The notes under the pieces were generated by a model. That model did not search any database. It saw only the letters and a program-made list of their open reading frames with translations, and was not told where the DNA came from. Shown one piece after another: positions 1-64,000 of a stretch of 64,000 nt of DNA; the first letter of the stretch is position 1; every line of letters starts with the position of its first letter. The DNA comes from Eledone cirrhosa (Eukaryota): positions 29,264,001 through 29,328,000 of the forward strand of contig OZ024743.1 in assembly GCA_964016885.1 (NCBI GenBank). The letters run 5' to 3'. The position numbers were made by a program, and so were the translations under genes.

Positions 1-84
1 TGAGTTCTTTAGACTCATGAATAGTCCATGGTTTTCTTGATTTGTGACACTCCCACATTTTTGATACGTAGTTGATGGCTCCCC

Positions 85-358
85 GTGCTTGCCTTGTCTA
101 TCCTGGTATCCACATCCTGAAATTAACATGCAAGTGGCTGCGCATTCCACAAACACGTGCATCTTTAACGTAGTACTCAGGGAGATTCCGCGTCACACAG
201 AATGTGACATGGCTGGCCTTTGGAATTACAATTGGAACTCAGTTTTGTCAGCTGAGTTGACTGGAACAACGTGAAATAACGTGTTTTGCTCATAAAGAGT
301 CGAACTCACGAACTTACGATCGTGAGCCGGATGCCCTAACCGCAAAGCCACGCACCTT
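85..358 (-). mobile_element. tRNA-headed SINE (CORE/Meta-like), diverged
   Basis: Minus strand begins with a tRNA-like head (GGCTTTGCGGTTAGGGCATCCGGCTCACGATCGTAAGTTCGTGAGTTCGACTC), then TGAGCAAAACACGTTATTTCACGTTGTTCCAG. Related copies lie at about 43055-43320 and 48420-48735. Confidence 0.7.
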
Positions 359-541
359 CACACACACACACGCACATACATATATACGCACATATACAAG
401 CAACATGCACACACATATATAAGTATACACACATACACACGCACACAAGCGCGCACACACACACACACACACGCACATATATATATATATGTATATATAC
501 ATGTGTGTGTATATATATATATATGTGTATGTGTGTGTATG

Positions 542-580
<39 letters not shown>

Positions 581-896
581 TTTCAGATGAATATGAATGT
601 AACACAAGGTAATTTTACATCCATCATTTATGCGTAGATATTTGTTCCTGTTTCTTTCTTCTCCTCTTCCATCCATTATAGTATGATGTTGACATGTGTG
701 AAATATCATAAAAACTTCCATAAACGTCTATGTTCAAAGCCTTAATGCACATGATATTAATGCATTCTCTCTCATCACGTCATTTATAAAGCTTTATTAC
801 TCAATATTCTGCATTTGTGTTGTCTTACTTACCTTCAATAAGTACGTATGTAGAAAACATTTCGTGTTTGAAGATATTTCTTTAATTGCAGACACC

Positions 897-938
<42 letters not shown>

Positions 939-1003
939 TATATACATATATATATATACATATATACATGCATATATACATATATATATACATGCAAATA
1001 TAC

Positions 1004-1048
<45 letters not shown>

Positions 1049-1053
1049 AATAT

Positions 1054-1107
<54 letters not shown>

Positions 1108-1236
1108 TGATATATATATATCACTTTCCTTTGTTCTAATACACACCGATGAGGGAGAGGGAGGGTGAGAAAAAGAGGGGAGAGAAGGAGAGAAGGAGAG
1201 AGAGGGGAGAGGGGGTAGAGGGAAAGAGAGAGAGAG

Positions 1237-1597
1237 AAATGAAATGGGAGAGGAAATCGGGAAAGGAGAGAGTGACGGAGCAAGAACGAGGGGTGTATGA
1301 TTTGAAGGGAATAAGAGAGAGAGGGAGAATGAGAGAAAATGAGTGATGTAGATAGCGAGTGCATGAGACAGAACGAATGAGAGGGATAGCAAGTAAATGT
1401 CTGTGTGAGAGAGGGGGCAAAATGAAATGGGAGAGAGAATGAGTAAGGGAGATAGAGAGGGATCAAGAAGTAGAGGCAATATGCGTTTGAGGAAATAAGA
1501 GAGAGAGAGGGAGAGGGAGAAAGAATGAGTGAGATAGATAGCGAGTGAGTGAGACAGAATGAGTGAGAGAGATAACAAGGGAATGTGTGAGAGAGGA
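1237..1597. repeat. purine-rich ~183-bp diverged tandem duplication
   Basis: AAATGAAATGGGAGAG...GATAGCGAGTG..TGAGACAGAA...TGTGTGAGAGAGG occurs twice, starting at about 1237 and 1420. Confidence 0.7.
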
Positions 1598-1698
1598 AAA
1601 AACGAGGGAGAGAGAGTGGGGGGGGGGCATGAACAACTATATACACATATCGGCATTACATACACAAAGTACACAAAGCCTAAACATACATATGCACA

Positions 1699-2319
1699 TC
1701 TATATATATAAAGTTGTATTCCTCTCTGTTTGTTTGTTTGTTTGTTTGGAGATAGACCCCCATAACCATATATATTCTGAAACTACATTCCCCAGGGTAC
1801 TTGGATAAGTATATTTCATTTTAATCAAATGCCCGGGGCACAAAAACGTCGCTGAAAAATTTGTCCCTTCGATTTATATGAAATTTAAACCATAGATAAA
1901 TGACAAGATATGATGCCTATTCACAAAATTTCAGCAAATTTCAATAATATTAAGACACGCTATTAGGGTTACCCGGAGGCTCAAACCCCACTGAAAATGT
2001 TTTACCTTCGATTTATTTGATATTTAAACCATAGGTAAATAACAAGATATGATGCCTATTCACAAAAGTTTTGAATTGATATTTTGAAAAAAATTATTTA
2101 CAAAAAACAAAATAAGAATAAGATTTCATAATGTAATTTTGATTTGATATATTACAAAAAATATTGTTTTCCCATTTTTCATGGTTTAAAATTTACATTG
2201 AGTGTAATATTGAAATGCAGAGTTTTTCTCCTTAAATGATATCACTGATTTAAAATCAATCATCATTTTCTTACCCAAAAAATGTGTGAAACGCAGCAAG
2301 GCGCGGGAAATTCGGCTCG
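1699..2319 (+). mobile_element. non-autonomous Helitron-like element
   Basis: Starts A|TCTATATATATAAAG followed by (TGTT)n. Ends with a GC-rich hairpin-like CGCAGCAAGGCGCGGG and CTCG|T (one mismatch from CTAG), so it sits in an A|T target. Contains an internal ~80-bp duplication (1852-1931 vs 1991-2071). Confidence 0.7.
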
Positions 2320-2584
2320 TGTACATATATAATCATCTTTCTGTGTATTCTGGTCTATTTTACCTCGTTACTTGCCCATTTAGTCCTCTTGTTTGTTTCA
2401 AGGAGAGTTACTGGGCTGTTTTCTCCTGTTACTGGACGTAGTGGTTACCATCCATAATATACTGTAATCTTTAAATATCTAACTAATGGCTTATGACCGG
2501 AAACGGTTTGTTTCCTTTGTATTGTTTCGTTAAGTCTCCTATTAGATTAATATATATACAAGCAAATATATATTTCATAGGCTT

Positions 2585-3450
2585 ACCTACCCATCTTAGC
2601 ATTATTCTGAAATGTACGTACTAATTTACATATAATTAGCATTCGTTGTGGTAGTTAATTATAAGTATATTTGATAAAGTTATAACTGTATAAATAGAGA
2701 GTGTGTAACCGACTGCAATGACGTGTATAAATATATACATATCTTTAATATGTAGGCATCTTAACGTGTCAGAAAACATGAATTTCCCAGTAAATAGCCT
2801 TTATCAGAACTAATGGGACCCTCATGATAAGGCGTGTATATCATCAAATAAACCATATTTATTTGATAAGTACATATATACTCATTCGCTCTAAGTGTTA
2901 TTCTGAAATGGACATACACATTTGCTTATAATTAGTGCCATGTTGGTAATTAATTAATATATATATTAAGAAGTGCGCTAGCAGCCGACGTGTATGATAA
3001 AACTTTATCTATTTAAATGCAGAGTTTATATCCGAGCAGAAGGCGTGTATATCATCTAATAAACCATATGCATTTGATGGGTATATATATGTATATCCAT
3101 CTGCTCTAATGGACATACAAACATGCATATAATTAGTGCCCGTGTTAGTAATTAATTAATATATATATATATTAACTGCGCTACCAGCCGATGTGTATGA
3201 TAAAACTATATCTGTTTCAATGCAGAGTTTATAACCGACACTGCAGTGACTTGTATAAATATATACAAGACACTGCAGTGACTTGTATAAATATATACAT
3301 ATATCTAATATGTAGGCATATAAATGTGCCAGAAAATACAAATTTCCCTGTAAATAAAAAAAAAAAAATGATAAACACCTTTAATTCTTTTTCAGATATA
3401 ATTGGACTCTCACCAGAAGGCATATATACATATCATCTAAACAACCACAA
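2585..3450. repeat. three degenerate ~200-350-bp tandem units
   Basis: Blocks ATAATTAGTGCC..GTAATTAATTAAT, GTGTATGATAAAACT, AAGGCGTGTATATCATC and AATTTCCC.GTAAATA recur in the same order. A ~31-bp local duplication GACACTGCAGTGACTTGTATAAATATATACA lies at about 3237-3299. Confidence 0.7.
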
Positions 3451-3649
3451 GGGCATGTTTACATGCCGAAATATTAGATATGTGTATATATTTATAGATA
3501 TTGGTGCAGTCTTGATTACACACTCTATATTTATGCAGTTATAACATTATCATACATTTTGGCTGTTAGTGCACTTCATAATATGTATATATATATATGT
3601 TGAAGAAAAAATAGTTATATTTTTGTCTATTAATTTTAAGAGGGTGTTG

Positions 3650-3740
3650 TAAGATACCAGGTGGATCAGAACGCACCAGACAGAGTACTCAATACTAGCT
3701 ATCGAAAAGGCCGGAGCTCAGCTGGCGGGGTCCTGACACT

Positions 3741-3803
<63 letters not shown>

Positions 3804-4300
3804 AAACGTAAACAGAAATAACAACACAATCGGTACAGTATATGGAAGGGATATATTAGGTTAACGCTTGATATAGCAGGAAGAGGGTCTTATAAATTAA
3901 ATATTTCTTAATGTTTGCTACTGAGTGTACGATCTATTCCTTAATCTCTGAAATGACAAGCCTGTTGGCTGAATTGATTTGAATGTCACACTAACAACGC
4001 AATTGATGTCGGTCCTGTTGCAACATTACCCTGTTTCCGATTAAAAATTTATTTTTATCATCTAGGTTCACACATATATGTTGTATGTTTTACTACCATC
4101 GAGATTGACGTCGATTCATTATGCCACCATATAAAGAAATATATCTTCATATATATCACACCATACTTTCAGTTCGATTAAACTTTGTCTTTGCATTAAT
4201 TTAGAAAAAAAGATTGCAATAACAAAGCGTTTAACTTGCTAATATTCATCTGACCGTTGGCGCAAATCTTGTGTGCATTAGCTCTCGATAACATTGATTC
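3650..4300 (-). mobile_element. highly decayed Penelope-like retroelement relic
   Basis: Minus strand gives ELMHTRFAPT (cf. G-x-AMGT-x-FAP) at about 4254-4284. A frameshifted YI-EDIF-FIWWH (cf. RYIDDIFFIW) follows at about 4121-4165. Confidence 0.5.
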
Positions 4301-4711
4301 ATTTATTATTCAAATGCCCCCATTTTGGGATTTTGTTGAAGTCGAATTTATCTTTATCATGTGAACATAAAATATGCTTCATAGGTTACTTGAAACATTA
4401 ATCTAAATGTATACTGCATTAAATCGCTGTTTAACTGTTTTTCTTTCTTAAATATATTAAGCAACCTTCGAAAACAGGCTTATAATTATCATATATTTAT
4501 AAATATTTGTCTTTGTGTAAACACCCCCACCCCACCCACAATGTCTTAAACATTTCTTTCTTATTGGCCAACATGCTTTCATTTTCTCTTTCTTTCGTCT
4601 GTAGCTATTACCTGCTTCTCTGCTACCACTACCACTACCACAGTGTTGAATGTGTTTTACTACTCCTTGTGTTACTTCAGGCCACTCTCTCTCTGATATA
4701 ATATCAGAAAC

Positions 4712-4766
<55 letters not shown>

Positions 4767-5121
4767 TTAGAGGAGGAATATGCGAAATTCATCAATGGGT
4801 ATAACAACAATTTTTCAATTATAATTTCTATTATAGAAATGAAATAGACGTGAATTCATTTTCATGTCTCTCCGTATGTAGAAAACGACTGAAATTGTTT
4901 CAGTTGCTCTAATTCTCTGTTCTCTGAGAGATATAGCTTATAGCCGTTTATATAAAACACAAACCAGGACTAAGCGACAATATCCAAGCTCATATGTTAA
5001 TTAATTAATTAATGATTTTGTATCCGACACACTGCATATTAGAAAATGCAAAATACCTTTATTTTTAATGTAGGTATGGGGATTTAAAATAACCTCTCCG
5101 CCATAAAACAAAGCCGACACT

Positions 5122-6480
5122 ATGCGAAGGACTGTAATTTTTCGCACGATTTTGAACAAACAAAAAAAACCGGCTTTCCTTACTCAAGGCGCGAAATTGA
5201 AATCGTCTTGAAAGAGGCAATGCCGAAAATAGAATACATACAAAGGGCTAAACTCTAATGAAGCATTTCGGTGCTCTTCAAAAGTGAGGCCCTTGCGAAA
5301 AAATACTCAGTGACACCGGTCACCTCTGCCACACATACCTTTTTCCCCACATATATGGGAAAAAGAACACAAAGAATAAACATCACCAATATACTACCCA
5401 ACATTAACATCTGGTGGATTCTGGCAGGGTTCTTGGAGGAAGATGAAGACACAATACTGTCGATTCAAAAATCCACAAGAAACACCTGGAACGGCACAAG
5501 CTTGGAAATTTTGATCCAAATGAAACCGGACAGAATTTCCAAGATACCAGAAAGGGTGCCAGTAGACAATACCAATTACATCCACATTTCGGCAGATGGC
5601 TGGAGACCACATTGTTTTAAATTCGCAAGCACATCGCATTTAAAGGCCTCCTGTCCCCTCTTACGAATAAACACCACTACCCCCAAAAAGTACTTTTACC
5701 AACTCCCAAACCACCACCACAACAACAACAACACACAAAACAATCAAACACACAAAAACAAACAACTGTTCAACCACAAACAACAGAAAAAACACAAACA
5801 ATTCCCCTGAAAAACACAGTCCCATCCCATCCAACTCCATCCAACACTACCACAATCACACACACAAACACACCATCACCACACAACATACCCTTTCCAC
5901 ACGCCCCTGATGACGATTCATCACCAGACGAGGCTACTTCTCCATCCCCAAGTGAAAATGAAAGAGAGCCTCGTAAATCAAAAAAAGAAAAAAAAAGAGA
6001 CACCACAAAGCCACAAAAACAGCAATCACCAACACAAACATACAACCAGCAACATAAATAACAACACAAACACCACCACAATCAAGCCCCCCTACCAGCA
6101 AAACAAACACCAACACCACCCAAACACAAATGCCCACCATAAAAGAAAAACTACAAAATGAACAACAAACCAAAACAACACAACAAAAAAACATACATTA
6201 ACACAAACAACAAAAACCCAATGGAGGTCATCTCCCAAAACCCCAATTATAAACTGAGGGGAAAACTTTTGTAAAAGCAGACTCTCATCCACAGCTAAAA
6301 CTAATAAGGGTTTCGATAGAGACCTATCAGATATTGAAAGAACAGTTTTCACAGGACGTTGGCAACCCCTGCCAAAATCCAATAAACTGTGTCTTGTTGA
6401 AATGTTTCCCCACCCCACTCAACAGCCCCACCAGAACTGAAATGGAGATTGAACAACCCGATCTCCAGGAAACGAAAAGG
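5122..6480 (+). pseudogene. Tx1-type ORF1 (gag-like, zinc knuckle), disrupted
   Basis: ORF 5271-5810 contains DGWRPHCFKFASTSHLKASCP (CX2CX4HX4C with the second Cys lost), followed by an A/C-rich low-complexity tail. Confidence 0.75.
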
Positions 6481-6524
6481 TAAGTGCACCTTTTCGTCCT
6501 TTTTGCCAACTCTTCTCCACCAAT

Positions 6525-9500
6525 ATGACTGACTTATGAGTTGGAAGCGTGAATGCGCGTAGCCTAGGGATGCCCTGGAAACAGAGCCAACTTTTAAACG
6601 ACCTTAGGTCACACGGTATAGATGTAATAACCATCACCGAGTCCAGGATCCACAACAGACAGCAACTAACCCCATCTTCAATGACTTTGAGATCTACGCA
6701 TCTCTCTGTCAGCCGGGAGGTGGAGGGGGAGTGACTGTCATGTTTCGGAAAAACCTGGATCTCGAAGTACAGCAAGTACACTTGGACCCGGAGAGTAGAC
6801 TGGTAGTCCTAGAGCGAACAGTATTGGAGGTGGAGCCTTCAGACTGGCGGCCGTTTATGCGCCGACCGGGCAATCACAATCGCGGCCAGACTTCTTTAAC
6901 CGTCTGGAGTATTTTCTGGGAACGTCTTGCGCCTTGCTTTTAGTGGGGAATGGAATGGTATCCTAGATACACGATGGGACTATGTGGAAGCATGTCCCAG
7001 TAGAGCGGGGTGCAACAGCCTCAAAAATCTAATCGGCCAATTCCAACTGGCCGATAGATATCGACTAGATTTCCCGACTGCACCACAGTGGACGTGGGCA
7101 AACCGCAGTGGGACATCTAGATCGTATCTAGATAGGTTTTCCATTAGAGAAAAGGACAAGAAGATGTTAAGCTGTCCACAAATGCACATGGTTGCCTATT
7201 CAAATCACAAACTAGTCGTCTGCATAGACAACCGTGATGGAATACATAGACAAGGACCCAGAAACTGGAAGCTGAACGTTTCATTGCCGGCACGAAAAGC
7301 CTAGAATGAACGGATAAGTAGATTAGTTAAGCAAGAGTTGACGGGAGCGATCGTCAACAATAGATGGTGGTACTCTCTCAAGAGAGCATTTAGAGTAAAA
7401 TCGATAGGGTTTAGCAGAGAATTAGCTTTAGAGAAAAACAAATCAGAAGCAGAACTAGTAGCCAAAGTAGAAGAGGCGCTTAGGAGTGGCAACTCAGCTA
7501 GAGTGCTAGCATCGAGAACGGCACTGGACCAGTTCTACGACGCGAAACACGAAGGCTGCGTGGTCAGAAGTAAATCACGTGCTCTAGGAAACGAAGGAAC
7601 AAAAGCTGTTAGCTGGGCCCGAGTGGCGGAAGTGAAAAGTGGCAACAAGTCCACGATTCGGTCTTTGAAAGACCAAAACGGACGCGTGCTACTTGACCCC
7701 AGGCAGATGTGCGCGCCCTTTCAACGGCACTTTGCGCGACTGTTTGAGCAGAACGACGGTCCACCGAACGGGGCAATGGACTTTGGTTCATATCTCGACG
7801 GCATGCCGCGTCTCTCGAGCATGGACGCCGAGTTCTGCGAAAGACCGATCACAGCCACTGAGATACGGGAAGCTTTGGGCCGCTGCGGGAAAGGCAAATC
7901 ACCCGGTCTAGATGGTTTACCCTTTGAGTTTTACATAGGAATGCCGGACTTGTTCTCTAGCGTCCTCGAAGCCGTCTACTGCAATGGCAGCAGAACGGGA
8001 CAATTCCCAGTTCTGCAGGCAAGGGCGTAGTAACGCTGATCAGGAAAGACGAGAACAAGGGGGACGAAATAAACAATTTCAGGCCCATAACTCTGCTCAA
8101 CACAGAGTTAAAGATGTTGGCCAAGGTGCTAGCAACGAGGCTGGCGCTTGTCGTCGAAAACCTGGTAGACAAAGCGCAAAAGTGTGCAATCTCGACCAGG
8201 TCCATACACGACGACCTGCACCTCATGCGATACATCATAGAGAGGGAAGTGTGTAAACCCGGCTTCTGTGGGGCGTGGGGCTCTGATCAATTTAGATCAG
8301 TCTAAGGCATTCGATAGGGTCGACCATCGATACTTGAAATCGGTTCTCAAGGCGGCCAGTTTCGTTCCCGTTTTCAGAGGCTGGATCAAGGCGATGCACA
8401 CCAGCATCTGCTCGATGGTCAAGGTGAACGGCTACCTATCGGAGCCGTTTGCAATCACGCGTTCCATTCGACAGGGATGCCTTCTCTCCTACATTCTGTA
8501 CGTATTGACTCAAGAGCCACTACTGCGGAAGTTGGAGCTTTTGCAGGTCATCCCTTTAGAACCGTGACGGTAATGGTGTCGAAAACCTCGGAAATCGAGG
8601 TAATCGGCAACCTACTACAGGAATACGAAAGGTTCACAGGAGCAAAACTGAACCTGGACAAGTCCGTCGGTTTGCAACTCGGAACGTGGAGAGGCAAACC
8701 GATGCCGTCCGACAGTGTTGTCGGACGCTGGACGGAAGGACCGGTGAAATTGCTCGGGGTCTTGTTCAGTCCAAATCTCCAGGTGGAGAAAAACTGAAAC
8801 GAGGTCATGGCCAAGGTATTTGCGCTCACCCAGAAGTGGGCTGAGTGCAAACTGTCTTTGAAAGGTCGAGCGGAGATGGTGAACACTTTCATAGAGTCCG
8901 TCATCTATTACCCCTTGAGTGCCGTACCTTGTCCCCGTGAATACCTTACCAAGATGGAACGCATGCTCTTCCAGTTCCTGTGGAAGAAGCAGGCTCCACT
9001 GGTGAGGAGATCCGTCTGCTGTCAACACCCTTCCAACAGAGAACTGGGCATGCCGTGGCTAATGATGCGCAAACCGTTTGTGAGACGGGCCTTCCCACAA
9101 CTTATCTTGTTGACGGAGATGCAGTCCTGGGTCAAGCGAAGACCGAAGATGATGGGCACCTGGCACATTGAATGCGCCCAGGCGCTCACAGTCCTCTGTC
9201 AGGCGGGCACAGCAATCAGTGGAGACTCCACTTCGACATTCTATAGATGGTTAGTACTTTACAAGTGCGACGACGTGCTCGGGGAGACACTAGGCGTCGA
9301 AGACGACCAGCTCACCAGTCTGTTCGGTAGGACTTTCCGCCCGGAACCTATGGACAACTTCCAGAGGGGCCTGGCCTGGCAGTGCTACCGAGGAGCACTA
9401 CCGGTTCGAGATAAGGTCTACAGGTACGGACGCCCCGGCAGGGATCCTTCCAAGAGGACGTGTCCAAGATTCGAGCAGGACATTGAAACCGTCTTGCACG

Positions 9501-9818
9501 CAATTGTACAATTGACAAATCCAGTTGACTGACGAGTCCATAGTAAGGATCAAACCGCCAGCCTCTTTCAAAAACGAAAGAGAGGCGGTTTTCCTCTGTA
9601 CTGTGGCTATGGTGAAAGAGGTTATATGGTGGACGAGATTGAGAGGACTGGGGACAGATGCCTTTCTCTCCGGACAACAATTGATTCCCTTCTTTACGTA
9701 TCACTTTAGAAGAAGAATCAGAGTGGAGAGAGAGGCACTGCACCCCAGTAAATTTACTGAAAGGTGGTGGAATGAAGCGAAAATGGCCCGAGTGATTGGG
9801 CCTTCTCTGTTTATATGA
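6525..9818 (+). pseudogene. Tx1-type ORF2 (APE endonuclease + reverse transcriptase), disrupted
   Basis: Motifs seen: MTDL*VGSVNARSLG, ITESR, SYLDRF, YSNHKLV, WKLN, KSPGLDGLP, FRPITLLNTELKMLAKVLATRL, LDQSKAFDRVDH, RQGCLLS and CPRFEQDIETVLH. They are split over more than 8 ORFs. Confidence 0.92.
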
Positions 9819-10404
9819 CTGTAGGTTAAAGAAGAGAGGAAAGGAAGAAGGGAGCACTTGCACAACCCGCTCCTGAAGTTGAGGGTTGTTCTATCGACGG
9901 GGTATTAAACAACCCATTTGTTGGGTCTCCCCCTATTCGGGGTTTCGATTGTTATAATTGTTTGTTTTATATTTTTCTTACACGACTGTATGTAAAATCC
10001 CGGTATGTTTTTGTATTGTCCCCTTTTCTTGTGCGCCCTTGTGGCAAATAAAGAAATATATCTTATTTTTGCATTTTTTCTTATTCTCTTAATCAACTTT
10101 TATTCCATTCTTCTCTAAATTTCACCGTGTTCCAATAACTATCGCCAAGCTGCTGAATCTTTCTCTCTTTTACTCGCCCACTATATCTCTCAATCTCCCC
10201 TCCCTCTCTATCTCCTTGGCCCCCAGTCATTCTAATTTCAATCTATTTATCTGTCTACTTTTGCTCTCTTTGTAGTATAGTTTCTCTTTGACCTCTCTCA
10301 TCATAACCAATGCTTTCTTTCTTCTTCCAGCAGGACAGATTTGGGGGAAAAAACAACCACCAGAAAAAACACAACGAAATCAAACACACACAAAAACAAC
10401 TATA

Positions 10405-10483
<79 letters not shown>

Positions 10484-10708
10484 GTACACGTCAATACTCA
10501 TCTTTTTCCATTTCTTTGAGAGTTCTAAATCCCACTAACCAGGCTAAAAGTTCTTTAGTCAAAAATACAGCGAAAGCTTCTATTTCTAATTTCAAACTCG
10601 TTCGCTGTTTCAAAACATATTTACGTGTCATACCTGCTAAAAATGTAGCTTCTAATTTAATGGAAGGAGATGGGTGATGTTTTGGTGCAAGGATAAGCAC
10701 AGTGGTCA

Positions 10709-11520
<812 letters not shown>

Positions 11521-11810
11521 ACACACATTCTCTCTCTTACACATACACACACACTTGCACACACTTGTACACGACGTCATGCATGATAACACACATACAC
11601 ATCCATACAAAGACACAGACACAAACACATATAATTTCAAAAACTTTGACTTAAAATTCGAGTCAACAAAGAAATCTCAACTTTGACTTGCGGCCTGTTT
11701 GTTCTCATATTCTCTGAGCAGTTAGATCATATAACTAAATATATATATAAATATATATATATATATACTGCTTACGGACCCTTTAAGCATCCTACCCCAA
11801 TTATATATAT

Positions 11811-11886
<76 letters not shown>

Positions 11887-13317
11887 TTGTAACGTTTATA
11901 TCCTGCTTTACGTTAGTGTAGTGTACTACGTTCAATAATTGTCTTACTGGTCTTAACAAGTAACATTTCATCTCTCCCTCTCTCCCTCTTTCTCGCTCAC
12001 TCTCTCTCACCACTCTCTCGCTATATGTATATATGTGTGTATAGATTAACATATATACACACACATATATATATGGGTATGTATGTATGGACCCATAACT
12101 CATGAAGGAGTCGTAATGGCACCGTACTGGCATTTTTAGGGCTTATGTTTTAAACCTGGCAGAGCCCATCTCTTCTCCAGGTCTGAATACAGCAGATTTC
12201 TTCCAGAGAATGATAGAGAGAAAGAATGAAAATGAGAAAGAGATATGGAGGAAGAATCGACCCTAGTACTAGACAGGTACATATTTTTTATCGACCTTCA
12301 ATGGATAAAAGTTAAAGTTGGCATCGGTGAGATTTGAAATCAGAGAGCCGAAACGAATACCACAAAGCACTCTGCCTTTCTGATTACTCTACCAATTATA
12401 TGTGTATATAAAGACATAAACATATCTGCTTATCTTTTATATTTCACACTCACCCCTTCTCGCCTCTCTTTCTTATATAAATCTAAGCCAGAATATTTAT
12501 ACAAATTACACACATATAGGATTACAAAGCCGCATGCATACACAGCTACATGCAATACAGAACATTTATGTTGAACATAAATACAGATAAGAATCTACGC
12601 GCTCATAAGGAACGTAACATTGAAAACCTCATATAAATTCGTATAAAACTCACTTTCCTCACAGCACACACAATTTACTCACAAAATACACGCACAGTTG
12701 TTCACGAGGCAACGAGAATGACTTCTACATAATCGCTTATTCACTCACATCCACACATGTTTTCTACACACACATACAATTACTATACACATTCACACAT
12801 GCAATTAACTCAAAATGGAGCCTTTAGAGAGTCGCTATACCTGTTAGAAACAGCAACCAAATCCCCTTCAAATCACACATTTTCTTCATAAATGAGCGAA
12901 GACATTGTTCAGTGCAGTTTCAGAAATAAACAAAATGTCAGAATGGTTATGATGGAAATGGTTTGATCAGGTGTCTACATAATTAGGGCCGGTCCCTGGT
13001 CAATAACGTACATACCACATGCTATTAAGATTCAGATATAAACTACACGTTTATATACACAGCAGAGAAACATAGCTTAAGTAGCTCTATACAGACCCTC
13101 CTCGAAAACCCATAGCATAGACAATATATCCAAATAAAGCAAACTCGTACACAGACATAAATACACATCACACGAAAATAAAAGCACACAAGCCAAACAA
13201 CATGTAAGGATATGTGCCCAAACCTTCAACGAAACAACATATAACTGCAAAAACATGCAACTATACACTGCTAGAGCACACAGAACAATGTCACATATAT
13301 ATATACATGCCAATATG

Positions 13318-13536
13318 ATTGTTTCTACTTTAGGCACACGGCCAGCAATTTGAAGGGGGAGGGGGAAATCGATTAAATCGACCCCGGTGTATTACTGGTG
13401 CTTTATTTATCGACCCTGTCAAGATGAAAAGCAAAGCTAACCCCGGCGCGATTTGAATTCAGAACGTAAAGGGCCGCAACTCCAGGTAACAAAACATGTT
13501 GTCTGACGCTCTACCGATACTGCCAATCCACCACCT
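13318..13536 (-). mobile_element. tRNA-headed SINE family A (central GCCTTTCATCCTT..GGGGTCGATAAAATAAAGTACCAG domain, Nin/OR-like), long form
   Basis: Matches the other family-A copies. TSD ATGCCAATAT(G/A)AT at 13307 and 13540. Confidence 0.88.
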
Positions 13537-13619
13537 TGTATGCCAATATAATGACAATATTTTCTCATACTTATCAACACATTCAAATCATTCACTTCTT
13601 CAATATCCTCAATAAAAAA

Positions 13620-13890
13620 AGGTTAAAGTCTGTCCCATACTCCGAAGCTAATGTCGATTTCATTGGCGTTAAGCAACTGAGTGTACAACACTATTTCTAA
13701 CATGGACAGGATGCAAGTCCGTTGGATGTTCACCTCGCCTCAGCTACTACTAGCATTAATTTTAAGTGGAGTAGCCAAGAACAACATGAAATAATGTGTT
13801 TGTTCAATAATACAACTAGCCGCTCGGTAGAGAAATCGAACCCCTGACATTGTTGTCGTGAGCTCATCACAGTAACCACTAGGCATTCAC
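13620..13890 (-). mobile_element. diverged tRNA-headed SINE (family of 35723-36019)
   Basis: Minus strand begins GCCTAGTGGTTA...GGGTTCGATTTC; the body resembles the copy at 35723. Confidence 0.6.
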
Positions 13891-14694
13891 AATATTCTCA
13901 ACATGTAGAGCCAAAACGCCCACACACATACACAGCGTTGACTGAACACACAAAAACAACTTCAAAACAATAACAGTTGCATATAAACAAAGTAAATATT
14001 TATACCAATGCACATACATTTACACCACACATACTCATATGACACACACATATATATATGTTGGGCATATACTGATATCAAAATACACACCATGACATCT
14101 TCAAAAGACAATTGATGTATGCATGCCATTGAAGTAACGATATCATTGATGTATGTGTATCGTTGATGCATATGTAGCATTGTTGTATTTTATTACCAAT
14201 TGTTGCTGCATCAATATACGAACAACTGAAAAGTTATCTCGTAATGCAGTACATTATTACATAGTATATATTATGACTTAATGATATGTGTGACGTAATG
14301 TCTCTATAATAAGCGTTCAGTTATTTATTGTATGAATATCAAATTCTTACTGTTTCACACAGAGCAGGGAGTGGTTAAGGTATGGGATATTGGACATCAT
14401 TGGAACTGCGTTGTGAAAACTTTCTCTTTGACAGACCAACTAGATAAATCACTATGTATTTGGATAAATCCGTGCAGATCATTCAGATTGTATTCAGATC
14501 GTGTTTTCGTGAGGTTGGTAAATAGAAATAAAGGTTGTCTACAATTTCAGATATTCGGCGACACAAATTACATGTTTGATATCTTAAAGTGGTCAATGGA
14601 TCTGCTAGATATAACCATTAAATCTCCTTCACATTAAACACGATCGTCTTAAACAGAAATAAGACTTTGAAAAATGTTCTAAATATAATTTTCC

Positions 14695-15600
14695 TCAACC
14701 TCCTCCAGTCACGCTCTCGTCAGCGAGCTCCTCAGCAAGAGAGCCGAACCTGACGTGGCCCCAGAGCTCGAGCAGGCTCTGGACGACCGGACAGGCGAAG
14801 GCCTCTCTGTTCCTCAGTATACAAATGTCCAACGTAGCTGAGACGACATAAAATGCAGGTACTCCTTCAGGCGGATCGAATCTGGCTTGGACCAACACCA
14901 CCTCACCTGCCTCCGCCCCGCTTCACAGCCAAACAGCGGCGCGTGGTTCAAATCGGTACCCTCCTCATCAACCGTTGTCCTTCTTGATGACGAGTACATT
15001 CGCATCAGAAGGGCCCAACATCTTGGCATTCGCGTGTGTGAGCCACATAAATGCAGTTGATGGGCCGTCGTTGATACGTTCGGTCTGCACGCACTCTCTT
15101 GCCGCCAGAGCGCAGACCGTTTCTCCGACATGTTGCACTTAACGACATTAAGAAGGAGCCTGGATTCAGCTGGCTACCCTCTTCCCATTCCAAGGAGGTA
15201 GATATCTCCTCTGGGACGACACGTTATTCGGCCTCCAATATAGTCGATTTGGCCACAAACCCTGGTACTGCGGCCCACAACCCCAGAGTAAAGGAAAACA
15301 AACAAATAACAGGGATTGTCCGGCTGCTTCCCCTTCGCACTGGTCGCAGTCGAGACGTCAGGCGTACTTGGACCCCATATTACCGAGCTTGTCCATAAGA
15401 TCGGAACTTCAGCAGCCCATCTGAAGAGGGAGCCCCGCGATGTAGGGTGGCTGTTGCAGTGGGTGTCGCTGGCCATTGTACGTAGGGTGCATCCCCATCA
15501 CCACCACGCCCTAGGCCTAGAGACTATCACCCTCCCCCGTCTTCTCCCATTCCTCTGTGACCCTAGAGCCTTTGCCTTTCCCTTTCCGTTTTCATAACCA
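14695..15600 (+). mobile_element. CRE-like non-LTR retrotransposon 3' fragment (restriction-like endonuclease)
   Basis: Translates with frameshifts as SGAWFKSVPSS..LLDDEYIRI..LGIRVCEPHKC..VDTFGLHALSC..RHVALNDI, then FALVAVETSGVLGP..EPRDVGWLLQWVSLAI. The segment is a GC-rich island. Confidence 0.8.
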
Positions 15601-16289
15601 TAAAAGACACTTTCATTAAAATAAATTTTTACTAATTATTTGAATATAAAGCGAAATGGTCATGAACGAAATGCAATTGATCATTGGTCTAAACTTAAAA
15701 TAGTAGGGATATTATGAATGTGTCCTGTTACTGGAAGCTTAACGTCTGCAACACAAGCGACGTACAGTGTTTTGATTACAGACTATAAAATAATCTAATG
15801 TGCATCCTAATACATTGTTGGTAGGGAAGTATAACCAAATCTCAAGTTAGAATATCATCAGCCAGTAAGTAACTCGTAAAATATAAAGTAGCTGTCGTCT
15901 GTATCAAATTTTATCGCACCCATCAGCAAACTGGGAGCGTTCGTGGATGTCATAACAGATATATAGTGTATAATGGAGAAAAGATGTCAACAATATAGGC
16001 ATGTTAGATCATGTAAGACATATCCATTTAATACATGAGTTAATTTCGATCGAAGTGCTCACAAATTGGTTAACATTTATTCTCGAACACAGACGTATTG
16101 GCACAACATTTTTTACTCCCCTCTCTCTCGCTCTTTGAACTGTTCATGTGAAAAAGACATAGGGAACCAGTTGATGCCTCTGTTTCCTCAAAGAAAAGAC
16201 AAGAGATCTTAGCTAAAAAATAAATGTCTGTAGCCAAGTTTGTCACTGTGAGTTGTTAGATTTGAAAACAATCTAAAAACCAAATTATT

Positions 16290-16444
16290 TCATGGTGCTG
16301 TGGATGGATGGAGCCTTAACATCTGATTGAGTCACAGGGGCGCAATAGTGACATATAGCGTGTGTGAGGATTTTAAACCGAGCGGACACTATTTCCTCTC
16401 CAAGTCTGAATTCAACAGATTTATTCCAAAGAAGCAAAGAAAGA

Positions 16445-16500
<56 letters not shown>

Positions 16501-17050
16501 ATCGACCTCAGAACTTGACTGGTAAATTTTTATCGACCCCGAAAAGAGTAAAGGCAAAGTTCTCCTCTCACGGTATTATAGGAACAACAACATTATACTG
16601 AAAGTTAGTTTCAGTAAATGATTTTTCAATGAAATTATAAATACAAATTCAGTCCATAGAAAGATCGTGGATATTAGCGCTGTACCGTCAGGATAGTCAA
16701 TATCTAGCGAGAGGGCCTCAGTGAGTGCCAGACTTTCCTAAAAATCGTTTGTCCTTTTCGTTATAAATTCCAGAAAGATGTTGAAAAGGGAAAGGGATAG
16801 CAGAAAATAGGCCTTAGATCTTCGTACTTCAAATTAAAAAACCGTACCTGGTGGAATATCGGTCACTGATTCAAGTTAGTTTGTACATCACGCTTTTTTC
16901 TCAATCGCAAACTATTTCTTGGGAATGTGGTCTCTAAAATCTGAAGGTGTACATAGATTAACAGATTTTGAAATTCGAAGGGTTTGGTTTATACAAAGGG
17001 ATTTCATTACGAGACAGGAGTAGAAATACTTCTATAAGAAAAGTTCTTCA
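16290..17050 (-). mobile_element. old RTE-group LINE reverse transcriptase relic
   Basis: Minus strand 16800-16665 reads LSLSLFNIFLEF...LSLDIDYPDGTALIS (cf. LSP-x-LFNI...YADDT-x-LI). It is interrupted by (GA)n and a SINE A fragment at about 16497-16560. Confidence 0.55.
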
Positions 17051-18179
17051 CATGATAGATATTACTGGTGTAATTAGGAGGGGTGACACAAAGGGTTTAT
17101 GTATGTAATAATAAGGTTACCTAATAATGTCGTAATGCGGAAATTCCCGCAGGAGTTAAACAAATCTAGGTCAGTGGGTAGTCTACCCACGAGGTAGACT
17201 TCTTAGATCTGTGAAAATGGAAGATTACAGCTCACAACAGCGAAAGGCAAAACATTCGATTAAAATATGTGGTGGTGCTTCTGAGAGAAGAGCTAAAGAA
17301 CAGTGATAGCTTAAAGTAAATTCATTGTAAATATTACATGTCTGCATATAAAACATACCCTATATTTAGAAATTGATTAATATAAAATTCTTATATTAAT
17401 AATATTCAGTATTAATTGTTTTAAATTTCCAAGCCCTATTTCCCCCTCTCTCTCTCTCTCTCTCTCTTTTCCCCTCCTCCCACATATATCTATTAATTTC
17501 CCAGATATAGTTTGCGAATATATATTGCAAAACATTGCAAACATTTATTAAATTATCAGTTAGTTGGTCTTCGTGTTTTGTTTAACAGTGGTATTTATGT
17601 CGGATATCATATATTCTACATTATATTGAAACATAATTAGGTTTGTTGCTTATGGATTTTAGGTTTATGCTCAAAGTAATAAATATAAAGACAGAAATAG
17701 AAAATACTGTTTAACAAAATATTTATATAGAAAGCTATTCCATACATAAACAAATACTCTTAAAACTAATTATGTGCATCACAAATATATACAGATCCAC
17801 GAAAAAATAGTGTTAATTTGCACAAAGATGAATACCAGCTTATATTAGATGTATAATTCATGTCACTATTCAGGTGAATTTAAGTAGGAATAGTTCAGTA
17901 TCGTGTTTAGAAATCAATTTGAGCACATAAATAATCAGTATATATTCCAACATTAAATCTACTTGACAGAGATTGCATGAAATATCTGAGACCGCCAGTA
18001 GACAACTGATGAGGAACACCCCCCGCGTTGTTGCTTTCTTCTTATTCTCATTCTATTCTTAAGCCTAACTTAACTAGCAACTACACAGCCAATCCTATTC
18101 TCCATATATTATATTATATATTATATATATATATACAATGATATTAAATAAATGGAAACTATATTTATAAAACCATATT

Positions 18180-18240
18180 TATTCTATTATATATATTTCA
18201 AGGGTACCAAAACTTTGGTACGCCCTCATCAGATAAAATA
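18180..18240 (-). ncRNA. type I minimal hammerhead ribozyme motif
   Basis: Minus strand reads TATTTTAT-CTGATGA-GGGCGTACCAAAGTTTTGGTACCCTT-GAAA-TATATATA-ATAGAATA. It has an 8-bp stem I, an intact core, a palindromic stem III and an AUA cleavage triplet. Confidence 0.75.
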
Positions 18241-18381
18241 CAAAGTTTGTTTTATAAATATTGACATACCCAGGAGGAAGATCGTAACGGTTCAAGTTTT
18301 TCCTGGATAGTCTAAACAGGAAAAACCTGAACCGTTAAAATCTTCTTCCTGTATATGTCAATATTTATAAAACAAACTTTG

Positions 18382-18442
18382 TATTTTATCTGATGAGGGC
18401 GTACCAAAATTTTGGTACCCTTGAAATAATTATAATAGAATA
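18382..18442 (+). ncRNA. type I minimal hammerhead ribozyme motif
   Basis: Reads TATTTTAT-CTGATGA(18390)-stem II-GAAA(18423)-TAATTATA-ATAGAATA. It has an 8-bp stem I with one G-U pair and a palindromic ATAATTAT stem III. Predicted cleavage is after 18434. Confidence 0.78.
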
Positions 18443-18608
18443 AATATGGTTTTATAAATATAGTTTCCATTTATTTAATATATCATTGTATATTATACCC
18501 CAGAAAACTTGTCGAGTGCTTCGAAGCAGTTATACACATTTATATATAAGTTTATCCCGGGTGACCACAGTAAGTAAGGTACTCAATACATAGCAGAGTA
18601 TACATACT

Positions 18609-18717
18609 TAATATAGAAATGACTTCTACAGGACTTGCACTGTTTCATTCGGGAGAACATATCAGGATTTCTCCCGAATGAAACAGTTTTAGTCCTGTAG
18701 AAGTCATTTCTATATTA
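18609..18717. repeat. short foldback (~49-bp arms) carrying hammerhead 3'-half-like GAAAC..GTC
   Basis: TAATATAGAAATGACTTCTACAGGACT..CTGTTTCATTCGGGAGAA pairs with TTCTCCCGAATGAAACAG..AGTCCTGTAGAAGTCATTTCTATATTA. Confidence 0.9.
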
Positions 18718-18742
18718 TATATCATATATATATATATATATA

Positions 18743-19455
18743 TTCTTCTGCTTCTTGTAGATAGCCGATACCGGTGCCATAAAGTTCTTCCTCCAGTTCA
18801 CCCTATCTAGCACTACCATATAATTCCTTTGCCCCCAACCCGGTATCCTCTTCAGGGACATCCTTCAGTGATGTTTGGACTTTCAACCCTGGATACATCT
18901 GCTTTCCAGAGAAAAACTCTGCCACCAGATTCATTCTAACAGTTCACATGTACAGCTAATGCAAGCCGAGGGTATGAATCGTAGAGCATTGTATCTGCTA
19001 CATGTGCTTCCCAGGAGATGGCCTGAGACTTTGATCAGCATTCACGTGTATGTGCCATTGATCTTATTTGTGAGAGTTTTGTTAATGTTCCTTACTGACA
19101 TCCGTAGAGGAGAATGGACTGAACCGTTCATTAAATAGACTCGTTGTCGTTGTCTTCTTGATCGGAGATACCATAATTTCGATAGGGAGTTGAGGTCTCT
19201 CCATGCCTTGCTTATCCTGGTGTTCATATCGTGTTCTGTATTCACGGAACTGCTAAGGTATAAGAAGTCATATACTTTACCAATCTCCGAAGCATTTAGC
19301 GGATGTATTTGGTCATTTTATGTTGTAATGAGATGCATGAACATTGTTTTGACAGCACTCAAGACGAATCTAATGAACTATGTTGCAGCCACAACTCTGT
19401 ACAATACGTCCTAAGCCTCTTGACAGTGTCTAGACAGAAAGCTATGTTATCTCCA
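18743..19455 (-). mobile_element. RTE-group LINE 3' fragment
   Basis: Minus strand reads YLSSSVNTEHDMNTRISKAWRDLNSLSKLW and TYTRML. It ends in a GAAGCAGAAGAA tail abutting (TA)n. Confidence 0.75.
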
Positions 19456-19537
19456 TAATACATATACATCCATGCATACATACTTATATGCATGAGGTCT
19501 TTTAATTAAATAGTATGGATAAATTGGTATTATATAT

Positions 19538-19588
<51 letters not shown>

Positions 19589-19811
19589 TACACACACACA
19601 CATATATATATATATATTATACAAATGCAACAAATATACCAGTATGTTTATAACATTAATTAAAAGTACTCTGTTACTGTTTACAATATTTGTTTTAAAA
19701 GTTCGTGCATAGACGAAATGACTTCATGCTTTGACAAAACCATCATATTTACGTCATATTAATTCCACAAAAGATGGTAAACTATTGTAAATTCATACAT
19801 ATGTAGAAATA

Positions 19812-19986
19812 CGAGGGTGGGCTGAAAAGGGTAATTGGCTGACTACGAAGGAGTGATGTTAGTGTTGTGAAATATTGCATGCATTTATTTCAACTATTTT
19901 TATTAATAACTGCACTGTCTCTTTCCAGGGAGTATTTTGGTCAGTCTATGAACTTTTCAGTCTATGAACGTTTCAGCCGACCCTTG
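19812..19986. mobile_element. mariner-type MITE
   Basis: TA|CGAGGGTGGGCTGAAAAG ... GTTTCAGCCGACCCTTG|TA, with a 16-bp duplication inside the right TIR. Confidence 0.8.
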
Positions 19987-20151
19987 TATGTGGAAATCAT
20001 TATACAAACTCGTATCAACAATCTCTTTCAAAAGGCTGAAGACAGCCACTTTCCTCTTTGGTAAATCTCTCATAAACCTTTTAAAGTTTTACTAGAAGAG
20101 GAAATTCAGGCTGGACGGATATATACTGTCTCCCAGCCATTATTGATGAGA

Positions 20152-20339
20152 GGTAGATAGGCAGTATCGGTAGAGGGCCGGACGCCATGCTTTGACGCAT
20201 GGAGTACGGCCCTATCCATCCTGAGTTCAAATCCCACCGATGTTAACTTTGCCTTTCATCCTTACGGGGTTGATAAAATAAAGTACCAGTAATACACTGA
20301 GTAATTGCTGGCTTTGTGCCAAAAGTAGAAACAATTATT
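20152..20339 (+). mobile_element. SINE family A, short form
   Basis: GGCAGTATCGGTAGAG..GAGTTCAAATCCC..GCCTTTCATCCTTACGGGG..AAGTAGAAACAATTATT. Confidence 0.9.
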
Positions 20340-20711
20340 GTTGAAAGGTCGACGCAAGTGGCGACTATGGTCCGAGTGAACGGGACTGCCCTGTGTATAA
20401 ACATTTAAATCGGAGCAGAAGAACTGGGATACGAGACTTCCCCTACTAGTCAGAGAAACAGATTCTTTTATAGAGTATTTCAACTAGTCGCCTTCGGAAG
20501 TCTCTTCCTTTTTGAAGAATTGTCTTTGTTATAATTTTATTGTTACTTTTCTTTTCGTTATATCTTCTAATTATGCGCAAAGTCTATGCACTTACACATT
20601 CACGCGCACATAAACACACTCAATATCCTGTCCTGTGCCGTCCTTACAGTTTTCTTCTTGTGAGCCCATTGTAGTTAATCATCATCATCATCATTATTAT
20701 TATTATTTTGA

Positions 20712-21320
20712 TGGATTGGCTGAAACGGTAGAGCGTCGGGAACCCTGCTTCGCGACAGAGAGTTACAGCTCTGTACACTCTGAATTCAAGACCTGCCGAG
20801 GTTAGCTTTGCATTTCATCCTTAAGGGTCGATAAAATAAAGCACCAGTAAGTACTGGGGTCGATTTAATCGACTTTTCCCTTCCCTTCAAATTGCTGACC
20901 TTGTGCATAAAGTAGAAACGCGGTGGATTGGTAGTATCGATAGAAGGTCGAATGTCATGCTTTGCAGCATAGAGTTACGGCGCTTTACGGTCTGAGTTCA
21001 AATACCGCTGAGGTTAACGTTGTCTTTAATGCTTACGGGGTCGATAAAATAAGCACTAAGGTAATTGCTGGCCTTGTGCCAAAAGTAGAAACAATTCTTA
21101 AGGTTGATTGTCAGTATCGGTAGAGCATCGGACACCGTGCTCTGCAGCATAGAGTTAAGGTCATTTACAGTCTGATTTCAAATCCCACTGAGGTTAGCTT
21201 TACCTTTCATCCTTACAGGGTCGAAAACATAAAGCACCAGAGAACCAATAACACTCTGGGGTTGATTTCGCTTCCCCCTCAAATTGGTGGCCTTGTGCTT
21301 ACATCAGAAACCATTATTAT
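20712..21320 (+). mobile_element. three head-to-tail SINE family A copies
   Basis: Copies at about 20712-20919 (long), 20920-21096 (short) and 21102-21320 (long). Confidence 0.9.
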
Positions 21321-22455
21321 AAATTCCTACCATCACTACACTGCCATAATCCTACGCAATATATTGAGACTCTGAAAGCAGTGACTGATTTGAGGCAATT
21401 AACACGCTTCGCCTAGCAACCTTACAAATTTCATAGATTGGTTTTTGATTGGTTTTCTTTGAAATACGTAATTGCTTCGGAGATAGTATTTTTGTTAATA
21501 AAAAAGTCCTTAAAGCGAAGGTAACCTTGGGGAGAACATTCACTCACTTTCATACACAGGCATGATTCGGTAAAAGAAATCCAGTTAATCGTTTACCACA
21601 TAGTGTTGGAAATATTTTTTGTGTCTGAGTACCAGCTTGACTTATGCACCGATGACAGTTCTTAGAGAGTAGCAGCAACGAATGTGTTGTGCAGTATATG
21701 GAAGAAACGCAACTGCTGCCGTGAGTGCTACACAAATCTTGTGCTCACACTCGTGATACATCGAGGACTACAACTTTTGAAAGATTCGTTGTCTATTTGG
21801 CGTTGTGATGTTCATACGCGTTAAATTGATTATAGTGTATAGAGTATACATGGAATTGCATTGACTTTTCAAAAAACAAGCAGCTTCTCTCTCCGTCGAA
21901 CAACATTATAATAACCCCTAAACTAAACGAGGCCAACGTTTTACACAAGAATGTTCTCTTCGTAGACAGATGTTTGGACAATAATTATGGTTTTATGCTT
22001 CTTCAAGTTGTGTTACACCGCAATCGTTGACCATTATACGTATTTCTGTACCCGTATACTATTGTTAGAGAATTGTTAATCCAATGCTAGATTCAACAAA
22101 TATTTTTGAGTCATTTTGGTTTTGACCTGGTATATTTCTAGCAAAGATGCGGCGAATTGGCGGAATGATTACAGCCTTGGATAGAATACTTTGCAATTTC
22201 ATTCAGGCTCTCGGCCTTTTGAATTCAGCTCATGACGAGGTCAGTGTTGCCAGTTCTTCTTTTGAGGTGGATGAATAAAATATCAGTCCACTACTGGGTC
22301 GATTAGTCTTTCTTTCTTTCTTTCTTTCTTTCAGACACGCTGTATATCCCTACAATGTCCCTACTACCTAATCGAGAGTTAAGAGCCCTTACCATGGCAT
22401 TTCTAGTAAATATTCTCTCTAGAGATAGTTAAATCTCTCTTTCTCCCTCTCTCTT

Positions 22456-22511
<56 letters not shown>

Positions 22512-22596
22512 AAGAGAGAGTGAGAGCAAGAGAGAGATTATCTACAATGTAAAGGTTTAAGCTTTAAATATAAAATTGCATACAAGATATTTTCCA

Positions 22597-22646
22597 CTCT
22601 GGCCGAAGACATAACATATAGAACGCATGGAAACAGCTATCTGGAG
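22597..22646 (+). ncRNA. decayed type I hammerhead motif
   Basis: CTCTGG-CCGAAGA-CAT..ATG-GAAAC-AGCT-ATC-TGGAG carries core and stem mutations relative to CTGAAGA / GAAACAGCTGTC. Confidence 0.55.
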
Positions 22647-22721
22647 AATGACGGATAACTGCGGTACATTAAAAAAATAATGTTTGAAATTACGGCTATA
22701 AGCGGTATAATCGATTAACTT

Positions 22722-23499
<778 letters not shown>

Positions 23500-23940
23500 G
23501 GAAAGAGAATCGATAGAAATAAATCACGGCTGATGAACTGAAGTTTGATAATTACAATCGCCAACCAGTGACAGACTCTTCAATAATCTATAAAGAACAG
23601 GTTGTTGGAATTGTCTGAGACAAATACATGTATCTGAAGAATTAAGACTTATCTTGTTTCAAACACTGATTTTATTTATGGTTTCTACAGTAGATGAATG
23701 CTATAGCCCCACATAATATTTTCAGAACCACGGTGACAGATAGGTGAAATTACAGAATGTTTATACCTTAGACCTTGTTCGAAAGATTGCAACAACTCTA
23801 AAGATACAGAACTACTAGGGTACCAAGGTACCAGGTGGTAGTGTTTAACCGAGTGACGAATGAAGTGTAACCTCTTTAAAGGCAATGAACCTTACTAAAT
23901 CTATCGACAAAGGAAATAAAGCTTTTATTATACTGTAGAA

Positions 23941-24214
23941 CAGTGGTTCTTAACCTGGGTGCCGACACCCTCAATGGGTGCGAGATTCATTTCTTATGGA
24001 TGCAGAGGAGAATCAAGACCAGAAATCATATTGAAGATTAAAATATTTTGATTGGATATTTTCTGTTATTTTCAAAAATGTGTATCTATTAATCATAGCA
24101 CCTGATAAATTGACCTCCAAAATTAAACTTCTTTTATCTTATGTGCTAGGCCTTGCGGGATGCAAGTTCAAAATCTCAAAGCATGCCGCAATATAAAAAG
24201 GTTAAGAACCACTG
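23941..24214. mobile_element. hAT-type MITE
   Basis: 16-bp TIR CAGTGGTTCTTAACCT / AGGTTAAGAACCACTG, with an 8-bp TSD CTGTAGAA / CTGCAGAA. Confidence 0.9.
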
Positions 24215-25159
24215 CTGCAGAATCAAGAATAACTTTCGTCTTAGCAGGAATCAATGTAGATAATAGTCAAAAGGCAAATTGCACAAACATGACATAACTA
24301 CTGTTGACTTTTTATTATTACTTTCCACTGAGAAGATTCTGTTTCATGTTTTCGTTTAGTACTATTGTTGCAACCATAATGGTAAACATTTCAGAATTTA
24401 TTTCTTCTCACTGTAAACCTAGACATGGCCTGTGGTTAAGATGAACTGTACAATTGATGAGAGAATTAGAAATTGGTCGATTGATGAAAATTTCTTGCGA
24501 AGTGAAAGATTATTGTATATTGTTGTTTCACTAAATAATGTTAGTTGCTGTTGTTTAACCCTAAGCCATTCTTGACCAATGTTGGAAGATATTCTAACCA
24601 TTGTTTTCCCGTATTGTCTTTCGACACAGTGTATAAAGGAGAACACTGTCCAATGAGGTAAAGGTTGAGGCTTCCCTCGTTTGGCTTGTCAGTAACCGTG
24701 GTTATTGCTGGTGTCGTTGTTTAGATCAGCTTTCAAATAGTAAAATTGTGATCAAAAGCATTCCAAGCATAAACATCCTAACTAACTTTTAAAGCATAGT
24801 TTATCTAGGACTGAGATAGTCAATGGGTTCCTTTTTATTCAGAAGGGTGCATATTTCTAATGAAAGTATCTGCCTATAATCTTAACATAATTTTGAAATG
24901 AAGAATTTGGAAGGATTTAGTAATGTAACTAACTTTCCCTTAATCAAGTAGATGTGTGGAACATAACTTAACAAGGGTTCTTACATCAACTAATCATGAA
25001 AGGTTTTAGATAAATACAAACACTTCAAAATAAATAGCTTTATGTTAAAACCATGGGATATGTTAGGTACTATTGGATTGCAGGCGTTACAATAAATTAC
25101 AATCCTATGTCGAATCACTGGAAAAGGAGAAATACATATTTAATATCTCTGGCCTAAAC

Positions 25160-25202
<43 letters not shown>

Positions 25203-25449
25203 GTTTCCGCATTTTCTAGGTCTAATTTACACCGTTTCATTAGTTTCACTTCCACTATGCAGATTTATCAAAATTTAAAGAGTTTATCGAAGAAAACGCA
25301 AATCATCTCATCTAACGAAGAATTATGAACGCGAAAGTGTAAACGAATTTATCATTAAATCTTAAATTAACTAGAAAAGATCTAATCTACAGATATATAT
25401 AAATTTGTCGTACACTTCTGTTGCCAACACGCCATCAATTGTTAAGCCT

Positions 25450-26215
25450 CCCCGCTAAAGTCTATGATATGTGTCTCAACAAAAAGTGATGTCCGACTTG
25501 CACTCGATCGGTTTGATGCCGAGTGCTGCATGGCTGGAATAAAAATCAGTGCTGCGAAAACTGAGACACACATCCACTCACGGAAAGCTGCATAATGCAT
25601 TCTACATGTGAATGGAGGTAAAGAAGTTCAAGTATCTCGGGTCCGTGTTAACGAGTGATGGAAGGCAAGAGGCTGAATTAAGTGCAATAATTGCAGGAGC
25701 TGGTGTAGTAATGCGCCTGATTCAGCATTCAATAATCAGACAAAGGGAGGCAGGTGTAAAAGCCAATCTAGCTATATTCAATTCAGTATTCGTTGCAATC
25801 CTTACCTATGGTTATGAATATTGGGTAATGACCGAAGGAATACGATCGTGAATACAAGTAGCCGAAATGGAGTTCCCCATGAAGGGTCTTTGTAGTAACG
25901 TTACTCCATAGAGTGTATAGCTCGGAGATCAGAGGGTCACTGAAGGTAGAGCTGCTACTTCTCCGAATTGAGAGATCACAGCTCCGATACTATGGGCATG
26001 TGGTTAAAATGTCTCAGGAAAACCAACCTGCAGGACACCCAGTGGTAGATCTCGAGCAAGATTGTTGGATAGCATCCATGAGCTTGGCTGGTCTCGCTTG
26101 GGCATACAGTCGGGTCATTTGGAGACAGTTGCTTCTGACAGGACCCTCTGGAAGGAGTGTCTGAGCACTCTGCCTATACGACCATCACAAGAATATGTGG
26201 GCGAAGAAGCAGAAA

Positions 26216-26217
<2 letters not shown>
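25450..26217 (+). mobile_element. RTE-clade LINE, 5'-truncated
   Basis: Motifs LALDRFDAECCMAGIKISAAKTE, EVKKFKYLGS, ILTYGYEYW and IERSQLRYYGHV. Ends in a GAAGAAGCAGAAAG tail followed by (TA)n. Confidence 0.88.
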
Positions 26218-26275
<58 letters not shown>

Positions 26276-26864
26276 ATGTGTATGTGTGTGTGTGTATGTG
26301 TGTGTATATATATATAGAGAGAGAAAGAGATAAATAGATATATACATAGATATACATTTATATATATATGCATATATATACATATATATTTATTTAAATA
26401 AATATACATACACACACATGCGTGCGCTCACACACTCAAACGCATATAAACAACACTGACCAGTATATAGTAATTTGTTAGTTTTGACACACCATAAATA
26501 TTTTAATAGAAAATGAAAATTGGCTTCAATTTTACAAAACAGTGCTAAAAGTATACTGACGTCTGATGTCTAAATTCGGCTAAAAATAAATGTGTAGAGG
26601 CATGGTATACTTATTGTTGTATATTTGTATATGTGGAATATTAGAAGAAGAATTTCAATTTCATTAGTGAAATGATTCCAAGACTTTGTACTGGATCCAG
26701 ACAAAATGTTCACACACACACACACGCACACGCGCGCGCACGCACACACACACACACATATACACACACACATATATGTATATTTACACATGCATACATA
26801 TATAAATATATATATATATGCATACATACATATATATACACATATATATATGCATACATGCACG

Positions 26865-26906
<42 letters not shown>

Positions 26907-27254
26907 CGCATATGCATACATACATATATACATACATATACATACACACATATACAGACACACACATATATATAGATATATATGTATGCATATGTATGCT
27001 TATACACACACACATATATATACATATAAATTTAACGCAACAGTGTCATTCTTCTTTGACCTCACGTTGGACTATACATATATACATACATATATATATA
27101 TATATAGAGAGAGAGATATATATATTTAATATATATATATACATATATATATATATACATGTGCGTACATGCATGTGTGTACGTGTATGTGTGTGTGTAT
27201 GCCTGTGTATGGCTGTGTCTTCGTATGTATTTTTATACATACATAACTGCAAAG

Positions 27255-27454
27255 TGGTCGTGGAGGTGTCACGGTAAAAAAGCACCCAGTACTCACTGTA
27301 AAGGAGGTTGGTGTTAGGAAGGGCATCCAGCTGTAGAAATCACGCCAAAATAAGTACCCGAATGAGCATGACATGGTCACCCGACCTGGTATTGCCCACA
27401 ACAGGACAACCCAAGTTAGCGTGGAAGAATGGACGTAAAACGGTGATGATGATG
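27255..27454 (+). mobile_element. RTE-mobilised SINE 3' part (octopus OK-like)
   Basis: GGTTGGTGTTAGGAAGGGCATCCAGCTGTAGAAA ... GGACGTAAAACGGTGATGATGATG tail. Confidence 0.7.
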
Positions 27455-27465
27455 AAATAGCATAT

Positions 27466-27652
27466 ATAATTGTTTCTACTTTTTGCACAAGGCCAGCAAT
27501 TAACCAGTGTATTACTGGTACTTTATTTTATCGACCCCGTAAGGATGAAAGGCAAAGTTAACCTCGGCGGGATTTGAACTCAGAATGGCAAGGGCCGTAA
27601 GTCTAGGCGTCAAAGCATGGCGTCCGACCTTCTACCGATACTGCCAATCCAC
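27466..27652 (-). mobile_element. SINE family A, short form
   Basis: Near-identical to the copies at 34931 and 43492. Confidence 0.9.
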
Positions 27653-28758
27653 AGTTGATAACACTCTATTTTACAGACACACATGCATACCTATTTACTC
27701 TCATGTTCCTCACAAAGAGAAACCCAGCCTCATATACAGACACGAAAACACATAAAGTCTATATATTAATATATACATGCACACAAAGACCCACGAAGAA
27801 ACACGAAATGCATATATAAGAATGAATACATGTGCATATATATGAATGAATACATACGAATCTATGTGAGTCTGTGTCAAAAAAGGTGAAAAAGGGAGAG
27901 AAATAGATTAACAAACTGCAAGAAAAGGAGAGATAAGGAGAAAAATAGATTGAAGAGATTGGATGGGAAAGATTACTGATCTATTTTGTGTCATTTTGCT
28001 CTATTATAATATCAGTATTTTACTCCTCGTCACGTGTCTTATCACACTCTAATAGTCGCTTCAGTTTTTCTACAAGTAGCTTCTCTATTTCGTCCTTTTC
28101 TACAGGGAGTATGTTCATATATTATTTTGGGATAAATCTGAGGTTATAATTGTTCCAAAGGTGAGAAATTATGATGTTGTTTTCTCACAAAACAACTGAA
28201 ACTATCCCAATATTGTTAAAAACGTAACTCATAAAACAAAACAATATCATATAATATACAACACATTTAACTAGACACTCATTATAAATAAATTCCTCTA
28301 CTTAATCTTCTATATTTTCCCGTTGTAAAAACCAATAAAGTATCAAATCAAATCTGAACTACTTGAGACACATATCTAGAACAAAAACGAGAAGTTACAA
28401 AACATACAGTGCCCACACAGAAAACTGGTATCCACTAACTATAAACTGTTTTTTTAAATAAGCTCATATTTTCCCAATATAAAATTCCAGATATTATAAT
28501 TAAAATAACCACATACCCTGTTCCAGATACGACATGCATCCTTAGTCTGCAGCTGTCAAGATTACCTTTCATGACGAAGAGTATTATGAGATTATGCATA
28601 ATAATTCTGTTGAATTGTACAGCTTCCCCTGTTAATTATACAGTTTTATCTTGATACAGAGAGATAAGGTGTGTAATGTTGTAATTAATATAGTTGGTGC
28701 AACAATGAGCCCTTTAGCTGTACAATGGTTTACAGTCACGGCGTAATCTTTATCATTA

Positions 28759-29100
28759 CGCCATACTTTACAGCATAGAGTTACGGCCCTATATGATCTG
28801 AGTTCAAATCCCGCCGAGGTTAACTTTGCTTTTCATCCTTACGGGGTCGATAAAATAAAGTACCAGTAATATATTGGAATTATTTCTGGCCTTGTGCAAA
28901 AAGTAGAAACAATTATTAGAAAATATTCTAATAATGTGGATTGGCAGTATCGGTAGAGCGTCCGACAACACGCTTTGTGGCATAGAATTACGTCTCTTTA
29001 CGAGGTTAACAGTGCCTTTTCATTCTTACAGGTCGATAAAATAAAGTACCAGTAATGAACTAGGGTCGATTTAATCGACTTTTATGTCACACAAAATTGT
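28759..29100 (+). mobile_element. two adjacent SINE family A copies
   Basis: Copies at about 28759-28918 (short, 5'-truncated) and 28937-29100 (long, internally deleted). Confidence 0.85.
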
Positions 29101-29933
29101 ATATGTGTGTGTGTTTAATACTCTGAGGCCTAACCTACATAACGAATGCACAAACACACTCACAGACACATACACAGTCCGTGGTCGTGGTGGTTTACTA
29201 TAGTTGACTATAAAAATATTATTTTAGATAAAATCTTATATTGTTTAAATCCAAATGAAAATAAAAATCACATGTTGACATGTCCTGGGTCTAATGCCAT
29301 TACCTTGTAAAATTTGATTTGATTTGGTCCAGCTGTTAGAGAATGCATAGGAACAGACAGAGACAAAGAATTATATATATATATATATATATATATAGTG
29401 AAAGAGTGAAAAATAACATGGTCGGCTGTACAAAAGGGTTTTAGTTACTGTATTAACAATTGGTTCATTGATCAGGTGAGTCTAAAGGCCGTTAATCACT
29501 AGAAATTGCGTCACTCGACCTTAAATAGAGTGTGTGTCTCTGATCAACTCATCCTCTAACTGGATAACCTTAAACGATACCTTGTTATCCTATATATGTA
29601 CACACACACACACACACACACATATAAATAAAATAATAATTTTATATATATAAAATAAGAAATAAAAAAAGAATTTTACTTCTCGCTCTATCACAGCTGA
29701 TACATAAAAGTAAGTAAGTATGTATACGTACACACACACACACATATATATATATACACACATATTTGTATATATGTACGCACACACATATATACATATA
29801 CATATGTACGTATAGGTTATATCAAACATTAATAGTAATGTTCGATTCGTTTGTAAACAAAGGAGCCCGTTTAGAAGCTGTGCCGTGTCGGTGACCGATT
29901 GTCACCTGTTTGTTCAACACTGGCTTTGAGGAA

Positions 29934-29974
29934 CAATCAACATATTTCTGGGTCATTACCCTTCATCATGACTG
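29934..29974 (-). ncRNA. decayed type I hammerhead motif
   Basis: Minus strand reads CAGTC-ATGATGA-AGGGTAATGACCCA-GAAA-TATGTT-GATTG. Stem I CAGTC/GATTG is retained but the core is mutated. Confidence 0.5.
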
Positions 29975-31109
29975 TTTACGTCTCTGCCAATGTGTTGAAC
30001 GTTTGAAAATATATAGTATTTTCTTAAGTGTACGTCGACTGAGTAGCCTCATTTGCATACCGTCTGAGTTGCGGCTGGCTTTGCAGAATATTAAAAAAGA
30101 TTTATATATATAAATATATAAATAAATATATATATAAATATATATATATATATATTTATATATATAAAGGCAAAATTGAACACGGAACAGTGAAACTTGT
30201 GCGTCGAATGAACAAAACTATATAACCTCCACATCGGCCTCCAATTAGACAATGTAAGGTTGGGTTTGCATAATATTTCGTCAAGGTTGCACGCCAACTG
30301 GAGGAGGCCACCGGAAAAATACATATGAGACTATAAAACAGAGACCCGTAAACAAACAATAACAACTAAAAACAGGACCAGAGAACGGTACATAAGTGTA
30401 GAGAAAACAGCCGACATAACCTATCTTGTCTCTTTTGATGCCGTGTGGCGAAAGAAAGAATAACAAATACCGAAATTTAGGGATGTAGCTGAGCATGTGT
30501 CAGAGAGGGGAGGGAGAAGACTAGAAGAAAGAAAGGGACAAAAGGGCAGAACAATGAGAAAGTGAAAGAGATAAAAGAGATACTTAAAGGCGAGACAGTG
30601 ACAGCAAATAGTAGCTGCACATGTAAAAGTGAAACACGAGGAACGAACAAACGACATATCTTCCTATACAGCCATACTTGGAACAATGGAGTCTCAAGCG
30701 TAAGGATGGAATTGCATAATATTACTCCCACATAACATGGTTATCCGAACGGGCATCCAGGAAGAACACATGATACACTACAATAAGGTTCAGACATATT
30801 TTTATTTAAAAAAATATCATATCCTCGTTCCTCTTCAACTGCATGTTTTTCTCTCTCCCATCACAACTCTCACAGAACGTTCATTTTTTATACATCATTT
30901 GCTATATATCTCAACAGTATACATATTCTAGTTCCCACCACCATACAAATACAACGTTAATTCTTTCCACATCATTTTTTTATGTGAAAAAGTCTCCTTC
31001 TTTCCCGAGTTGGGATATGGGACACGATACACTTTTGTTCATAGAATATTCAGGAATAGATTTTAATTTTTAAGTCAGCTTATCAAGAACCACAAACAAA
31101 CAAACCTTC

Positions 31110-31166
<57 letters not shown>

Positions 31167-31664
31167 TAGAGAGAGAGAGAGAGAGAGGAGGGGTCTGCTG
31201 TTTTATTTCTCAATTTATTTTTGTTGGATAAGTGATAGCATGAAATGAATGATTGGTGAATATATAAACGGTCCTTGTGAAAGAAAAAGACAGACAACAA
31301 TGGGAGATGTGGTGGAGAAGCGCAGAGAAAATATTGGAGATTTATGAGAAAGGGAAGTTAGAACACAAGAATAGGCGAGGGAGATAGTGAAAACAATGCC
31401 TAATAAACTTTGTAAAGATTTTGTATCAATTTTTAAGCCATGTGAAACGATAAGGAAAAGCAAGTAGATAGATAAACAAGGCAGAGGGCAGTAATAAAAA
31501 GAAAGGTATATACGAACATTATTTTAGGATATAATATAAAATATGTGAAACTTTAGTTAAAAATACGAAATACTTGCAAGTGGTAAAGTCATGTTAAATC
31601 CTCCGTCAGTTCGAATGAGCATTTACGGGTTCGAATAACTGAAGATCCAGCTCGTGAAATTAAT

Positions 31665-31864
31665 GATTTCTAGTATAGGCAAAAGGCCATTAATTTGGGA
31701 GAGGGGAAAGTCTCTTGAATCGATCCCAGTGCAATCGACTGGTGCTTTATTTTATCGACCCCGTAAGCTAACCCCGGCGGAATTTGAACTCAGACCGTAA
31801 AAGACCGTAACTCTATGCTGCAAAGCATGGCGTCCAACTCTACCGATACTGCCAATCCACCGCC
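31665..31864 (-). mobile_element. SINE family A, long form
   Basis: TSD CTC(G/C)TGAAATTAAT on both sides; inserted into an older SINE. Confidence 0.88.
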
Positions 31865-32142
31865 CTAACAACTCCTGAAATTAATATGAAATATTCCTTA
31901 AGCACGTGTACTTTTAACGTAATTCAAAGCTGAATCAACGTGCCAAAATCTTACCTTTCAATTACAGGCAGATTCCAACTGACGGGCTTCTACACAGTTT
32001 CTCCCACAAGACTTGGATCAACTCAAAGCTTTGGTATGAGAGACTTGCCCAAGACACCACGCTGTGGGATCCAGCCCGTGACCTTATGATTGTGAAGTGA
32101 ACTTCTTAAATATTCGGCCATGCTGCGTTCGCGGTACAGTCA

Positions 32143-32326
32143 TAATTGTTTCTACTTTTGGCACAAGGTCAGCAAATACCCAGTGTATTACTGGTGCTTT
32201 ATTTTATCGACCTCGTAACGATGAAAGCAAAGCTAACCTCTGCGGGATTTGAAGTTAGAACGTAAAGGGTCATAACTCTATGCGGAAAAGCATGGTGTCT
32301 GACGCCCTACCGATACTGCCAATCCA
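32143..32326 (-). mobile_element. SINE family A, short form
   Basis: Matches the family consensus. Confidence 0.88.
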
Positions 32327-33697
32327 TTAAAACACATATAATGTCATATTTGGTGTTGATTTATTTTGTAAAGTTCGTCAATTGTGCTATTCCACAAAGA
32401 AAATGATTGATCTTCCCTCCCTCAGGAATTCGGTCGACTTTTCATGAACTTCCACATAGTTTCCTCTTACCCAATTTCATTCACAAATCTTGAGTCAACC
32501 GAGCTGATGCTATAGCAAAAGTCACTGGAATCAAACCTGAGACCTCATGATTGTGAATCCAATATTTTAAACGACTCAGTCATCACCAAATTACATTGAA
32601 ACAGATTATCAACTTTTGACACGCAATAATATATATTACAAAATATAATAAAAGTGGATTCAAAACACATATAACGACATACGTGTTCTTAATGATAAAA
32701 AAAACAAAACTTTCTTATAACATTACCTCGATATAGTTATATTACATTCAACAGGCGTCCTAGGAACAGATACACTTCTGAAATATATATATAAATAACA
32801 TTAGTATATATATGTGTGTTAGGAGTAGTATCACTACTTAATAATATAAAAAAAATATTTCAGTGAAATAATTATTGTAAAATAATATTAAAAAATGTGT
32901 GAGTTTGAGGGGGAATAATACGGGAAAAAAAAGAAATTAATCACGGATGAAAACCACTACATAATAACAGTAAAATCTGTTTTGAGTGAAATAATATATA
33001 ATAGAATAAATGTGAAATTGGAAAAAATAAATAAAAAACATATTCAGAACAATTGAATCGCAATAATAAATAATTTGAAAATTGTATGGACTGTAGATAT
33101 TTTGAAGGATGTCTTTTTAATGATGTTTAATGAGAATGTTTGATGTAGTGGTATTGATAGTGTTGGCAGTAGTTGTAGTTATAGAGATTGTAGTGATTGT
33201 GATTGTTGTGGTATTTGCGTTATTTTTAATAGTGATAGTGGTGGTAACGGTGATAGGGACTAGTGGCTATAATTTGAGGTGTTCAGTCGGTATATTGGCC
33301 CGAGTTCTAGACAGCCAAGAAGCGGCCCTTGAATATCTGACGACTCCCAAATATTAAAATAAATCTCAATCTCCTTGAGTCATGTTCTATCATGCAACAT
33401 TACTTTCAGAAATCCTACTAGTTCTGGTTTGTCTCAGTTGATATTTTGCTGTTGGTGTAGTTGGGTTACTGTTGTTCCTGTTTAGCCCCATGTTAATCCT
33501 GATCGAGTAGAACTACAATCACAGACAGACCAGCCGAGACCATCCTGTTTTCTTCTTACAGATAAAACATTTTGGACTGCACTTTATTAAAAAAAATATT
33601 TTCAATAAGATAGGATGCAATCTAAGAGACATTTATTTGCTGTGTTCTAAGACAGAATTACATTATCCAGTATGTCCTTCCGTTCTAGGAGATAGGG

Positions 33698-33889
33698 CAG
33701 AACTGCCAACCTCTAAAGACCCAACGGGGATTACCATGAAAAAAGGGCCCCAAAATGGGGTTAAATGAGGCAAAATGGGAGATTTTACATAATGAAAGCT
33801 ATACCCATTTTCACAAGAGAAGACATCACTCACTCACCCCAATGTGGGTGGGAGATCTCCTCGTCGGACGGAGAGAGTTGCTAAGTCTG
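33698..33889. mobile_element. diverged hAT-like MITE
   Basis: Imperfect TIR CAGAACTGCCAACCTCT / AGAGTTGCTAAGTCTG. Flanks AGATAGGG / CTATAGGG match a TSD at 6 of 8 positions. Confidence 0.55.
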
Positions 33890-34518
33890 CTATAGGGCGT
33901 GCTTTGAGAGATATATGGCATCTAGTATATTATATATGTAGGCCAAATCGGGATCTAAATTCAGAAGACTAAGATTTAGAAGTATTATCACAAGATAGAG
34001 GGTTCTTTATTTATCGATTCCTCAAAGACGAAAGGAGGTTTTTGAACTCAGAACACAAGAAACGGGAATAAGTAAGCAGGACATTTTGTTTGGTGCTGTA
34101 ACACTTCTGGCTACTCGTTGCCCATATTATGGGTTATCAGAGTTCATTGAATAAACCGACAGGTTTAATTGACGTTATCAGTGATAAATTTAATGTTTTG
34201 GGCCCCTCATTATTCGGGTAGGCAGAACGACAAACCTAGTCTTTCTCTATCTCTCTTTCACTATCACTCTCCATACCTTCCCCTCTCCTTTCCTCTCTTT
34301 AAGATGTAAGGCAAGAGCCCGAAACATTAGATACTTTACTTCCACCTTAGTTGAACTTGCAGGACTCTTCAAAGAAAATTAACGTTTTTTTTAAAATTAA
34401 TTTTTGTGCTCTATCTTTTTCAGACATTTGATGGACAGATTCAACTGAACGACACTAAATTATTCTAATTGGATATAGTAGAGGCGGTAGAGAAAATAAT
34501 GTTGATAGTAGTAGTAGC

Positions 34519-34595
34519 AGTAACACTGCTACCATAATCACTCACACCACCACTCCGACGATGACCGCAACTACCACCGCTAGTAGTAGTAGTAG

Positions 34596-34644
<49 letters not shown>

Positions 34645-34719
34645 GTTGCTGCTGCTAGCGGTGGTGGTCGTGGTCATCGCCGTAGTGTTAATGTGAGTGA
34701 TTATGGTAGTAGTGTTACT
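34519..34719. repeat. palindrome centred on a (TAG)n/(CTA)n switch
   Basis: 34519-34583 is a diverged reverse complement of 34655-34719, and the microsatellite flips orientation at about 34596. Confidence 0.88.
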
Positions 34720-34930
34720 ATTAGTAGTAGTAATGATTATTGTGGTGGTAGTAGCAGCAAATAAGGTAATGATGGTGGGCCTTATGTTAGTAATGGCATT
34801 CATCTTTGTTGTAAGGGTGGTAGTGGTACTGGTGGTGATAATTGCAGTGGTGGTGGTAATAGTAGTGACTGCGATTGGGATAATAATATTGATGCTGATG
34901 GTAATGGTTACTGTTATGAGCGATAATAAT

Positions 34931-35228
34931 TGTTTCTATATTTGGCACAAGGCCGGCAATTATACCAGTGTATTACTGGTACTTTATTTTATCGACCCCG
35001 TAAGGATGAAAGGCAATGTTAACCTCGGCGGGATTTGAACTCAGAATGGCAAGGGACGTAACTCTTTGCTGCAAAGTATGGCATCCGACCCTCTATCGAT
35101 ACTGCTAATCCACCGCCGATAATAATTGTTTCTACTTTAGGCACAAGGCCAGCAATTACCCAGTGCATTACACGTACTTTATTTTATCGACCCCGTAAGG
35201 ATGAAAGGCAAAGTCAACCTCGGCGGGA
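34931..35228 (-). mobile_element. SINE family A: full copy plus 5'-truncated tandem copy
   Basis: Copies at 34931-35116 and 35127-35228. CGATAATAAT occurs at 34921, 35117 and 35249. Confidence 0.9.
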
Positions 35229-35722
35229 TATAATTCCGCCATTATTATCGATAATAATGGCGGAATTATAGAGAATATGGTTGTATTAGTAGTGGTAATC
35301 GTATTAGTGGTTACAGTTGTGTAATTAATGATAGTGGCGATGGCGTCTGTTGGTATTCTAGTAGGAGTGTTGATAGTAGAACTAGTAGTAGTAATGGTGG
35401 TGGTGGTGGCGTAGACAGTGGTAGTAGTAGTAGTAGTAGTAGAGATGATAGTAGTGGTTGTGATTAGGATAGCAGAGGACATGTTAATGATGATAGTAGA
35501 TGTGGAACTTATTAGTGGCTATGATATAAATGGAGTTAGTATAAAAAGCTTTGATGCTAATGTTAATAGTAATAGTAGTGACCAAAATGTTTGCAGTAGT
35601 TAGTAGGGTGTAGTTATTTGTTGCGCGGGGTATTAGTGGGAATAGTAGTCTGTTTGTGTGGCAGTGGAGGTTGAACTGGTTTGTGTGCTAGTGCTAATTG
35701 TGGATATTGTATTGTTGGCTGT

Positions 35723-36019
35723 GGCGGCGTGTGGCCCAGTTGTATGGGTTTGGGATATACGGTGATAATATCATGGATTCGATTCCTCGGCTAGGTTGCG
35801 TGTTTTGTTCTTGAGCAAGACACTTCATTTCACGTTGCTCCAGTATACTCAGCTTAAAATGTCTACCAGCAATAGCTGCAGATTTAACCCTGCAATGGGC
35901 GGGCGTCCAGTCCAGTCCAGGGTAGGGGTCTGGTACTCTCATGCGCTTTACGCCAGGAAACCGGGATAAGCACCGGCCTAACAAACATTAAATGGCTTAA
36001 GACGGACTTTAGACTTTAG
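35723..36019 (+). mobile_element. tRNA-headed SINE with V-domain-like centre
   Basis: tRNA-like head, TTGAGCAAGACACTT, AACCCTGCAATGGGCGGGCGTCCAGTCCAG, GAAACCGGGATAAGC and a (GACTTTA)2 tail. Confidence 0.75.
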
Positions 36020-36338
36020 ATTAGATGTTGTTAGTTGGTATAGCAAGAGGTGTGATCGTAGTGGTGGGTGTAGTTATGGTGGTTGCAGTGGTTTTACTGG
36101 TTGTGGTAGTTGTGAGAAAACCATTGCTGTTGTGATAATATAGAAAATGATGGCGCTACAAAATATAGTTTCTTCATTATTGTGATGAAAACGATAAAGA
36201 TATTGAAGTAACCAACACTTCATAAAGTCTTCTAGCAATTATCTTTAATGGAAAATTTGTTTTCACACTCTAGTATCAGATTAATGATGATTCCATCGTG
36301 CGTACGAAAGTTTGTGATGTGCCTGTGCATGGCATGGC

Positions 36339-36372
<34 letters not shown>

Positions 36373-36373
36373 C

Positions 36374-36414
<41 letters not shown>

Positions 36415-36417
36415 CAA

Positions 36418-36458
<41 letters not shown>

Positions 36459-36713
36459 CCCATGTATCTAACTGTCCCTCATGCGACCAAACTAATCATA
36501 GCAAAACCAAAAATTACTCAGCTAATGAAGAAGTTAAAATTTCAATACATTAACGGAACTATGAAAAAGTGTAAAATATTTGCGAAGTTTGCCTCGTATA
36601 GATCCACACACAAACGTATAGAATTACTAACATGTTCATATGCTTAGGGCTACACTTATGTATCCACACATGGAACGAAATTACTTATATGCATTCATAT
36701 GTTCATTCATACA

Positions 36714-36803
<90 letters not shown>

Positions 36804-38865
36804 CATACGTAAATACATGCATACGTAGACACAATCATGGATACGTATATCCATACATACGTTCGTACGTACATAAAACATATACACACAGAGACACTAA
36901 TTGATTAATTTAATTAGAAAATTCTATTGATTGGTTAATTGTTTATGTTTGTTTAATAACATCTAGTTGAGAGCTTTTATTCGGTTTGTGTAAAGAATTT
37001 AAATTTTGAATTCGACCGCCAAGAACGGGGGTTACCCCCCTTCGGAGAAACCACATGACTACTATCAGTGTTTACTACTAGTTCTTGCAACCGGCGGTGG
37101 CAGAACGAAAACTTGTTGACGAAGTAAATTCCACTGTTCTATCTTCCAAAGACTAGGTAAGTGTCAAACATTTCCGTGAGTCGGTTTTTTCGTTGTTCTG
37201 GTCTTAGTGGCTCGCATTTCGCTGGCTGGCTTCAATTTGCATAGCTGTCTAAATGTCATGTTGTAACTCTAAGGTAAAATTCCTTATTGAGTGCTTTTGG
37301 CTGCACTTCCCGACAGCATTCGTTAGCTTGCACGCAACCAGAACTTCGATTATGCTGTACTACCTTCTTGTATATATCTAGGTATGTAGAAACATACATG
37401 CGTGTGAGGATTGGACATCCCTCGGTTCCGACGATGAATGTTCCAACTCTTCAAACAACAGAACAGCCTGCTTATGAAATTAGCATGCCAATGATGCTGA
37501 TTTTGCTGTTATTTCTAGCAGGCAGGCAAGCTACGTTGAGGCTCCATTGCTGGTTCGATATGTAGTCATTGTTGTTTGCGAAGTTTAGGTTGATCGAAAA
37601 AGCCTATGAACAAAATAAGTCCGCCTGTTACCTTCATATCTTTTAATGAGGTATGGTGTACATAGAACTACATGACTCAATGTGTTCAGTATTCTTATAA
37701 CGGGATGCAGAGATACAGTGAAAAACATAGCTGCTATTTTTAGCGGATCGAATGGCAATTTTACTTAAGGGCTCCGCCAATTTTACTTAAAGGCTTTGTA
37801 TAGACATGTACACATGTAAGTTAAATACTACTTCATGATATAAATATGACAAATAAATAAATAAGTATATACATAACGAAATAAACGCACCACTAAACAA
37901 AATGCACATAAACTGAAGCCCCTATTTTATAACGTTATATATCTAACAATTTCATAAATGCTCGACGCAGCTGAGCTATTTTAAAATGAAGTTATCCAAA
38001 TGGAACAAACGCATCCATTACGAAAATTATAAAATATTCGGCTGTTTTACTCCAAGGTCTTTCGGTCATGTCATAAATTCCCAGGTGGGTTTTTGCCATT
38101 TTATTTGCATATTGCAAATATCAAATGGGTAATATGAAAATTAGAAAAGTAAATTTATATAAGAAGTTCTACTGTAATAACAGGATAATAGAATTGAAAT
38201 GTTATTGCAGTCATGAAATATTATTGGTGTTCAGAATATACGTCACATGCGCATATATATATAAAATATACACTCATATTTATATATACGCATGCTCATA
38301 CACTCACTCACGCATATAGAAACACACACACAGACATATAAAGATAGACGTACTTGTATAGACACACACACACAGACACACATACATATGTTTATATATA
38401 TATATATATATGTTTATATTTCTTTGTATACACACACTTACAGACACGCACGCACACACACAAACACACATACAGACAGACACACACACGCACACACACA
38501 CATATATATAGGTACGTGTGAGTGTGTGCGTATGTATAAATGTATGTGCTTATTTGTGTATGTATGCGTGTGTGTATCTGAAAGTATTTCAATCTCTTAA
38601 TTGAAGTCTTCTGTGTGTAGATGATTGTGACTTATACAAATTGTAGTAGTTTATATTTCTGCATTTGGAGTAAGAATTTACTTAGAACGGATCGTTGTAA
38701 TGTTCCAGCCTGCCCCAGGAAATACGTATATGAAACGATCTTAGGTCATGTAACAGAACTGAACTAATAACTCCATCTTTTTATTTTTATTTTTACTTTT
38801 ATTGCGGAAGTCCGATCAACTGGTTCATTCTATCAGCAGGTAAACCAGTGCATGGTGCACTTACG

Positions 38866-38945
<80 letters not shown>

Positions 38946-38950
<5 letters not shown>

Positions 38951-39088
38951 TCTACTTTAGGCACAAGGCCAGCAATAAATCAGTTCATTACTGGTACTTT
39001 ATTTTATCGACCCCGTAAGGATGAAAGGCAAAGTCAACCTCGGCGGGATTTGAACTCAGATCGTAAAGGGACGTAACTATGCTGGAAA

Positions 39089-39091
<3 letters not shown>
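38946..39091 (-). mobile_element. SINE family A, 5'-truncated, within (TA)n
   Basis: Family consensus flanked by (TA)n on both sides. Confidence 0.88.
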
Positions 39092-39178
<87 letters not shown>

Positions 39179-39180
<2 letters not shown>

Positions 39181-39229
39181 CTCTTTTACTCTTTTACCTG
39201 TTCCAGCCAACCGGCTGAGGCCATGCTGG
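39179..39229 (-). mobile_element. isolated 3' tail of the CR1-group LINE family seen at 61534-62298
   Basis: Minus strand CCAGCATGGCCTCAGCCGGTTGGCTGGAACAGGTAAAAGAGTAAAAGAGTA is nearly identical to 62249-62300. Confidence 0.85.
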
Positions 39230-39264
39230 AATGTAGAGAAGTGAGACACGAGTTGATATATATA

Positions 39265-39629
39265 TAAATAGTAAAAAAAGAAAAAAGAAACAGTAGGAAA
39301 TTCCAAATTGTTTCAGCTGATACGCTTTTTGCATATGAATAAGAATAATAAGAATATGGGGGAAAAATGTGTTTTTACATACATATTTAGGGGGAAAAAG
39401 ATGAACTTTTCTCCCTAAATATGTATATAAAAAAAATCCCACCCCCCTATTCTTATTATTCTTATTAATATGCAATTGAATTGCATTATACACTGCCGTT
39501 GTTGAAGGGCGTATCAGCTGAAACCGGTACAATTAAATGCGGAAATTCCTATTTAATAAATGTTTTGATATTATTCTGAGAGAAAATCCCTTTAGCATTT
39601 TCTACCGTTTTTTTCTGTTTTACTATTTA
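39265..39629. repeat. imperfect palindrome with a decayed hammerhead in the right arm
   Basis: Arms mirror around about 39403. 39498-39533 reads GTTG-TTGAAGG-GCGTATCAGCT-GAAAC-CG-GTA-CAAT, and a partial inverted copy lies at about 39306-39327. Confidence 0.8.
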
Positions 39630-39748
39630 TTACACACACACACACACACACCCACCCACCCACCCACACCCACACACCCACACCCACACACACATACACA
39701 CGCACACATACACACACACGCACGCACACACGTATATATATATGTATA

Positions 39749-39847
39749 CAGGGTGTCTCCAAAAATGTATACACACATTGATTACCTGTTCAATCAATAT
39801 TTATTAGAATGCTGTGGTAGTGTCTATACATTTTTTGTGACACCCTA
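39749..39847. mobile_element. Tc1/mariner-type ~99-bp MITE
   Basis: TA|CAGGGTGTCTCCAAAAATGTATACACAC ... GTGTCTATACATTTTTTGTGACACCCTA|TA. Confidence 0.82.
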
Positions 39848-39853
39848 TATATA

Positions 39854-39886
<33 letters not shown>

Positions 39887-40621
39887 GTATGTGTGCATGA
39901 AAACACAGAGAGAGAATAAAATAACTAACATTTTGTAAGAATTATAATTTTATTTAAAACTTCAGATGTATCTGCATTAAATTTATCTCAAATATATCAA
40001 ATAATTTCATTGACAGAGCTTTCGAAAAGTCGTCGGCCTTTGACAGGATTTTAACATAGAACACAGGTTATTGAAATATATATCGACGGTCTAACCACTC
40101 TGCCAATTTATCTGGAATATAGTAGCATAGAATAGACAGGACAAGGCATGAATTATTAGATACACAAAATGGATTGTAAACAGAGAATAATGACATGAAA
40201 ATAAAGCTCATAAAAATTCATAACTGCACAGTATGAATAGGTTAGGTATTTATATGTTTTTGGAAAGATACAAACAAGAAAATGATAGTTTTCTATCGTC
40301 TCTTGGATATTGAATTATTTCTCTTTTTCCTACTCCTCAAGTCCAAATTATGCTGGTTGGGGGTGGGGTGGGGGAACACTTAGCCAGATATATTGCTACA
40401 GAGTAGTACCGTGCATATCATGGCTTAGATTAGCTGGGCAACTGAATTCTGAAACCAAATTGGTTGCAGTTGTAAACACGAAAGCAAATAATTTTAATCA
40501 GGGAACGAAATCGTGTCACAATGATATTTTGTGGGTGGTAAATAATATATTTTATTGCGGCTTAGTAATTGTCATACATATTGTAAGCGTTATATCATTT
40601 TAGTGTAGTGAAGATTTATAT

Positions 40622-40840
40622 TAGTTTCTGATTTAAGTACAAGGCCAACAATTCGGAGAAACGGGAAAGTCGATTAAATCGACTTCAGTGTATTACTGTT
40701 ACTTTATTTTATCGACGCCGTAAGGATGAAAGGCAAAGTTAACCTCGACAGGATTTGAACTCAGACAGTAAAAAGCTGTAAATCTATGCCATAAAGAATA
40801 TTGTCCCACGCTTCACACCGATACTGTCAATCCAGCGCCC
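40622..40840 (-). mobile_element. SINE family A, long form
   Basis: TSD GTG(A/G)AGATTTATATT on both sides. Confidence 0.88.
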
Positions 40841-40919
40841 TTGGTGGAGATTTATATTGGCATTAATTTTAAGTTGGTATCAAAACAAAACAAGTGGTTC
40901 AAAGAAAATTTAGCTTGAG

Positions 40920-41275
40920 AAGAATGGAACGTAAAATAAGAAAATATATAGAAAAAGAGAAAAGAAAACGGAAAAGGGAGGGAATGGCAAGGACTCTAGT
41001 GTCACAGAAGAATGGGGTAGAGGGTAGGATGATTGGTCACTGCGACTAGTGCGCGGAGGTAAACGTGTTGCGCCCCACGGACAAGAGCACAAATACATTC
41101 CTGCGGGCAATGGCCAGTGACACCCGCTGCAACAGCCACCCCACCTCGTGGGTTTCCTTCTTCAGACGGGCCGCCGACGTTCCGATCTTGCGGAGAAGCT
41201 CGGCTGTACCGGGTCCAAGTAAGCCTGAGGTTTCGATGGTGACCGGTGTGAAGAGTAAGCAGCCTAACATTCCCC
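40920..41275 (-). mobile_element. CRE-like retrotransposon 3' end (same family as 14695-15600)
   Basis: Reads FTPVTIETSGLLGPGTAELLRKIGTSAARLKKETHEVGWLLQRVSLAIARRN. The 3' UTR (TGTGACACTAGAGTCCTTGCC) is shared with 15555-15580. Confidence 0.85.
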
Positions 41276-42533
41276 TTAAAATGGACTTAAATAAAATTAA
41301 ACCATGTACTCTCAACATTAACAAAGAAAGTAACGTTATATTTTACAATGCTCACTAGAATTTGATGAAATACATTCGCTATTTTAATTCTAAATGTACT
41401 ATTAATAATAGCAAGGGGAATTTCTAAGGAACAGAATGGGTCTCCATGAGCATTCCACAGTGATGTGTAAACTCATAATTCCCAAAGATTCTGTGTGAAA
41501 TAGTGCGGACAAGGTTCACTCTTTAATACAATTTCAGTCTACAAAATTTCATTCACAATGCTTAGGTCAACTTAAGGCTATGATAAATGAGAGATACCCT
41601 AGATGCCACGCAGGAGGATCGAACTCTGAACCTTATGATTGCAAAGCAAGCCTCTTAACTTTTCGGCTGTCTTATTCCCACTGTTTTAAGAAATGTAATC
41701 ATCTATAATTATTACATTCTTCATAAGTGATGAAATATAAGTGCTATGTTGAATTTCAACTATTTACTTGTTCTGAATCCCCCTCCCCCCAGCTTTGTAT
41801 TTAGAATCAGAACTTATTGGCACGCAGCTGAAGTATATTTCTTTGTGTTTACTTTCATTTAAAACTCTTTCAATTTTGTTGCAAATATTTGCAGTAGATT
41901 ATTTGTCGAAAGCACTTGTGATCACAACTATTTTATAAATATATTTTTTTTTATTATTCGGTTCGTAAACACAGCTAACAATAGAAGTTTAGAAACTAAG
42001 TCAAAGTGCAGCAGCAGAATCGAGTTATATATTTTAGATCAGAAATATATTTTAGTTTGAGTCACGGAAAGATATATTTACGTGAAACGAAAAATTGAAT
42101 GGTTTAACGAGAACAGTAAATGTTTCGGCTTCGCACTGAATTTCCGGTAAATGCCCATAAAGAAACTATGAAAATAAATTTAATTGAAACTGCAACGAAT
42201 ATAATCTAAAGTTATTCTACGTGTCAAAGAAACAAACTACATTCTAGAAAGAGATAGATAGAGAGAGAGAGAGGGGGTATAAGAGACAGAGAGAAAAGAG
42301 TTTCCAGTTATGGATTACCAAACAATGCCCTGTAGATTATTCCTACAATTATAACACACATTTTCTTTTACTTTTGCTAGTCGTACTAAACATTTTTCAA
42401 AATATCAAGAGGGTGTATATATCCTCAGATTACGCCCCCCCCCCCCATATATATTCCTATATACATAAGTACACAATACTCAAACGCACACACATACATA
42501 TATATATATATATACCGAGAAAAAGCGACAAAC

Positions 42534-42574
<41 letters not shown>

Positions 42575-43359
42575 TGGAGAGAGAGGGGGAGAGAGGGAGA
42601 TAGAGATAGAGAGGGGGTAGGCTAGAAAAACATGGGCGAGATCGTTATTCTATTTACTATATTGAGAGAGGAATTTTTTTGTTTTAAATTTATTTCATCA
42701 AGGAATATCCACATTTCTCCGAGAGGATATATTGTGAATGTAAATGTTCTATAACCCCCCCCCCCACACACACACACATCCACACGCACACATATACATA
42801 TGTGTGTGTGTCTATATGCAACTTGCGGTTCAAAGAAATTAAAGCAATATATCTCCTGGAGTAAATAGGAGAATAAGTCACAGAAAATGTACGGAAGTTC
42901 TAAAGATGGAATGCAATTGTCTAAACCATAAAAAAACATATTACAGAATATGAATGCTGTGTGCTTTTGGGAAAACGAACACCACATTGCAGTTGTTTCT
43001 ATCAAATGACACTTTAGTTACAGCTTAGCATACGTATATGTATGTTGGACATTCGTCCATTTCGACGACAAAAGTTACATTTGTTTGAACAATGAAACAG
43101 CCTGCTTGTGAAATTGACGTGCAACTGGTTGGACGGTCCACGAACATATGAATTCTTATTATATTTCCCAGGGAAATGCAGCATCATACAGTATGTGACA
43201 TGGTTGACTTTTTAAATTTCAAGTACAACTAAAGTTACGCAGCTAGTTGACAGGAGCAACGTGTAAGATATTGGTTTTCTCAAGGACACAATGCGCCGCT
43301 GGGATTCAGTCTGACGATATCATTTTAAAATTATCCATTAGTACACATAAACACATAAA

Positions 43360-44216
43360 CACAAACAAAACATTCGAAAGGTAGGGAAGAAGCTCTACCG
43401 ATATTGAAAGATGACAATTAAATTATTCTAGAAGAATAAGAGAACCGCTCAAGAAATCTTGAGAAAACAGTTTTTAACAAAATAAATTAATTGTTTCGAC
43501 TTTTGGCACAAGGCGAGCAATTACCCAGTGCATTACTGGTACTTTATTTTATCGACCCCGTAAGGATGAAAGGCAAAGTTAACCTCGGCGGGATTTGAAC
43601 TCAGAATGGCAAGGGCCGTAACTATGCGTCAAAGGATGGCGTCCGACCCTCTACCGATACTGCCAATCCACCATAAATTAATAATTGAACCACATTCAGA
43701 TTGGTTGACCGATAATGAAATTGTTTGTTTATGCAGCTTCAAAGAAGTTAGGTTAAGCAATTTGTTTCTATGGATTACCAAAGATTCATAACAGTTTGAA
43801 AATACAGAAAGCAATCAATGTACAAGATTATAAATGCACAGAAATACTGAGGCCAGCTGATCTGAAACTAAGGACATTTTTGCAAGAACACATTCTGCAA
43901 CCCAATCTGAGTCACTTTATAGATTTACTTAAACCTCCAGGTCCAAAGATTTCGAGTTACGTATGATGACATGGATTTCTTTAAATACATCCCATTGACT
44001 GTCCGAGAAGGTAATCATTGAACACGCCCCTCATCAGTCTTTATATTAATATGTCACATCCTTTAGGCCTAACAGCAAACAGATACTAGGTAGAAAAGCA
44101 TATGACATAGTAACTGAACGTTTTAAAATAGATTTCATCATCAAAGTCCTAAGCAAAATATAAAATGAAAACACATTTACCGTTGATGGAAAAATGTATA
44201 AACACACAAAAGTATC
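43360..44216 (+). mobile_element. Penelope-like element reverse transcriptase fragment
   Basis: Frameshifted LTDNEI..SNL-FYGLPKIHNSLKIQKAI..PADLKLR..LSHFIDLLKP..SYV-DDMDF..LYINMSHPLGL..ENTFTVDGKMYKHTK. It is split by a SINE at 43492. Confidence 0.85.
43492..43672 (-). mobile_element. SINE family A, short form, nested in the PLE RT
   Basis: TSD ATAAATTAAT at 43482 and 43673. Confidence 0.92.
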
Positions 44217-45779
44217 GGAGAGGCGGTGCGTTTTTCCCGCCTCTTTACTTTCTACCGAGGTCAACTTTGCATTGCAACCTTCCTGGCTCGATAAAATAAA
44301 ATACCAAGTAACTACTGGGATCTATATAATCGACATTCCACTCCCAACAAGATTTGTGCCTAAATTAGGAAAAATGTTTATGCTTATATATTTCCTACAG
44401 TCAATACCTTGTTTCAGATATCTGTGTATCGTGTATATTTAGTTTTTCAAAATAATGGATTACTTCTTATATATATTTTGACAAGAATGTCAAAAGTATA
44501 TTTAATATGTAAATATAAATAGATTGTACTTTGAATTATCTTTAGCTGGGCGGAATTTTGCTTTGCGTAGTAATGAATATTTTATCATAACAGAATATAT
44601 AAGGAGTTTCTCGTACCTTACAATATATGCAATTGATGTAAAGAAAAAAACTTTCTCCACACTCTTGTTTATTATGATCAGTTTGATATTGTGTCCTATT
44701 ATAAGCGTAAAGGTTATTTGTCTGTAGTTCTTGGATAATTCTTAAGAATTAAGATAATCGTAAGGTATTGACTTCTTTTTAGTTCTAAATTAGTGTATAT
44801 ACTAGAAGTGTAGCACTTTGTCATGTCTAGGTGTTTTACAATTACATTGTTATGTATTTAGCTTTAATTATTTTCATGATTTTTCTGGTTTTATGTTAGT
44901 ATTTATTATTCTGGATTTACATGATCTATCAGGTATCCATACATTTTCTACTTCTTTTGTTGACCCTACATTATATTTCTAACCATTTACATAATTGAAG
45001 GCGAATTATTTTGTTCAGAGAAACAGCGTCGCTTTTGCCACCGACGGATAATGTTTGATTCACCATTCCCGTCTTAAATTCACTTTGAATTCGTGTTTTT
45101 GTTAATTTTTTGATTTGAAATTTATATATTTACCACTTTTACATTTCATTTGACGTTTTTCTTTCACATTATATATTGCATTATGTGTTCCGATAGTTTG
45201 TCGACCAAAATACAATTATGAGAGAACAAACAAAAATATTGTAACAAATATTTATGACAAGCAAAAACCAACACATTGTATATGAAAAACTTTAATGATA
45301 TATAAGCAATGAATACGTTAGTTTGCACAATTTAAACAGTACTGATACCAATAAAAGACGTTTAGATAAACAGAAAAAACGAAAACAAGTAGAGTTCAAT
45401 GAGCGAAAATGTGGTTCATAAGAGTACAGTCGGGTCGTTCAACAATACTTTCGATAGAATTGCGATTAATACTAGGTATGTAACCAAAGAAAATACAATA
45501 TTGCAGGAGCACTTTATCTCCAAATGAGCAAGGAATATTTCTGAACCTTTAAAACACAGGTATTTTACCTATACTCTAAAAGCATAAATTAGTGGCTCCC
45601 AAATAAGCAGAAAAATGTAAGGCACATTGCCCAGCCATTTACTTCTTCACGTTTTTAGCGCTGTCGGTCAGGGCATCGGACACAATGTTAACTTTTGGTA
45701 CTTTGTTAGCTTTTTATTACAACAGGGGAAGTGATCTGGCTCCAAACATTCGTTACCGAACAACAGATCACACACAGAA

Positions 45780-47256
45780 TGTTCATGCAGTTAGACCCAA
45801 ATGAACAAGGGAAGAGTATGCTTCACTAATTGAACGTCATGAAAGAGAAAAACCTGGAAAGAAGTCGTGGAGTAGGATGACGCACTGCAGACGTTTGGAT
45901 CGAAAAGAGCTTGTTTGAGATGTATGAAAGTAAACTAATGAATCAAGTGAGGGTGATTAGGATGAAGAGCTGGTTAACTGAGGTAGAAATATCTCGGATT
46001 AGTGAACACTTAAATGAATCAGTAGATGAACAACAAATGGATGTTGTAGCAGAAACTGAAGCCCTCTCTACGGTTGAAGGCAGAAAGTAAAATGGATAGC
46101 AGGAGCATGTAAATTGTAATGGGAATATTAGGACTGCTGAAGAGGAATGTTATTCATTGAACTGGCATTGATATGGCTGAGGATAAGAATTGTGATGTAA
46201 GAGGGGGGAGTCACTTGGATTATAAGGCATTTGAGTTATGTAGACCACGTATGGATTTGATGAATGCCCCAAAAGTAAGAACTCCAATTAATATGAGAAG
46301 AGTAGAAATGAGGATGATACTTGAAACTACAAAATAAGATAAATGCTGTCATAAAACACATCCAAAGAGATGACATAACGCAAACTAGGAACCTCATCAG
46401 AGCTGTTTCACTGCTTGTAAAGTAACAAATGCAACTGACGAGTATTAAGCAGAGTAAGGCAAAAAACCATGATAGAAAACACGCATTGAAAATACAATAA
46501 TGCGTTTAAGGCGGGATTTAAGTAAATTGGAGTAATGGTTTAGAAGAAAGTTGAAAAGTGGGAAAATGCTGATCAAGAAGCACTAGACATGATATATAAA
46601 ACACAGAGAAGCGGATTCCATGCAATGATAGAACAGCTGTTCTCTCAAAAGTCAGAAGATAAGGAGATATTTAGATAGAAATAAACAATTTGAGAAGAAT
46701 AGATTGCTCCAAAATAATGCAAAACAATTCGTCCGCACTTTGGAAGGAGACAATGGGAATGGGAAGGATGCTATCAAAAATGCTGATAAGGCCGAGGAAT
46801 TCTGGAAAGGGTTATTGGGACACAGTGTGAGGCATAGAAAGGATGCTAAATGGATATACTCCATCGTGACAGAATTGCGAGGAGGAATTACCATAAGCAC
46901 AGTCGATGTGAAAGATCAAGTAGCAAAGATACCCAACCGGAAACCCCCGGACCAGATGGAATCTACGGATTATGGTTGAAGAGATGCAATGCAATACATG
47001 AAAGACTGGCAAAACAACTGAATGAATTTGTCCAGAGAGGTGCAGTCCCCACCTGGATGGTTACAAGAAGGACAATGATAAAAGATAGAATGAACATGCC
47101 TTGGGAACATACCGCCCTATACTATAATATGGTAGGTTCTCACTGAGATATTTGCGGGACAGACATATGCTTTTTTGTCACAGGATGGAATATTACCAAA
47201 AGAACAAAATGGATGTAGGAAGAGGTCTCAGGGTACCAAGGATCATCTGGTTATTG
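45780..47256 (+). mobile_element. R4/Dong-like non-LTR retrotransposon, N-terminal to RT, decayed
   Basis: Motifs KLMNQVRVIRMKSWLTEVE, RIENTIMRLRRDLSKLE, KIRRYLDRNKQF..NAKQF, PGPDGIYGLWLK..HERLA..VPTWMVT and EQNGCRKRSQGTKDHLVI. Confidence 0.82.
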
Positions 47257-47570
47257 TATGCTTGATCATATTGCAAATCTCCTTGCTTAAATCATGTCCT
47301 CAATGTTTATCCTAGATATCCTCTGTACTTCTCTCAAACTGACCATGTATTCTCATTCTTAGAAGATCTTTTGTCTTTTTCTTCAGCTCGTTGGTTGAAT
47401 TCTTTCTACTGCATTTATACCCATATCTTTTGCTGCATATTGCAACACCTCTTCGTCACTGTTTATCAAATATTCTGCAAGCGTTCTCCTATCACTCCTT
47501 ATACAATGATCCTCACTGAATTAGGCCTCTGCCACCATTCATTCTCCTCATTATCCATCTGCACTGCTGG
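47257..47570 (-). mobile_element. R4/Dong-like post-RT fragment in opposite orientation
   Basis: Minus strand reads MRRMNGGRGLI, TLAEYLINSDEEVL, MRIHGQFERST and KQGDL..DQA. Confidence 0.72.
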
Positions 47571-47732
47571 ACATAGGAATAATGAGTATGTGCCTGTAAA
47601 TTGGAGAACATCTGAGAAAGGGCACTTTGGCCTTGTGGGTAAAGTTACCGTGGCTTTTTGTGAGGAATTTTTTTCTATTCTTCAGTGTCCTCTTAATCTT
47701 AATGTACGCCCTGTATGTCTAATAAACATCTT

Positions 47733-47920
47733 GGATTGGCAGTATCGGTAGAGGGTCGGACGCCATGCTTTGCATCATAGAGTTACGGCCCTTTACGATC
47801 TGAGTCCAAATCCTGCCGAGGTTAACTTTGCCTTTCATCCTTACGGGTTCGATAAAATAAAGTACCAGTAATGCACTGGAATAATTGCTGGCTTTATGTC
47901 AAAAGTAGAAACAATTATTA
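47733..47920 (+). mobile_element. SINE family A, short form
   Basis: Matches the family consensus. Confidence 0.9.
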
Positions 47921-50900
47921 TCAATATTATTATTATTAAGAATGCCTATATTTTCGGATCAGTTACGCGAAGTCTTTTAAGTTTTGGGTTCTATAAATCC
48001 ACAAGTCACTTCTCAGTTACAATATCTTTTGTTCTACTTGAACGTTTTATTTCGGTTGAGATTAATTTCACTCTTGAATGACTGTTATTGGTTCTGGTAA
48101 GACAACAATAATTATTCTATATTTTTTCTTTAATTTTGTTTTAGTACAAAGGTTTAGTGTCATAGATTTTGGAAAGGAACACAAATGTTATCGATCCATC
48201 AAAAATATAATTATAGCCAACACCGACGGAATTTGAACCGAGAAACTATTTAGATATGAATAACCATCCAACGTTACGAGTCACCAGAAGAATTGCTTCG
48301 ATGTTGCCTGACCTATTAGTAATAACAAACAATCTCTTAATCATATATTTTCTTAAAGAGTGGCTTGATGTATTGGATGTTGTAGTATTGCATACACGAT
48401 ATCATTGTGTTGGATTTCCATCAGTTCCAACGATGAGTGTTCCAGTTGTCTGATCAACGGGACAGCCCTGCTAGTGAAATTAACAGGCAAGTATTAAATA
48501 CGTTCTACAGACACGTGCACCTCTGAAGTAATTCTTAGGAAGATTCATTATAGCAGAGGGGTTGGACAAGACTGGCTCTTTCATTCACAGGTACAACCCT
48601 TATTACCAGGTGAAGTGACTAAAATTACGTGAAAAAAGTGTCTTGCTCAAGGGCACAACTTACCACCGTGAATAGGCCTCTAGACCTTAAGGACGTGTGC
48701 CAAAGAATATTGAACGTCTGCATCATGTGCCATCACGTACCAAGTCTAAGAAAATAAAGAAAGACGGAATAACTACGAACGTTAAATGAAAACTACATCA
48801 TTAAAATGTTATTTCATCCAGAGCATTATCATTTCTGTTGTTTGCTACCCTATTACTAACTTTGTGATTATTTCTTATATAAATTCATAGTTAGAAGGAT
48901 ATATTCTTTTAGAAGGAATGGTAAATCAGAGCGAATCGACTCTCCTATTAGTTTGTTTTCATTAAGAAATACTATAGCTATTGTATTTCCAGTGGTATCC
49001 TTAATTTACTTTCAGTCTTTATTTTCTTATTAACCTCAATATTTATCTCTTTACTCCTTATATTCCCTTTGTTTTCTTAACTCTTCTTTTGAGGAAGGAA
49101 TTTTATAATAATAATAATAAGGACTAATAAAGATAGCCAAGGTAACATTCCAACAACTTTATTGTCTTTACGTTAACATGTATTGTTCTATTTTACTTGC
49201 TGTAGCCTTCTAAAACACTATTTTCTATAATTTCTTTTATATGCTAGAGTTAACATTTAAGCACAATCAACCAATAATTTACAGAAGGTTGCACTCTGGA
49301 TCATCACAAAACTTGTCTTAACAATTTCTAGGAATTTCTCAGTTTTTCTTTCGGATTATTGTGTTCATTTCCCTCTTTAATCTTCCTTCTTAAAGCTAAA
49401 CCTATTGTTTCACTTCCACACGCAAGATATTTAAACGTTAGCTTTAACTCTCACCCGCATCTTTGTCTTTGAAGGTGTTAGGCAATTATCCATGGCCTTT
49501 TGCAGGGCCTCTGAGACTAGGAGTGGTGGCGAAGTGATGACGAAATCACGATTCATGGACTGCTGCGATAGAAAGAAGTGCACCAACATATTGACATAAT
49601 CTCCTGGTTCAAATGCGATTGAGTGAATTACAGACATGTCATCTCTCCCTAGATCTCTCACCCACGCCGAGGTTGGCAGGTCTGGAATTATGCTACAGGC
49701 AGCCGAAGGCCATGTAATTTTGTTCTTTTAGTTATCACTTATTTTAATTTCTTCTTCTGATTCCGTAAATATTTCCTGCTTTACTCTAACTGGAGACACA
49801 TACCTTTTTATGAATTTTATAACACTCCTATTACGTGGTATAATTAAGTTGAGTAGAATTCTAGCCTACCTATTTTCTACTATTAGACCGTCAACAATTC
49901 TGTATGGTTGTATTGCATCATGTATATGAATAGTTTCTTTAAGTTAACCATTATTTTCTTTCCTAATAGAACCGTTAAGAAGCAATGACTGTAAATTGTC
50001 GGATAAATTACTGCGCTGCTTTTCGTTGAATTCGATGATATACTCAGTGCAAAATCCAATTTTAATGAAATATGAGGCATCAAATTGCGGCAATGATTAA
50101 ATTGATTATAACCCTTCCTTACAAAATCGAGGTCATGTGGAGAAGACTAGAAATTATTAATATTACCCAAATATGCATTTCTTCAATGATGTATAATTTC
50201 TACACACCATTACCTTGCTATATTTAGACTTACTTTCCCTACTGTTTACCTTCATATTCTAGCAATTCTCACAACTGATTAATTTCCTTTGCTTGACTAT
50301 CTTTCTCTCTCACCTTTCTCTGTCACCTGTCTTATTGTTGTTTTTGATGATGTTGTTGTTGTTTTTCTTCTTTTTCTTCTCTCTCTCTCTCTGATTCCTT
50401 CCTTATTATAAAGCTTATTCCACTAGTTACTAACAAGCCATATCCCAATATCTCAGATTTGGTATTCTCAGATTTTACCACATAACTGTGTTCTCATCCG
50501 CATTTGAAGTAAAGTTCAAGTTCATTTATGGACATTAAATGTGCTGCTGTTTCCAAGACCTGGTTTGATGGTAATCTCTCTCTTTCTTATAATCAGGAAA
50601 CAGATTAAACACATATATGCTGAATGATGTAATCTCTTGATTTTATGTTGATGATAGTTTCTCAATCATTATGATCGGCGTCTCATCAAGACTGTATGCT
50701 GTTCTCAATAAACCTTCGTATTCAATTACTTACAATATTTTCAGTTGTTGATAATCGAGGAACGGGAAACGCGTCATGTTTTAGTAGTCGTCTTACCTTG
50801 TAGTATATTCTTTATTGTCTAAACATAGTATACTGTCACAATTTCTCATGTATCCCACACGTTACATCCGGATTGGCAAACTTCTGAAGAAGCGGGCCGG

Positions 50901-53679
50901 ATTGAGAATGGCTGCAGAAGGCGAATAAAAAATGAAACCATGATAATTCAAGGCTATGGAAACAGTTTAACATTTATTTATTTGAATGAGTTTCAGTATA
51001 AGCATTTAAAGTAGGATAAAGTAAATAAATTTTGTTCTATTCATTTGCGAGAGTCAACAGATTTACTGCTAAAGCCTTCTATGTGGGCTTTTAGTATAAA
51101 TATAAAACATTGATTCATTAAGAAAAATTAGTTAGTTTTCAATACTGAATCCAGTTGTTTGCTAACCGACGATTAATGAGAATAACAAATAATTCATGTA
51201 CGCAAACTTACTTATTCAATGAAGTCCCTGAGCCGTATTTGGCCCATAGTCGCTAGTTTGCCTAACCTTGCTCTTTATCAATGACCAACAATCCTTCACC
51301 TACAAGGTCATATGAATATTGTATCCTTCACAAGCAGGCGCAAACACAATTATTGGATACACCACGAAAGCAACATTTTCTTTCATTCATTGTCTCTAGC
51401 TTTGGGCAACGCGTAACAAACATCCTCCGTCACTTTAAATGCTAGGCCTCACAATTTATGATTATCGCTTCAAGCCCTGTAACCTCCACAACAAATCAAA
51501 CATTTAAACACAAAGATGCGGTGTTTGATTTATATTGATTCAAGCATGGTTAAAATGGTTTTGTTTCTTGCTGCTTTCTGCAAGTTCACATGAACTAATA
51601 TAGCATAATTTATACAGTTCTATTTTCTACAGCAATCGCATGTATCGCACTGAATACATTTTCATTTGCAAGAATATTCACTGGTCAAGTGGTTCAAAGG
51701 TTTCTATAAAGAACACATAACCACGTGTCAGTGAGCGGAAAAAAAGCATTTGGCATTTCTATATGGGAAATTATCACTTCACTCAGCTGCAAAAGTCCAA
51801 TTGATATATTTGATTAAAGAGCGTCCACTTTATTTGATAACACATGCGTTTTGAAAACCGAGAGGTAGATGAAGATTGCTAACTTTGTTGGCTTCATCCG
51901 CGACCTTTCTTTCTTAATTTATATGTTGCCTTAATTTGTTAATTTGTTATAGTAAATCACTATAGAAGTAGCAAATGGCAAGCGATGGTCTTAGAGAAAA
52001 TAAAAGAATTAGTAATTAGTGGTGATTATTGAACAGCGAAATTAATTCTATTATCGAATATGAGGAGAAAAACAACGTACTCAGTTGGAATACAATGGCT
52101 GCTAAAACCTAAGGATATAATTCATTTAACTTCATTCAGTGAGGAAATATAAAACTTCTCTATCCAAACGGACATTATTAGCTTCATATTAATTATATAA
52201 TTTTCATCCTTTGCAAATATTATATTACCGGCTTATAAAAATTATTTACGGAAAAATAAAACGGTGATAAATTAATTCAGAAAACAGTTATAAATATCCT
52301 TTATGTCTGAAGTCAACGGTGAGCTTTTTTTCAACTTTAAGATAATTACTGGATTGGCTTCCCTATAGATGATTTAGAAAACTGGGTGTTCGATGCCATA
52401 TTGGGTTTTGTAGAACGATTAACAAAATATCTCTAATACTCTCAGAAGCATATTTTGTTTTTATTAAAGAAATCATTATTATTTAACGGGTTCCGTTGAT
52501 CGGATGAAACCATGGTTAGGCACCGGATTGAAATACTTTTGGAAGATTATATCGACTCTCGTATTTCATTTTGAGCCGGGTACTTAACCTATCTGTCTCT
52601 ATGTTTGTTCAACTGTTAATTTAGATAACACAAAGCAGAGGGCCGGTAAATATATGTGACGGTCTTCTTCACAGTTTCCGCCTAAAATTTCACTTACATA
52701 GCATTTACCAGCCCGAGATTCCATGGAAGGTCCGAACCCGAAACCACGTGGTCACCAAGTAAACGTCTTAATTATATAGCTATGTCTATATATGTAAAAT
52801 GTTTTAAGAATATTCAGATAACACCTCTAAGGAACATTCGTGTGTAATATCTACGAATAATGTATATATAAATCAATAATTTCAAGAACTTTAAGGGTTA
52901 TATATCCATAATTCTCAAAGTGTTAACAAACGAGAAATAATATCTTTTAAAAGAAGACACTATGTTATCGTAGGTAACTATTTCTCATAGCTAGCATAGC
53001 TGGGGCACATCAGTATAAATGTGCATTCTAACATTATTTGAACTAAATACCCACCAAGACACATGTTTCAATGTCATATCCACTGTACCGTATGTAGAAC
53101 AAGGACATACAAATTCACAGGAATCTTTTTTTGGCAATAGCTTTCATTCAACCGAAATATTAGCTAAAGCAAAGCACCAGTAAAGCGGTTTATGAAGTTA
53201 GAAGTAATGTTTTCATAAGTATGAACACATTGCATTAAATCTAATTCTTCGAAATTCAGTTTTTTATCTATACATAACTAGTTTCTAACTACTATATGGT
53301 TTAGCTTGCTGGGATTTTCACACTACGTGTTCATTAAAATCTTTGTTTGCTTACTAACCTCTTTTCCCATTCACACTTACTTAAGTTCACATTTACAAAT
53401 TTTACACATATGTTCAATATAACCATCCTTGATGACCTTTCACAAGGAAAACATCCAAACAGCAAAACTTCTTTTATAGATCCAGGAAATTATTTCCCAC
53501 AGAAAAAGTCTGACACGCAACACGGAATACGTATGATTCATGTTAGGATTATCTCACATATCTAGAATATTTCTGCTGCTAAATATACGCAAACACTTTA
53601 GACTAAATTATTAGCAAACTTCCTGTCAGAAAAAAAAAAGCCTCCGTTATACCCAATAAACTTGTTGCTTGATTACTTT

Positions 53680-54600
53680 TTTCTTCTTTCGTTACGTTAA
53701 CGTTTCCCACTATAGTATATTTTGTGGGAGAGACGTAAGATGTCACCCGTTTTAACAGAACCTTCTAAGCCTCTATTGCCTTTAGTAGATTTGGCTCTAT
53801 TACAGGCATTTAGGCTTGTGTAATACCATGGGGTTATGGCACCTCGGCGCATTCAAGTCTGTCCTACATTCTCACAACTAAAACTTAACTTAGTGGACAC
53901 GTATCCTTCTTCTTTTCTAGATTCCATGGAATCTTATGCAGCCTAGCCTTAATATATCTACTCTTACTAACACACAAACTCCATGGTTATTCGTCTCCAA
54001 GTCTTAAATCTCTCTTAATATTTATCTATAGAACATCTTTACTGCTCAGGTTATACTTTTTACTCTAATTAATCTCCAAAATATGTTTTCTGTGTATATT
54101 TCACTCTCGACTCTGTGCATCTTTCCAACATGCATATTAGCAACAAAAGCTTCCAGTTATTGTAGCTAGGTTTCTGACTACAAACCTACAATTACATCCG
54201 TTCCTGCTAATGTTTCATACATTTCTAACCACTATAATCTCTTCAACCATACACTTGTATCCAAGAGTCACATCCACTTTACTCCATTGTAATTTCATCT
54301 TCCTCGGCCGTGTAAACGCTTACAGCAGTTTTTCGCTCTCGCATTTATCCCACAAAATGTCACCGGTACCGAAATCTAATCTTTGATGAACATTAGCAGT
54401 CTACGTCAAATAATTTATTCCATATACACTTTATATCTACCTATATCCCAACTCAAATCCTATCAGACAATCACCATATATGAATCTATAGGACCTCCCG
54501 ACTACTGCCTTATCATGTCTACCCGAAATATATCTATAGCTATATCTTACACAACGCCATCTACATCTTAACCAGTGTGGAAATTCAAGTCAGGTGCCTG
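53680..54600 (-). mobile_element. possible very old RTE-like LINE 3' relic
   Basis: The minus-strand end GGGAAACGTTAACGTAACGAAAGAAGAA resembles RTE-type tails. Protein similarity is weak. Confidence 0.3.
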
Positions 54601-55221
54601 GAAGGAGCTCCGTCAGTTAAAAGTTAACTATTACTGTCAGCCTATGGGTTTCATTCCTGATCAACCAAAGCAGCAATGTGAGTGACATCAACGTTGCTCT
54701 GTTGTATTAATATATATTGTAATGCTCCTTTACCTTTGAGTTCAAATTTCAAAAGGGGGACGTTGCCTTTCATTTTCATATTTCAAAAAATAAATACTTG
54801 TCAGGTAAAGCAGTTGATATAATCGAATATACTTCACTGTTCCCCGCCAAACTGCCTTTTACCAAAGGAAGAAATTACAATTAGTTTTAGTAGTCATAAG
54901 TCTATTGAGCTATTTCGCTTCCCAATCGATTAGTTTTGTGAGGTTTTGATTAGTATAATATTTTTGTTTGCCTCTGTGTAATTCTTCATACACAGAGAGA
55001 ATATATATTAACATATGTCTTTGAAACTCTCTGAGGAATAGTAATACAGCCGTCCAATATACAGAGGATACAAGTTTGATTCCCACAGGTGACTCTGCAC
55101 ATTTACCGTCACTAAAGGATTATATACTCAACATTTTCGACTATTTTATAGGGGAATCTGAGTTGCAGCACTTTACTATAAACTAACATAATTTAAGAAT
55201 TCATTTGCTCAGTGCTTCATT

Positions 55222-55291
<70 letters not shown>

Positions 55292-55677
55292 ATCTATTTA
55301 TCTATCTATCTCTCCCCTCTCTTTCTGTTTGTGTTGAGAAAATAGTGTGAGAATTGTGTCGGCAATTCTCCTGATAATAGAGCTTCAGTTGTTGCGAAAT
55401 TATGAATAATAAACAAAGTCAAACTTGCAAAGTTTAAAGAAATTGCATAGTATTACGTTAGAAACAACAGACATACTGATGTCTTCGTAAAGCAGCCATA
55501 TTGCTAAATCTCGTTGACTTGAACAGAAAGAAAAAACTTTCATTTGTATAACAATGTATATAATATATGCAGATATATGTCTGTCTGTCTGTCTGTCTGT
55601 ATATATACATATATTATATATATACACACAAACACACATATACATATATACACATATATATATTATATATATAAACG

Positions 55678-55745
<68 letters not shown>

Positions 55746-55748
55746 CAT

Positions 55749-55797
<49 letters not shown>

Positions 55798-55800
55798 CAT

Positions 55801-55851
<51 letters not shown>

Positions 55852-55910
55852 CACATACATACACATACATATATACATATATAAATATATATATATGTAT
55901 ATATATACAT

Positions 55911-55984
<74 letters not shown>

Positions 55985-56384
55985 TCATACACTCACCCAC
56001 AGATACAGACACACACACACACACACACCCATATATGTAACTACACACAACACATATATCATACAAAATATTTTTTTTCTTTCGCATCTGTAAATAGACA
56101 GACGAATTGTAGTTGTAGACATACATATGTTCAGTTCACACTTGTCATAATAGCAACATCTTCTTATACACACAAATACGCGTTGATATATGTAGACAGA
56201 CACACAAAACAAAAATATATAAATATACAATTATACATCGTATATACATTAATCCGAATTTTATGGTAATATTCTGTCAATAGTTTACAATAGATGGACT
56301 TACATCGTTTTTCTATATATATATATATATATATATATATGCAAATATATATATATATATATAAAGTATATATATATATATGTT

Positions 56385-56449
<65 letters not shown>

Positions 56450-57427
56450 AAGTATGTATGCATATATACTGTATATATGTATTTTATATATATATATATG
56501 AGTGTATCTGTGCTATGTTTGTATGTATTACGTATGTTTGTGCCTCTGTGAGTGTGTTTATATATGCATGCACGCGTATATATATGTATGTATTTCTGTA
56601 TATGTATGCGATTCCTTGTCTGTATGTCTATGTGTTTACGCGTGTGTCTTTGTGAGTGTGTGTGTATGTATGTGCGTGCGTGTATGTGTGTGCGTTTGTC
56701 AATGTGTGTGCAGCTTCTGTTTGCTAGTAACCATTTGCTTTTTGATTTATTTTTCAATTCTGTTTATTTCTCTTTATTTCTTTTTTGTAGTTAATAACAA
56801 TCATTGATTGAAAAGAAATGAATGACTTAGAGATTGAACATCTATTTTGAAGGAAAATATAAAGCGCCGACTGATAAATGTTACTATGGCATGACTATAT
56901 AATCAATCTGCTGGACATGACACTGGTGAGAAACGATTGGCCAACTGGAAAATGTGTTAGGTCGAAATGAAAGGTTGAGAACAGCAGTTGATAACACGAC
57001 CCAGTGAAACTTTGTATATTTCCTTTTCATTAAAATATATTTTCAGTGTTCTCTTTGATCTTATTCAGTCATTTTATAAGACTGACGACCCGCTAGGAAA
57101 GTGGAGACAAAGAGAGAAACACGAACTGAGGCAGAGTGATATTCGGCGATCGGCTAGATCGTGTATGTATATACGTATATATGTATGTATGTATGTACGT
57201 TTGTATGTACGTACGTATGAATATAGGTGTGTATGTACGTATGTTTGTGTATGTGCGTTTGTATGTATGTATAGTGGGAGAGAAAAGAGATACGGATATA
57301 TTGGAAACACAGAGAAAATAACACAGATAATGACAAATATAGAGCGAAAACATACATTCTTGACACACACACACACACACAAACACATACACACACACAT
57401 ACACTCGCATAACCACGTACATACACC

Positions 57428-57533
<106 letters not shown>

Positions 57534-58074
57534 AACAGAAAAAAGTAGTAGAGAAAATAACCGATAGATATTAAGTTGAAACTTTAAAAAAAATGAGATG
57601 AATGGAAAGATAAAAATAAACAGATTGATATATTGATAAATAGATTCATACGCTGACGCATAGTTTAGTTGAGTGAAACAAGGATTGAATATGTGTGTTT
57701 GTGCGTATATGTGGGAGTGAGAGGATGAGAGGGGTGTACCCATTTATAGTGAGGAGTAAAACACAAAAGTTACAGTCGCAGAATAGAAAGGGAATAATAA
57801 TAATGAGATACATCAAGAGAAATAAGAGATGATAACTAAAACAAAGGGAAACTATGACAAAGGGACAAAGAAAGATGAATGATTGAAATAAAGAGATATA
57901 TAGGCGAATAGTTACCCCCCCTCCCTTACTCTCTCTATATATGTAATATATATATTATATATATATATTATATATATATATATTATATATAAATATATTA
58001 TTTATAAATATATTATATATATATATTATATATACATACATATATATTATATTATATATATATACATACACACA

Positions 58075-58105
<31 letters not shown>

Positions 58106-58885
58106 ATATACACACACACACATATATATATATACATATACGTATCTATATCCAAAACAGGGAGGCGCCCAGGCCATGTACAACCGAAAAATCAACGGAA
58201 AAATGGACAGCCCGGTCTCCTCAGTCAACTTCTGAAAATCTCTATAGTTTCAATGCGTCGAGTTTGATACTATTCATTCCAGTGCACATTGGGACACAAC
58301 TAATCAGGTAGACACAGGACGAAGTGTACCTTTCGGCGAATAACATAAATATAGTTTTAAAAAAAAAAGGATTAAGTGCACTAAATTAAAAGGAAGAGAG
58401 ATACAGAAATAGTGTGCCGTAGATAAGCCAAAGGAGAACATAGAGAAAGGAGAGAAACAGAAAAACAAATGTATGAGTTACAGTCCAACGTACATACAAA
58501 ACCCCGCCAAAAATGAGACAGTGGCATAGAAAATGTCCGAAGGGTGAATAGAGGAAGGTAGACGAAGCGATGTAATGTTTATTATTTGAGAGGTTCAGCA
58601 AAAGCCCGCGTGGCTAAAACTTTCAAATATGAATCTCAAACAGAGTAGGTGGTGCACAGCGGGAACTCAAGGGCAAACAACTGAGAAAAACAAACAATCC
58701 CTTCTTTTTGGTTAACCTATAGAGATAAGTATAGTTTGAGTGTATCAAAATTGGTACTATTTATTTCAGAGCGTATTGAGACTGAAAGAAAACTGGTAAA
58801 CACAGGATGAGTTGTGTCTCTAGGCGAATTACACATACGAAGACGAAAAACAGAAAAATGCTACAAAACAGATATATGTACGTAC

Positions 58886-58916
<31 letters not shown>

Positions 58917-58924
58917 TGTATGTC

Positions 58925-59343
58925 TGTCTCTTTCTCTTAATTTCGAGTATATTTTTTTTGACCGGCCACCTTCCTGGTGGCAAGGTTGTAAAAGAAAAGA
59001 AATTGTCATCCCTTGAATCACAAGAATGTTTTGCAAATTTTGAAGGTGCCAGCTATCGCAGCCATTTGTAGACTATGAATTTCAGAGCTGCGCTTTTTGT
59101 CCGCAAATCCAAGTTCAGCCATACTTTGGTCCCAGCGGGTTGGTATATAACCCGTAGCTCCAATAATGATAGGTATGAAGCTAAAGGTGTATCTTGGATA
59201 CTGGATTTGTAAACTCCTCATCAATGATCCGTAGATGTCCTCCTTCTCCTGCATTTTTCTGACAACGTTTACAACAAGTGGGCAGCTGATCTCCACAACA
59301 GAAGACGTTTTCAATGTGTGGTCCCAAACAACAATATCAGGAT
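58925..59343 (-). mobile_element. RLE-type (NeSL/R4-like) non-LTR retrotransposon 3' end
   Basis: Minus strand reads PDIVVWDHTLKTSSVVEISCP..KEDIY..IPIIIGATG..ICKTFL* (PD-(D/E)xK endonuclease), with an open frame and a short 3' UTR. Confidence 0.85.
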
Positions 59344-59420
59344 GTATGTATGTATGTATGTATGTATGTATGTATGTATGTATGTATGTATGTATGTATG
59401 TATGTATGTATGTATGTATG

Positions 59421-60028
59421 TCAGGTCACCAGTTGGTGTTACTGGTAACATGTATCCCAGTACAACCTGTCTCATGGTCGCGTCGTTGGCGACTAAACTG
59501 GCAACCCCACCAAGGTTTCTTGGTGAGGAGGGTGACTTTGGACATCCTGCAGGACTAAAAACAAAACCTGTCAAAGAGCAAAGGAGCTCTTAAGAGTCAA
59601 TGGCCATCCAAAATCACCGGGAGAGATGACCCCTTAGCCTTTGTCAAGGCAGAATTCTAGGAGAAGGAAAACTCTGATATAACACCTGCAGCCCTGATGG
59701 TATCCAATGATGTTGACTTGTTCTTCATTTTGGTAAATATCATCTTGGTTAAGAGAGTGGGACTGGCTTTGTGCAGTGCCTTTGCTCACTATAAAAGCTT
59801 CACGGCACAGGCATTGCTTTATATCTGGAGATCTCTCTGCACTTGTTGTCACATGGTACCATGGGCCCAGCACTATGTGTCAATAATTGTCACAAGTGTA
59901 GTGTTTGTACCAGAGTTTTCAAGTCGCTGGCTGGACTAAAAAGTCACACTCGTTCAGCGCTTCGGTAGGGGTTCTCCTACATGGATATAAAGTAGTGGCC
60001 GTACTTGAAAACGAGTTGGCAGCCACCA
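59421..60028 (+). mobile_element. short RTE-derived non-autonomous element between (TATG)n arrays
   Basis: The 3' part encodes CSVCTRVFKSLAGLK-SH (C2H2-like end seen in RTE ORFs), followed by a (CATG/TATG)n tail. The 5' part (GGCGACTAAACTGGCAACCCC) is non-coding. No RT is present. Confidence 0.55.
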
Positions 60029-60265
60029 TGCATGCATGCATGCATGTATGTATGTATGTATGTATGTATGTATGTATGTATGTATGTATGTATGTATGTA
60101 TGTATGTATGTATCTATCTATATATGTATGAATGTATGTATGAATGTCTGTATGTATATATGTTTGTAGGTGTGTATAGTCTACTGGATTTATTATTTTA
60201 TAACTTCTCACCAAGAGAGGGAGAGGGTTTCTAATATACAAAGTATATTTATTATATATAAATAA

Positions 60266-60330
<65 letters not shown>

Positions 60331-60384
60331 TATATAATGCTTCGATTAGTACAAAACAATCTCTTTCATTCTTTAAGTTAATCA

Positions 60385-60480
60385 ACAAGCATTTCCCTAG
60401 TTCCGATAAATACAGTAAAAATCTGAACTCTAAAACTATTAGACTATAATACTCCACGGCACCAAAACTTGAATCATACA
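60385..60480 (+). mobile_element. Penelope-like ORF relic (RT to GIY-YIG linker)
   Basis: FFKLINKHFPSSDKYSKNLNSKTIRL*YSTAPKL, cf. the PLE motif FL-x-LI-x-KHFP..KIFN..VK-x-SYS. Confidence 0.7.
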
Positions 60481-60595
60481 AAAAACTTAACTTAAAGCAA
60501 TTAAACAACACTACAAAACAAAATATTTTGATAACAGATGAGCATAACGTAATATCGGCCTCCCAACCACTAAATAGGAGACAGGTATTACACAA

Positions 60596-60668
60596 CCTGA
60601 TGAGTCCGATAATCTGGATATATCCTGTTAATTGGATGTCTAAAAGTACGGGCGAAACCATGGTAGAG
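60596..60668 (+). ncRNA. type I hammerhead motif, copy 1 (stem I weak)
   Basis: CTGATGA(60597)-GTCCG..CGGGC-GAAAC-CATG-GTA(60663-65)-GAG. The 5' strand of stem I is diverged or truncated. Confidence 0.65.
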
Positions 60669-61253
60669 ATATAATTACGGTATGTACACATTTCTTCTAA
60701 GTTTGAATTTACACCTAATTGTGTATGGTTGACAGTATATTTAGTCAGTTTCTACATGCTGTTGAAATGTTGGATAAATACTCTATCGGGGCCACCGCGA
60801 AGAGGCCGCTTTCGGTTATTTGTCGGAAATTTCTTCATAGGAGCCTTTATTCTTATAGCTTGGTCTAATTGATTTTTTATATGGTTAATTATGCTAATTG
60901 GGAGAGCAAATGGTATATATTTTATCTAATAATTCTAAGGACATGATTTATGATATATTGCTCTGATTATTTAATTTATTAATTCTTCATTGAGCCACAA
61001 CGTGGCCGGTTGCAAAACATATATATCTATGACTTTATGTATATGTAAATCTTTATATTTATACAATCTGCCGTTAGGTTGAGATGAAATTGGGCGATAT
61101 TGGGCTGCGCTTTCTAGCAACAAGCCTACCCGCCGTAAGCATCTAATCACATTATTTCTAACTTGACCACTGCCATGTCACGATTCTTAGCCATTTTTGA
61201 ATCTATCTTTGGCGCGATCACTTTGGAAAATTAAATGTCTAATTTTGAGTTCA

Positions 61254-61328
61254 CTCCTGATGAGTCCGTCACTCTGGATATATCCTGTTAATTGGATGTC
61301 TAAAAATACGGACGAAACCATGGTAGAG
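61254..61328 (+). ncRNA. type I hammerhead motif, copy 2
   Basis: CTC-CTGATGA(61257)-GTCCGT..ACGGAC-GAAAC-CATG-GTA(61323-25)-GAG. It has an intact core, a 6-bp stem II base, a palindromic ACCATGGT stem III and a 3-bp stem I. Confidence 0.8.
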
Positions 61329-61533
61329 ATATAATTAAGGTATGTACACATTTCTTCTAAGTTTGAATTTTCACCTAATTGTGTATGGTTGACAGTATAT
61401 TTAGTCAGTTTCTACATGCTGTTGAAATGTTGGATAAATACTCTATCGGGGCCACCGCGAATAGGCCGCTTTCGGTTATTTGTCGAAAATTTCTTCATAG
61501 GAGCCTTTATTCTTATAGCTTTGTCTAATCGAT

Positions 61534-62298
61534 ACGAGACCTGGGCATAGACATGAGCGATGATGCATCTTTTTCTTCACACATCATGAAGGTGGCGACA
61601 ACATGTAGACGATTCGCTGGCTGGATCTTGAGGACTTTCCTTACAAGAGATCGAGACACCATGTTGACACTGTGGAAGACTTTTGTCCTAAGCCGCCTGG
61701 ACTACTGCTCCCAGCTGTGGTCACCCCATAGTGTCAAACTAACCACGGGGCTTGAGGCAATCCAGCGAAGCTACACCAAGAGGATTGCCAAGATGAGGGA
61801 GACAAGCTACTGGGAGAGGCTAAAGGAACTGAACCTCTACTCCTTGGAGCGAAGACGGGAGAGATACGCTGTGATCTACATGTGGAAAATCCTGGAGGGA
61901 CTAGCACCAAACTTTGGCATTGGGAGCTGGACCAACCGTCGAACAGGACGTCACTGTGTGGTGCCAAAGGTCCCGTCTTCCACATCTAGAATAAGGAGCA
62001 GGTATTGCAATAGCCAGGGATTCAAGGGCCCTCAACTCTTCAACAGGCTGCCGAGGCATCTGCGAGACTTGCATGACGTGGAGGTGGATGTCTTTAAGAA
62101 ACATCTCGACACCTTGTTATCCCGGATCCCGGATGAGCCCACAGCAAGTCACGAGGGAAACCTAAGGGCAGCAGCAACAAACTCCCTCCTACACCAGTGG
62201 CCAACCTATACAGGCTGGATATAAAATGTGTAGCAACAAGGGCGGTGCCCCAGCATGGCCTCAGCCGGATGGCTGAAGCAGGTAAAAGAGTAAAAGAG
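61534..62298 (+). mobile_element. young 5'-truncated CR1-group LINE
   Basis: Uninterrupted frame RDLGIDMSDDASFSSHI..SRLDYCSQLWSP..LEAIQR..YWERLKELNLYSLERRRERY, stop at 62224. The 3' UTR has a hairpin and a (GTAAAAGA)2 tail. Confidence 0.92.

Positions 62299-64000
<1,702 letters not shown>

Follow-up and report, generated by a model that had tools for sequence, protein, structure and literature searches.

Two hammerhead ribozyme cores lie close together near the end of a 64,000-nt window of the Eledone cirrhosa genome (contig OZ024743.1, positions 29,264,001 to 29,328,000; positions below are those of this whole stretch), and the locus raises the question of whether they delimit a mobile unit and, if so, how such a unit is copied. 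The two cores were confirmed, with CTGATGA at 60597 and 61257 and a spacing of exactly 660 nt, as was the gap-free direct repeat in which the preliminary description had placed them: 60596 to 60873 was identical at 267 of 278 bases to the sequence 660 nt downstream. With strict limits, the repeat ended at 60869/61529 (264 of 274 identical), and it stops at 274 nt because a young LINE begins at 61527. The predicted cuts were also recovered as positions, with GAAACCATGGTA ending at 60665 and 61325. The predicted cut-to-cut monomer between them (60666 to 61325, plus strand) has a length of 660 nt and a G+C content of 35% and is without a conserved long ORF.

The insertion is composite. It is bounded on the left by a (TA)n-rich tract recognized from the sequence (60242 to 60334, no strand assigned), (TA)n being the target of the family, and this is followed by a fragment of a Hydra-clade Penelope-like ORF from a separate family (60335 to 60597, plus strand), corresponding to the region after the RT core and before the CxCX5C linker. 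The relic runs into the unit via a CC microhomology and replaces the 5′ strand of stem I of hammerhead core 1 (60597 to 60665, plus strand), which consists of CUGAUGA, a long stem II, GAAA, stem III, and GUA. The second unit (61256 to 61529, plus strand) is partial, covering unit positions 1 to 273, and is truncated ahead of end site A, described below. An AAT microhomology joins it to the 5′-truncated LINE (61527 to 62290, plus strand, right boundary approximate), which from 61527 on is 98 to 100% identical to 39 other copies, with an RT ORF seen in the longer ones. We take the piece present here to be the end of that ORF plus a 3′ tail. The LINE removed the 3′ end of the unit at this locus, and the 9 kb past the window did not contain the lost 3′ part of copy 2. 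The unit is 2.2 to 3.4% diverged from its nearest relatives, and the locus is an ordinary decayed and damaged copy of a dispersed repeat. In a double hammerhead, the topology would place site 1 under cleavage by core 2, and release of a monomer would then not be structurally barred at the locus.

Hammerhead architecture and covariation

The long stem II hairpin and palindromic stem III described earlier were both present. Stem II was made up of 5 bp, an internal loop, and a distal hairpin, while stem III comprised 2 bp, with the palindrome able to form a self-duplex of 8 bp at −11.2 kcal/mol. Hammerhead 2 (61240 to 61337, plus strand) is complete, with distal and proximal stem I, the core, stem II with its distal hairpin, palindromic stem III, and a predicted cut after 61325. 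Stem I had been described as broken in copy 1 and only 3 bp long in copy 2; the former was correct, with one of three proximal pairs kept and the 5′ strand lost, but in copy 2 the 3 proximal bp are accompanied by a 5-bp distal helix (61240 to 61244 with 61333 to 61337). The core CUGANGA/GAAA/NUH, three helices, and an open stem I identify a type I hammerhead, complete in copy 2 and without stem I in copy 1. The term “minimal” did not apply: the minimal hammerhead of PLE pLTRs is reported to be without helix III and to have an extra nucleotide between A9 and 10.1 (PMC4209133), whereas a 2-bp helix III with a palindromic loop and a direct A9-G10.1 step were found here, as in the canonical metazoan type.

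The Rfam scan proposed as a check gave no hammerhead match at E values up to 10, likely because of the long stem II. In the folding predictions, the catalytic fold (−10.6 kcal/mol) lay above the minimum-energy structure (−21.5 kcal/mol), and RNAalifold retrieved stem II but missed the three-way junction. Core position 7 was U in 71 and A in 21 of 92 distinct hammerheads, varying by subfamily, while at most 3 deviated at any remaining core position, a conservation partly enforced by the search motif. The base after GUA was G in 92/92 and no jump scars were seen, which is again due in part to the search design.

The stem covariation that had been suggested as a further check was examined in 42 of the 92 hammerheads, hand-picked to span the subfamilies, and compensatory changes were found, with 93.9% of cells paired in a structure drawn from the same sequences. 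Double-change cells numbered 34 compared with 8.7 after shuffling, a level reached in 0 of 500 shuffles, although relatedness among the sequences inflates such cell counts; the double changes involved 4 pairs, a number not above shuffle (reached in 259/500). The consensus fold of the whole monomer contained long helices with few double changes outside the hammerhead, and folding z-scores were modest at −0.5 to −3.4 (five monomers).

A dispersed family of non-coding tandem units

Exact matches to a 19-mer of the core numbered 1,957 in the genome, compared with 0 for the reversed control, showing that the hammerhead cores are not due to chance. A search for the family itself gave 3,856 candidates, of which 40 were scored. 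The 42 cut-to-cut monomers obtained from sampled loci were 641 to 710 nt long and 72 to 99% identical, and the claim that the unit is non-coding held across them, with the longest ATG-initiated ORF having a median of 47 aa (maximum, 107) and no long ORF shared. G+C content was 35 to 36% in five monomers. At least two hammerheads were present in 14/102 sampled arrays and one in the other 88, and the period of the unit was closed, with no LTR organization. The monomer had been called relatively long; at 660 nt it is inside the published range of 51 to 972 bp for retrozyme units (Li et al. 2026, bioRxiv 10.64898/2026.07.22.740005), yet it exceeds the 170- to 400-nt circles shown experimentally.

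With non-coding tandem units that each carry a type I hammerhead, no LTR organization, and a G+C content below 45 to 50%, the repeat is an additional family of the known class of non-LTR retrozymes, a new member for which there is good genomic evidence of Penelope-driven mobility. The open literature, with subscription journals, Repbase, and Dfam outside the scope of the search, contained no description of the 660-nt family and no count of the two-arm rule presented below; relatives could be present among the families that Craig 2021 and Li 2026 list. Matches of unit positions 421 to 467 elsewhere at 75 to 80% were rejected as low-complexity noise. The unit insertions L072 and L073, which are nearly identical and lie 4 Mb from each other on the same contig, probably reflect a segmental duplication.

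Insertion anatomy

Copies of the family terminated against (TA)n at one of two AT-rich sites and had random 5′ ends. End site A is at unit position 362 (60953 to 60958 in the window, plus strand), and end site B, the tail, is at unit positions 464 to 467 (61050 to 61063, plus strand), 105 nt past A. We infer that reverse transcription starts at A. The sequence of end A plus TA had 1,181 exact genome matches (control, 0), and the first 90 of these places, all from one contig, yielded 85 distinct ends that were scored. The insertion ends sit inside (TA)n, where a target-site duplication is not readable. The 5′ side consisted of an inverted arm in 43/85, (TA)n in 20/85, and other DNA in 22/85. 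Thirty-nine insertions stopped before the cut site, 2 ended no more than 10 nt from it, and 44 crossed it, so no pile-up was seen at the cleavage site among the insertions at risk of stopping there (2/46 within 10 nt). All of the 21/85 insertions longer than 660 nt re-entered the unit; 5/85 exceeded 953 nt, four of which were poorly measured.

A more specific rule was observed for the head-to-head pairs. Of 103 such pairs, 71 were scorable with arm-end classes assigned by BLAST (29 had an unclassifiable end and 3 were at the edge of the sampled sequence), and 70 of these combined A with B, compared with one A+A and no B+B. A-anchored loci are overrepresented in this sample, but such enrichment would not by itself make B the partner.

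Partial tandems, an inverted 5′ arm, a tail on one arm, and a microsatellite target are together the hallmarks of mobilization by PLEs. Hydra-clade and other endonuclease-positive PLEs resemble the family in their partial tandems, 5′ truncation, head-to-head inverted arm, one-arm tail, (TA)n targets, and hammerhead near the 3′ end (PMC8557442, PMC3846280). The differences are that the unit has no ORF and that its tail is 105 nt rather than 30 to 40 bp on one inverted arm; moreover, the one-arm tail is nearly strict here (70/71), whereas in the accessible text of these papers it is optional or frequent. For Poseidon of Anolis in vitro (Frangieh et al. 2024, PMC11167929), the tail was tied to two internal RT starts and both target strands were cut and extended at an AT-rich target, as the family's anatomy would suggest; however, the Poseidon starts are described as neither homologous to the target nor different between strands, whereas ends of the 660-nt family occur at AT microhomologies and the arms use different starts.

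The upstream Penelope relic and candidate drivers

A PLE protein relic had been noted about 120 bp upstream on the same strand. The relic is real, but it directly abuts the first core. Identity was 93 to 95% with 29 other copies, in which the CxCX5C linker and a GIY-YIG domain follow. The RWK, DKT, and CxCX5C motifs and C-terminal GIY-YIG found in these copies match Hydra-clade features (Craig 2021, PMC8557442), and the family also has its own 3′ UTR hammerhead and a (TA)n target. Assignment to Naiad was rejected, the endonuclease being C-terminal. Pfam searches gave no RT match for the relic family and, apart from a weak GIY-YIG match, were uninformative for the relic, the Hydra homologues, and the LINE piece. 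The best named homologue of the neighboring PLE protein was from Argonauta, at 37%, which agrees with a cephalopod host without proving it. In the relic family (L035 and related loci), a type I hammerhead with a stem II extension of ∼90 nt lies ∼500 nt after the ORF. Two (TA)n-bounded ends were found in this family as well (14 and 11 of 29, with 4 others), and 6/6 scorable inverted pairs mixed both ends, one of them imperfectly.

The relic was not the parent of the unit. Its family has a different hammerhead, and 0/29 copies lead into the unit within 1.5 kb. The preliminary interpretation as a PLE-dependent unit of the retrozyme kind is thus upheld in part: the non-coding, hammerhead-bearing tandem unit with a PLE footprint stands, while the relic as parent and the minimal hammerhead do not. 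PLE-coding sequence was present in 1/98 non-inverted 5′ flanks, the window's own, making the junction a one-off, and no recurrent unit-Hydra chimera that could name the driver was found in these flanks besides the window locus. The relic (3.8%) and unit (2.2 to 3.4%) are of similar age, which would allow a template switch.

A second, young Hydra family (L272 to L300) was also rejected as the parent, with no sequence common to the unit at 29 loci. Its endonuclease domains are 97 to 99% identical, many copies have open frames of at least 750 aa, and the 3′ regions have in common more than 1 kb of microsatellite with mixed TA and TG repeats; the 1.5 kb after the ORF end revealed no hammerhead core common to the copies. 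Two Hydra families (29 loci each) were free of unit sequence, and it is the shared footprint that suggests a driver of this type. Hydra-type endonuclease domains gave 58,784 first-look candidates genome-wide, two families of which were followed downstream, and this load is very large for a clade described from few families.

Arrays and the nature of the template

Units within an array differed by a median of 3.4% (direct) or 3.2% (inverted) in an analysis that kept 195/227 loci after duplicate sampling of the same places was removed; the difference between loci was ∼7.3%. Rare alleles accounted for 667/806 within-array differences (96 loci), and no polarization was found between first and last units at these loci (189 versus 202, P = 0.77). 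Private variants were common to inverted arms about as often as to tandem units (21 versus 15). Tandem units and inverted arms of an insertion are thereby shown to derive from one template. Termination between positions 362 and 120 rose from 37/85 in lap one to 16/21 in lap two (P = 0.013), although the interval was picked after the data had been seen and linear templates of limited length would give the same rise. Read-through, re-entry into the unit, and a single template fit reverse transcription round a circle; an uncut linear RNA could mimic part of this.

The repeat is very probably non-autonomous and mobilized by a PLE, and, granted this, a circular template is likely. Overall, we consider it probable that the thousands of (TA)n-associated copies make up a non-autonomous retrozyme, for which a Penelope-like enzyme uses a predicted circular RNA as template. 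Transcription would take place at partial-tandem loci that hold two hammerheads, and these would cleave at GUA, probably by pairing through the ACCAUGGU palindrome into a double hammerhead, to release the monomer. A host RtcB-type ligase, as shown for other retrozymes, may then close it. A PLE protein, most likely of the Hydra clade, would cut both (TA)n strands, and the two DNA ends would be primed at sites A and B with the help of AU microhomology. The RT would copy the circle for a random length, sometimes for more than one lap, rebuilding two-hammerhead loci, and the cDNAs would be linked head to head or connected to the target. At the window locus, the 5′ end came to lie against the Hydra ORF fragment through a template switch or a later deletion, and the 3′ end was lost to the younger LINE. 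More tentatively, a PLE dimer may act on one 660-nt circle, with the two DNA ends primed one each at the dedicated sites 105 nt apart, in a rolling-circle form of target-primed reverse transcription, of which the family would be a fossil record. If true, this would provide one mechanism for PLE tails, inverted arms, and partial tandems, as well as a minimal protein-free template for testing. Two counterpoints come from in vitro work: in the only PLE so studied, cleavage was dispensable and the main template was uncut RNA (PMC11167929), and 1/9 Xenopus dimers were cleaved (Li 2026).

The chief alternative, which we judge unlikely, is that the template of a non-autonomous PLE passenger is uncut linear RNA read through partial-tandem loci, or that template jumps rebuild the passenger, with the hammerhead serving another step and no circle being formed. 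The insertions do read through intact hammerheads, few exceed about 900 to 1,000 nt, and the PLE insertion studied in vitro used unprocessed RNA (PMC11167929). However, aged tandem sources should transmit polarized unit differences, of which none were seen (96 loci, limited power), and a linear template could not yield daughters longer than their parents, whereas arrays of two to three units exist. The period also persists across subfamilies 28% apart, and the invariant G after GUA without scars, allowing for the search design, argues against template jumps.

Two further explanations fare less well than the circular template. An autonomous PLE whose pLTR or 3′ repeat is the unit, with the loci being its 5′-truncated ends, would suit the exactly PLE-like insertion anatomy, and only two families among the many Hydra candidates were followed downstream; nevertheless, this appears improbable, as no shared body adjoined the junction in the 5′ flanks of the sampled arrays (102 and 85), the window's own was the single PLE-coding flank, and copies longer than one period all re-enter the unit. 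The possibility, raised at the outset, that the unit occurs only as an LTR of full-length PLEs was checked, and the unit was not found there, nor does it lie as pLTRs around an ORF with RT and GIY-YIG. A dispersed repeat that grew by local tandem duplication or as a satellite, without any ribozyme role, is highly improbable, although one array (L018) with two near-identical middle units (1 difference in ∼650 nt) might speak for it. Compensatory changes in the hammerhead count against it, and the combination of fixed 3′ and random 5′ ends, fractional unit numbers, and paired arms that end one at A and the other at B indicates that the arrays were born at insertion, so that local duplication is largely refuted by the end structure.

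Relation to known elements and further hammerhead-like sequences

The predicted circular-RNA family resembles metazoan non-LTR retrozymes in having tandem units that are non-coding and each carry a single type I hammerhead, as well as in its low G+C content, thousands of copies, weak palindromic stem III, and coexistence with PLEs (PMC7229834; Li 2026). It differs in forming dispersed partial tandems of 0.1 to 3 units rather than long arrays, in a bipartite long stem II missed by Rfam, in (TA)n targeting with two fixed ends and no pLTR parent found, and in a circle that is predicted and longer than the 170- to 400-nt examples. Chlamys non-autonomous elements such as MRC1 are likewise non-coding PLE passengers, with pLTRs and head-to-tail copies; unlike the family, they are described as being without canonical hammerheads and as sharing 3′ sequence with an autonomous family, no such sharing being found here for two Hydra families (PMC8557442). 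In the accessible text of published work, PLE mobilization of animal retrozymes was inferred from co-occurrence and pLTR similarity. The hundreds of insertions examined here show the footprint of a PLE enzyme on the ORF-less unit itself, and the fact that the two arms almost always use different starts places a quantitative constraint on the unsolved mechanism of PLE integration. As young Hydra copies with long open frames are present in the genome, an in vitro test of circular versus linear templates is feasible.

Additional hammerhead-like sequences were observed. Window positions 18126 to 18497 form a 375-nt inverted repeat, 92% complementary, with head-to-head hammerhead-like cores at 18232 (minus strand) and 18390 (plus strand); similar motifs occur in L003, L005, and L038, and the repeat probably represents another PLE-type family. 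L033, L041, and L042 are further hammerhead families that have a long stem but differ in stem III. Elsewhere in the window, positions 59018 to 59338 (minus strand), which gave no Pfam match, hold a fragment similar to the nuclease region at the C terminus of a different non-LTR element.
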